DNA of 64,000 nt, from positions 620,001 to 684,000 of the forward strand of contig MU008155.1 of the NCBI GenBank assembly GCA_010909165.1, in the 5' to 3' direction. Both the position numbers and the translations under genes were made by a program. Origin of the DNA: Anthoceros angustus. Taxonomy: Eukaryota > Plantae > Anthocerotophyta. The first letter of the stretch is position 1; each line of letters opens with the position of its first letter. Below, one piece after another: positions 1 to 64,000 of the stretch. The notes beneath the pieces were generated by a model. That model made no database searches, had not been told where the DNA came from, and saw only the letters and a list, made by a program, of their open reading frames with translations.

Positions 1-3000
1 CGATGCTCTCCATCTCCTCACACTTGCAGACCAGCACAGAGACACACACAATGGACAGCAAATAGGCGTGCGCCCAGTACCAGCAGATTTACGGACATAT
101 AGATGGAGGCACGCTCAATCAGCAGGAGCATTTCTTAACAAGACTCACCAACACGGAGGAACATCACCGGGTGTGGACCACATTGGGCTCAGCAGTGCTA
201 GCGCGGGCAAGCGCGCCCCATCACAAAACACGCACGGCGAAGGCATGCCCATGGAAAGCCCTTCATCACGCTTAGGATTGGGACCATCCTCCTCCGGCGG
301 CCCATCCTCGGGAGCGCGCCCTCACGGCCATCATGAACAGGCGGATACGAGTATTTTTTACCAACCTTTCAACACACATGCGCGGGGCGACTTTCGGCCA
401 CACAACTTCAATCCCGGCTCTCAACCTCGACCCGGCACCCCAAAAGCAAGTAGGCAACTATATTTTAATATAAATAATGATCCTAACTCCATCATTCAAC
501 CTACAAATACTCAAGTTGCTGAAGATTCTCTTCTCGAGGATATTATTATTGAGGACACCACACAACTAGATGATCCCGTTGACACAAGAGGCAGGCGTCC
601 TCAAAGACTCGATGCCCTGAGTGTGTCGCTCATGAAGTACCTTGCTCAGTCCCTTTGTGAGGAGGTCAGCTGTGTTGTCGTTGGTGTTCACGTAACTCAA
701 AGCAATATGTTTGTTGGCCACCACTTGTCGAATGAAGTGGTGCTGGATCTCTACATGCTTAGTCCTTGCATGCAGAACTGGATTAAGTATCATCGCTATA
801 GCTGACTGATTATCACACTGCAGATTTGTGGGTTCCAGCTGTTCTTCATACACATCCTTGAGGAATTGACGTATCCACAGAATCTTCTTACCAGCTAGTG
901 AGGCAGCTGCGTATTCGGCTTCTGTGGATGATAGGCAAACTGTTTGCATCTTTTTACTTGCCCATGAGACACATGATCCGTTGATCATCATGCAGTATGC
1001 TGCAGTCGACTTCCTTGCATCTGGATCCCCTGCCCAGTCTGCATCTGAGAAGGCTGTTAGTGTGAATGGCGGAATGGGGTTTCCAGCGTACCTCAGTCCT
1101 AGGGTTTTAGTTCCCTTCATATATCTAAGAATTTGCTTCACACAGGTCCAATGTGCGATGCCTGGATTTGACAGATATCTCGATGCAATGTTGACAGCTT
1201 GGGCAATGTCAGGTCGTGTCCAAATGGAGAGGTATAGGAGGCTACCGACTGCTTCGCTGTAAGGTATGTTGGTCATTTCCTTTGCTTCCTCTGGTGTTGC
1301 TGGACAATCTTCAGCTGATACTTTTTCCCCTACAGCTATGGGTGTTGACACCGGCTTGGCTTCCCTCAGGTTGAAACGTTCAAGCAGCTGATCCACATAA
1401 TGTGACTAGTGGATGAAGAATGTGTGATCGGTGATACTTCTCTCAAACTGAACTCCAAGGGCGAATTTCAGTGGTCCCATATCCGAGACCTCATATTCCT
1501 TTGACAGCAAGTCCTTCACATGCTGGATGAGAGCTGGATCACTGCCAAAGATGAAGTTATCGTCGACGTAAAGTGTTACAATTACGAATTGCTTCCCTGT
1601 CCTCATTGAATACAGACTTGTATCAGCAGTGAGGGGTATAAAACCACTCTTCTTCAAGTATAGGTCTACTGTCTCATTCCATACTTGAGCAGATTGTTTA
1701 AGCCCGTAAAGAGATTTGAGTAGCTTGCAAACCTTGTTCGGATTTTTCACAAACCCTGGAGGTTGGAGCATGTATATCTCTTCTTGCAAGGTGCCGTAGA
1801 GGAATGTCGTTTTAACATTAACTTGATGTATCTCCAGGTGATGATGGGCTGCAAAAGCTAGCAAAATGCGTATGGAAGTGGACTTTATCACAGGGCTGTA
1901 CAGTCTATCCTCTTCGTAGTCAAACCCTGGGGTTTGTGTGAAGCCTCTGGCTACGAGTCTTCCTTTGTATCTTGATACGGTGCCATCGGGGTTCAGCTTT
2001 CGTCTGAAGGTCCACTTGCACGAAATGGGCTTCCTCCCTAGTGGCAGATCCGTGAGTTCCCATGTCTTGTTGTCATGATCAATGAATTGTATTCGTCCTT
2101 TGCGGCAGCTGTCCAGTTGGGAGAGTTGAAGGCTTCTTCAATGGTGAGGGGTACTCCCTGCATTTCATTTGCCGAAAGTGCTTGGTGCAAGGCGAGCTGT
2201 ACATGGTCCACTTGTGGTTGCTGAGAATTAAGTGGTGTGTCTTCTGCTGTGATTGTGGCTTGCTGTTGGACGATTGGGTCGCCTGGAGCGTACGGTGGTT
2301 CAATCCATTCTGATCGAGGAGGTTTATGCCTGGTGGATCTTCGTGGTTGCCGAACTGGAGGGTTAGGAAACTGGGAGGAATCTGGGATTGGGTTTACCTC
2401 TGCCGTTACCCGTACGAGTTTAGGTGTAGCTCCATCTGAATCTGGTGCTGGTAAGTCTTGCTGTGAGGGCAATGGATTACCGGGAAGTGAGTTGACCTGC
2501 TGTTGCTGGTTTAACCTTGGCTGAGTGTTAATGACTGATGTTGGCTGCGCAGGTTTCTGGTTGATGGGGGCTCTAGATGGGATGGCTACTGGTGCGGGTT
2601 GCTGTGCTGCTGGTAATATCTGTTGTCCTGCTGACTGATGCTGGTACACCTCTGGAACTTGTGATTCATCAAAAGTGTCATCATATGTGCCCCCCTCAAG
2701 GGCAAGAGGGGTGGCAGGATCAGTGGGAAAGCCTTGTATGCTAGCAGGAGGTAAAGGTGTGGCAGTGTCTATGCTGGTGAGGTAATGTTGTATGAGGTGA
2801 CTTTCATTAAAGTGAGCGCTTCTAGAATGGAGGACCTCTCTGCTGACGGGGTCCCATAGCTTGTAGGCTTTGACTTGGTCAGAATAACCTATGAGAAGGA
2901 GCTTACGGCCTTTATCGTCCCATTTTCGGCGAGAAGCATCTGCTATGTGGGCGAAGGTTGGACTCCCGAAAATTCTGAAATGAGATATCCTAGGCTTATT

Positions 3001-5629
3001 TCCTGTCCATCTCTCATAGGGTGTTGTATTTGGAAGTTCCTTAGTTGGGAGAGGATTTTTGAGATAGATGGAGGTAGCGACAGCTTCTGCCCAGTAACCC
3101 TTTGATAGGCCAGCTAATTTGAGGAGTGACCGTGAAATTTCTAGCAAAGACCTGTTCAGTCTCTCAGCAAAGGGATTTTGGGCAGGTGTATGAGGGACGG
3201 TGTACTGACATAAAATTCCCTTTAATTTGCAGAAGGACTGGAAGGAGTGGCTGGTGAACTCTCCACCGTTATCAGTTCGGAGGGTGCCTACCAGGAAACC
3301 TGTTTGTCTCTCACTTGTCAGGAGGAACTCTTGAAAGCAAGCTAGGGCTTCGTCCTTGTGCTTGAGAAAGAAGATATGTGTGTCTCTGCTCCACTCATCC
3401 ATGAAAGTGGGGAAATAGGAATGTCCTCCTAAGGAAGTTGTGCTCATGGAGCCACTAATGTCAGAGTGTATCACCTCAAGTAGTCGGCGAGCTCGTGTCG
3501 GTGATGGGTCATTGAAAGGGAGTTGATTCAGTTTTGTGTACTTGCAGATCTCACAGAAGAAGTCTTGTGGCACACTGATTTTAATGGGGTCCCTATACAT
3601 TGATGGGTTGGCAAGGGCATTGAGGTACCTTGGATTCATGTGGCCTGCTCTGCAGTGCCATAAGAGTGATGTCTGTGGATTTCCTTTGTTGGAACTGTCA
3701 ACTAACAATGATAAAGCTGAATGGATGTTTAACAGGTATAGATCATTGTATGGAAGGCCATGTGCAAGAGCAGTTTGTGTTGGGTCCTTAGCATGGTTGA
3801 TGGTACAGTGGTTACCTTGGAATACTACTACCAGGTCATGTTCTGTGGCCAGCTTGCGTACAAGACTCCGTTGATAATGAGGTACTCTCCATTTGATAAT
3901 CGAAGTCGAACTTCGCCAGTTCCTTCAATTGACAATGCACTGTCGTCTCCAAGTAATACATGCTAATCCGACAAGACTTGGTGGTATGTTTCGAACATAT
4001 CTCTGCTGCTACAGATGTGTGTGGTGGCCCCGGAGTCGAGAAACCGCCTGTTTGGATCAGTCCTGGTCAATGTGAGGCAAACTGCTAGAATGGAGCTTCT
4101 TGGAGGCTGCTTTGCTCCTGTAGTCATATGTGACTCATGTCACAAGCCGTCTCTGCGTGGCTCTCCTGATTGCTTTTTCCTGCACTCGTTCTCGTAGTGT
4201 CCAAGTATTTTGCACCAATTGCATGTGCCTTTCTGACCTCTGCTGGTAAATGGCTTGCTGCCTTGATTAAAACCAGGTTTGGTGAACTGACCAGGTGTTT
4301 TCTGTGTGGAGAAAAAAAGGCCAGTTCTGAATCCTCCTCGTCGTGCACCTCTGCCTCTTGAAGTGAAAGGCACATGAGTTGTTCTAGCATTGGAACGTGT
4401 GCTGCCTGCTCTGCTGGATTCCTCCTCGAGCAGGGCTGCTATCACTTCTGATAATGTGTTGGCTTGTGGTGTCGGCGACGACTGTGATTGACGAAGCAAT
4501 GTATTTTGTGAACTCACAAAAGTTCTGTATGATGCGGGCAACGAAGTCAGAAGGGTGATTGCACCTTGGTATTCAGTGATAGTTGTACCACTGGGGGCCA
4601 GCCTTGCTCGTGCCGAGCGAAAGTTGTGAACATGCTGTTCCACAGTTTCGGACTCCTTCATCTTTTAAGAGTAAAATTGTCTCGTCACCTTTATCAATGT
4701 CATTGAACTTTGTGCTTGAAACATATCGTTGAATGTGCTCCACACACCGTGAGAGGTCGCCTGACCATGGGTATGTTTAAGCATGTTTCTGTCAATGGCA
4801 GAGATGAGTAGATTTCTGGCTCTCTTATCCTTCTTGACCCAAGCTGCTATCTCGTCTGCAGGTGCTGGTGGTGTGGATGTGGTTGATGGCTTGGGAGTGG
4901 TGCCGTCGACGATGGTCATCAGGTCGTGCTCCTCAAGCAGAGCCGTGATCCTCATCTACCAAATGTCATAATCGCTTCCTGTGAAGCGATCTTGGTCACG
5001 AAATTCCATTTTCGTGGTGTTAAAGTTCAATGTCGTGTTTCCAGCAGGTGGATTTGGGTTTGCCATTCTCTGGCGGCGTGTCTTGATTTTGTTAGATGCA
5101 TTTGCGAGAGGGTCAAATGCGAACATATACAAGCGATTCTGAGGCCTGCGTAAGGTGATTGTACCTACATCTTTTGATTGAGGCCGAGCTTGCAAACCTC
5201 TAGATGCAATGCTTCGATTTGAGATTCAATACAATTGGGTTGGAGTCTAATGTACTCGGGTGTTGCAGGTACTACGGCAGGAGATGGTGCAACATATGCG
5301 CATCCATGGCTGTGGCGAGGGCGTGTTGCGAATGCTGTTGGGAATCGTGGTACAGTCGGCGCTCGCGATGGCAGATAGGTTACTCTCCTGCGCAATTGGC
5401 TCTCTTCGGCGTCTCTGATCTTGGTGAATCTTTCTGTGCAACCCTTACAGATTCTTGAGAGCGGTGATGTAGGTCGTCCATGCGGCGCATAGCTTGCTGG
5501 TGAGCGGCGCCGAGGCATCTTGCTGCCGGGCCTGTGCGGCTAGCTGCCGGCACGTCTGCTTCGGGCCATGCTCCTGGATTGCGGACACCCAGGCGCGAGG
5601 CGTGGAGTAGAGGCCGAGCGGCGTATATG

Positions 5630-5641
5630 GTTGTGATACCA
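5630..5641 (-). promoter_or_regulatory. Primer binding site (tRNA-iMet type)
   Basis: TGGTATCACAAC on the minus strand directly after the LTR-terminal CA. Confidence 0.7.
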
Positions 5642-5877
5642 TGTGGTAGTTGTGAACGCCGAATAGAATGATTTATTGATCTAGGCAAATGCCTTAAATA
5701 CATCTCTTAAGTATGGTTACAACTGCATAACTGTATTTACGGTTTAATTAGTCTAAACTGCCTAAACTTAATAACTGTTCGTAAAGCTCTATGCACGAAA
5801 CGTGCCCTAATAACTTAAGCATGCTTTACAACCTAAGTTCGGCTGCGCACACACACATGCATATATATACTCCAACA
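5642..5877 (-). repeat. 5' LTR of the copia element (~236 bp)
   Basis: Minus strand reads TGTTGG...ACCACA, immediately followed by a PBS-like TGGTATC. Confidence 0.7.
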
Positions 5878-5879
5878 AT

Positions 5880-7800
5880 AGAGGGGCAGGGGCTTGAGCT
5901 AGAGATGTGTTTACTCGATGGCACTGATCAGGTCTGGAGGCTGTGGTTGAATGGCAGATCTAGTGTGGCTAAAATTATGGAAAACCTATGGCTCCTGCTG
6001 TGGCTTCTGGGCAGATCTGGACATGTGGCTGAATGTTAGAGCTGGGCTCCCGCTGTGGTTGCTAGGCAAATTTGAAAATGTGGTTGCATGGCAGAGTTGT
6101 GGCTGCTAGAGGCTTAGGCTGCGGCATGAGCCAGAGGCCTACGGCTCGAGGCATGGCTGTGCCTCCTCTAGGTGGGACTATGGCTGCTCGAACAAGCAAA
6201 GGTCTGTTGTTCTAGATTTGCAGATGTGGAGGCTGGCTCGATCTTTGTGTGTTCTAAATTATTGGATTTGGGTGTCTTATGTATCTTGTGCTCACTTGGG
6301 TTGACTTGGGTTGAACAAGTAGCGAATTATCCAGAGTTGGACATTTGTAGTGTTCCTCATGTCCCAATCCACTTGTTGGCTTGTGTGTGCAGGGGGAATT
6401 CCTCTAGGTCCAAACCTGAGGAACATGAAGATAGTGAGGAGGCCAGAGCTATGGAAGATGATGGGCAAGAGGGGACTTTTGCGCAGTCGTTTGGTGATAG
6501 TGAAGAGATTGCAGCCGCGGTGGAAGCGAGCTCACCCGAGGTGCCCAAGCGCCGCAATGGTAGATCCTTGGAATCCAAGAGCAGGGCGATAGAAAAGCAG
6601 AGCCGGAAAAGAAGCTAATACAAGAGTGCTTAAGCCGAGATCCGCTTAAGCCGATCTCCCAAGGAATGGAAAGTCAAGAGCAAAGTGTGTTCCCGGCAAG
6701 GATCCTTTCCTAGCTCAAAGGCATGCTAAATAGCCATGTCCACCCTTAACCGGGCGAGAAACTCCATAGCGGCAGCACCCGGATCCACAATATGAGAACC
6801 AAGACCAGAAATTCATTAATTCAAAGCACGGCGGGCCCGGTCTGATGTTTTAGAAAGAACTTGTGAGGAAGAAGGAGCGACTATGATCTCCACAAATTTG
6901 TGACCTCAAAGTTTCTCCATATAGGTAGGTGAAGCTAGCTCCAAATCTATTACCTTGTCCTCAACTTTCCAGGCCCGGAAAGCAACATTCTTCACCACTC
7001 GCTCCCGAAATTGCATAGAGAGATTGTTCACTTGGTTAGCAAAACCTAATAAATCCTTCACATATAGATGTATGTAGTTTTTGATGCCCCTGCAATTGAT
7101 TAATCATAAGCCTATGCAATCTCCAGTGTTTAGAATCAATAACTTTGCAAAAAACTTTCCCAAACCGCTGGGACTTGAGCTTTATCTTTGATCGAGCAAA
7201 ATGTGAAATTTCTAAATGCAAAAGCGCAAAGAACTTCTTCAAACCCGAAGCCCTATTTTACGAGAGCAAACTTCATTAGCCGATCCCTCTTAGCACATGA
7301 AGCGTCGAGAAATAGTTGCTATAGCCGAGTCAACATACTCTTGCAATCCCTAAATCACGGTATTATTTTCATCCATGCGTTCCAATAAGTCATCACTAAA
7401 GGCATCCAACATAGCCAAATCCCGTTGTAATTTTTAAATAACAACATTCTTAACACCCAGATCTTGCAAAATCTTTGTCTCCAAGGCATTCATCTGATTA
7501 CCCAGGGTCTACAAAATCTTTGTCTCCAGGCCATTCACCAATATCATCCAGAGTCTGCAAAAGCTTTGACTCCAAGGCATTCACCTGATGTTCCAACGCA
7601 ATCAACTTACTATCCACCAACTTTACTGTAGGTTTCCTAGGTTGAGAACCCAGAGGAACCAAGGACTGAGACACCATACCAATCCACAAAGAAGACCATT
7701 GTGCAACGGACATGGCAAGCAAGCCCCACGCAGGAAACCCACCTTGCACCTCAAAGCCAGCCCCAAGCACCAACAGAACACCAAAGCATGAGCGAAACCA
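5880..7800 (-). pseudogene. Decayed coiled-coil ORF of unknown, probably transposon, origin
   Basis: Stop-interrupted reading on the minus strand with three ~45-bp (15-aa) repeats at 7467-7590 (QVNALESKLLQTLDD / LVNGLETKIL*TLGN / QMNALETKILQDLGV); no recognisable family motif. Confidence 0.3.
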
Positions 7801-8799
7801 GAATTCGGAACCCTAATCTCGGCCAACAAATGCCGAATGCACTAGCAAGGCCATCGCCCCAGGCCCCACATTATGGGGGACCACACCCCCGCCCATACTT
7901 GGACCTCAACACAGCAACCCCCACCAAACTGCAGTGCATGTAAATGACTTGGTACACTCTCCAACTTGTTCCTCAAAGTTTAGCCGATATCCATCCTCCA
8001 TCGACACTGGCAAGAGTGGAATTGGACAGTGCAACGGACCGATCTCGCTATGGCATGGGAGAATCAAGCATGTAAGATGGTTAGGTGGTAGGTTCCACAT
8101 GCTTTGGAAAGCGTGACGTTAATTTGTGTGGAGATTTAGGCCATGCTTGAAATGAGAAACAATTATCTACATACAAGCTTTCCTGTGGACCCGACATGGC
8201 TGTCGGGAGGATTTCAGCACTTACCTTCTTGTATTTCTCTCTAATAGCACTCAATGTCTCCAAGGAAGTTTCGGCTTCATATATGTTGAAAAATTTCGAA
8301 CAAAGCTGACATCCTTTTCTATCGCTAAGCTCGATGTAATTTGAACTCCACTGTGTACAATGCATGAGGCGGCAGAAACATGATGGTGCAACATCCATGG
8401 GATCTTGGCTCCTGACTTGCAACCTTGGTTGGCAAGGTAAAAGATGATGATGAAAAGATTATCCACGTCGACAATTATGGCAGAGGTCTGATTGATCTAA
8501 ATTGGTGCTGCCACTCCATGCACGGTTTAGGGTTTAGGATCAACGCCTCGCAGCTTATACTCAAACAAGTGAAACCAGTGCAATTCCAACATTACCAACA
8601 TCTAAAACCAATATTACCAACATTCCTATCACCGGGGCCATGCATTACGACTTCGACGACGGGTCCTACCTTTGCGTTCAACCAATGCTTTTTTCTCCAG
8701 CCTTACCGATATGGCGGCACGAAGACTTCCATCTACCCCTCCTCCTCCCACCCCCAAGGGGAACAACCCAACAAAGGGCCCATGCCAAGGGACTAACCC

Positions 8800-9960
8800 G
8801 ATTGCTCATCTCGAACCGCCTTAAAGAATTTCGTGATCGGGATAAGAATAGGCCTACCTACCACAGATGCCGAAGAAGCTGCATCCCCAGCACTAGCCGT
8901 TGTTCTGTACACCGTATTTGCCAACGCCCTCTGCAGGCGATGGATACCCGTTGCTTGAAGAAAGCTACAATACAGGAAAAGGGGAGACTAACCCCATTCT
9001 TGCGATTGTGCTAAGCCTTGGCATAGGCCTGAACGAAGCTGGAGAAATCCTTGTCCATGGCCTCGTGGGTCTCGATGGCAAGGATAACATGCTCACAGAA
9101 GCTGTCCCAGATAGGGTCTGTTACAACCACATCAGCAACAGAAACCTGGTCCTCCCGAGTCAAAAACAGGTCAGCCCTGAGAGAAACACCATTGAGCAGG
9201 GTATATGGGCGCTCTCTATACGGAGAGAATCCACTCTCCTTAGCCATCAAGAACATGATGTCCCAAACAGCGTTGCGTAGCAAGATCCCAAAGTCATTGA
9301 GAGGGGCCCCACAGGCGCACGTTGAGAGAGAGTGGGCCAAAGGTTGGGCAAAACCCAGACAGAACGTCATCTCGGTGGAAAAAGTTGCTGGTGCGAAGTA
9401 GAACGCTTAGATACCGGCCGAGCCAAAAGCCAAGAGCCTACTCTCTTCCCTGAGCAAGAGCGGAGGTGAGCTCGAAGTGGGATTAGGAATGGAGGAATCT
9501 CGGAGAAGGGCCGGCCATTTGCGCTTGCCCATAATGCTTCTCTAAGAGGGACGCTTGAAGCCCACGCAGCCCAACCTTGGGGAGCGAGTAAAAATGTGGC
9601 ATGTCGGCCCTGACGAATAAAGATCTCCTGGCTAACCTCAAGGATGCCTGCAGGGGGAAAGCTCCCACTTTAACGTCTGAGACGAAAGCCTCCGGATGTG
9701 GGAATCCCGGATTAAAAAATGGCAGGCTAAGATGGAGGTAGAGAGGGCCCAGCTCCCTAAGAAGGCCGTTGGCGCAGAGGCCTCCATGGGCCAGCAAACC
9801 GGTGCCCCCAAAAGCGACAAGAAGAAACTCCTGCCACCTTGCCAAATCCCCGGTAGCGCACTCGAAGGTGCCCGGGCCGATGATGTTACCCAACGCCTAC
9901 ATAATCTGTTTCTCAAAACCCCCAGGCTTGACAGGAAAGCTGTGGAGGGAGGTACTGTTT
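8800..9960 (-). mobile_element. 5'-truncated CRE-like non-LTR retrotransposon (RT C-terminus + RLE endonuclease), decayed
   Basis: ARWQ..L...GGTGL / AFLGSWAL thumb region, CACG zinc knuckle, E...LRADL...V.ADVVVTDP PD-(D/E)xK-like motif, terminal KQRVSIA(L)QRALANTV; frameshifted. Confidence 0.75.
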
Positions 9961-10019
9961 AGATAAATTACCCTGAGCGATGTGCAAGTTTGCCTTTCCA
10001 CAAAAGAACACAACTAGTA

Positions 10020-10560
10020 CAGGTTTCCTACTCAAACACCCCTGGCAACCACTCTAGTATTCGATAACTTGGGTTGGATCCGAAATCTTTGAATTTGAAC
10101 TCAACCTCATGATAATAATCGGAGATTTTTGCAACAGAAGAAAGATTCCTCGCAAGATCAGGCACATGATGCATGTTCTTAACCAGGCACATGATGCATG
10201 TCCTTAATCAGGCACATGATGCATGTCCTTAATACATGAAAACTGTCCCCCTAGTAGTAGGACCCGTAACATTCCTTTTCCCTTGATGTCATGTGACCTA
10301 TTGTCACCAAGCGCCACTGCATGCCCCATTGGCAATACCTTGTAGCTTGAAAACCAAGGAAGCCCCACTGGCAATACCTCGTAGCTTGAAAACCAAGGAA
10401 GCCCCATTGGCAATACTTCGTAGCTTGAAAACACTGAAGTCAAGATACATACTCTCACCCTTCTTTAATGAAGTCGCCTAATCTCTTTCCGCGAAGCAGG
10501 CGAAGATGTGTTCTTGGTCCTTCTCGCTGACTTGATTGGTTTGGGATGATTTCCCCTTCT
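10020..10560 (-). mobile_element. Ty1/copia protease-region fragment with internal tandem duplications
   Basis: FSSYEVLPMG..VALGDNRSHDIKGKG..IKDMHHVPD; 25-bp x3 (10159-10233) and 39-bp x3 (10323-10432) repeats. Confidence 0.75.
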
Positions 10561-11201
10561 TCAAGTCGGATATGTGTATCTTTGTATAAACTGCCTATTA
10601 TATTATAAAGGTATATACTTTAGGGTTTGGGGAACAAAAGTTAAGTTGAACTTTAGAATTATTTTAAACATTCTTAATGGAAATGGTAACCAAACTTTAG
10701 TCTCAGCAGGAGGACACCGATTCTCCTGGAGAGGAAGCCGTGTTTCTGTTTTATTAGCTCCTTCGTCAACACAACAGCCGGTCAGGCTTACAATGCAATT
10801 CTTCGTCTGCAGGAGCTGCCCTCCTGGTGAAAGAACAGTGGCAATTCGGGACCGGACTGATTAGTGTTTCCTTGTCAGTAAGCGGCCTCCTACCTCCCAA
10901 ACGCGGCCTACAGGTTTCCCGCTCAGGCATTCCCTTTGGCAGACAGTTACATAAAATGATTGCATTCATTGTAGAGGCTGAAGCATCAATGTATCTCCTA
11001 GCGTTGTGTGAGCAGAACGTTTGGTCTTCCTTGTGCTTTCCCGTCAGAAACTGCCAAGACACAAGAGAAGCAAATCGGTCGGGATGGCTCAAAGCTTGTG
11101 AGCAAAGTGTTAGCAGACATTATCTGCGTGCGTAACGTGTCTGTTGTACAAAGTGCAGAGCACCACTATATCCGGATGCAAGTGAGCGCTAGAAACAAAA
11201 C

Positions 11202-14200
11202 CTAGAGCCGCAAATACTTGGAAGCCTCCTCTGTAACATGCATCGTGTTAGCTTTTTCTCTTAGAGATTTACCTGGTCGGATCCCAAAGCCCGTTGCCAG
11301 TGTCCGCAGTCCTTTCATCTGGGGCACAACCGGTGGTCCAGTCCAGTGGCCAGTCTTGGCAGCAGCAGACTTCGTGCCGCTCTTGACAATGTTTGCCGTC
11401 TTGCCGACATTCGAAGCAGAGTTGTCCAAATCAATCTTGTTTTCCAATGGTTGGAAGGGGAAGATGCTCTTGTACGCCAGGGCTGAAGCCTGGCCAGCAG
11501 GTGGCCTCAAGCAAGCCAGCCGGCTGCTTCTGTTGTTGTTGCAGTCCGGAAGTGAAGCCACTCGGAGGCTAGCTTCCATCTCTCGCTCAACCGGGGCGCC
11601 AGAAGGTTCCTGCATATAAGACGATCGTCAGGAGTTGTCATGACACAAAACCGGTAACACCGTCTCGTCAAATGCACAGCTGTCGGATGGAGCTCCTTAC
11701 TCCGTTCATGAACAGAAAGCTGAAATCGTGCTTTGTCTCGGGAATGTGTGGCTCGATCTCCTTTCGCAGATCCGCCAGACTTGCCCCTTTGCTTATACTA
11801 ACCATGTGGATGAGCTTTCTCGTGGTCTCTTTGGAAGCCTCCCATTTCACGAACACTTGGCATTTCTCAGCAGCCATGGATCTCGAGCTCTCATTATCCT
11901 TGGCGACACCCTCCTCATTTGACGATTGCCTGCCAGCACTATTGCTTTCTGGCTGCTCAGGAGTGGACCTTTCGGGCCTCACTTTAGAGCTCCCAGATGA
12001 CGGTTTATGATCAGACCCCTTGTTCGGCAACCGGAAGAGGTTACCAGAAAGCGAGAGCAGCTTCTTGCTCTTCAGCGGAGATGCCTTCAGCGGAGAGCCT
12101 ACGGGTGAGGCCAACGTCGACGGACCAGGAGACAATTCCAAGCCCTTCACAGCTGTTCTGGCTGCAGGAGACTTGCCATCAGAAGCAGGCGGGGAAGATC
12201 TTCGAGGAGAAGTCTTCACCTCGGAGACCCGGCTCAGCTTGCTCTCCGCCGGTGTTCTGGCAGAACCGTCACTCGCCTTGAGTCCATCTTCCCCTCCTCG
12301 GACGCTCTCGCTGGTCCCTCGGGACGCGAGCTCTTTCCGTTGCCTGGTCTCACCACAAAGCAGGAAAATGGACTCTATCCGTGCTCTTCTGTTTGCGCTC
12401 GCAGATTTACCCTCGCCTGCAATCACAAGCTCTTTGCCTGTACTGGAAGGAGTTCGTTGCATTGGTGTTGCCAGCTCCAAGCCTTCACCACCCCTTCTTC
12501 CTTCAGACGTGCTTTCTCCTGCTGTACTGTACATGCCTCCAGCTGCTACTCTTGATTCCTCGCCTTCCTGAGTCGATGAGCTCCCGCCGAGCCTTGAGTC
12601 CGTCGGTCCTCGAATTACACCCGTAGTGCTTGCCACCCTTCCCTTTTCTTCCTGCACTTCCGTCCTCAGATCGTTCAGGCTCTCCATGATACTTTCCAGC
12701 ACAGAGCGTCCTGAGGAATCCCTTTTCGGACTGGGGCAACCAGAACTGCTTTCAGCCTCTTCCTTCACTACAGGAGATCGGGATTCAACTGCTGATCTCA
12801 GACTGTCAGTGATGGTTGCACTCACGTCCGTCCAGGCTGGTGTTGGCCTCCAGCTTTGACCCACTTTCTCATCTTGGGAAGTCTCCCTGAAATCAGCTGG
12901 GGAGTCCACTTGATTGAGGGGGTAGCGCTGTGAGGCCTCGTCATCCGCTTCTTGCTTGACTCGGATTTCAGTTTGTGAATACGGGAGGCCCATGAATTTG
13001 TCTCGGTTGAGATTGCTTGGAAACAGCGGCTGCTGCAAGAAAGAGTCCTTGCCTGTGCTTCCAAATGTCCTCCCAGCTACGTCACCTGCATGATCTGCAC
13101 CAGGAGTTCTTGAGCTGCCAGTATCCATGTCCTCCTCAACCTCTTCCTCTTCACGCCCTTCGTGAATGATGGGCAGCCAGCCTTTAGTATGAAGAGAAGC
13201 TCCACTCCATGCGAAGAGGTCATCGTCATCATCGTGCTCTTCTTTCTTAACGAAGAGATTCCTAGTGGTAGGAGAGGCCTGCTTGTCACTGCCAGGCCTT
13301 GCTTCATCATGTTCTACATCATTCTCCGTCACAATCCCTGAGCGACCCTCTGGGGATGACAGCGGCGCCTTAATTGACTGCTCATTACCATCCTCTCTAA
13401 GACGGGCTGACACTCTTTCAGAGAGTCTGCTGAGAATATCTACCTTCGTGCTATTCCTCGGTGTTCTGTCCAGGGCTGGCACTGCTGGACTTGCGCAGCC
13501 CTCCAGTGTGGGTAACCTTTCGTCATCATCCTCCTCTCCTGATGTATCGTGTTCTGACCCTCGGTCGTATTCCGGACTTCCAGATGCGCCAGCCTCTTCC
13601 AGAGGAGATCTCGTGGGCTCTGCTACCGGACGCTGTGCTTGACTCACAAGGCTGATAGAAGATGGCGATACATCCTGTAGACCTGACTCTTCTTTCATCA
13701 TCAGATCTTGCAGACGAAACCCTGGTATCTGAACTTCAGGCAGGGCACATTTCTCCACTGGAGGAGGGACCATGTCAAGAGCATCTCCCTCAGCGAAGGC
13801 AGACTTAAGTCTTCGAACCTCGCTCTCCGCCTTTTCCGCCCGCAATGACATGAAGTTGATGGTCATCTGCTGCCTTTGTAGCTCCTTTTCCATTTCTTGT
13901 ATCTTCCTCCTACCCTCTTCCTCGGCGAGCCAACGAGCCTCTTCCAGTTTGTTCTCCAGTTCACGCTCCAATTCCTGTCTCAGCTCCCTCCTTAGCTGAT
14001 CAACTTTCACCTTCAATTCGAACTGCAAGTCATACCCCATTGACTTCTGTCTCTCCATCTCCTCAATCTGCATTCGGAGCCGCCGTGTCTCAGCTTCTTT
14101 CTCCTGGACCAGCCTGTCTCGCTGCTCAATCGCTTTATCTTTCTGCTCCTGCGTTTGCCGAAGCTTTTCGATGCATGCATCCTTGAACCTAACTTTTGCG

Positions 14201-15782
14201 ATCAGTTCTTGATCCGACCCTGCGGTCACCTTATCCTTAGGAGGAGAGTTGGGCAGTCGGACTATACACTTAGCCTTGGCTCCGTATTCCAGTGTACCAA
14301 GAGTTTTGTAGATATCCCTTAGATCCGGACTAGCACAAAGAATCATCAAGATCCTGGCGCCATCATCCTCAAAAGAATCCTGTAATTCATTACCAGCCCA
14401 CTTAGGGTAACTTTCCAACAAAACAGCAAGCTTTTATCGAAGTGCCTAACAAGGGACAGTAGTGATGGCCTGGAATAACAAACCTGCAGTATCATCGTGA
14501 GCTTGCTGTCCCTGTAAGGAATATGCTCATGGCCATTTGCTATAGCTTCAACAACACGCTTCAAAGCACCGTTGCCCTGATTTATTTTCCCAGTCTGCAA
14601 ATACGGCATCCCATGCCAAAATGCTTGTCAGCATCCTGACTGACCACACTCTGGGTCTGCGGCTGCACAATGGAGGCTGTTGTGTCGTACCTGGAGTCTT
14701 GCCTCGGATCCAATCCCTGCTTGCTCGATATTCTCAGAGCCAGCCATATCCACAAGCACTAGCCTTCCTCCTACGGCTGGAACTTCCAGGATTACCTACA
14801 TTGCCAGCAGTCACGACCATTTCAGATGCTAGGCCCTCACACCAGTCACGATACAATCCCCAACCCAAAAACATGCTTAGGACATGAGCGGGAAGGCAAC
14901 CTTACCACGCAGTGACTTCGAGAACTACGGTCATTGCAATTTGTTGACTTGATGACACGAGACTTCTCTGTCTTGGTAATCTGAAGGAACAGCTTGTTAT
15001 GTTCGTTCCCAGTAATCCACGTTGCCTTCTGCAACTTTTTGCCCATTACTTCCAGCTTCACCTGCAGAGGAGAAACCACAAGCCAGTCAGCGCCTGGAGA
15101 AACTTCACAGCTTCGAGTCGAAACCCACTGAGAGCAAGCAAGAGGGAAGGAAACGGACTCTGGGCACAAGCACATTCTTGGGCAAGCCCGGAGCGTTGCC
15201 AGTCGGACCCAGCAAATCAAAGATTTCCTCATTGTAAATCTCAATAATGGACGCCCTCACAGTGACAGGCCCACAGCCATGGGGACCGTAGGTGTTGGGG
15301 TCCATGATGTTCCGCAGAGCAAGATAAGCAATGCCCTTCTCAGAGCTGGAGCCAAACATGGTATGACTCTTCCCAGCACCTGTAGGCCCATACATCATAA
15401 CCGTGCACCTGCCGCCACCCTTCACATCATCCACCCGAGCTTCCACGTACTTGGCGTAAAACTCCAGCAAGTCCTCCCTCTCGGCAAGCGACACCCCGTC
15501 CAGGGAGAATTCCCGAGTACCCCCCTGCTCCATCTTCACCCTGATCCTCTTCCCATCGAACACCTGCAACGCAGACTCATCCTTGCCCTCCGGGTGCTGC
15601 CGCACTCTCCCCACCACTTCCACAGGATGGCTGCTGGCACCTGCTCCCAGCTGGTACCCAGCCCCGGTGCTGTCCAGCGCGCCCATGGCCACCCCGAACC
15701 TGCTGGGAGTGGAAGCGAAAGCCTGGGGCGTTCCCGGTGGCTTCCTCGGCGACAGAGGCGCGCTGAAGATAGCGGGCGCCAT
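11202..15782 (-). CDS. PAKRP2: Kinesin-10 / PAKRP2 (KINID1)-like phragmoplast kinesin, 6 exons
   Basis: HPVEVVGRVR, MMYGPTGAGKSHTMFG, SSRSHC, LVDMAGSE, RDSKLT and ILMILCASP motor motifs; C-terminal VKWEASKE...ADLRKEI domain. Exons approx. 15782-15159, 15061-14906, 14795-14691, 14594-14484, 14379-11701, 11609-11202, all GT-AG. Confidence 0.92.
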
Positions 15783-16950
15783 CACTGCCCCCTCCCGACT
15801 GCCACCCAGCTTCCAGACCAAGTCACCCTACATTGCCGGCCCCGCCCGATTGTGGCTAACACCTACAATGCGCAAGACCCAAGACCTCTCTCCCCACAGA
15901 GCATGCGTCTAGCACCGTCACCTCACCACACGCATTTCATACCACGCCGAGGGAATTTCGATGCTCAGCTTCGAGCACCCAGCTCCGGATGACTTCTCCT
16001 ACACACACGCATTGTCCATGGCTCCCAGGCAGCAATGCAGCAACAAGGAGAGGGCTGGGAAGGGAAGAAGAATTAAGGCCTTGGCAATTCGCTCCAATTC
16101 CAGCCTGCTGGTAGCACACTGGGTTGGTGAAGACGGCAGGGCGGGAGTGGAGGAGAGTAGAATAGAGTGAAGTGGGCGCATCGCGTTTTGGTGGCAACGG
16201 TTGGGAATCTTGGGGGGAAGAGGAACCCAGCAAGAATGGATGGTTTGGCCAGACGGAGGGTTTGCAGAAAGAGGGTCCTCGAGTCTCAGGAGGAGCCGTT
16301 GCGCACACGAGCATTGTTTGAATTCAAGGGGCCTCGATTATCGCGGCATCTGACATGCCCTAACGGCACTTTCCTAACTATGCATGTACATATGTCGCAG
16401 CTTTTATATTTAGCTCCGGTTCTCACCTGGCAATGAACTCCCGGAGTGCTTGCTCTGCTCTTCGCGATCGGTGACGTCCAATGTCTGCAGTTTTCATTTC
16501 GGCAAACGAAATGTGCAGTTTCAGTAGAGATAACTCTCGCTCGACACAGCTAGCTATATTTTGCAAGTATGAGAGGACGATCTAGATGTTTAAAAATATT
16601 TGGATTGTGCAGATAAAAGGTTATTAGTTAGGCTGACTTTAATCAAGACCAATTGAAATAAAACTAGATCCAAGTTTGATAACTTGTACAAGGGAATTTT
16701 TATTCGTGGTGAAGGAAAACTTGAAAAAATATATCTGGTAATTCACAGATTTTCTCCTTGATTGAACATAATATCTCACTTGCTGAGAAGCGGGGAAATA
16801 TTATCATATTTTATTAAAATAATATATTATATATGAATTAGTTTATTTTGATAGAATATAGATAAGTTGTTGTTTACATAGGTAGATATTTTCCTAAATA
16901 AGTCGTTGTTTACATAGGTAGATAGATGTTTAGATAACATAAAATGAATT

Positions 16951-17020
16951 GTTGTTGTCTAGTAGTGAGTATTCCAACATGTATCCGGGTGACCCGGTTC
17001 GATCCCGAGCAAGCAACAGC
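16951..17020 (+). pseudogene. Degenerate tRNA-Asp(GTC)-like sequence
   Basis: GTTGTTGT..AGTATTCC..CGGGTGACCCGGTTCGATCCC..GCAA aligns by eye with the plant tRNA-Asp body; A-box and anticodon arm are damaged, B-box retained. Confidence 0.65.
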
Positions 17021-17250
17021 ATTAGCCGCGAAGCCGTAAGTCCAATCGTATATTTTGCTCCAACCCGACAACCCTGGCAACAACAAAAGTCACTAAGGCG
17101 TAAGTTCAATCATGTATTTTGCTCCAACCCATAAGCAACGCCGTAAGTAGAAATATTTTGTTCCAACCATACATTTTGCTCCAACCCAGCAACGGCGTAA
17201 GTTGCAAAGCCGTAACAATATTGGCTTCAACCTACAGTAGCGTAAGTCAC
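17020..17250 (+). repeat. Imperfect repeats of the tRNA-Asp 3' end plus trailer
   Basis: Recurrent (GCAAC)G[G/C]CGTAAGT...TATTTTGCTCCAACCC units, about 4-5 copies. Confidence 0.6.
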
Positions 17251-17525
17251 CTCGATGTAAAGTAGAATTTTTTCAATGACTATTCTGCCCCTTTGTATTC
17301 ATTCTATGTTGTGATGTTTTGAAGTTGGATCATAGTGACATGTTGAGACAAGAACTCCACAGTTAAGACCTCTTGTATTCATTTATAATGTTGAATTAGG
17401 CCATTCTGTCGTGATACCTAATGTCGCAGTGGAGAAGTATCGTAATTCTCACCTGTATTTAGATATAGGAAAAGAAAGAAAACCTAACGAAGAATCTAAG
17501 ACTATCTTGCAGCTAGCTAAAAGAC

Positions 17526-19900
17526 CTAGTGTCCTAGCTTGATAATAGGCCCCTGCTTTATACCCGATAATAGATCCCCTGCTTTATACCCCTTTCCCTC
17601 CCCCGGAGTTTTAACTTGACACTCTAGGCAAAACGCCAAATTAGGAGGCACCTCTACCAATTCAAGTTTAAGGCAAAAGACATGAAATCCCGAATTACAC
17701 CCATCACACAACAACATCTTGTCAGCATCATCGATGCGGTGACAAACCTTGCAAGGAAAATTGATTGGTGGCACCCAGCTTGCAATGATCATGGTTGTAT
17801 CGAGTTCGGAAGGTGATACAGCGCACAATTCTTGAAGTTGTCCTTCATTGAGCGGCCATCAGAACCCTCAAGAACAAGAATACCGTTAGGCTGAACAGCT
17901 TTAACCCAAAAGGATGTGTTAACTAGCAGAAGAATCTAATGTGTCAAATTTTTTACGTTGCAAATAGATGAAGTCACCAACTAAAAAATTTCTGACCTGA
18001 GGTCGATAGCTACCATCACAGACATGAGCATAATGTAATGTATCACGGTGCTGAGCAATCCTCGAATTGCACATTGCCATGGGCATCGAGTACTCGCTTG
18101 AAAAGAACAACTCGGTCGGAGACCACCTTAGGCCACTTTTCGGGACAATGTCCAAGTTGACAGTGAGCTCCATTTGTGAAGCTATGGCAGAGGGTGGCAA
18201 AAGCTGTCTTCCAAAGAGTAGGTGAAAGGGTGAAAAACTATCCAAGCTTGCATGCTGAGACATCCTATAGCCCATAGCTAGGTAGGAAAGTATCAGGTCC
18301 CAATCCCATACATGCAGCGAGGCCATCTGCTTGGGGGATGGTCTGGGGAAGTCCTACGATGGTCAATCAAAGCGCTGTCCAACAGGTTCTAAAATTCTCC
18401 ACGGAATTCAGCTCTCTGATCCGTAAGGCACTCGACACAAGCGGCAGGAACACTGAAGAAATGGCTAGCTCGCGCTCCAACTGGTCTTATCTGTAAAGCA
18501 ACAAACTCAACCCACTTGCTAAAATGTTCTATCTTGACCATGATATAGGTCATGCCTCTAGGAGTGCGAGGCAATTCCCCAGCCCTGTCACAAGACCAAC
18601 TGTAGAACAAGCCCTCGATGGGCAGTGAATGTAAATGAGTTGCGAGCTCTCAATAGAAAACAAAGCCTCACCCTGATCACATTGAGCACAACGTGACACC
18701 AAATCTTTCACTTGGTTGTACATACTTGTCGCACGAGGTAAGCACTTGCATTCATATAAGCACCTTCTCAACAGACAACCAAGCACAATAAATCTATGTA
18801 GCAAGTGATCCTTTTTCCAGCAATATCACTTTGCCCGCTTCTAAGCTCTATCCTTCTGAGCTGCTGACAAGCCTAATGCATGCTTGCCATGCTGCAGAAA
18901 ATGCACGGTAGGCTGATTTAGCCAGATGTTAATTACCTGCTCCTTAGTCGACTCTGCAGCATGGACGGACAGCGACACAAATCCAGCAATTCAAAAATCA
19001 GGCATGGCTTTGTCAAAGTCTTGATGGGCACCTGTGACATTCTCAACTTGTGTGGAAGGACTGCGAGACAATGCATCCGCATTTTCATGGGTGGAACCAA
19101 ACTTATGGACCACATTAAACTCGTACTCTTGGAGAATCATCAATCCTCAAGATCAGTTCCTCCTGCAACTTCAGCTTGAATGTCTCGAAGGCTTGTTGAC
19201 ATTCTTCAATCCATTCCAATGTTGATGTCTTTTTCAGCTAATTCAAAGGATATGTTATGCGGCTGAATTCATAGAAATAGATCCTGTAGTAATTGGCCAG
19301 GCCTAGGAAGGGCCTCAATTTTCACCTCCAAATTTTGTTTATCAGTAACATTTTAAGTTCTCAGACCCATCTACTACCTTTTCGATGACGCGCTGAAATA
19401 TCACGAGTGCATTTTTCAGACCAAATGGCATCACAAGCCAATCCCACAGCTGCCTACTTCCATGAAAAGTTGTTTTATGACAATCTTCCGCCTCTAAGAC
19501 AATCTGATTGAAGCCTTGTCTTAAGTCCAAGATTGACAAGTACTTCGTTTGTCCAAGGCTATAAAAAATGTGTTCTAGAACGGGCATAAGATACCGATCT
19601 TGTGGGGTCATTGATTTATGGGATGATAGTCCCCGCACATCCGCTTTTCAGTCCACAATCTAAAGCTGTCCTTCTCCGCTGGAAGGACGCTAGCTGCAGT
19701 GTACGAGGATGAAGATGGCCGCAGCAAGCCAGCCTCCCACGATTCTCGACACCTATTATCAACCAACTTAGAGAAGGCAAAGATGTCTTTGAATTCTAGG
19801 ATCAACACCTAAAGCCTTTGATTTTCTAAGTCAGACAACTTTTCCCCAAACAGCCAAGGGTGAGTGCTCGCATTTGTAGCCACCTTCTCTTTCGCAGGTG
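17526..19900 (-). mobile_element. Ty3/gypsy retrotransposon remnant (RT-RH-IN) with a C-terminal PHD finger
   Basis: RMCGDYH, LDLRQGFNQI, VMPFGLKNA (RT); integrase HHCC/core (CAQCDQ, EHFSKWVE, TDQRAEFRGEF); PHD CKVC..LLCDGC..FHVFC..FCLEC. Many stops and frameshifts. Confidence 0.85.
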
Positions 19901-20049
19901 ACAAAGATGAGTTATCTGCTGGTCATGTGCTTGCAGCATAAGCAAAAGTCTAAAATATTTGTCGAAATGGTAGTTTTCCACCACCGGCTTCCAATCGGAA
20001 TGAAAGCTAAACTAAATTATGGAAAGATTATTGAATGGTAGCGAGCATG

Positions 20050-21580
20050 CACAGGATCGTATGGAAAAAAGAATATTATATTTGTACCATCAATCTATTT
20101 GTGTGTCTGTATGTATTATGCTAGGTAGAGGATTGCCCTGGTTGTGCGTGTTCAGAGTGAAGGGGCGCACCTCTTCACCATGAGGTATGTTCAGGTTTTA
20201 TCTAACTGGTGGCTTAACTAGGATGCTTTGTCTGAATTCTAATACTCCCCCTCAGACATATCAGCCTAGTTGGGAACAGGATGAACTCTAAGAAGACTCA
20301 TGCACCCTATTTCACATCGAGTTGGACAACCTCCCAATCATGATTAGTGGCAAATGCTAGAATAGTGCGCAGAGAACTTATCTGAACTTATCTGAATCCG
20401 ATCGTAATCGGCTCCATCTCTTTGAGTGTAGCCGTGTGTAACGAGACGAGCCTTATAGCACTCGATTTCCCCATCGGTAGTATACTTGATTGAATATGTC
20501 CATTTGCTCCCCATGGCTGAACGCCCTTCTGGCTATTCACAAACCTAACAAGTTTTAGTATAAACGAGTGACTGAAACTCCTCATCCATCGCCTTTTTCC
20601 ATTCAGAGGCTTGTGGCTCAGAGATGGCCTCCTTATAAGAAGATGGCTCCGCGATATCGAGAGAGACCATCAAAGCTTTGGCATAAGTAGGAGCTACAAG
20701 ATTTGGCTGCGGCAAGCCCAACTGAGGATCTCGAGACACAAGTAGAAATGAGCATGGCCTGTTCAAGATTCTCATGGGCTTTCTAGGAAAGTTATCTTTG
20801 TCGTATGGAACGTCGAATCTCGGGAGCCGCTGCCACCAGTGGTGACAAGTCAGAGGGGTGAGTGACCTCATCGGCAAGCAAGGGAAATTCAATGCCTTCC
20901 TCCTCAGCATCTGCATCACTACAAGGCAGAGGAGGATCGGGAATTGGCGGAGTATCAGGCAAAGCAACAATAAGCGAGTGAGCGATGGGCAATGGAGCCT
21001 CAGCCTGTGAAGTGGCTCTACAGTAATTGCGGGCTCCGCAGCTTGCTCATGTGTTGATACCCACTCATCCTCCCCCCAAACACTTGAGCGAGATTCCTCC
21101 TCACGTGAAGTTGGGGAGAAGACATCAGTAAAGATGAAAGGGACTTGTGTAAGGGTGGAAGATGTCATAAGGTGTTCTTTATTTAATAGAACATCACGAG
21201 CGAAAACCATACGCTTGGTACTTTTAAGGTAGATACGATAGGCTTTTATAGTTTCACCATAGCCAAGTAAAATACCTTTGAGATTTTGAATCTAGTATCC
21301 TACGTACGGTCTTAGGAATGTGGACATAGGCAGTACATCCAAAGATTCGTAGATGTCCAAGGTGAGGCTTACGGCTTGATTAGGCCTCAAACTGTGTCTT
21401 CTTATCAATAGCCTTCGTAGGTAGGCGGTTAAGAAGGTAATTGGCTGTGTTTAAAGCTTCAGCCCAGTAATGGTTAGGAAGGCAAGCATGTTTTAACCCG
21501 GAACGACCCATCTCAACTTGAGTCCGGTGACGCCTTCCAACAACCTTATTCGCCGGAAACAACCTCGTTCTGCTTCGGGT
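20050..21580 (-). mobile_element. Second Ty1/copia remnant, internally deleted, with PPT and 3' LTR
   Basis: Integrase YWAEALNTANYLLNRLPTK; EPSSYKEAI..EWKKAMDEEFQSL; RT start jumping directly to the PPT TGAGGGGGAG (20245-20254), followed by an LTR-like AT-rich segment whose left boundary is approximate. Confidence 0.8.
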
Positions 21581-22478
21581 TGTCTTATGTATGTGGCATA
21601 CTGCCGGTTATCGGGTATAATGTATAGGTCCATAATCCTCGGCATCATGCCAAACCAGAAGGGTATATATGTAGTATCTCTATACTCAAATTATTAAGGA
21701 GTTTGTTTTGTGTGTGCTGAATAAAGCTAGGTATTTATGTATAGCTACCTATTCAGGTTAAGTTAGATATCTAGCTATTTCAGGTATAACTAGCTATTCA
21801 AGTTTTCGTTTCCGTAGGTATTATCTATATTAAAGCTACTTTTTCAGTAAAACTAGATATTTAGATTTCTTTTGTAGGTGTTATCTATTCTCTTCTGTAT
21901 TATCTCTTCGTTTGTAGCTGTTATCTATTCTTCTGTATCTTCTGAATCTAGACCCTAGAGACTAATCCACTTAAGATTTTGAAATCATGTGGAAATGGAG
22001 AGCTGATGTACAAAAGTCGTCATGATTATGGGAGACGATGTACAAAGAGTAGATAAAAACCGTGTTTACAAGGATTTAGTATACTTTATGAAGGAAGAAC
22101 ATCTTCTCCAAAGGTACATAGATATGTAGCAACATCAAGACCGCCTTGTATAGCTCATTTAGGCAAGCTATCTAAGGACTTGATGCTGGACGACATATAT
22201 GCTGCATACCGCTCTAGAGAACTTTTTCGTTCAAAGAATATGTATCTGTGAATCCTTATAAATACGTCTTTATCTCGTTTTTGTAGCCTTTATTGCAGGC
22301 TGATGTCCTCTCACATAGTAGTGGCGACCTTTATACAGTTCTCAACAGCCAGGCAGCCTTGATTGACAGAAGGAGAACCTCACCCACCACTACCAGCCAC
22401 ACCAGCTGCGTCTCATGTATTGCGGTTCTCTCCATCCGCTGATCGACGCATACGAGATATCAAGACTCGTGAACTTTG

Positions 22479-25277
22479 TCATCCTTCCGGTTTTGTGATC
22501 AGGCATGAGGGACGTAGATGCACTGCTAGGTGCAACAGTTTGGAAGAATCTACTCTACGATGCCTTGCTTCAGAAGAAATGCCTACCGGTGAAGCGACCA
22601 TTCCTGTTTCTCCAATTTGAAAAGATGTTTCAGACTTGTTGGGATGCTTTTCATCTCCTACTGAAAAACTATGCACCAGTCCGTCCATGTCTGTCCACCA
22701 GCTCCGGCCTGGCTGCTTCCATGCCCTGGTTCCTATTCTCCTTGACTGCATCTCGTGCGCCTGCTCCCACATCTGAGCACCGGTGTATATGTTCGACATC
22801 AACACATGTGATGCAGCATCTTTCTTGTCTAGCTTCACTGCTTCATCAAAAGCATAGCGTCCCACGTCCACATTGCTCCACTTTTGACAAGCACCAAGTA
22901 GAGTGTGCCAAAAGGCAAGAGTAGGCAGTACAGGCATTGTGCTTACCAAAACCAGTGACTCCTGGAGTCGGCCTGCACGACCAAGGAGATCCACCATGCA
23001 TGCATAGTGCTCCAAGCTGGGAGTGATACCGTAGTGTCTGCTCATGGCGTCGAAGTACTCTCGTCCCTTGTCCACTTGGCCCGTGTGACTGCACACTGAC
23101 AGTACGCTGAGGAATGTGACGCTGTCTGGCTGAATGCCGTCCTTTCTCATTCTGAGGAACAAGTCAAAGACTGCTTTACTGTCTCCTTGTCGGGTGTATC
23201 CTGCAATCAACGCACTCCAGGTGACGATGTCTCTTCTGGGCAATGCATCAAACACCTGCTGTGCATCAAGCATGCTCCCTGAGTTTGCATACATGGTTAT
23301 CAAACTGTTCCCTATAGTCACATCAGCTTGAAGGCCTTGATCTTGAATCTGTGCATGAAGCTGCCTTCCCACATGTAACGCTGCGACACTTGCACATGCC
23401 TGCAGGAGGCACACAAAGGCCACAGAATCAGGTGCAGCCTTGCCTTCTTCTTGCATAGCCCTGTAAAGGCGAAGGGCCTCCAGACCCATGCCCTGCTGAG
23501 AATACCCAGCTATCATGGAACTCCATGTCACCACATTCTTTTGATCAAGGCTGTGGAACACTTCTTGAGCATCCTCCAGGCTGCCACACTTTGCATACAT
23601 GTTTACCAAACTGCTGGCTACAAACACATCACCTTGGAGTCCTTGATCTCTGATTTGTAAGTGAAGCTGTTTCCCCTTCTCCAAAGCCGGGTTGCCCACG
23701 CTTGTACATGCCTGCAGGAGGCAAACAAATGTGACAGAATCTGGCACCGCCAAGCCTTCATCTTGCATAGCGCTGTAAAGGCGCAGGGCTTCCTGGCCCA
23801 TGCCCTGCTGGGAGTATCCTGCTATCAAAGCTGTCCAGGTCACGACGTTCTTTTGAGTAAGCCCGTTGAACACACTCTGAGCGTCTTCCAAGCTGCCGCA
23901 CTTTGCATACATATTTACCAAACTGCTGGCTACAAACACAATACCTTGATGTCCTTGTTCCCTAATATGCGCATGAAGCTGCTTCCCCTTCTCCAGAGCA
24001 GGTGCACCCACACTTGCACATGCCTGCAGAAGAGACACAAACGTCACAGAATCAGGTACAGCAGCGCCTTCTTCTCTCATAGCACTGTAAAGATGCAGGG
24101 CTTGCTGACCCATGCCCTGTTGGGCATATCCTGTTATCAGAGCTGTCCAGGTCACCACATTCTTCTTGCCAAGTGTGTCGAACACTCTTTGCGCGTCTTC
24201 CAGGTTCCCACATTTTGCATACATGTCCACCAAGCAACTGGAAACAAACAAGTCAGGCTCACTGCCACTGGCCAGCACATCAGCGTGCACCTGCTGCCCA
24301 GTTTCCAAGTCTGCTCCGCGTGCACAGGCCTGAAGGGCTGCTACAAACACATGCCCATCTGGCTTCACACTCAATCTCCGCATCTGATGATACAGCTCTA
24401 TGGCCTCCTTATCTCGCCCCTGTTTAACGTGTGCAGAGATTACAGACGACCACATGAAAGCATCGGGTTCCGCAACCCCGGTAAATACATCCATCCCTTC
24501 CTGCAACCTGGCATGACCAGCATACATCCGCAGGATGTGGTTGCACAAGAACGTATCCAACTCATACCCTCCTTCCACAGCAAGGGCATGGACACGGCGA
24601 CCAAGAACCAGATTCCTTTCCACCAAACATCTTCTCAACACAGTATACAAAAGAAACTTGGAAACATCAGAGTCAATCTTCACCAGAACTCCCAGAGCCT
24701 CAATAGCCTGAACGAGGTGCCCCTGCTCACAAAGTTGCCTGACAGTTTCACCCGTTACGCTCCTCTCATAACCTGCAAACCCCCGAATGCCATCATCATC
24801 CGGCAAGCTCCAGTCGAATTCAGGACCATGACGACCCATCTGCATACCCCGGTTATCCAATTGCACATCCAGCCTTGTTGATTTCCAGGTCCCGTTGAGC
24901 GAGAGGACCGCCCTAGACGAACAGGAGCCTTCCCTGCCTCGCCTGTCGTCCCTACGAATCGTATGATCCAGAAAACACTGCCGCCACAATACCTCTTGCC
25001 GTCCATCCTCCCCAGCCAGGAATTCTCTGGCCCGAGCTGAGAACCTCTTCCTAGCCCAGCTGCTACCCCATCGATTCCCCTGGCTGTGGCAATCCAGAAA
25101 CGCGGTCTCCACAGCAGCGCATGTCCCCCAGAGCGAGAGTAAAGCCCCACCCGCCAGGCACCGAGGTTCCACAGACCCATACGCTGAAACTTCGTGATCA
25201 CGAACGATCCCAGAACCCAGCAGTTCTAGTGCACCAGCAGCTGGGCTGGTTGCGCAAACAATGCTGCACATATGCAT
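22479..25277 (-). CDS. PLS-class pentatricopeptide repeat protein, E1-E2-E+ (WW-type PG box), no DYW domain; candidate organelle RNA-editing factor
   Basis: Intronless ORF with 17 P/L/S motifs, HYACMVDLLGRAG (S2), E1/E2, then WKQPGRSWWTDMDGLVHSFSVGD; no HxE/CxxC afterwards. Start codon uncertain (first ATG 25277). Confidence 0.93.
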   Translation of the reverse strand: MHMCSIVCATSPAAGALELLGSGIVRDHEVSAYGSVEPRCLAGGALLSLWGTCAAVETAFLDCHSQGNRWGSSWARKRFSARAREFLAGEDGRQEVLWRQCFLDHTIRRDDRRGREGSCSSRAVLSLNGTWKSTRLDVQLDNRGMQMGRHGPEFDWSLPDDDGIRGFAGYERSVTGETVRQLCEQGHLVQAIEALGVLVKIDSDVSKFLLYTVLRRCLVERNLVLGRRVHALAVEGGYELDTFLCNHILRMYAGHARLQEGMDVFTGVAEPDAFMWSSVISAHVKQGRDKEAIELYHQMRRLSVKPDGHVFVAALQACARGADLETGQQVHADVLASGSEPDLFVSSCLVDMYAKCGNLEDAQRVFDTLGKKNVVTWTALITGYAQQGMGQQALHLYSAMREEGAAVPDSVTFVSLLQACASVGAPALEKGKQLHAHIREQGHQGIVFVASSLVNMYAKCGSLEDAQSVFNGLTQKNVVTWTALIAGYSQQGMGQEALRLYSAMQDEGLAVPDSVTFVCLLQACTSVGNPALEKGKQLHLQIRDQGLQGDVFVASSLVNMYAKCGSLEDAQEVFHSLDQKNVVTWSSMIAGYSQQGMGLEALRLYRAMQEEGKAAPDSVAFVCLLQACASVAALHVGRQLHAQIQDQGLQADVTIGNSLITMYANSGSMLDAQQVFDALPRRDIVTWSALIAGYTRQGDSKAVFDLFLRMRKDGIQPDSVTFLSVLSVCSHTGQVDKGREYFDAMSRHYGITPSLEHYACMVDLLGRAGRLQESLVLVSTMPVLPTLAFWHTLLGACQKWSNVDVGRYAFDEAVKLDKKDAASHVLMSNIYTGAQMWEQAHEMQSRRIGTRAWKQPGRSWWTDMDGLVHSFSVGDEKHPNKSETSFQIGETGMVASPVGISSEARHRRVDSSKLLHLAVHLRPSCLITKPEG

Positions 25278-25339
25278 TTGTCGCAGCGGGCATCTCTCAC
25301 GAGCCTGTGCAATGTCGTCCACCTGCTAGCAATTTCGGT

Positions 25340-25690
25340 TTGGATTTCAGAAGGAAATTCTCCTAGGTCGAGCAGGCCAACGCAAGAGTCAGTAGCTTTG
25401 GCATGGACCATGTGTGTTCTGCCTAACGCTGCAGTTTGGCATGCTCTTCTGGGTGCTTGTAGAATGTAGAGCAACCTGGAGCCGGGACGCCATGCTTTGA
25501 TGAGGCAGTGAGGCAGGACAAGCAAGATGCTGCAGCTTATTCGATGGTGCCAAACATATACAGTGGTGCCCAGATGTGGAAGTAGGCCACAAGAGACGCA
25601 GACCAGGAGATTAGGAAGCGGGGCAGCCAGGCCAGAGCTGGTGGACAAACAAGGACGGACCGGAGCGTAGTTTCTTCTAAAACCATGTAG
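25340..25690 (+). pseudogene. Inverted PPR S2-E1-E2-PG-box fragment
   Basis: LGRAG..QESVALAWTMCVLPNAAVWHALLGAC, FDEAVRQDKQDAAAY, QPGQSWWTNKDG; frameshifted paralog of 22650-23010 on the opposite strand. Confidence 0.85.
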
Positions 25691-25900
25691 GAACATGTGT
25701 ATGTCTACGCAAGGCCTACAGAGCTTCCTTCCGAAAAACGAAGAAAAACCATGCCATAATCTTCGTACAAAGATCCATTGAATATAATAATCTCCCCACT
25801 GCCCACATGGAATATTGGAATCCTTTACCCAGTACGAGAATTCATACAGGTGGCATGACGCAAGGGACAACCAGCTTGTTGTCAGTATTCGTGTCCGTCG

Positions 25901-28080
25901 ATGAGTATTTGTGTCCGTCGATGGAGCTGGTCTTCAAGGCTGGCGAGTGAGAGGCAACGGTTGGTGTGGCTGCCAGCTACTGCGCAACTTCAATCGTCGG
26001 GCTGCACAAGCTCCATGGCGAGTGGGACTGAAGTGGGGGCTGGCCCTGCAGCTTTAGTTGTCTCCCGCCAAACGCGTGTTGGGTGACGTCTTCATCCTTT
26101 ACCAATTTCCGCTTTCCGTTGTCGCAAATCGGATCCGTGTTGGGCTCGATGCATTATGACTGGGGAGTAGGGGACTGGCAGATGGATAGGAACCGGAGTG
26201 ATGGGGCTTGCAATGTGCGGGCACCTGCTGAGCGGAGGCTATTCAATTACGGTTTACAACCGTACACTCAGGTGGAGTGAAATGGAGAGGAGAGGCTCAA
26301 CCTTGTTGTGCTTGCAAAGTTCGTGGACGCCTGAAGTGACTGGAAATTGGCTTGCTCACAGCAAGGCGGAACCTTTGAAGAGCAGGGGAGCTCTGCTTGT
26401 AGATTCGCCCAAGGCTGTTGCGGAGCGAAGTGACGTTGTGTTTACCATGTTGGGGTAAGTCTGCGTCCTGGGGATCGCATCTGGAGGAAATGGGTTGACA
26501 AGCACCCCGTATTGTGTCTCTGTTGTGATGACGGGCTTGAACTTCAGGAATCCCGACGATGTCAGGGACGTCATTCTTGGTTCTAACGGCTTACTGCAAG
26601 GCCTTGGACAGGGTGGCATTGTAAGCCTTCCATGCAGTTCAAATTGTCTGCCATCCAGCAGAAAATCGACTGGCACGCTGCCCTGTGAAGTTCTTTCTGT
26701 TCAAGGAGTGTCACCTGCTATTTGGCTTATGTCAGGTTGTGGACACGACGAGCAGTGAACCCTCTCTTGCCCGAGAGATTTTCTCGGCAGCACAAGCGAG
26801 GTGGGAAGCTCTTCCTGATTGTGGTGGTGTCCTCGTGATGGTCCCTTTTGAGTGAGTTGCAAGAAACTGCTTTTGTGGGAGGAAAGCTGATGTGCAGCTG
26901 GTCTTGCTGCTAAGGGGTTGTGACGCCGTAGATGCACCGGTCTCTGGAGGCGATAAAGGGGCCAAAGATGGTACTCTTGCTATATTTGCTGGTGGCCAAG
27001 AGCAGACTGTAAGCGAGCTTGCAGCTCTTGTGCTTGAGCTCATGCGGAGGAATTTGAATTACTAGATGTGTCAAGTAACTTCCTTCATGGGCTGGCACGT
27101 TGAATACAGGTCAAGGCCTTGCAGCCATTGTTCAAGTGTTTTGGTTCAGCTGTTTACTTAGGACCAGCAGGATCTGGCCAGAGCTGCAAATTGGCAAATC
27201 AGGTATATAATTGGTTAAGCTGTCTTGCTCAGTTTTCCGGGTTTCTGACAGCCTGGTCTGCTTCTGTACGTGGCATACAGATCACCTACGGACTAAACGT
27301 TCTGGGCTTGTCTGAGGTGAGTGGGGTTGCTTCATCGTGTTTTTCAGGGAAAGAATTCTGAGCGTTTGCTTAGTTGTGATGACGCTTGTGAAAAAATGGG
27401 AACAGTATTTCACTCGGCATCTTGCAGGGTATGCTCTTTGCTCACAAGGCTGGATTGGACGTCGCAACGTAAGCTAAATGCAGCACAACAAATTGTTCCG
27501 GTCCAACAATTCGTCCGCTTCTAGGCTTTGCATATTCCGGGTGACTAGGAACCGCACCTGCTTTGAATGCAGATATCTGCGAGCAATATCAGGAGGGGCT
27601 GCTGGGTCCAAAGTCTTGGATCTGTTTGCAGATAGGATTGTGAGCAGAGACTTTGCTCCAGGTACGCTCCCACGAAATTCGGTGCTTCGGAACTGGTCTT
27701 TGCAACTGAATTCGTGGCGTGATTGATTGCAGGTGGATTCGCAGACTATCAAATCAAAGATCTCGGCATTGCTCTCTCAGAGACTCAGAAAATGTCATTA
27801 TCACTTCCCGGACTTGCCCTGGTATATTTACTGACGTGCGGATTCTGAAAGTCTTTAGCTTCGAGATCTCTGGCCGCCTTCCATTGTGCAACTTTTGTGT
27901 GTCATCTCACCTCATTCTGCAGATTGGTTGACCGGCTGGTTGCAGACCCAGCAATTGTACATTGCTCTTCGTGCGCATGGAGATGGAAAGCTCAGCAGCC
28001 ATGCCTTGATTTTATCTCTTGAGCGTTTGAATAACTTGTCACTGTCACCAACAACGCCAACTGAAGGAGTCACTGAATAG
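25901..28080 (+). CDS. 3-hydroxyisobutyrate dehydrogenase-like (6PGD/beta-hydroxyacid dehydrogenase family), multi-exon
   Basis: GWIGTGVMG Rossmann motif, DAPVSGGD, GSGQSCKLANQ, GAAGSK, KDLGIAL, C-terminal HALILSLERLN; N-terminus resembles a mitochondrial presequence. Confidence 0.88.
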
Positions 28081-28333
28081 CTCTTCGTGATAATCATAAA
28101 CAGGTTGCCAAGCAACCAGCAAAAACAGGTCTACTGCCATAATTCAGAGTCATTTCATGCACGTGCAGCCTGTTCGCGATGCAGTAGCCAGTTCATTTGA
28201 TAAGTTTGTGAGTTCGATCTCTGGACATGTGCCTGTCCTTGTTACAAGCCCTACATGCCCCTGCTACTTGCACTGGATTTTTCAACACTGAAGAGATGAG
28301 GAGGACAAGAAGATTGTGTTCCGTTCACTTACT

Positions 28334-30354
28334 TCACTCCTCGGGTTGATCCTTGTGGTACACGAATGCAGTGTTGTGGTACTTGCTGAAAATAGAATCT
28401 GGTGCGAGATAAACATCAAACACAGCTCTGCAAAGAACAGGTGACGAGATGACTGCCCGGACGCTGCAGCCAGACCAGTAGACAACACGAGGTAAGGCGA
28501 ACGAACCTTACCAGGCGTAACAAACAATACACGCAAAACCTTGATCGTCTCACTCGAGGAACTGACCAGACGCTGAAGCCTTACCGTGAGTCAATCGAAA
28601 CTACAAGAGTGTCATCAGGCTTCCAGAGCTGCAGGCAGAATTATTTACACGCAGTCAAAAACACGAAGGCTTGGAGCCAGCCATGGCAAGCAGAAGGATC
28701 CTACAATGTACAGCATAGGATGAAACTCTAGGATGCTTCAACTTAGGCAACTGTCAACCACAATGTCGGACAGCGACTACCACACACAAAGATAACTGAA
28801 TCATGCCACATCCCAACAAGAGGATCCCTTTTGCAACTCATTACTCATTTTTGACTTTATGGTTCAAAGCATGGAAGGAAATGAAACTAGGGAAGTATCA
28901 AGCACCGCATGAGGTAACTCTTCAAACGAAGCAACCTTACCAGGGAAATTCGAGTCCCTTTGCGGATGATCTTCTCGTTGTTGAAGCAACGAGTGAAATC
29001 CCGTAGCTGCATCAAGTAGTACGTCAACCACTTGCTGTACTCAGCTAGTACCAGGCACAGATAATAGGTGGTGTAGGTATTGCTGAGCAAGAGACATGAT
29101 TATGCAAAACATGGTCAGAGGCTTTTACCGCATCTTTGCCAGGCCCAGTCTTCGCACCTCCTTGAGCTTTGCGGATACGGGGTAGCAATGATCGATCAAA
29201 GCCCTGTTACAATATTGGTCAATAAGAGTCAGCCACATCATGTACAGGCCAAGCTTCTGCCAGAAAAGTAAGCATCATATACTGACCTTTCCAATGTGAT
29301 GGCCGGCAACATCCCTGTCCATGACGAGGAGCAGATTACGTCCCACAGGAGCAGCCAACACTGCTGCCCCTAACGAATCATGTGGAGCAACCTCCTCTAC
29401 CTGCAAGTAAACATCTCAGAACTCTTTTTCTTACACTAATGCTCAGACCACAAAGATCACTTTGAGACAACTTCACGGAGATTTCAAAACTATGCATGTG
29501 GACAGCAGATTCCGGACACAAACTCACCGTATTGGCCAAAAGGCTTCCCTGCTTACCATCTTCAACATACAACCCTACAGCATAGGCTCTGGCTTTTGCA
29601 AATTTGCACTGCACCACATAGGAGCACTTGTCAGAAAGGCTCAAAGGCTCGTGGGTGAAAAAGGCCACAACAAGCACACCAAATACTCACCTGACCAAGC
29701 ATGCATCGGACAGCTGTACCCAGAAGCCGATACGAATTGTGCTCATCAACCCCGTCAGCTGTTTTGCTCCAGTCAAACTCAATTCCCGTGAAAGGTTCCT
29801 TTACAGCCTTCCCTGTTATCATAACACCCAAAACATGCTGATGTGGGCCTTGGATGGCGCCGGCCTTACGACAAGAAGTGCAGAATATCAGGCATCACTT
29901 CTCCCTCACTTGTCCCTCATCTTCCTGTCAGCAAGCATAGCATACTCGGGAAACGGGAGGGTATGGCCTCCGACTGATGTGACCATAATACAAAACGGAG
30001 GCTTCAGGTGGATCAAATGCGTGCCAGCACACCCACCGATTCATCGACGGCTGGTCAGAATTTCCAATCAAAACGCTAACGACGTAACCATTAAAATGGT
30101 GTAGCAGTCCAACACCAACACACCGTTGCACAAGTGTGTCGAAATTTTGAACCTCAAAATGGTCTGGCTGGTGGCCGAGGTAAAAAAACATCAGAGAGTT
30201 ACATACTTGATCCCGCTGAATCTGGACGTGCTGTGGGAGCATCTGCCGAGGATAGAGCAGCTGGGGAGGTTGAGAACAGCGACAAGAGCGGGAGCGTCGG
30301 CGCCGTGGCCAACGCTGCGATCAGCCATTTTCCCGCTCGCCAGGGCGTCGCCAT
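28334..30354 (-). CDS. Chalcone-isomerase-fold protein (FAP/Aim18-like), many short exons
   Basis: Spliced reading VKEPFTGIEF..RLLGTAVRCMLGQCKFAKARAYAVGLYVE, GFDRSLLPRI, KGTRISL, SPVLCRAVFDVYL; 5' exons uncertain. Confidence 0.7.
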
Positions 30355-30800
30355 GGTACTATTCCAACCAGAACTGTGGTAGAGCGTTTTGCTGATGGCG
30401 TGAAACGAGCTTTCAACAAGCAGCGGGAAAGATTGTGGTAACCAGGCCAAAGGCTTTATGTTATACCACAACGACGGCCACAACGCAAACCCACATATCT
30501 TGCGTAAAGCTTTTTAAAATTACAGCTCACAGGGTTCACACTCTACAGCCCCTCACTTAGCCTCCTTCAGCCGCCCTGCAAGCTAGTCTACCAAGGAAAC
30601 GGACCCCAGGGATCCTTCCACAATGAGCAAAACTGTTGTCATCAGCGTTCCCTGTGTGCCCAAACTACTGGAGCTTCAGAACAAGGAAGGCCTGTGACTT
30701 CTCTCCACGAAAGAAACCCTAGAATACAGGATCCAAACACAGCTCTTTGGCAACCGAATGCCATGACAACTTGTGCGCAGGATCAGCCGGGAAGAGCCCT

Positions 30801-31538
30801 TCAGAAACGCGCTCTCCTCTTCCGCTTATTGTCCCTATTGATCTTAGCTTTACTCTTCCATCGCTTCCTGATCACACCACCCTTCCCCTTCAAGGGCCGG
30901 CGTACAGGAGTCTTCTTGACATGCCCGTTGTCAACCTCCATGGCTGCCGTGTCCGTAGCGGAATTTTCCGAGGGATTTCCAGGAGCATCCGCATCTGCAG
31001 TTTCCCTTACCAGACTCCGTCCTCTCGGGAGATCTTCCATTTCTGCGGTGACCAGTAACACACAGTTTGAGGGAGCTCACGTGCAGCTCGCAGCAGCACC
31101 TTCCTACTTCCAAAGCACAAGCATCGCCAACAAGAACTAGGTTACCGCGTCCAGAAAACCTAAACAATTTGTGCATCTGAGTGAACCAAGGGTCTGTGGA
31201 GATCAGATCCCCGGCTTCTGTGATGCATGCATCGTTCTAGGGTCCAAGCTCCACGGCAATGAAGAACTGCTGACCAGCTCTCGCACTCCCATTAAGAAAA
31301 GACTGGACCCGCTACCGCAATTGAGACAAGCTGCACCAGACGGCAATCAAGGTACAAGGAGGTCAAAGGGCCTACCCATGGGCTGCTGTTTCTCCGTCAA
31401 TTCACACTTGGGAGCGAGGGCGGCAGCGTCCAGCGCGGCAAACCTCGCAGCATCCTTGTTGTCATAGTGAGGCTCTACGAGTTCCCTCTTCAATGTCCTG
31501 AGCCTCTTCAACCGCTTGGACCGGATGGACTTCCCCAT
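30801..31538 (-). CDS. LLP homolog (LAPS18-like small basic nuclear protein), probably 2 exons
   Basis: MGKSIRSKRLKRLRTLKRELVEP N-terminus, MEVD motif, Lys/Arg-rich C-terminus. Confidence 0.7.
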
Positions 31539-32009
31539 CGCTGTGCGCAGCAAAATTCCTCCAGGCACCCGAAGCCCGTGCGACTAAAATCTGTCAAACC
31601 GAACCCCGAATCGTGGATATGCACCTACAGGTATGTATTCATAAGCTTGCTTTCCGCCTCTATATTCGGATCGGTCGTTACCCTCGTTTTAATCCGATAA
31701 AACGTTTTTTTCGATTCAATTTATTATTGGTTATGCCCTGCAAGAGGGCAGGTGTATCTGTACCAAGCGCGGACACAAAAAAAAAACATTCACCCCCACC
31801 TCGGCTTCAGCTCGGTGCTCCGAGCCCGCGCACCCAACGGGGTGGACGAGCGGCTAGGCCGCGAGGCCGATGACGGCCGGGCCAGGCCAGGGCAGGTCGC
31901 GACGGCCTTATCGGCCAGGTCGTGAGGGCCTCATCGGTGATCGCACTTGGTCGCGGCCTCGCACCAGCTTGCGTTGATGTATGAGCACCTCGTTTCCTTG
32001 GATATGCCT

Positions 32010-32470
32010 ACGGGTCATGGTGTCTCTTCTTCCAAGTCTGTTTGGAGTTCACGCAGCCCTTGGGATCCATGGTGCAAGCTTCGAGATTCCGAAGTCCGCC
32101 ACCTTGGCATCCAGGTTCTCGTCTAGCAGGATGTTGGAGGATTTCACGTCCAGGTGGTAGATAGGAGAGTTGCCACAAAATGGATGTAGGCCAGAGCGGG
32201 GTTCCCACGTATCGATGGCCTGATCGGTCGATGAGAAGCTCATTACGGGACGACATCCGCAAAGCCAGCCAATGCGGTCGACCGTCGCGGCTTTGCCGCG
32301 CATCCACCACCTTGGGTGCTCGAGCCGCTTCTGCCCGGGCCCCGACCGAGCTGGATTTCCGGCTCCGGGACAGAAATAAGAGAGGGTTGGTGGCCGCTCT
32401 TGGTACACCATAACCCATATCCCATTGCCTAAATCTCGTGAGCAAATAAACCCGCCTGCTCACCGCACCA
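32010..32470 (-). pseudogene. Receptor-like kinase (RLK/Pelle) kinase-domain fragment
   Basis: [32 protein letters not shown] (HRD changed to HLD) with frameshifted upstream subdomains; no complete gene. Confidence 0.75.
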
Positions 32471-34728
32471 CTTGTACTGAAATGGGGACATGCATGAGTA
32501 TCCAAAAACCCTAAACCCCAGACCACGTAGTAATTAGCACTCGTTTCTTGAGGGGTTTTGAGTTTACACGATTCTTTTGCATTTAAAGCTTTTTTTTCTC
32601 AATAGTGTAGCTCGCAGAATTCTTCACCACAAACAAGTGTGATATAAAAATTTTGCACAATGTTGAAGAACATAGTCAAAAGACTCCATTTCAGTGGCTT
32701 AAGGATGGACCCCTATGTGATCTCTATCCTTTGGAACAGCATAGAAACAGCTTGTTGGTATGGCGGATTTTTCTAGGCACAGTAGCATTTTGTGGCCCCA
32801 ACCATTTTACATCTTTTGATGCATTCCAAGGTTTGAACCGCTTTCTATATGCTCTAATATGAGGCTAAAAAAGCACCCAGCCATAGCGCAAAGTTCTAAT
32901 ACTAGGCTATAAAAGCACCAAGCCATAGCTCCAAGTATCCTAACCATGAGCCAACCCTACTTGTGTGCGTGTCTCCCACTCAACCACACTAGCTCTCCGC
33001 TAGGATGGTTGTGTGGAGCGAATTTAAAGAAGTGTTATAATTATTCTTTTGAACCTAAACTACAAATTCAAATACAATGTTTGAATTATATTCCTTGAAA
33101 TAGTGCCTCCACGGAAGACTTGACTAGTAGGTCCCCGTGGTGTGGGGAAAGTTTTTTCGGAGTTCTTGAATCAAGGGGAGATCATGTTGGATCAGGGTCA
33201 AGGGCATATGCATGATGGATCAGGGTCAAAGGGGGATATTAATTATGCTAGATTTGAGTTAAGAGGGAAGAATTCTCAAAGGACTTCCTTGCCAACAAAA
33301 GTACTTATATGAAATTGTGGCTCTTGTCCAAGTTGAGAGCAGCAGGAGACCAGAACAAAGGCTACGTAGGCTTGAGGATTCCGTAGGTGCTTGCCCAACA
33401 TTGCTTATAAAGATTGTGATCTAGCAATTTCTCAGTGTAGGATGACGTCCTTGTTAACTTGGTTGAGAAATAAGAGGTACAAAAGAAGGGGTTGTTAATC
33501 GGGCAAGCAATGGAGTATGTGATTTCGTTGGTGGAAAACTTTGGGGCATTAGAGATGTTTTCCTTGTATGATGTGATACCCTATTTTCACGACTCTTTGA
33601 TTCCTTGATTCGATTCATCTATGTCAACCTCCCTACTTCGGACTACACTTCAGTGTCATGCATGAACCTTCAACAACTTTGGGAACTTTTTCATTTCCAA
33701 CATCTCGTTCTCTACCCTTTCATATTATCGTTTTTGAAGATTTTCAATGTTTTCAATGGGTCTCAACGTACTTCCTGCACTCCAACCTCTTTCTTTTACT
33801 TCCAAGACTTTACCACATGCCCTTGCACCTCCAATTTCAAGTTCAGACACTTATATAGTATCCACTAGGAATACCTCATCACTTGCAGAGGATTGTGTAC
33901 ATGTAGATTGTTAAATCCAATCAGGAGTGATTTCGATAAGGTATATTGCTTATGAACATTTTTTGTGTTGTTGCTTATAAACATTTTTTGTGTTGCTGCT
34001 TATAAATATTTTTCAATGTCACGTTGTGATTGGCTGCATACATGTGGTAGGGAGTGTTGGTATCCATCCACTGACAACTACGAGTAATAGCCCACATCCT
34101 CAATGTGCCTGCACATCTATATTGCTTAGAGAGTATGACATCCATGAGTCAAACCGTGATATCGATGTGGGCCTTTTTTACTACAACGTTTATTAAACTC
34201 AAATAGGCTTTGAATCTGGCACTACCTCCAACTAGCTTTCTTTGTCCTAAAATGATTCATAAGCTCCCAATGCTAGCTCTTTCATATTCCATGAGTTATA
34301 TGAAAGGGCCAATCTCTCCAATTACCTTCGTTTTTTTAGGTTATCTGGGGATCTGGTGGTCTGTTCCAATTGCGCCTTGTTACCGGAAGAGTTGGTTGGT
34401 TGGTTGATACTTCACCACAGTCTCTGCCAAGATTGCGGTTGGGAAGCTGCAGATACAATCAAAGCTGCTAAAATTTATCTGCAGATAGATTTTGTACAAT
34501 AAAATGACCTGTAGACGAATCCTATTACATATTGGAGAAGCCTTCAAAGCTGTGCCAAATTTTCGTGGAAACGACAGACAATGGCCGATCTTTTCAACAT
34601 TTCCACACCTTACAGCTCTCCTCTCCTCCGAAGAACTCAGACAGTTTCGTTCTTAGGGGCTACTTTTTTTCTGGCTTTACTCTGGATGACAACCCAGAGG
34701 TCAAAATCTCCAAGCTCGATTGCTATAC

Positions 34729-37700
34729 TCAAATCGATGACGATCCGACTTTGTACATTTGCTCTTTAACGTATTCCAGCCAGTCAGCGACGTGGTCAGG
34801 GCGAGTTCCCAGACCCACTTTCACAATGAACTTGGCGATATCAGCAATCAATTTAGGCGCCACCTCCTGCCCACACCGAATCCAAGCACGCACAATGAGC
34901 GATTCACTATTAAAGACTGCAGATAAAGACAGTAATCAGCACGACATACCGTCATGTCCGAGAAGGCTGGAAAGAGCATGCCCGAAGCGAGTCGAGCTTC
35001 CGGAGTTTCCTGGGCCAGAGACTCAGCCGTTTCCAAAAAGACCTCATCGGTGATCGACTGACATTTCGTGAGCACCGCTGCCATACCAATCGGCCCGAAA
35101 ATGTTCAAAGCAGTCAAGGATCAGCATTCTTCGGCCCACCATCACTACAGTCAGGCATTCCAAAGGAGAGCACAAGAAAACCATGCGAATTGAAATAGAA
35201 GGATATGTAAGCATTGTTCGCTTGGGCGGGGAACAGTGTTCTCTCGTCGTTCGTAGTGTACGGAGGGAACGGACTGCCACTGGCGAACACCACACGCCCG
35301 GAAGTATGGCGGTAAGCCTCCTGGAATGTGCACTCCGACTTGGATGTGGGGTTGGAAAGCGGAAAAATGATGGGATGGTCGTTGATGGATGCCATCTCAC
35401 TGAGCACCTCTTGAGTGAAAGCACCGGTCATGGTGGAGACCCCAATCAGCATTGTGGGCCTGCTAGATGTTACGGGAGATGGTTAAAATTTCCTGAGAGC
35501 ATCTCAACATGAGGGAAGGCCAAGCAAGCGGTACGTACTTGAGAGCTTTCACAGCGGAAAGCAAGTCAGGCTGGAAGGGCACATCGTGCGCGAAGAGAAG
35601 CTTGTGATGCTGCAGGTCCTTCCGGGATTGACAAACGAGACCCTTGGAGTCGATGTAGTAGCAAGCCTTGACTGCTTCTTCATATGGGACACCACACCGT
35701 TTGTGAACAGCAAGAGAGATGAGTTTCCCGATGCCAGTCCCAGCTTCTCCTGCACCTAGGAAAATAATCCTCTGGTCTTCTAGCTTCCCACCTGTCGGCA
35801 GGAGCAGAGGACGATTAAGCTTTTGTATCACCGGACATGCCTTGTCACCACAGTACGGCAGACCAGGAGCCTTACCAGTGACTCGCAGAGCGGATAAGAG
35901 GCCAGCAAGACAGATGCACGCAGTGCCTTGAATATCGTCGTTGAAACAACATTGGTTTGATTGGTACCTTTCTAGTAGCCTGAAGGCGTTCTGGTTGCCG
36001 AAGTCTTCAAACTGCAAAGCAGACCCACGGTACACGTTACCGTGGCCCACAGGATAAACGCAAGCACACGGTCTGATTTGTCCGCAAACATGAAGCGTAC
36101 CTGCAAGAGAACGTGCGGACGCCATTGACGCAAGGCTCCCATGAATTCGTCTATCAAAGAATCATAGGCAGGCCCGCGGAGACGGTGCTGCTTTAGACCC
36201 TTGTACTCTGGGTCTTCTAGAAGGCTTTTATTTTCCGTGCCGACATCGAGACACACCGGCAAGCATTTGGCTGGATCAACCCCAGCTATGACGGTGTAAA
36301 GGATGATCTTGCCTTCACTAATACCCATGCCACCAGCGCCAAGATCTACAGAAACACACCACGTTACTGTCTGGAGTTGCAAATAATAAACAAACGACAT
36401 ACCAAGGAGCAAATGAGAACCGAGTTTGTGACAATTACCTCCAAGCCCCAAAATCCGCTCCCCGTCGGTGATGACTATGACCTGAATGTCCTGATTACGC
36501 CAAGCTTTGAGCTTCTCCAAAATGTTGCCGGAATCTGCTGGGGTGAGGTACAATCCTCGAGTCTTGATCGGAAGCCGACTATACTTCTCACATGCTTCTC
36601 CGACAGTCGGTGTGTAAACGTAAGGCAAGAGCTCTTGTGCATTTTCAATGATCAACTTCCAGAAGACCTTGGGCGAATTATCCTGCAATGCGAACAGAGA
36701 ATCAGGTTAACAAACAAATGCTCACAACATAGGAAGCAAGGTCAACCACGGGAAGGAGTGCTACTGACTTGCAGGTGTCGTAAGAACAAGTATCTCTGTA
36801 TGTCGGTATACATCTGTCGTATCATTATCAGTTCCTGCAAGCTTTCATGCTGCACCTCCGGCACGGGCACCGGTGCTACCTTCACAGACAATGCTCTACC
36901 GTAAACTTTAGGCTGGTACATTTGCGTCTTGACATAATCAACCCAGTTTCGGACTCCGGCAGGTTTCTCTCCTATCCCTTCGTTCAATATAGACTCCGCC
37001 ACTCCCGCAATCAGTGTAGGAGCTAGTTGCTGCAAAGCGAACCACACAAATGATATCAGTGAGACAACGCAATCACAATGAAAGACGACATGGAAACAGT
37101 GGGGCTTCCATCACACACACTTGCTGTGGTTACCTTCATGTCAGTGAATGTGGGGAATAGCATGCCAGATTCCAGGGTGTGCTGGGGAGTCAGAGACGCA
37201 AGGATTCTGGCAGTCTCCAGGAAGGTGACATCCGTGATTTTCTTGCTTTTTGTGAGGACTGCCGCCATTCCAATGGGCCCAAAAATGTAGGCGTTGTTTG
37301 CCTGAGCTGGGAAGTAAAGCTTGCCGTCGTCGGACTTCAATCCTGGAAAGGGGCTGCCACTTGCGAACACGACCTTGCCCTTGCTCCACTTGAAGGCCTC
37401 CTCATATGTGCATTCCGACTTGGATGTCGGATTCGAGAGGGGGAAGATGATAGGCCTCTCATTGATCTTGGACATCACCTCAACCACCTCCTGCGTGAAA
37501 GCGCCAGCGATTGTCGACACACCCACCAGCATAGTGGGTTTCAACTCGATCACTGTGGCACATAGAAAACATGTGCCAGCCAGGCATGTAAGCTATAGGG
37601 GTTACGCCCACGCAGAAGGCAGGAGAGGCGGACGAAATCAAAGCACCTATGCAGGATGCATCAGGGGAGGAGAGACAAGAAAAACAACTCCTCGCAAGGC

Positions 37701-38788
37701 ACAAGCATCCGACGAGCAGCAAAAACGAGCGACAAAAGACCCTACTCGTATAGAGAAACCTGTCATTGACCTGCAGAAAGGAGGTCGGGTTGGAAGGGTA
37801 CATCATGAGCGAACGGCAACTTATGATGCTGAAGGTCAGCCCGAGTCTTGCACACCAGGCCCTTGGAATCCATGTAGAAAAGCTTGCCCAGAGCCTCCTC
37901 CAACGTGAGCGGGGCCTTAGCCGAGCCGTTGGCCTTGGCATCAGGCAGGGTCCCAGAACCTGTGAACTGCCCACCAGTGGCAGACTCATGCACCATAGCC
38001 TTGGCAATGAGCTGCCCAATCCCCGTACCAGCCTCCCCTGCACCAAGAAAAACAATCTTCTGCTCCTCCAACGGCTTCCCAGTAATCCGCAGAGCAGACA
38101 GCAAGCCCGCCAAGGAAATGCACGCAGTCCCCTGAATGTCGTCGTTGAAGCAGCACTGCACATCCACGTACTTGTCGAGCAGCCGGAAGGCATTGGTGTT
38201 CCCGAAGTCCTCAAACTGCAGAAGCAAATGCGGCTGCCACTCCCGCAACGCGCTCATGAACTCGTCCACCAGCTCGTCGTACTCGGGCCCCCTGAGCCTG
38301 CGCTGGCGCAGCCCCTTGTATGTGGGATCGTCCAGCAGCTCCTGGTTGTTGGTCCCCACGTCGATGCACACAGGCATGCACAAAGACGGGTTCACCCCGG
38401 CAATGACAGTGTAGAGCAAAATCTTGCCCTCGCTGATCCCCATGCCATTGAATCCCAGGTCCCCCAGCCCCAGAATCCGCTCCCCATCCGTCACCACCAC
38501 AACCCGCACCGTGGATTCCGGCCACTCCGTCCTGAGCTTATCAAGAATGCGCCCCTTGTCCGCCTGCGTGATCGTCAATCCGTGCGTTTTGATGGGCAGC
38601 CGGGAGTAGTTCTGGCACGCCGCCCCCACCCCGGGCGTGTACACGATCGGCAGCAGCTCCTGCGCATTGTTGATGAGCACCTTGTAGAAGAGCGACGGCG
38701 TCTTCTCCTGCAGCCGCCTCAGATACACGTACTTGTCAAGCTCGGTCACGCATTGCCGCACCCCCTCCAGAGCCGCCTGCTCCGCCAT
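34729..38788 (-). CDS. Tandem double malic enzyme (two NADP-type ME units in one ORF), 10 exons, ~1039 aa
   Basis: Exons 38788-37771, 37552-37134, 37029-36769, 36682-36439, 36345-36101, 36011-35876, 35791-35539, 35459-35207, 35102-34950, 34866-34729 sum to 3120 nt in frame. Each half has VYTP, DGERILGLGDLG, GMGISEGK, QFEDF, FNDDIQGT, GAGEAG, DSKG, LSNPTSKSEC and QANNAYIF. Confidence 0.88.
35103..35206 (-). other. U12-type (minor spliceosome) AT-AC intron
   Basis: 5' ATATCCTT, branch site TCCTTGAC (35120-35113), 3' ...TTTGAAC; removal restores ANNAY|IFGP in frame. Confidence 0.88.
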
Positions 38789-40199
38789 CTCCTCCGAGCT
38801 CCGCGACCCCGCCGCACGCCGTACGGCTGGCAGCCCTAATGCTGCAATTCTCCCCGCCTCCAAGCTCCCTCCTCCCCTGCAGCCAACCACCACCCCCCAC
38901 AAGCTCCCTCCACCGCTCGAGGCCACGCTCCCGCTCCCGCCCCCGCACACCACAGCTACCCGCAGCTCCAGCAGCTGACAAATCGAGCCGCCAGAAACCA
39001 ACCACACCTTCCCCCTCTGCAAAATCCCTTCACCACGCAAACAAACAGCTCCGATCAGCAGATCTCACAACAAAAACAATTTCCACTCCTCCCTCCCTCC
39101 CTCCTTGGAAGCATGCGCTAAAAAGCAGCAGCAATCCGTACTCCCCTCCCCGCCTCCACCAGATCCCCCCTCCCTCCCTCACTCCAACAACAAGCACTGC
39201 CCCCCACCAAATTCCCCTCTCCAACCGGGCGGGACAGGCCACCAGATCAACAAACCGGGGCCCCGTACGGACGACGCAACAAGATCAGAAGCGATGCCTT
39301 GGCGCTCCTCCACCACACGGCAACACGGGGCACCACACGCCACCCAGATTCCAACTAATCGGAAGCTGGTAGTGCGCCCTTCCCGGAGCTCGCAAATCCG
39401 ACAAGAGCAAAACCAGGAGCAGAGCAGAGAGCGGCAGACGAGGGCAGAATTGAGACGTCTCAGCGTACCGAGAGGAGGCAGCTCAGGAGCGGCAAGGAGA
39501 CGGGGCTCGGCGCGACAAGACGGAGACGGCAGTCGCACGCATTGCACTGCTCGTCCGGAGAGCTCCCGCGGCAGCTCCCGCAAATCGCACCTCCATGTCC
39601 CGGGGCTACCCCAAACTTATACTACCTACCTACCAGGCTTTCCACTTTGTTCAGGAATAAGAATAATGATAATAATTGGGCAATTGGGCGAGACTGCGAG
39701 AGATGGCATTTGTGAGAAATTCCGCCTCCCTTCCCCTCCCTCTCCTCCCGCCCGCCACGCCCCGCCCCGGACCCCGGTCCCCGGTCCCCGGTCCTGGTCC
39801 CGGCCCGCGCCCCGGAGGCGCCGCCCATTGGATGCCCGCCTTCTTGTGGCTGGTATCTCTCTTTGGACGGAATAATAATAATGAATTTCAACACGCAAAT
39901 TCGGGGTCCAAGTTCCAACCGGGGGACGGGGGACGGGCGACGCCGAGCGCCAAGTTACTGTGGCCGTGCTTATCCGGGTGACCGGGGCAGCAGGTGCCCG
40001 GGCTGCTTCCACCCCACCTTCCCCGAGGGCCAGCCTGTCACAGCTTATGCGTGCTCCGGGCATCCACTCGGTGTTCGCCCGTACCCTGCCTTGCATTACC
40101 TCCCTCAGCTCGCCCGCTGTTTCTCGAATAATGGCTCTGATTCGGTCCAGACCTGCCTTCCCAAAATGCACATAATTCTTGCGTGTCGGGCCATCCGCT

Positions 40200-41640
40200 G
40201 AGCAATCCGGCGTGCATCTTTTTCGTTCAGGGTGCGTGCAGTGATGGTAGAAGAAATGTCTACCGGTGAAGAGTGCAGTCTTGGGACACACACATGTTTG
40301 GCTTCACGCTCGTAGGGATGCTTTTATCTTTGAGGGGTGTCGTATCCAGCAATTGGTGTTCTCCAGGTGACCACGTCTCTTCAGGGCAGTGCATCCAACA
40401 ACTGCCGGGCATGCTGCCGCACATCGCATACATGCAAACCAGACTCCTCGTTCCCCGATTTGTGCATCAAGGTGCTACCTTCTCCTTCTCCACAGGAGGT
40501 GCACCCACGCTTGCACATGCCTGCAGAGAAACAAGTGCAGCAGACCTGCCTTCTTCTCTTCTCAATAGAGCTGTGAAGATAGATGCAGGGATTGCTGATC
40601 CATGCCCTGCTGAGAATCTCCTGTCATCGGACCCTTCCAAGTCTCCGCACTTTTCCTACCAAATGTATCACACGATGTGAAGTCTTGCGCGACTTTCAGC
40701 CTGCCGCATTTTGCATACGTGCTGTGTCCACCGGTTGAGCAACTCAAAGCAAACAAATCAAGCCCATCCCCTCCGACCAGCACATCAGCATGCACCGGCT
40801 GGAGCCCGCTCTGAAGTCTGCTCACCAGACGATTGAGGTGGATATGGACTCACCGACTTAAGAACCCTAAAGGTTAAGTATCGCTCCCTTCGTTTGGCTA
40901 CACATAAATAGGATTTCTTCGCTTCCTCCCCTTCCACAAGCCTGGAGGCTGCTACAAACACATGCCCATCAGGGTTCACACTCCACCTCCGCATCCATGA
41001 GAAAGATCTGCGATTGCCCTCCTTATCTCGCCCCTCAAATGAGGGGTCCCAGGAGACCACATGAAGGCCTCTGGTTCCGCAACCCCGGTGCCCCCGTTCA
41101 TCCCTTCCCGCAACCTGGCACGACCAGCATACATCCGCAGGATGTGGTTGCAAGCGCAGGAGCATGTCGGACTCGTACCCTCCACGGAGCATACAAGACC
41201 AACTTGGAAACACCACACTCCATCTTCACCACAACTCCCAGTGTCTCTCCAGCTACCCCTGCTCACACAGTTGCTCCACAGTTGCACCCGTCACGCGCCT
41301 CTCATGCCCTGCAAACCCCACAAGGCCATCACCACCCGCCAATCTCCGGTCGGATTCACAGAAGCGCATTCTCCACAACAGCCCATGCCGCCCCAACCCG
41401 AGAACGAAGCCCCGCCCGCCAGGCACAGAGGATCCCCACACCCCGTACCCTGAAGCCATACGATCACGGCCGATCCCGGAACCACCCAGCAATTCCAATG
41501 CACTGCACCGGCTGGGCTGGTTGCGCACACAACCCTCCCTTCTGCATTCGCAGCTGCAGGCATCTCTCACCAATCTCGACCACCTGGTACCGTTTTAGAA
41601 ACACATCTGCCACTTCTGGACAGGCACGCTTTCCACACTT
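40200..41640 (-). pseudogene. Degenerate paralog of the PPR gene at 22.5-25.3 kb
   Basis: Shared segments (CATSP..ALELLG, ERRVTGATVEQLCEQG, CNHILRMYAG.ARL.EGM, PEAFMWS, KHP...TCACCGGTAG) with frameshifts and large internal deletions. Confidence 0.85.
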
Positions 41641-42995
41641 TCCTCCATAACTTACCATCGTATGTCGTATGGAACAATCCTTGCGTGTTTTCAGGCGACA
41701 GAATTGTAGCCTACAGTGACGATCCCATCAGCACATTCCGGACTATCACATCCCGTCATCCTTTCTATACCTACCAGCATGCATGAACGGCAGCTGGCCA
41801 TGGAATGGAAACACCGGACAGAATCGCTTTGCCCAAAACCATGTTGCAGTCTGAAGATGGGTGTCCCGAGTCCTGAATAGACGCCATGCCATCGGCTCTC
41901 GAGTCCCCCGCCCGAGCCCGACATGGATGCCAGATGTCCCTGGGCTTTGGTTGCACATGACGACACTCGCCACATCCCATGATCATACCCAACCCATACG
42001 TATCTCATTTTGTTTTGTAAGATCGCTTAAAACGAAACGTACCATCGACCCTGTCAGAGACCTTCTACCTACACAGCTAATTCCCTTACAATATGAGACA
42101 TGTATGCATCATGGGCAGCCGCAGTTGGGCATGGTTTGAAGACCACTACATACCCCCGCCGTCCGATACGCCCATCCAACGGCCGACATGGCCCAGAGAT
42201 GACTCCACGTGGGTTCGAGCCCGGGCTCCTCCCATGCCCGTCACGTTGCTTCGAGGGCCTTGTCGCCTGTCCGAAATGATGAACTGGCGAGGCCGCGAGC
42301 CAGCTCCACGCGCCGTGCGGCTCGCCAGTTACGCCAGGCTTGGCGTGACCCCACGACTGCCTGGACAATCGCATTCGCCAGCCCCGGTCTCCCTTTCTTT
42401 GCGCGTACGCGGGCCCCGATCTCACGTTCCGCTTCCGTCTTCTCTCTAGCCCGCTCTATTTCTGCAGCGTCTGCCTGCTTTTCCTTCATCGCGGCGCGCT
42501 CCTCTGCTTGCCATAGCTAGCGCGGGACTCGCTTGCTCGACTCTCCGCCAGCTCAAGCCTTACGCGTCTTGCGCCGCGCGCCGAGACAGCTCGCGTCTTC
42601 TCTTCAAGGTCTGTTCCTCTGCTCCTCCTTGTGTTGGCATTGCGTTGCCTGAGCCTGACTTTGCTGTGAGGTTCTTCTTGTCGTCGTGGTTCCTGGTAAT
42701 TTGTTTTTTTTGGCCACAATCTGTGTGGAGCCTTAGTGCGGGAGGGATCCAGGTAGTTCTGATTTTTGCAAGGGTCTTGTTTGTGTGAGGCTTCCCGATC
42801 CGTGCTGGTTTTGGTTTTTGATGTGACTGTCACATGCTTGTTTCTGGATCTGGCTCTCCGGATGGAGCAGATCTGTTTTGCCTGGTGCTCCCTGCTGTTT
42901 CTTCTTTTTTTCTGCTGAAATCTGCCCTGATTTCAACTGTCTCTGTTTTGCCTGTGTGACAGGCCGCAGTAAAGGCCAAGGCCAGATCCGTCAAA

Positions 42996-44438
42996 ATGGT
43001 GAAGATATGCTGCATTGGTGCTGGATACGTCGGGGGCCCGACGATGGCTATGATTGCTTACAAGTGCCCTGACATTGAAGTCAACGTTGTCGACATTTCG
43101 AAGCCGAGAATAGCTGCCTGGAACAGCGATGAGCTTCCCATCTACGAGCCGGGCCTTGATGAAGTGGTCAAGGCCTGCAGGGGAAAGAACCTTATCTTCA
43201 GCAGCGATGTGGAGAAGTACGTTGCCGAGGCCGACATCATATTTGTGTCCGTCAACACTCCGACCAAAACCAGAGGTCTGGGAGCTGGCAAAGCGGCAGA
43301 TCTGACCTACTGGGAGAGTGCTGCTCGCATGATCGCGGATGTTTCCCAGTCGGACAAGATTGTTGTGGAGAAGTCCACTGTCCCGGTGAAAACAGCGGAG
43401 GCCATTGAGAAGATCTTGACTCACAGCAACAAGGGCATCAACTTCCAGATTTTGTCCAACCCTGAGTTCCTGGCAGAAGGGACTGCTATTGAGGACTTGC
43501 AGAAGCCTGACCGGGTGTTGATCGGTGGACGGCCAACACCGGAGGGCCAAAAGGCTGTTGCTGCTCTCAAGGCGGTCTATGCTCACTGGGTGCCGGAAGA
43601 CCGCATTATCACTACAAATTTGTGGTCTGCAGAACTCTCCAAGCTTGCGGCCAATGCTTTCTTGGCGCAGAGGATCTCCTCTATCAATGCCATGTCTGCC
43701 CTCTGCGAGGCTACCGGTGCAGATGTTTCGGAAGTGGCGTACGCTATCGGCAAGGATACTCGTATTGGATCACGCTTTTTGAGTTCCAGTGTGGGATTTG
43801 GCGGTTCCTGCTTCCAGAAGGACATCCTCAATCTTGTATACATCTGTGAGTGCAACGGGCTGACGGAGGTCGCTAACTATTGGAAGCAGGTGGTGCAGAT
43901 CAACGATTATCAGAAGTCTCGCTTTGTGAAGCGCGTGGTGTCATCCATGTTCAATACAGTCTCGGGCAAGAAGGTGGCTGTCTTCGGCTTTGCCTTCAAG
44001 AAAGACACTGGTGACACACGAGAAACACCTGCCATCGACGTGTGCCAGGGTTTGATTGGAGACAAGGCCAAACTTAGCATTTACGATCCCCAGGTCACTG
44101 AAGAACAGATCAAAAAGGATCTGACAATGAGCAAGTTTGACTGGGACCATCCTCAGCACTTACAGCCTGAGACCCCTGCTGCTCTCGAGCATGTTCTGGT
44201 CGAGAAGGATGCTTATGCTGCTGCTGACAAAGCGCATGGCATTTGCATCATCACCGAATGGGATGAATTCAAGACCCTTGACTATCAGAAAATATACGAC
44301 AACATGGAGAAGCCAGCATTTATCTTTGATGGCCGGAACCTTCTCAACGTGGAGGCATTGAGAAAGATCGGGTTTATTGTCTTCTCCATTGGAAAGCCTC
44401 TTGATGCTTTCGTGAAGGACTTGCCAGCATCCACATGA
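42996..44438 (+). CDS. UGD: UDP-glucose 6-dehydrogenase
   Basis: 480-aa intronless CDS: [46 protein letters not shown]; probable 5'-UTR intron ~42610-42962, as in other plant UGD genes. Confidence 0.97.
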
Positions 44439-45171
44439 GCTGAGCGGCATGCATTTGAGTCCAAGTTGGCAACACGGCGTTTGCTCTTGGAATTAGATTT
44501 TTTGGTTAGAGATCATGTGTTAGAGTCTCTAAATTGGAGAGTCAAACAATGTTCTCGAGCTACGACTGGAAGATGCACGGCAGCATTTCTCCGAGACGGT
44601 TCAATCTGTGTAGGATAGTTTCGTTCTGATGGATGCACGTTGTGAGATCGCACCATCTACGACGAGACGTAGTAGAGTTCTTCTTGCTGGGCCATGAACT
44701 GGTTAGCCATGAACTGTCGGACAGTTTTTTGTGACACTGAGCCTCACAAGCCTTGAGGAGATGTAGTTCTCACTTCCAGTTTTAGGTGCTGGTATTTCCA
44801 GTTCCCCTTTTTTTACATATTGTGTCCGGTTCAAGTTCAAACTGCCCCCTTCCTTGAGCCGTGTTTTTATGTTTGGTTCCGACACCACGTTCAACCTCAG
44901 CAGTCCGTGTGAACGGTGACACTGCCGCATTCCGTCCTAGGATCGTAGTCACTCAGTCTAGCGAAGCAAGGATGGAACAGAAGCCTCCTTGAGCGAGCGA
45001 ATTCGCAGCAGCTCACACGATGTGTGTCAGGAGCCGTCGGCCCTAACAGGAGGTGTTGCTGGCATCTGTGTTTGTCCGGTTCTAGCGAGGTGGAAGGGTT
45101 GCAGCATGACGTCCGGTCCGTAACAATACCAGTCTTCTTTCAAGTGTCTGCTGTCAGATTCACGTCGCAAG

Positions 45172-47111
45172 ATGGCTTCTGGGCGAATGAAAGCCATGCC
45201 CAGGAACGCGATGCCCGGGGAGTCCGTTGATGGAGCTGGCGCTGCATCTGTGGTAGATAAGAGCAGCAAGAGGTACGTGCTGGCTCTGCAGAGTGGCCTA
45301 AAGAGCGAAGTTTCCTGGGCTTTGAATGCCCTCACTGTCATCTCCTTCAAGGAAAAGGATGATCCGCGAAGAGATTTCGGAGTTATTGCCAAGGTTCCAG
45401 GGCTTCTTGATGCTCTTCTCTTTGTGGTAAGCTAAGCAATTCCTCAAGGTCATGCCGCAGTTTGCATCAGCAGTGTCGATGTTCGGGCAGCAAGTACTCT
45501 CACAAGTCTTCATGTGACATTTAGGTCTTCCATCTCTCACCGATAGCTGTGTTTTTTCTTGAGATAAAAGATTCAGGAGTGGCGTGATATAGCACACCCA
45601 CGTGATTCTGCAAAGCTTGCCAGACAACGTGTCTTAGGGGCTAATCACCCTTACACGGGATGGGGGCTGGAGTATGAAAGTACTTGTCCAGGGGATCCTA
45701 TTTGGCGCCTCCGGTGAGTCCTTTTCGTTTCTTCTGCGATTATATTAGCTGAAGTATCTGCAACTTAACCCGCACATGCTTAGTACAGGTCTGCGCCAGA
45801 CACCTTGCATAAAGATGAGATTTTCGGAGATACTGAGAAGCAGAACAAAAACTCAGAGTGGTGGTGGGATGAAGAGGGCGTCTTCAATTTGGACGAGCTG
45901 GGCCGGTTGGAGAGGCAGCAAGCAGCAGTCGCTGCCTCCAACATCGTGCGCAATTTCTCGTTTATGCCAGAGAATGAAAGTTTCATGGCTCAGCATCGGA
46001 ACTGCTTGGAGACCCTGATTCACTGCATGCAAGATCATCTCACTGGTCAGTGGCAGTTCTCTGAGTTGTGTCTGAACCTAGGAACAAGGATCCTCTCATA
46101 CTCGCTTGTTTTTGGCATGTTATGCAGAAGATGAAGAGCTAGTGATGAACTCCATTGAGACTATTGTGAACTTGGCACCTTTCCTCTGTATCAAGCTTTT
46201 TGAGGATTGCACCCGAGGACAGATCACGTAGGTTTCATCACCTAACTTTGACATCTGCCTTTTTGCCATACTTCATTGATTTTAGGTTCTTGAAGGTATG
46301 CCTTCTTGTAGCAACTCTTGTCCAGTCGTCTGAAGGAAACTGACAAGTCCATACATTGTTCTTGTCTCAGAGAAAAGCAAGCTGTACAATCATTTATTGA
46401 CATGTTAGAATCTCCTGTAAGAGCATGGTATTGTTCGGCTGCGGAGCTTCTCGGAAGACTAGTGGTCAACCCTGATAACGAACCCTACCTTCTGCCAGTA
46501 GCACCTCAGGTTCATTCCCTACTTCAAGTTGGTCATCTGCTGCTGTCTAGTGCCTGTGACATGTGTGGAAACTTAGACCGGCCTGTACTGGACGGTCCTA
46601 TGAGGGGAAGCAGCCTCCTTATGCAGCTGTCTCTGCTTGCAGGTGTACAGGCGGCTCGTTGACTTGTTGGGCCTGCCAGGAGCAGATGGCCAGGCAGCAG
46701 CTGTGGGGGCTCTGTACAACTTTGCAGAAATAAACATGGACTGTCGTGTTCGACTTGCAAATGAGCGATGGTAGGAAGCTGCTGCTGAGATCCTTGCTTA
46801 GAGCTTTCTTCTCATTGCAGGACTGAAGGTTGGCCACTGTGCATATTTCTCGCAGGGCGATTGGGAGGCTCCTAAGGATTGTGCAAGCACCTCATCCTTT
46901 GGCGGAAGTCGTCCGAAAGGCTGCCCTAACCCTGGAAAGCTTGGCGTCGGAGCCCCAAAACAGAACAGTGATGCTGGCCTTCGAAAATACGTTTGCTGAA
47001 ATTGCGCTTCTAGACGTTCGTATGTCAGATACCTTTGCACGTATTCTGTGGGAGCTGTGCTCTCGGACTAATGTTAAGGCTGGTGCTGCGCGGGGAGTAT
47101 GGGGCTCCTAG
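45172..47111 (+). CDS. LFR: Armadillo-repeat protein LEAF AND FLOWER RELATED (SWI/SNF, BAF250_C-like), multi-exon
   Basis: LALQSGLKSEVSWALNAL, WWWDEEGVFNLD, AASNIVRNFSFMP, CSAAELLGRLVVNPDNEP, terminal ARGVWGS. Confidence 0.93.
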
Positions 47112-47629
47112 TTGCGTGTGATGGGTGTCATCTCCGCACGTCTGTAGATACCGAGAGTACAAGACACCAAAACCAGCGTAACAAAGAGAGCTTTCCACTT
47201 TAAAACAGGGGTTACACGCTCTTGACAGATCATCATGATTCAAAGGACCCACCATGTACTTGTAAAGGCTTTCTTTACTTTTTGCGGACATTTGTAAGGG
47301 CTTCCTATTAGGGTACTGTTTCTGCCTTATGTCTACTTCTTGTGCCTAATAGTTTGCACTTTTTCTAACTAATGCCTATGACTTTCTCTAACCCATGCTG
47401 ATCAGCTCAATACGTAGGTGAGTGTCCGGAACACTAGGTACAATTTTTGTCTTTTGACGGATTTCCCCCTTGCTTTGAGTGCTTCGAATGTTTCTTTTGG
47501 CAATAGATAGTAGTGTGCCGGTCTCCAAAAGGGAAATAGAAGGAGTAAGCTTTGCATCAACAAACTCTTCATAAGAATGCATTTATTATGTCTATGTTTA
47601 TATATGTAACTTCAAAATAAGATACGATG

Positions 47630-47849
47630 TTTGTTTCTTTTGACTCGAATTTCTACACTTCACAATTAACTGCCCTTGGGGCGAATCGGGCACTGCAACC
47701 AAGGGCTATCTTGAAGTTGTTCAATTCAATTTCAGCATATTTGTTTCTTTTGACTCGAATTTCTACACTTCACAATTAACTGCCCTTGGGGCGAATCGGA
47801 CAATGCCACCAAGGGCAATCTTGAAGTTGTTCCATTCAATTTCAGCAAA
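47630..47849. repeat. Direct tandem duplication, ~110 bp x2
   Basis: TTTGTTTCTTTTGACTCGAATTTCTACAC... begins at ~47630 and again at ~47740. Confidence 0.85.
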
Positions 47850-48041
47850 TCAATGTTAGGATGGAATCCGTGTCCTTGCTCTCCTCTTCTTCATCGTCTA
47901 AAGAAAAGCTTGAAAAGTGTCCCTTGTTATGAGACGTGCCGATTTGCCACACATGAGATCATTATGTGCAAGACCTTATCACACATTTGATCATTATGCA
48001 TGAAACATTGGTTCACTATTTAGTTTTAAAAAAAGACCTCT

Positions 48042-49430
<1,389 letters not shown>

Positions 49431-50191
49431 GAGCGGAGAGAATGGTGTTGAAGACGGATCTCAGTGGGCAGAAAGAAAGCTTCAATTCATGGGCCTCAGT
49501 GGAGAAATAAGGGATCTAATGGCACATTGTATTACAAGAAAGTCATGCAAAAATTATTATTGTCCTCCCTTCAAGGAGTGACATCCATACATGAGTTTAA
49601 TGGAACTCCACTCCGCGAGAGAGTAGCAGATTGGGGTGCTACCCATCCCAGATTCATGGCCCAATGGGGCTGCTTGTTATAAAAATCCGACCCTCATCCT
49701 CGTCTCGTGTACAGGCCTCTCTCTATTATAAGAGTCTTACGGGGCTACTCCTGATCAAATTCATTATGCATGACTTTGATGTACACTTTGAAATATCTAT
49801 TAAGTCTCTAACTTCATTAAAAAATAATATACATTGAGTGAGATGGAAAAATGGATTGCAGGTGCAATGGACAGCAGAAGCGGGAATGCACCAGCTAATA
49901 TGAAAGGCTATAAAATCACAAAAGAAAATGTATTTTTGATATTTGTTTCAATAACGCTAATAGCAACCATACTCATCTACACATACTATTTGCATAATGG
50001 ATGTATACATATATTTTGTAAGTTTGAATCCTTGAAACATAAGATCATGTGTGAAAAAGATGCAACATGTTGATCTTATGATAAAGGTTGAATGAAAAAA
50101 ATTAATTTATACCAAAAACAATTGAAATAAGGTTTTTTCTTATATAAGATCAAAGGTGATAATTGTTTTAAAGTTCTATCACTGATAACAA

Positions 50192-50272
50192 GTGGTCGTG
50201 CCGGAGTGGTTATCGGGCATGACTAGAAATCATGTGGGTTCGCCCGCGCAGGTTCGAATCCTGCCGACCACG
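50192..50272 (+). tRNA. tRNA-Ser (anticodon AGA)
   Basis: Acceptor GTGGTCG/CGACCAC, A-box, anticodon arm CATGA-CTAGAAA-TCATG, long variable arm, GGTTCGAATCC B-box. Confidence 0.95.
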
Positions 50273-50306
50273 TACGCTAGTGCCATCCTTCATTCCGAGT
50301 AGGTTC

Positions 50307-50690
50307 CATTCGAACCTGCCGACCCCGTTCCCTACGTGCATAAGAAGCATTTTGTGCCCATTCGAACCTGCCGACCTCGTTCCCTACGTGCATAAGAAGC
50401 ATTTTGTGCCCTTCCTTATTTTAGAGTCGATTGTCATTCGAACCTGCCGACCTCGTTCCCTACGTGCATAAAAAGTCGCAACTAGGAGGAGTAGGGAACG
50501 TGCAATTGTGCCCTTATTTTTGAGTCGTTTTCATTCGAACCTGCCGACCTCGTTCCCTACGTGCGTAAAAAATTCGCAAATAGGAGGAGTAGGAGTCGTT
50601 TTCCCCCTTAAATAAATCGCAACTAGGAGGTGTAGGCGTCGTTTTCCCCTTTAAAAATCGCAACCATGAGGAGTAGGCGAACCTGGACCA
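50307..50690 (+). repeat. Repeat array downstream of tRNA-Ser, derived from its 3' end
   Basis: Four copies of CATTCGAACCTGCCGACC[C/T]CGTTCCCTACGTGC (50307, 50359, 50435, 50532), then 3-4 copies of a TCGCAACTAGGAGGAGTAGG..GTCGTTTTCCCC-like unit. Confidence 0.85.
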
Positions 50691-53600
50691 GAACGCCGTG
50701 AAGAGTGTGAGTGATGGAAGTTGGTTAGCGCAGGTCCAGTTAAGCGAGAGGAAAGGGTGACAAACGACAGACTTGTGCAAGATTTGCCTCGCTGCTTGAT
50801 TTCACCACGACTTCGGGTAGTCATCGCGTCCATCACTTCCGCACTGTCCAGCTCCTGCTCGGGCCCTGCAATCTCCGCAACCTGCCGGGAAAGAAACGGT
50901 GCAAATGTCTGAGGTAAGCAGATCCTGGCCCCACGCATTAAAGCGATCCTAATGTGGTTCGAACCTTCACGGAGCTGCTGTAAGGCATGGCAGGAACTTC
51001 TTCGTAGTCAGCAGCGTCCAGCTCAGCCAAATCCTGTGCCTTGAAGAATCTGGGAAGGATGAACTGACGGACAGGCACTAGCAGCATGATGAGAACAGGG
51101 AACAGGACGCCTGCAAGCGGGATCCAGGTAATGGCATAGCAAGCCACAAGATAACACAATTGGAAGATAGTGAAGATGGTGATGATTTTGAATGGCACCC
51201 GTTCCACGAAAGACGCATGCGCCTCTTCGAGCACTCTGCCGTACACACGAGAAGATAAAATGAATCCACTCAGCCTCAACTTGTTAGTCATATGCAGCAT
51301 GGTTCCCCATGAAGGTTCGGTCACTCACTTGAATCGCCGGTTTGACGGAGTGAACAGGAGCAGAATCCTCTCCCAAAACTGGTTTCCTGGAAGGCTTTCA
51401 ATGGCCATGTAGGCAAAGTAGCCCCAAAGTACGGACGTGGGAATTCTCTTGATCAGGGGCATAGCTCCAACGCATCCTGCCACCATCACAGATTGCATGA
51501 AGTTGCTCAGCCTCTGCTCCTTTACTTCTACTGGGAGGAGGTCATCAATGTCCTTTTCGGGATCGAAAATGCTTGTGTCCACTATCAGGTCAGCCTTTCC
51601 AGATTCTGCTGCTAGCTGGGTTATGCTGCCCTTGAACTCCTTCATGGCCTGCAGCGGTAATCGCCATCCTTAGAGACAGCTATCACAATGCCTTATGCAA
51701 AGTTTGGTCAAGTACATCGTTAATACCCTTGTGGAGGGGAACACCAGTGGACTCTCCATCTGCTCAAACGCTTGCTGCATGCTGGTGCACATTTCAGCGA
51801 CTGTAGCCTTCTCCTGGAGTTTTATCTTCGCAGTCTTGACCAATTTTTCACGAATAAGCTGACCAAAACGGAATTAGTGCAAATTAGTACCACTTGAAAG
51901 ACACAGGACCAAAGCAGGAAGATGCAGAGCAGACCAACACCAAACATTATTGATGACGTGGAGCACCTGAGTCTTCAAAGTGGCCAAGCTTTTGGTGTGC
52001 ATCGGAGACTGCGGCAGTACTCCGTTTGAGGGAGGTATTCCCAATAGCCCGCACATGATTGTCTGGAGAAATTACAAGGCATTATGGAAAGGAAGTAGAG
52101 TTCATGATCATTGGATGTGCATACTAGACGGGGGCTATACCAGCCAACCCAGAAGCAGTAGATCCCAATGGAATGATGATGGTTTTCGCAAGTTGAACTC
52201 CTTCTGCTGTGCCAGTTGAGAGGCCACGCTGTGATCAAAAAAATAGAGAACAGAAATCATTGTGGCTGGGATTATGGCGATAACAATGTACACCGGAGGG
52301 ACCTCCTTCATTTCCTGCAATCGAAACACATATATTATTCGTTAACCCATCTCGCGCATTGAGTAGGATCCGAATTTTACCAGAAGCAGCGTATCTGATG
52401 CTCACCCTGAGTACAGTCCAATTGCTCGATGCTCCAGGCGACCAGGGAGTAGGACTGAAAAGTCGTCTTGGAATGCCAGAGGGAATGGAATTTCCGGGCG
52501 AATACGATATTGCTGTCCATATGAGGACCATGAGTGGTACTCCATAGTCAGCAACAAATCCACGAAGGGGGCCTGCAAGGGAACATGCTCATAACGTGAC
52601 TCTCCTCTTTCTGCTCGCCCATTCCTGGAACATGCCTGCCGTGAACCTCAGTCCGGTGGGCTTACCTGCTCCATAACGCCACGATCTTGCCTTCCTGCTT
52701 TTGAGTGCAGTGAGGAGGAGGCCAAATGACAGTAGAAGCCCAAAAAGACCATTGGCAAACCGCCAGGGATGCTGAAACTGATCTTCTGACGGATCTTCTC
52801 TCTTTGGGATACGGAACTCCTCGATGACACCCTGCGGGAACATGCCACGAAGTTGTAGCAGAGTGAAACTCTTGAACTGCAAGCCGGGGAAGGGAAGGTG
52901 AATTTTTTTGCTCTTACTTTGACAGCCTGCTGCATGAACAGAACCGAGATGAGCATGCCAAAGAGCTCCCCTGCAAGCCGGGTAAACCTATGGATAATGG
53001 AGCATGCCCCAAGAACTGCCAGTACAAACAACATGGCTGCGGTCCATACGCTCACCCTGTAAAGGTCAATGACATGAAAAATGAGCAACAGCGGCTGAAG
53101 TTATGCTTGAAGAGGTTTTGGGGCATAAGGACATCGACGGTACCAAGCTGCCCACGCCAGGAACAAGCGTGGACCCAGGTTGGTTTGGCTCTTGGCGAAG
53201 TTGTACATGAAAGTGTACATGATGACAGTCGGCTCAGCCACTCCCAGGATAAGGAGGGGTTGGCCCCCCAGGATGGAGTGTATGACACCACAGAGCGCAG
53301 TAGATGCAAGAGTCTGAACTGCACTCAGCTGTCCATCTACGCAAGAAGCATACCATCTGCGGTCAAAATGAAAGCTCTTACTACAAAACGACGAATCCAA
53401 TATCCTTGTCAAAGATTACTTGTGTCTCGGTCAAGCTGCTCTCCAAACGAGATGACGGGGATAGCTGAAGCGAAGAAAATGTACGTCGTGGGTGCAAAAA
53501 TCCTGCAATGAAAACAAGGAAGCTCCAATCACCTCGAATTAGTATTCAGGAGCCGAGAAGTTGAGGAATCCCCGCAGAGTTCACATCACCGACCTGATGC

Positions 53601-53697
53601 CGGCGTTGAGGCCACCCAGCCAGTCATGCTTGTAGCAAGCATAGCGCGCAGCGATATCGTTTCGAATGCCTTGTAATGGAACGAAGGTCTCCTCCAT
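50651..53697 (-). CDS. BOR: Borate exporter (SLC4/BOR family), multi-exon
   Basis: [105 protein letters not shown]. Confidence 0.95.
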
Positions 53698-54370
53698 GGA
53701 TTCTCGAGGCAAATCAGCTAGGCAAACCTGCAGTCTCGCTGAACTGCCCACCTGCAGGCCAAGAGCCAGTGATCGAGCATGGTCACGAGTCTGCTTCTGA
53801 GGAATGGCAATGCTCTACAGAGCCAGCTCAAAGTCCGGTTCCCATGCACAGTAGCGATATCTCCTCGGCCTCGCGCAATGCAACCTTCCAGAACTTTTTT
53901 GGTATTGGCGGCAAAGCTTGGAGAACGGAGTCGCAACGTCGTATCCGAGAAATCGGTCCACCGCTTTTCAGGGGAGTTGTGCAACAATGTCGCGTCTGAA
54001 CGGTAAGATATGAGATGAGCTGGCATGCAGAACCTCAATAACTGCCAGGAGAATTTGAGGGATCCTGTGCAACAGAGAAGAGAACATCGGACTGAACGGT
54101 CATCAAGAAAGTGGTAAGTCTAAATCTCTAGATGACAAGACTGGGCTACACGAGCCTTGCGACGATCTCGCAATCGATACAGTACAAAGCGCCGCTAATG
54201 CAGGTGGTCCAGGCCAGGCAGCAAGAACGCAGGTTCCAACCGAGTCTGAACATCTACATTGGAGGTACTCGGGAAATCGAAACCTGGACTCGCACCAGCC
54301 ATGCATAATTCTTCTGCCATACTTCGACTCAAATGATTCTCTTGCACTGCACTGCACTGCACTGCCCTGG

Positions 54371-54427
54371 CCTGCCGCAGCAGCTGTTAAGCTCAAGTAC
54401 TTTGAGCGTAACAGCTGCTGCGGCAGG
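54371..54427. other. Near-perfect inverted repeat (25-bp stem, one mismatch, 5-nt loop)
   Basis: CCTGCCGCAGCAGCTGTTA-A-GCTCAA-GTACT-TTGAGC-G-TAACAGCTGCTGCGGCAGG. Confidence 0.9.
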
Positions 54428-56215
54428 AATTACAGGCGGTCGGTGGGAAGGCAGCATGCACAGCACAGGAAACGCGTGAGCTTGCCAACTCGTGTGTTTC
54501 AAAAACGGGAGAACACATCAACGCCAGCAATACATACAGAGTACCAAGTGCAGCCGAGGAGCAGGTACATCCTTATAAGTGGCAATTAATCTACCATCAG
54601 TAGAATCGGTTGGTGATATGATTCTGTGACCTACTTTACAGCAGCACGTTTGTATACATAGACCTACCCTTTGTACCACCAGTGCTCAACCCCATCCGTC
54701 TGGTGCACGCCCAACAAAGAAAAGGATGTATCTCCCTCGAGGTTGGCAGCATCCACATACATATACATAGGTCCGCTGGAGGAGGCAAGCACTGTAGACT
54801 GTAGCCGGAAACACAAATATTTCGGCTCACGGCCCTTCACCCCAGCGTATGAGAGAAATTGAGTTGGGCATCTCACGGCCTTCCTTTCCAAGATTTAGAG
54901 CCTCTACCTTTCTCATTCCTCCCCTCTCTTCGCCTTGCGGCAGCCTGAAATTCTTCCTCTGTGGGCTCCTTGCATTTCTTACTCCCCGAACCATATTTGG
55001 CTCCAACGCAGCCGCAGCAGCTGATACGCTCAAGTACTGAGGTTACAGGCGGTCGGTGGGAAGGCAGAATGCACAGCAGAGGAAACGCGTGAGCTTGCCA
55101 ACTCGTGCGTTTCAAAAACGGGAGAACACATCAACGCCAGCAATACATAGAGAGTACCAAGTGCAACCGAGGAGCAGGTACACCCTTACAAGTGGCAATT
55201 GATCTGTTCAGTAGAATCGGTTTGTGATATGAGTTTGTGACCTCTCCACAGCAGCACGTTACGTAGACCTACACTTTGTAGCACCAGTGCTCAACTCCAA
55301 AAATTTATCATCGACCTGGTGCACGTCCAACAAATAAAAGGATGGATCTCCTCGAGGTTGGCAGCATCCACACACATATACATTGGTCCGCTGGAGGCAA
55401 GCACTGTAGCCGGGACATAAATATTTCGGCTCACGGCCTTTCACCCCAGCTTCTGAGGGAAAGTGAGTTGGGTCATCTCACGGCCTTCCCTGTTCTAGGT
55501 TTAGAGCCGCTACTTTTCTCGTTCTTCCTCTCTTCCTTGCGGCAGCCTGAAATTCTTCCTCTGTGGGCTCCTTGTATTTCTTACTTCCGGAACCATACTT
55601 GGCTCCAACGCAGCTGCAGCAGCTGATACGCTCAAGTACTGAGGTTACAGGCGGTCGGTGGGAAGGCAGAATGCACAGCAGAGGAAACGCGTGAGCTTGC
55701 CAACTCGTGCGTTTCAAAAACGGGAGAACACATCAACGCCAGCAATACATAGAGAGTACCAAGTGCAACCGAGGAGCAGGTACACCCTTACAAGTGGCAA
55801 TTGATCTGTTCAGTAGAATCGGTTTGTGATATGAGTTTGTGACCTCTCCACAGCAGCACGTTACGTAGACCTACACTTTGTAGCACCAGTGCTCAACTCC
55901 AAAAATTTATCATCGACCTGGTGCACGTCCAACAAATAAAAGGATGGATCTCCCTCGAGGTTGGCAGCATCCACACACATATACATTGGTCCGCTGGAGG
56001 AGGCAAGCACTGTAGCCGGGACATAAATATTTCGGCTCACGGCCTTTCACCCCAGCTTCTGAGGGAAAGTGAGTTGGGTCATCTCACGGCCTTCCCTGTT
56101 CTAGGTTTAGAGCCGCTACTTTTCTCGTTCTTCCCCTCTCTTCGCCTTGCGGCGGCCTGAAATTCTTCCTCTGTGGGCTCCTTGTATTTCTTACTTCCGG
56201 AACCATACTTGGCTT
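54392..56215 (-). repeat. Three tandem ~600-bp copies of the DnaJ last coding codons plus 3' UTR
   Basis: Unit junction CTCAAGTACT at 54392, 55029 and 55631; each unit contains AKYGSGSKK.KEPTEEEFQAAAR. Confidence 0.92.
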
Positions 56216-57570
56216 CCAACGACGCAGCTATTGAATCCATTTTTTGCGAGCCCTTTTTCTGGATCAGAGATACCAAGTCGGAGGGAACCCCTGTACCAGC
56301 CTTCTTCTTCCTGTCACCAGGCGGCGAGGTGCCCGTCAATAAATTCTGGACGAAGCATGCCACAGAAGCAGGGCTGTTGTGTGCTGGTCATACCTCTTCG
56401 GAGGAGCTGGTCGCTTGGAAACTTCCTTGGCCCATTTCGTGTACGCCTTGTACTCTTTCAATTCATCTGTGATGGAAACCAAAAATATTGAGGCAAACAG
56501 CGGATGACAACATGGCAGACCCACAGAAATGGCTTCAACCGAGATTGAACCAACCTCTTGCAATTGCCTCGTCAATTATGTCCATGAAGCGATGGGAATC
56601 TTGGTCTGGTTCAGAACAGATCATATGGAGAAACACTCTGCAATTCACGGAGTCTGTTACGCCACAGCCCATGTGCCTGCTACAGGTTCATAGACCATAA
56701 TGCATCAAAGACATCCCAATTGGACATGGACAACCAACCTATGCATATTCCCTTTGTGTTCCGTATATAGTCTCTTCAAATCAGAAACCTCTGACTCCGA
56801 GTTTTGGTATGCAGCATAAAACTGTTCGATCTTTTCCTCAGTGATCTGCAGACAGCGATTTCCGTATTAGAGGCAAGAGGTGGAGGTCATTAAAAGTAGT
56901 CTCAACTAGAGGCAACAAGAGGAAGAAGCAAGATTTCAAACCTGTATGCTCCTAAAGTAGTCAACCCAATCTGCCGCACTATCTCCCAGAAAGTCCTGCC
57001 ACACCAGATGGCAAATCTCAGGTTTAGGGAACTCCAAACCTGGAAAGCAACTCTAAACCTAGACCCAAGAAGTGGAGGGAATGAAAACGTACCACATCCT
57101 CAACGCACCCGGTCCTATCATAAACCTCTCTCTTCTGCGGGTCTCCGAGAATGGCAATGACCCCTTGCAATGACTGGAATTTCTCTTTGGCGTCCTGCAC
57201 ACAGAGCGTGCAAATGGTTTCGGTCGTCAGCTGTTCTCGTATTATCAAGACATTAGAAAGCACCGGAGCTAAAAACGATAACAAACTCACCTCATCCCCG
57301 GGATTCTTATCAGGATGCAGCCGCAGTGCCAATTTGTGATACGCTTTCCTTACTTCCTGCTGAGTAGCAGTTCGCTCCACGCCAAGAACCTGAAATCCAT
57401 TCCAAGTACGAAATCTGAGTACTTCAATTCTTCACAATGCCGGACTCCTCCGACAAAAATATGACATGGGGAATCCACACAATACGAGGTAAGCATACCT
57501 TGTAAAGGTCCACCTCGTCCTTCTGATCCCCGGCTGCCAAATCCTCCTCAGCTGATTTCCTCTTCCCCAT
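56079..57570 (-). CDS. DnaJ protein, ATJ6/DNAJC9-like, multi-exon
   Basis: J-domain (DLYKVLGV, LALRLHPDKN, KEKFQ, REVYD); C-terminal KEYKAYTKWAK and EPTEEEF motif. Confidence 0.9.
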
Positions 57571-57994
57571 CGCAGCTTCCACAAAAGAGGATATGCAGCT
57601 GAATCCGCCAAGCTCAGAGATGTCCACGCTCCGATTGTTCAACGCCGCAATGGCCGTAAAAAGCCTGGTTTTCACAAGGGCTCGCATGTGAGCCCCGCTG
57701 GCAGAAGAGGCACAAACCCCAACTCACTCCACTTCCCTCCGCCGCGCAGCGCAGAAGAATCTGGGACCCCCATGGCCTCCACGGGGCGCCCAGGCCCCAG
57801 GACTGGAAGTACAGGAGCTTGGAGGTTCAGGGAACCGCGGTGCAGGAGGGATGGAAAACGCGTCCAGCTTGGAGGAGCCAAAATGGCGGGAAATGAGGGG
57901 GAGACACCTTTTGGGCTTTCAGCCAATATTAATACATGTATATACATAAATAGACTTTTACAAACAGATACCGATATCCACCCCGTCGCCTGTG

Positions 57995-59695
57995 CTAACC
58001 ATCAGGACAAGTGTAGTTCAGCTCCGTTGCTCCAGCAACACCGCCGAAGGGCAGACCATCCAGGAGGTCAAGGCCATCGAAGAGGGTGAGCAGGTCCTTC
58101 ACAAGCGGGGCACAGCGGGTGTCCTTGAGCCAGCCTTTGTCCCAGAAGGCAAAATCATCGTGGCCGAGGCTGTTGTGCAAGATAAGGCGCGCGTCGTAGC
58201 CGGCGTCCACCAGCACTTCCCAGAAGGCGATGCTGCTCTCCGAAGGCACAACAATGTCGGAATGGCTGGTGTAGAGGAAGCAAGGGGGCACCAGATGCTT
58301 GTTAGGGTTATGCGCATGCCGCTGCCGATGATCTTGGCCGAGGAGAGAGCGGAAGAGAAGCGTGGGAGACATGGCTTCGAAAAACGAAGGCCCTCCCATG
58401 GCTGGCGTCATGCAGGACAGCGACGCCACTCCCCTTCCGGCTTCGTACTTGTAGTGCTCTCCAATGTCGTACACTCCTGCAAGACCGATGAAGCAGTGTG
58501 GCTGCCTCGTGTCTCCTTGCCCTGCCAGAGATCCTCCGTTAGCCGTGTTGCGCAGGTTGGCTCGCTCCCACAGTACCAAAGCTGACAAATGCGCTCCTGC
58601 AAAATGAAGCGACAATCCAACGCGCTCACAAGGTGAAGCTACAGCGCAATCTTGGCGTGCTTGCAAACGGATAGTTCGCACAGACATACCTGCGGAGTGT
58701 CCCATGAGGAACACCCGTTCCGGGTCTCCACCGTATCCCCTGATATTGTCCATCGTCCAGGACAAAGCAACCGACACTTCCTTGGCCTGCGCAGCTGCTA
58801 GCACCTGGAAGGAACACAGAAGCGCCTTAAATACACAGCCTTGAGCAAAACCAGAACCAGAACCATGAGCAAAAGCAAAAGCAAAAGCAAAAGCATGCTC
58901 TCACATCAGGGAATAAGGTGTACTGGATAAGGACGGCAAGAATGCCATTGTCCGCCAGACATGCTCCAAGTGCACAGAACTGCCATTTGTCTCCCATGGC
59001 CCATATGCCTCCGTGCACAAACAGCACCACCGGGACGGAGTGAGCGCTGGAATGTGCGTGAGGAACATAGACATCCAGCCTACAAAACAGAGCGAAAGGA
59101 AACACTTCAACCTTCCAACCCGACGAATCGCAAAGTGACCGAATTGCAAAGTGACCCCTGCGGAAATGGAGCAAAGAAACACTAACCAATCGTACACAGA
59201 CGAGTTTGACGCTCACACTCACACATTCCGTTTCGCGCCTCCGAAGCGCACATCCCGGATGACAAAGGCCTTGTATGGCTTCAACTCTGGCCAGGAGGCT
59301 CGCCTGGAAAGGTCCACGACCGCGGCATTCTTGGCGCGCTTCCCTCCGCCGATGAGCAGCTCATTCCCGAGCTGCAACACCGGCAACGATCTGTGCAGTT
59401 GCAGCGCGTACATTATGGCGGGCAGCGCAAACAGGAGCCCCGAGGCCTCCTTGTAGAAGATGACAGCGATGGCAAGGAAGACGCGGATCCGCTGATACAG
59501 GCCCGGCACGGCCATAACCTCCTGCACCGCGCCCTTGAGCGCATGGCTCAACACGCCCGACACGGCCAGCTTCCGCATTCTCGTCCTTGCGACGCGCACT
59601 GCCGCTGTTCGAAACGAGATGGCACGGCCACAGGACGAGGCAATGCGGGAGGCGGCAGGCGGAGGAAATGGCGAGGGGCAGAGCACCGTTGCCAT
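57995..59695 (-). CDS. Isoprenylcysteine methylesterase (ICME)-like alpha/beta hydrolase, 4 exons
   Basis: RLDVYVP, VVLFVHGGIW, YGGDPERVFLMGHSAGAHL (GxSxG), GLAGVYDI, catalytic D (SDIVVP) and H (LGHDDF). Confidence 0.85.
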
Positions 59696-59921
59696 CACCT
59701 TGTGGCCCTCAAAAAATGATCCCGTCAACCCGGCCTGCCGCAAATGGGACCATAATCACCCCTCGATACACCACTTGGTATACCTATATTCCTGGATCAG
59801 CTACACCTTGTACGGGTATATATTCCTTCTTCGTCATCGTCCTCTCTGATGGCATCCCCTCGAATGGACGCGAAGGTGGCTGCCAGGTGATCGCAGCTGT
59901 GACCTTGGCCGAGCAGCAGCT

Positions 59922-62708
59922 ATGGGGTCCGCGAATCCAGTCACGCTGGACAGTCTGCCCTTGAAGCGAATTCGAGAATTGGACGATTCTGGGACCGAGC
60001 GTCTTCCTCCGTACGTGGCTGGAGTGCTTGGTTTTTGCCTTCTCCACCTCCAGCTGCTGGGAGGCGCGGAGAGCTGGAGATGGATCATGTTTTGGACTTG
60101 TGGCTTTTCAGGGAAACTACGCCGAACGACACGCTGCTGCGGCAGCTCGGGCGGATTGATTTCCGCGAGCTCGTGTCGGAGGGGGACGATAAGAAGGATG
60201 CGGGGGCGCAGGTTGCGCCGGCTTGGGCGTTCCAAGAGATTGCTGAGTGCCTTCACGAGTCGCATGGGGAGCTCTCTGTGACTCTGGACTTCATCAAATA
60301 TGTAGGTAGACAGAGTCGTTGATTTTTGTGCTGGGCAATTTGGAGGGTGAAATGACGCGTGATGATCTTCGGGGGATGGTCAGGTGGAGGAGAATCAGGC
60401 TGTTACTGTGTCGAGCACTGTTCGGCCAAAGCTTCTGCCCAGGGAGGCGGCAGGGGAAGTGGGCTTGCGTATGGCATCGAAGTGTAAGCACTTTGAGGTA
60501 TGGTTCGTGACCTATTTTGGGTAGTTCTTGTTTTTCATGGATAGCTTCTTGTCGTTAGCTGTGACAGGGTAAGAAGGCTGCAGCACTCTCTGCTGCGGGG
60601 GCCTTGCCCGCATCTTGGTTGTTTCATCTTGGTGGGACTTTCAAATGACTTTCAAGCTCCAATGATTTTCATCTGGGATACTACCTTGTTTTAGGAAGCT
60701 GCCAAGACTCTGAAGAAAGCTGCCAAGTCTCTGGAGCTTCAAGTTGAGAGAGAAGCGGTGTTCTATGGTGCGCTGATGAGGTATGGACTTGGGTTGTCGT
60801 TGTCCTTTCTAGTGTCCGTGATGTATTCCCCAAACTTCCTTAAGGGTGTGCTTCTCGTTGATGATTTCCTGGTTTCTGTATCGGCCTAGACTGCAGCGTA
60901 ATTGGAAAGTGAAAAGGCAGCGCGGTGTCTCTGCTGGGCCAGGTGGGAGTGCAGGATTCTCGATTGACTTGTCATTTCCTCCTGCATTAGATGGTTCCAC
61001 TGTCATTCCTCAAAGGGCATTGGCCTTGTACACAAGGCCGCTTGATCAAGACTCAACTGGCATGCTGGTGGCTCGACGTCCACCTGGACAGCCAATCAAC
61101 TCACTTTGTCTACACCTTCGAAAAGCCACATTTGGGAAAGTTCAAAGTGATAACTTCAGAGCCACCGAATGCTCGGATGACATGGTTGAGGATGACCACT
61201 TGGCACCTGAAGTAGAACGTGAAGGTGACAGAGGAGTGGTTGAAGGTGTGGACCTGGGGGCAAAGGGGGCACATTCGGTGCTCCGCCGCATTCAGGCAGC
61301 AGTTTTTGATGAACAAGTAATAAGACTCGTCATCTTGATTGCCTTCCCTTGCATTGGTTGGTGCATGCTTACGGTTAGGACGGTGAGAAGCGGAGGTGTA
61401 GGCACATGAAACATTTTTTGTCAGTATTTGTTCCAAATAGAACAGCAGCACATGCACTAACTTGAAAGCTGAAAAACTCGCAGGTCTTTGACTGTGTAGG
61501 CAGGGAAGCTCTGTCTCCATTGCCAACCATCGACATTGTGGGCATGAGTGATACAAGCTGGCGGTTTCGCCTTGGGTTTGCTGCAACTCTAGTTCTTGAG
61601 CTTTCTGAAAAGTACGGGAGGACTAATGTACAGGGAACTGCTGACCATGATTCTGGGAAGGGGATATCTCCTGCACAACTACAACGCCCTGTCAAACCGT
61701 ATGATGGTGATGGGGCTAGTGAGACAGCGTTTGAGATTTGTCTGAAGCAGGTATATCATGAAAGTTATTTGGGAAAACGACTAGAGACATTGCCGGCCGG
61801 AGTAGGAACCAGGACACATGACTCCACTGGGAAGCTCAGGGAGCAGGTTTCAACAACTGCAGCAAAGGACGCTGGTCCTGAGCCAAATGTGTTGAGAAAA
61901 GTGGCTGCTGCCATGCGCCACAGGGTGTGCGCCCTCCAGGTTTTGTCACTGCTGGAGAAGCAGGTGTGTGAAGATTTCAATCTGAAAGAGATGCATTCTA
62001 GTGTTTCATGTTGCATTTCTAGTGTTTCATGTTGCATTTCTAGTGTTTCATGTTTCATACGCTTCTTCCTGTGCAGGTGCTTGGAGTCCCTCATATGCAG
62101 ATGCTTTCTCATCCGACATGGCATCCCAGAGTGTCTGCATGGGATCTCTCTTTATGCACCTTCGCATCCAGCTCTCATAAAGCACTGGATGAATCTGGAA
62201 GGAGTATATTCGAGTGTACTGTTGTTCTGAGAGACGAAGCCCTTACAATCGAGGGACTTGACGATTTGTCTGGAGAAGGCTTATCAACAAGCAAGCACAG
62301 CTGCAGCGTGATGGAGCTGCCGTCGTTTTTGTTGTTCCAGGTGAGACAGTTGTTACATTCTACTTGCGCAAGTAATTGGATTCACGGTTTCCAACAAATG
62401 TTTGGGCAATGATCGGCAGCCGCATACCCCTGCAGGTTGCGTCTCAGCTTGTCCAATGGCTCCAGGAAGAAGCATCCGGAATGGGGCTGGATGTGGAAAA
62501 AAATCACCTGGGTATCAGGTTTTCTGTTCCGAAGTATAGCAGTGATGTGGCAATACTGGCGACCCTTGATCATCGTCAGCATTGTGTTAACTGGGAGCTG
62601 ATGATTAGGTCCGGTGAAGATAAAGAAATAGACCATACATTTATAGGGGCTGCATCTGCGGAGTCTCTAAGAACGCTAATTGTCCATATGTCAAGTTTTA
62701 TCGACTAA
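59922..62708 (+). CDS. MED17: Mediator of RNA polymerase II transcription subunit 17, multi-exon
   Basis: VTLDSLPLKRI, RIDF, LEL.VEREAVFYGALMRLQRNWKVKRQR, HMQMLSHPTW, QVASQLVQWL, as recalled for plant MED17. Confidence 0.85.
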
Positions 62709-63054
62709 TTGAAAAGAAGGCCAGGGTAAAACCAAACGCAACTAGTGATCCATGTGAAAGGATACGTTGGCTTGCGTTTTTGCAAACAGAAAATGCGAAA
62801 ATACACAACAAGCAACAAGCTTGAGTGCCAGCGTAACAAGAGCTACAGCCTTGTGATCTGGCGAGATAACGGCTGGCCTCCGCTTCCAGGTGCCTAACAG
62901 AGCATGGAAGTGTTTTCAACGCATCCAAGTCACCTGTAAAAACCAAAGGAGGATTGTCTTCCCACACCATAAGATGGAGTAACTTGCGCAGCCGTCGTCG
63001 GGAGCTGAAGAAGCGTGGCCCTAGAAGGAAATGCGAGGGCACTCCTATCGTCCA

Positions 63055-63724
63055 TCAATCCAGATCCAGGATTCCCAAATTGGAGACTATAATCTTAAGC
63101 TGGTCGACAAAGTTGGCTCCAGTTGCATATTCCGTCAAGAGGCCGACTGCAATCCCGAACATTGTCCACCTGCAATGGCCACAACGCCGAGTGTGAGTCA
63201 GAAAGCTTAGAAGCAGGCGGTGTGTGTGACATAGCATACAGCCCGCTGCGTTCCTCCTACCTGCCATTCCTAATCTCATTGGTTCTAGTCCATCCGAAGA
63301 TTCGTCCCTGCTCCGCCTGCTGCTCATATTTCCTGTCCAGGAAGTACTCTTGCAACTCCTTGGCCTTTTGCCTCTGGAACTCAACGGTGACGCCGGAGGT
63401 GGAGGCTGCCGGGGTCGGGGGCGCAGCGGAGACGGAAGGGGAAGGAGCCGGAGCCGGAGCCGGAGCCGGGGCTGGGGTGGCAGAGCTGGAAGGCGGGACA
63501 GGAGCCGTCGGCGAGGGAGGCGGGGACAAGGAGGGAGCTGAAGGCCTGCGCAGGCCCGGACCGTCCGCCTTGGAGCTCCTCACCACCAGCAGCCGCTGCG
63601 GCGACGACATGCCGGCATCCGCCACCTTGATCCTGGCAGCGTGCAGTGGAGACATTCCGGAGTCGGGGGAGAGAGGGGCCAGCTTCGCCAGCACCAGGCT
63701 CCTCGATGCCGTGGCTGCCGCCAT
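63055..63724 (-). CDS. OHP2: One-helix protein 2 (LHC-like, plastid), 2 exons
   Basis: Transit peptide, Pro-rich linker, EFQRQKAKELQEYF, NEIRNGRWTMFGIAVGLLTEYATG, SNLGILDLD. Confidence 0.93.
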
Positions 63725-64000
63725 GGCTGCTGCTTTCCTGCGTATTGAGCCTGCCTGCGAAGCAAGCAAGCACCAAAGTCTGCTCCTAGGATTGGCAGGA
63801 ACGTTCGCTGCAGCAACGAAGGCAGCTAGATTGTGAGGTTTGCGTTGGAGCGCGTGCTTGCACCCGGGCGTCGGGATAAAAAGGGAGTGGCGTACAACAA
63901 CATCGGCAGCGCCAGAATGGCGGGGCCCCTGGCCTTATCAAAGGAACCACAAGCTCCAGCCCAGCCCGCCTTTTTATTTCCCCTTATGACGAAGCCGGCA

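What the first reader, a model, noticed from the sequence alone, without database searches (positions are those of the whole stretch)
34729..38788. Head-to-tail fusion of two complete malic enzymes in one gene
Seen: exon 37029-36769 carries the C-terminus of unit 1 (WVDYVKTQMYQP) and, with no stop, a ~20-aa linker (KVYGRALSVKVAPVPVPEVQHES) plus the start of unit 2 (IRQMYTDIQRYLFLRHLQ, equivalent to VRQCVTELDKYVYLRRLQ). Ten exons give 3120 nt in frame. Both units retain the catalytic Tyr (VYTP), Arg (GERILG), Lys (EGK), metal ligands (FEDF, FNDD), GAGEAG, and the DSKG plus downstream Lys associated with NADP preference. Established: MEs are dimers of dimers of ~60-kDa single-unit chains, plant mitochondrial NAD-ME forms alpha/beta heteromers from separate genes, and the known fusion MaeB is ME-PTA. 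I know of no described ME-ME fusion. Inference: a covalent pseudo-heterodimer with two diverged active sites. The CCFNDDIQGTAC motif also resembles algal rather than canonical plant NADP-ME. If the host is a hornwort, a role in malate decarboxylation for its CO2-concentrating mechanism is a speculative possibility.
Basis: partly seen in the sequence, partly recalled or inferred. Interest (0 to 1): 0.9.

Follow-up and report, generated by a model that had tools for sequence, protein, structure and literature searches.

The report
Two malic enzymes fused in one gene
This hornwort gene really does encode two complete malic enzymes joined head to tail in one protein chain, and the same fusion is conserved from stonewort algae to liverworts, yet I found no paper describing it.

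Summary
On the minus strand, ten exons (38788-34729) give a 3120-nt open frame for a 1039-aa protein. It has two complete malic-enzyme (ME) units that are 63% identical, joined by about 20 residues inside one exon (37029-36769).

A 3940-nt RNA contig identical to the window, and contigs from three related species, have all nine introns removed exactly as modelled and run through the junction exon. So a fused mRNA exists.

The fusion is not peculiar to this genome. Two-unit orthologues occur in another hornwort, liverworts (Marchantia, Riccia, Calypogeia), Netrium and Chara. Unit 1 sequences and unit 2 sequences form separate supported clades, so one duplication and fusion predates the Chara/land-plant split.

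Both units keep every catalytic and NADP-type motif and are under strong purifying selection (dN/dS 0.03-0.07). Only three positions differ consistently between unit types, so "two diverged active sites" is not supported.

The linker is predicted to be flexible, yet it is nearly identical between hornworts and liverworts.

Marchantia and Riccia annotations split the gene in two. In Marchantia the break falls at an unrecognised AT-AC (U12) intron.

I found no paper describing a natural ME-ME fusion. A role in the CO2-concentrating mechanism is untested.

The parts
34300..39028 (-). Transcribed region covered by one spliced RNA contig. The contig runs about 118 nt beyond 34300, which was the edge of the stretch laid, and has 28 unmatched nt upstream of 39028.
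   Evidence: run X1, record 1, 3940 nt. It has 0 mismatches in all coding pieces, and 1 mismatch plus 5 inserted nt in the 5' UTR.
37771..38788 (-). Exon 1 (ATG at 38788-38786), residues 1-339 plus one base. It holds unit 1's malic N-terminal domain and the first part of the NAD(P)-binding domain.
   Evidence: PF00390 1.2e-67; PF03949 2.6e-22; aligns to human ME1 7x11 from residue 66.
37916..37984 (-). Insert specific to unit 1 (residues 269-291) between GAGEAG and DSKG. It is low in complexity, has no counterpart in human ME1 or in unit 2, and is less constrained than the rest.
   Evidence: gap in the alignment to ME1; dN/dS 0.11 against 0.03-0.07 elsewhere; 4-aa length difference in L002.
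37134..37552 (-). Exon 2, unit 1 NAD(P)-binding domain (SNPT, AQANN).
   Evidence: (PF03949 2.6e-49).
36769..37029 (-). Exon 3, the junction exon: C-terminal helices of unit 1, the linker, and the first helix of unit 2, in one frame without a stop.
   Evidence: One search shows it spliced on both sides in X1, X2, X6 and X7. The homologous exon is present in L002 and in Marchantia L003.
36844..36912 (-). Linker, residues 519-541 (PKVYGRALSVKVAPVPVPEVQHE).
   Evidence: nearly identical in hornworts, Marchantia A and Calypogeia, but variable in Chara and Netrium; the equivalent residues 500-518 of the modelled orthologue have pLDDT 30-34.
36439..36682 (-). Exon 4, unit 2 (VYTP Tyr, GERILG Arg).
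   Evidence: (PF00390 1.9e-24).
36101..36345 (-). Exon 5, unit 2 (GLGDLG, GISEGK Lys).
35876..36011 (-). Exon 6, unit 2 (FEDF and FNDD metal ligands).
35539..35791 (-). Exon 7, unit 2 (GAGEAG, DSKG, Lys of HHK).
   Evidence: (PF03949 3.2e-16).
35207..35459 (-). Exon 8, unit 2 (SNPT, AQANN).
   Evidence: (PF03949 3.7e-33).
35103..35206 (-). Intron 8, a U12-type AT-AC intron. The 5' splice site is ATATCCTT, the branch-site-like TCCTTGAC ends 10 nt before the 3' end, and the last two bases are AC.
   Evidence: sequence. (joint 35100>35205, 104 nt skipped, 4-nt ambiguity, in all four runs). The same intron is in L002, in both units of Marchantia, and in Chara unit 2.
34950..35102 (-). Exon 9, unit 2.
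34729..34866 (-). Exon 10, the C-terminus of unit 2, with the TGA stop at 34731-34729.

Best explanation
This is one nuclear gene of a hornwort. It is transcribed and spliced into one mRNA and encodes a 1039-aa (about 113-kDa) protein made of two complete malic-enzyme units. Both units look catalytically competent and NADP-type. They are joined by a flexible linker of about 20 residues. The gene belongs to an old streptophyte family. An algal-type ME gene of about 520 codons, already carrying an AT-AC intron, was duplicated in tandem. The upstream stop and the spacer were then lost, before the split between Charophyceae and land plants. Hornworts, liverworts, Netrium and Chara have kept both units under purifying selection. 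No N-terminal presequence is present, so the protein is probably cytosolic. Each unit most likely carries out the ordinary reaction (L-malate + NADP+ gives pyruvate + CO2 + NADPH, dependent on a divalent metal). The chain would act as a covalent pseudo-dimer, and two chains would rebuild the usual four-site ME assembly. Shown here: the gene structure, the fused spliced mRNA, conservation, selection, motif integrity and the fold of each unit. Inferred: that the protein is not cleaved, its quaternary arrangement, its cofactor preference, its location and its physiological role.
For: The ten-exon, 3120-nt open frame has no stop. One 3940-nt RNA contig identical to the window, and contigs at about 95-99% identity from three related organisms, have all nine introns removed at exactly the modelled sites and are continuous through the junction exon. 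Pfam finds malic and Malic_M twice. All catalytic, metal, Rossmann and NADP-type motifs are present in both units of the window, L002, Calypogeia A, Netrium and Chara; Calypogeia B lacks a DSKG match in unit 1 and an AQANN match in unit 2. Unit 1 aligns to NADP-dependent human ME1, with DSKG and the downstream Lys matched. An orthologue in a second hornwort genome contig, L002, has the same ten exons, with eight exon lengths identical and the same AT-AC intron. Against the window its dN/dS is 0.067 for unit 1, 0.071 for the linker and 0.029 for unit 2. An independent transcriptome ORF from Nothoceros spans the junction. Two-unit orthologues exist in Calypogeia, Riccia, Netrium, Chara and Chlorokybus, and the Marchantia locus carries the same junction exon. 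In the tree, the unit 1 clade has support 96/94, the unit 2 clade 97/98, and all streptophyte units together 97/93, next to chlorophyte single-unit MEs. In the AlphaFold2 model of the Calypogeia orthologue, both units are confident (mean pLDDT 87) and each matches human ME1 and maize NADP-ME at TM 0.85-0.89. The protein starts 13 residues before the first conserved helix, as do the orthologues, so there is no room for a transit peptide.
Against: There is no protein-level evidence. The chain could be cleaved at the conserved linker. The RNA evidence is assembled contigs, not single long reads, so extra shorter transcripts that start or end inside the gene cannot be excluded. The AlphaFold2 pTM of 0.56 gives no confident arrangement between the units. 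In Closterium the second unit has decayed, and in Chlorokybus the first unit lacks several motifs, so two active sites are not always required. dS between the two hornworts is saturated (above 1), which makes the dN/dS values approximate.
Confidence: 0.8

Rival explanations
1. Polyprotein precursor. The fused chain is translated and then cut at the conserved linker. This would give two subunits of about 57 kDa in fixed 1:1 amounts, which assemble into a hetero-oligomer like the alpha/beta NAD-ME of plant mitochondria.
For: The linker is predicted to be disordered (pLDDT 30-34), yet it is nearly identical between hornworts and liverworts (21 of 23 residues between the window and Marchantia A). 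That is the pattern of a short linear motif such as a processing site.
Against: The linker is not conserved in Chara. It carries a 25-residue insert in Netrium and lacks 10 residues in the Marchantia B and Riccia paralogues. A universal cleavage site is therefore unlikely. No protease motif was recognised, and there are no protein data either way.
Confidence: 0.12
2. One unit is mainly structural or regulatory (a pseudo-enzyme partner) and only the other unit turns over substrate.
For: In Closterium the second unit has decayed to a partial malic domain. In Chlorokybus unit 1 is on a very long branch and lacks the Lys, DSKG, SNPT and NN motifs. So the family tolerates loss of one site.
Against: In the window and in L002, Calypogeia A, Netrium and Chara, both units keep every catalytic motif. 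Both units are under strong purifying selection. Only three positions differ consistently between unit types, and none lies in a catalytic motif.
Confidence: 0.06
3. These are two separate genes or mRNAs (tandem duplicates), and the continuous contig comes from read-through or from overlapping transcripts.
For: Contigs assembled from short reads cannot prove a single molecule, a caveat the tool itself states. Old annotations of Marchantia and Riccia sorocarpa list two adjacent genes.
Against: Unit 1 has no stop codon. The junction lies inside one exon that is spliced on both sides. The open junction is conserved in hornworts, liverworts, Netrium and Chara, including complete transcriptome ORFs. 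The Marchantia split is explained by a missed AT-AC intron within unit 1, not at the junction.
Confidence: 0.02

Closest known systems
Chlorophyte single-unit 'NADP malic enzyme' of about 505-550 aa (e.g. Coccomyxa, Chlorella, Tetradesmus; Chlamydomonas 14g629700 and 14g629750)
   Same: These are the nearest single-unit relatives (about 55-60% identity). They have the same short N-terminus, the CCFNDDIQGTA-type motif, DSKG and Lys, and they sit next to the streptophyte units in the tree.
   Different: They have one unit per chain. In Chlamydomonas two such genes lie side by side but separate.
Canonical eukaryotic NADP-ME (human ME1 3wja/7x11, maize C4 NADP-ME 5ou5, pigeon 1gq2)
   Same: Same fold (TM 0.85-0.89, rmsd 1.4-2.3 A per unit). 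Same catalytic Tyr/Arg/Lys, metal ligands and Rossmann motifs, and same NADP-type Ser and Lys.
   Different: These are single-unit homotetramers with about 52 extra N-terminal residues. In the tree they fall in a separate clade from the window's units (100/100). The window protein has two units in one chain.
Plant mitochondrial NAD-ME alpha/beta heteromer
   Same: Two diverged ME paralogues work together in one oligomer.
   Different: The subunits come from separate genes, carry mitochondrial presequences and prefer NAD. Here there is one gene, no presequence and NADP-type motifs.
Bacterial hybrid MaeB (ME fused to a phosphotransacetylase-like domain)
   Same: A natural fusion protein that contains an ME domain.
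   Different: Its partner is a PTA-like regulatory domain and its ME part is of the small prokaryotic type. No PTA domain is found here.
Rhodomonas abbreviata (cryptophyte) 1085-aa ME-ME protein and related metatranscriptome ORFs
   Same: Same malic-Malic_M-malic-Malic_M architecture in one ORF.
   Different: It is of independent origin. Its two units are 90% identical to each other, pair with each other in the tree, and are of the canonical long-N-terminus type. It is known only from transcriptome assemblies.

Membership tests
Malic enzyme (PF00390 + PF03949; EC 1.1.1.38-40) | Both Pfam domains score above the curated threshold, in each unit | tested here: met
   exon-wise hits in both halves (e.g. 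227.7 and 168.3 bits in unit 1; 87, 59.9 and 115.4 bits in unit 2; cut-offs about 23); two stretches of each domain in the orthologues.
Malic enzyme (PF00390 + PF03949; EC 1.1.1.38-40) | Catalytic Tyr, Arg and Lys; metal ligands Glu, Asp, Asp; two GxGxxG motifs | tested here: met
   every motif is present twice; unit 1 aligns residue for residue with human ME1 across these motifs.
Malic enzyme (PF00390 + PF03949; EC 1.1.1.38-40) | ME fold | tested here: met
   on the Calypogeia orthologue (68-73% identical to the window protein), not on the window protein itself. TM is 0.85-0.89 to 3wja, 5ou5 and 1gq2.
Malic enzyme (PF00390 + PF03949; EC 1.1.1.38-40) | Oxidative decarboxylation of malate | not testable with these tools
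   Needs an enzyme assay.
NADP-preferring ME | Ser after the conserved Asp (DSKG) and a Lys three residues before the F of FAH (Ser346 and Lys362 in pigeon numbering, from my own knowledge) | tested here: met
   DSKG and the Lys of HHK align with DSKG and the Lys of QEK in NADP-dependent human ME1; unit 2 has DSKG at 822 and HHK-LLFAH. The real cofactor preference is untested.
Canonical land-plant NADP-ME (cytosolic/plastidic clade) | Groups with angiosperm NADP-ME, and has the full-length N-terminal domain A | tested here: not met
   Brassica, Capsella and Linum form a separate 100/100 clade; residue 14 of unit 1 aligns to ME1 residue 66, so about 52 N-terminal residues are absent.
MaeB-type hybrid ME | C-terminal phosphotransacetylase-like domain | tested here: not met
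   only malic and Malic_M are found.
Streptophyte ME-ME fusion family (defined here) | Unit 1 and unit 2 each group with the same unit of other species; junction open in frame | tested here: met
   unit 1 clade 96/94, unit 2 clade 97/98; junction alignment.
U12-type AT-AC intron (intron 8) | ATATCCTT 5' splice site, TCCTTRAC-like branch site 10-15 nt before a 3' AC, and removal in RNA | tested here: met
   ATATCCTTCT ... TCCTTGAC + 10 nt ... AC; the joint is present in four runs.

The most novel reading that the evidence does not exclude
The covalent ME-ME chain could be a distinct, regulated enzyme form of streptophyte algae and bryophytes. Its disordered linker, almost frozen in bryophytes (GRALSVKVAPxPVPEV, with an RxxS site), would be a control element: a phosphorylation site, a docking site or a processing site. 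That element would set how the two units cooperate, for example by alternating-site catalysis, in a lineage-specific malate-handling task such as cytosolic pH-stat or carbon supply. Mosses and vascular plants would have lost this enzyme form.
Probability: 0.12. Interest if true: 0.75.

Novelty: new variant of a known kind. Interest (0 to 1): 0.6.

Why it matters
Malic enzyme is among the best-studied metabolic enzymes. Its oligomer state, half-of-the-sites behaviour and allostery have always been studied in assemblies of separate chains of about 60 kDa.

A natural tandem-fused ME has been kept for hundreds of millions of years in Chara, Zygnematophyceae, liverworts and hornworts. It gives a ready-made system in which the two sites of a pair can be mutated independently.

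It also shows that bryophytes and streptophyte algae carry an ME clade that I did not find in mosses or vascular plants.

There is a practical point too. The gene is split into two models in the Marchantia polymorpha annotation because an AT-AC intron was missed there, and Riccia sorocarpa also lists two adjacent models. Gene-family counts and expression analyses of ME in these model plants are affected. Marchantia and Anthoceros are transformable, so function can be tested directly.

Tried and rejected
(1) Transhydrogenase idea. Two fused MEs of different cofactor preference could cycle malate and pyruvate, as in the synthetic two-enzyme system of PMC12492669. I rejected this as unsupported because both units carry the same NADP-type Ser and Lys.

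(2) 'Two diverged active sites'. No position is fixed differently between unit types. Only three are nearly fixed (Y35/W574, H69/R608, L481/V996), and none lies in a catalytic motif.

(3) The exhaustive representative search with exon 1 listed no intact two-unit protein among its 150 best; the only long hit with any trace of a second unit was Closterium P0003, whose second unit has decayed. The other long hits were single units with other extensions. The fusions were found only by searching with a long query.

(4) The AlphaFold2 model gave pTM 0.56, so the geometry between the units could not be read. No coordinates or PAE were available to me.

(5) The protein atlas search added nothing beyond 'malic enzyme'.

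(6) The bacterial promoter and terminator scan of the junction is irrelevant for a plant nuclear gene and I disregard it.

(7) Six literature searches found no description of an ME-ME fusion. A seventh found no U12-intron paper that mentions malic enzyme. The Chara CCM paper PMC12222935 discusses ME genes, but not g3078, g3085 or any fusion.

(8) The window protein itself could not be given to the structure or long-protein search tools, because a spliced protein has no reference and I did not paste it. Orthologue P0153 was used instead.

(9) The ME-ME protein of the butterfly Iphiclides (P0161) has two units that are each other's sisters and is marked partial. It is probably an independent tandem pair or a merged model, and I did not pursue it.
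Full report
**Observation**

I re-read 34600-39100 on the minus strand and rebuilt the gene in a script. The ten exons are 38788-37771, 37552-37134, 37029-36769, 36682-36439, 36345-36101, 36011-35876, 35791-35539, 35459-35207, 35102-34950 and 34866-34729. They concatenate to 3120 nt, with one terminal stop, and encode 1039 aa. Eight introns are GT-AG.

Intron 8 (35206-35103) starts ATATCCTT, has TCCTTGAC ending 10 nt before its 3' end, and ends in AC. It is therefore a U12-type AT-AC intron.

Exon 3 (37029-36769) is the junction. It encodes residues 480-566: the end of unit 1, the linker PKVYGRALSVKVAPVPVPEVQHE (residues 519-541, 36912-36844), and the first helix of unit 2, all without a stop.

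Pfam finds malic and Malic_M in both halves. The two units are 63% identical to each other.

**Is it one mRNA?**

A sequencing-run search with the junction region found RNA runs of the same organism and of related ones. Laying four of them on 34300-39300 gave the following.

- In run X1, a single 3940-nt contig is identical to the window across all coding pieces. It covers 34300-39028 with all nine introns removed exactly at the modelled sites, including the AT-AC intron (joint 35100>35205, with a 4-nt ambiguity).
- Run X2 (organism B) has one 3412-nt contig covering 34549-38812 with the same nine joints.
- Runs X6 and X7 (organisms C and D) show the same joints in two or more contigs.
- The differences listed in unit 2 of the relatives fall largely at three-base spacing (35360, 35363, 35366 and so on), which is the pattern of synonymous change.

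These are assembled contigs, so a single molecule is not strictly proven. However, unit 1 has no stop codon, and the junction lies inside an exon that is spliced on both sides.

**Relatives**

An exhaustive search with exon 1 returned three useful hits:

- a 369-aa near-orthologue fragment (P0001);
- a Chara braunii fragment (P0002) that begins with the tail of unit 1 and a recognisable linker;
- a Closterium protein (P0003) with one intact unit and one decayed unit.

Searches with long queries then found full two-unit proteins:

| Organism | Protein(s) | Length (aa) |
|---|---|---|
| Calypogeia fissa | P0153, P0154 | 1025, 1015 |
| Netrium digitus | P0152 | 1037 |
| Chara braunii | P0151 | 1025 |
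| Riccia fluitans | P0158 | 981 |
| Chlorokybus | P0157 | 1112 |
| Liverwort-like (metatranscriptome) | P0393 | 1016 |

Partial proteins that span the junction come from Nothoceros aenigmaticus (P0159, 88% identical to unit 2 of the window) and from Marchantia polymorpha (P0165, P0168). Names are; unit mapping is; the Pfam architecture is.

A third search with unit 2 alone listed only liverworts, streptophyte and chlorophyte algae and metagenomic sequences above about 50% identity. No moss, fern, lycophyte or seed-plant member appeared. The clade therefore seems absent from those groups, within the limits of a search that shows only the best 120 hits.

**Orthologous loci**

The genomic contig L002, from a second hornwort-like genome, carries the whole gene. 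My reconstruction gives the same ten exons. Exons 2-9 have identical lengths (419, 261, 244, 245, 136, 253, 253, 153). It has the same AT-AC intron, encodes 1032 aa, and is 87% identical to the window protein.

Nei-Gojobori dN/dS against the window is 0.067 for unit 1, 0.071 for the linker region and 0.029 for unit 2. dS is above 1, so these ratios are approximate, but both units are clearly constrained.

In Marchantia (L003) two annotated models of 429 and 614 aa lie 100 nt apart. The sequence shows that they are one gene. Unit 1 is interrupted after ...AQANNAY by an intron that begins ATATCCTTC, has CCTTAAT near its end, and ends in AC. The frame then continues VFGPIGMAAL..., which is where the second model starts. 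The Marchantia junction exon reads ...QMYQPKVYGRALSVKVAPTPVPEVHHEDMQELIMIRHMYTDIQRYLFLRYLQ in one frame. Riccia sorocarpa likewise has two adjacent models, locus tags 022529 and 022530.

Marchantia has the AT-AC intron at the same codon in both units, and Chara has it in unit 2. The intron therefore predates the duplication. This means the duplication copied genomic DNA, and the hornwort later lost the intron from unit 1.

**Phylogeny**

I built a maximum-likelihood tree of 50 separated units and single-unit MEs.

- All streptophyte units except those of Chlorokybus form one clade (support 97/93), next to chlorophyte single-unit MEs.
- Inside that clade, the unit 1 sequences of Chara, Netrium, hornworts and liverworts form a clade (96/94).
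- The unit 2 sequences of Netrium, hornworts and liverworts form another (97/98). Chara unit 2 sits beside it, unresolved.
- The two Chlorokybus units are unresolved, and its unit 1 is on a very long branch. An AU test does not reject placing all unit 2 sequences, Chlorokybus and Chara included, in one clade (p = 0.2).

So one duplication-fusion before the Chara/land-plant split is well supported. An origin at the base of streptophytes is possible but not shown.

Angiosperm NADP-MEs form a separate 100/100 clade.

The cryptophyte-type proteins (JGI P0160 and P0162, with Rhodomonas abbreviata P0394 in the same cluster) have units that pair with each other in the tree. In P0394 the two units are 90% identical and of the long-N-terminus type. 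This is an independent ME-ME fusion, known only from transcriptome assemblies.

**Function and structure**

Unit 1 aligns to NADP-dependent human ME1 (7x11) from ME1 residue 66, across Tyr, Arg, Lys, Glu/Asp, Asp and GAGEAG. After a 23-residue insert (residues 269-291), it also aligns across DSKG and the Lys that faces the 2'-phosphate. The residue roles are from my own knowledge of the pigeon and human ME literature. About 52 N-terminal residues of ME1 have no counterpart, which is also true of the chlorophyte relatives of about 520 aa.

Unit 2 has the same motifs. Across 17 units, no position is fixed differently between unit types and only three are nearly so. The units are not functionally differentiated in any way I could detect.

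The protein begins 13 residues before the first conserved helix, as do its orthologues. A transit peptide is therefore unlikely, and a cytosolic location is my inference.

AlphaFold2 on the Calypogeia orthologue, with a 28-sequence alignment, gave mean pLDDT 87 and pTM 0.56. Residues 500-518, equivalent to window residues 522-540, scored 30-34. Both units fold confidently, the linker is modelled as flexible, and the mutual arrangement of the units is unresolved. Foldseek matches each unit to human ME1, maize and sorghum NADP-ME and pigeon ME at TM 0.85-0.89.

**The linker**

The linker is 21 of 23 residues identical between the window and Marchantia A. It is identical between the two hornwort genomes over PKVYGRALSVKVAPVPVPEV, and close in Calypogeia. 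It differs in Chara, carries a 25-residue insert in Netrium, and lacks 10 residues in the Marchantia B and Riccia paralogues.

A disordered segment that is almost frozen within bryophytes suggests a short linear motif, for regulation, docking or processing. I could not test this. It keeps the polyprotein rival alive at low probability.

**Surroundings**

The 5' UTR runs to at least 39028, and the 3' UTR runs beyond 34300. The next recognisable gene is an intronless UDP-glucose dehydrogenase at 42996-44438 on the plus strand. No second ME gene lies in the window.

**Literature**

Six full-text searches found no description of a natural ME-ME fusion. PMC12492669 describes a synthetic pair of separate MEs used as a transhydrogenase. 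PMC12222935, on Chara, treats ME genes without noting a fusion. The sequences themselves are public but are named only 'malic enzyme' or 'hypothetical protein'.

**Verdict**

The gene is a member of an old, conserved and apparently undescribed streptophyte ME-ME family. It is a new variant of a well-known enzyme, not a new kind of system.

What the fusion is for, and whether the chain stays intact, remain to be shown at the bench.

Noticed in passing
window 35103-35206 (minus strand): Intron 8 of the gene is a textbook U12-type AT-AC intron (ATATCCTT ... TCCTTGAC ... AC), and it is removed in RNA of four species. The same intron sits at the same codon (after AQANNAY) in both units of Marchantia and in Chara unit 2. 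It is therefore older than the duplication and was lost from unit 1 in hornworts.
   Followed up: yes
L003 6278-12136 (Marchantia polymorpha LVLJ01000203): The public annotation splits the Marchantia orthologue into two gene models of 429 and 614 aa. The break falls at an unrecognised AT-AC intron in unit 1 (about 7826-7984). Riccia sorocarpa shows the same kind of split (R1sor_022529 and R1sor_022530).
   Followed up: partly
window 37916-37984 (minus strand): Unit 1 carries a 23-residue Gly/Ser/Ala-rich insert between GAGEAG and DSKG. It is absent from unit 2 and from human ME1, varies in length between hornworts, and is less constrained than the rest (dN/dS about 0.11).
   Followed up: partly
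window 38828-38866: The otherwise identical RNA contig of run X1 differs from the window by one substitution and 5 inserted bases in the GC-rich 5' UTR. This is either an allele or strain difference or a small assembly error in a repetitive stretch.
   Followed up: no
window 35789-35966 and 35229-35995: Minor alternative joints appear in related species. A 176-nt skip in run X7 has depth about 25 against 98 for the normal joint. A 765-nt skip with GG..GG ends in run X6 has depth about 11. They may be a minor isoform and an artefact respectively.
   Followed up: no
P0155, P0156, P0003 (Closterium) and P0157 (Chlorokybus): In Closterium the second unit has decayed to a partial malic domain with no Malic_M. 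In Chlorokybus unit 1 is highly diverged and lacks several catalytic motifs. The fused architecture can apparently persist with one dead unit.
   Followed up: partly
P0394 (Rhodomonas abbreviata), P0160, P0162: An independent ME-ME fusion of canonical long-N-terminus units, 90% identical to each other, occurs in cryptophyte transcriptomes and metatranscriptomes.
   Followed up: partly
P0223 and P0383 (Chlamydomonas reinhardtii): Two algal-type ME genes carry neighbouring locus tags, 14g629700 and 14g629750, on the same contig of chromosome 14. They are separate genes, i.e. a tandem pair without fusion.
   Followed up: no
window 42996-44438 (plus strand): An intronless 480-aa UDP-glucose 6-dehydrogenase ORF (three Pfam domains, E 1e-64 to 2e-30), divergently oriented to the ME-ME gene.
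   Followed up: partly
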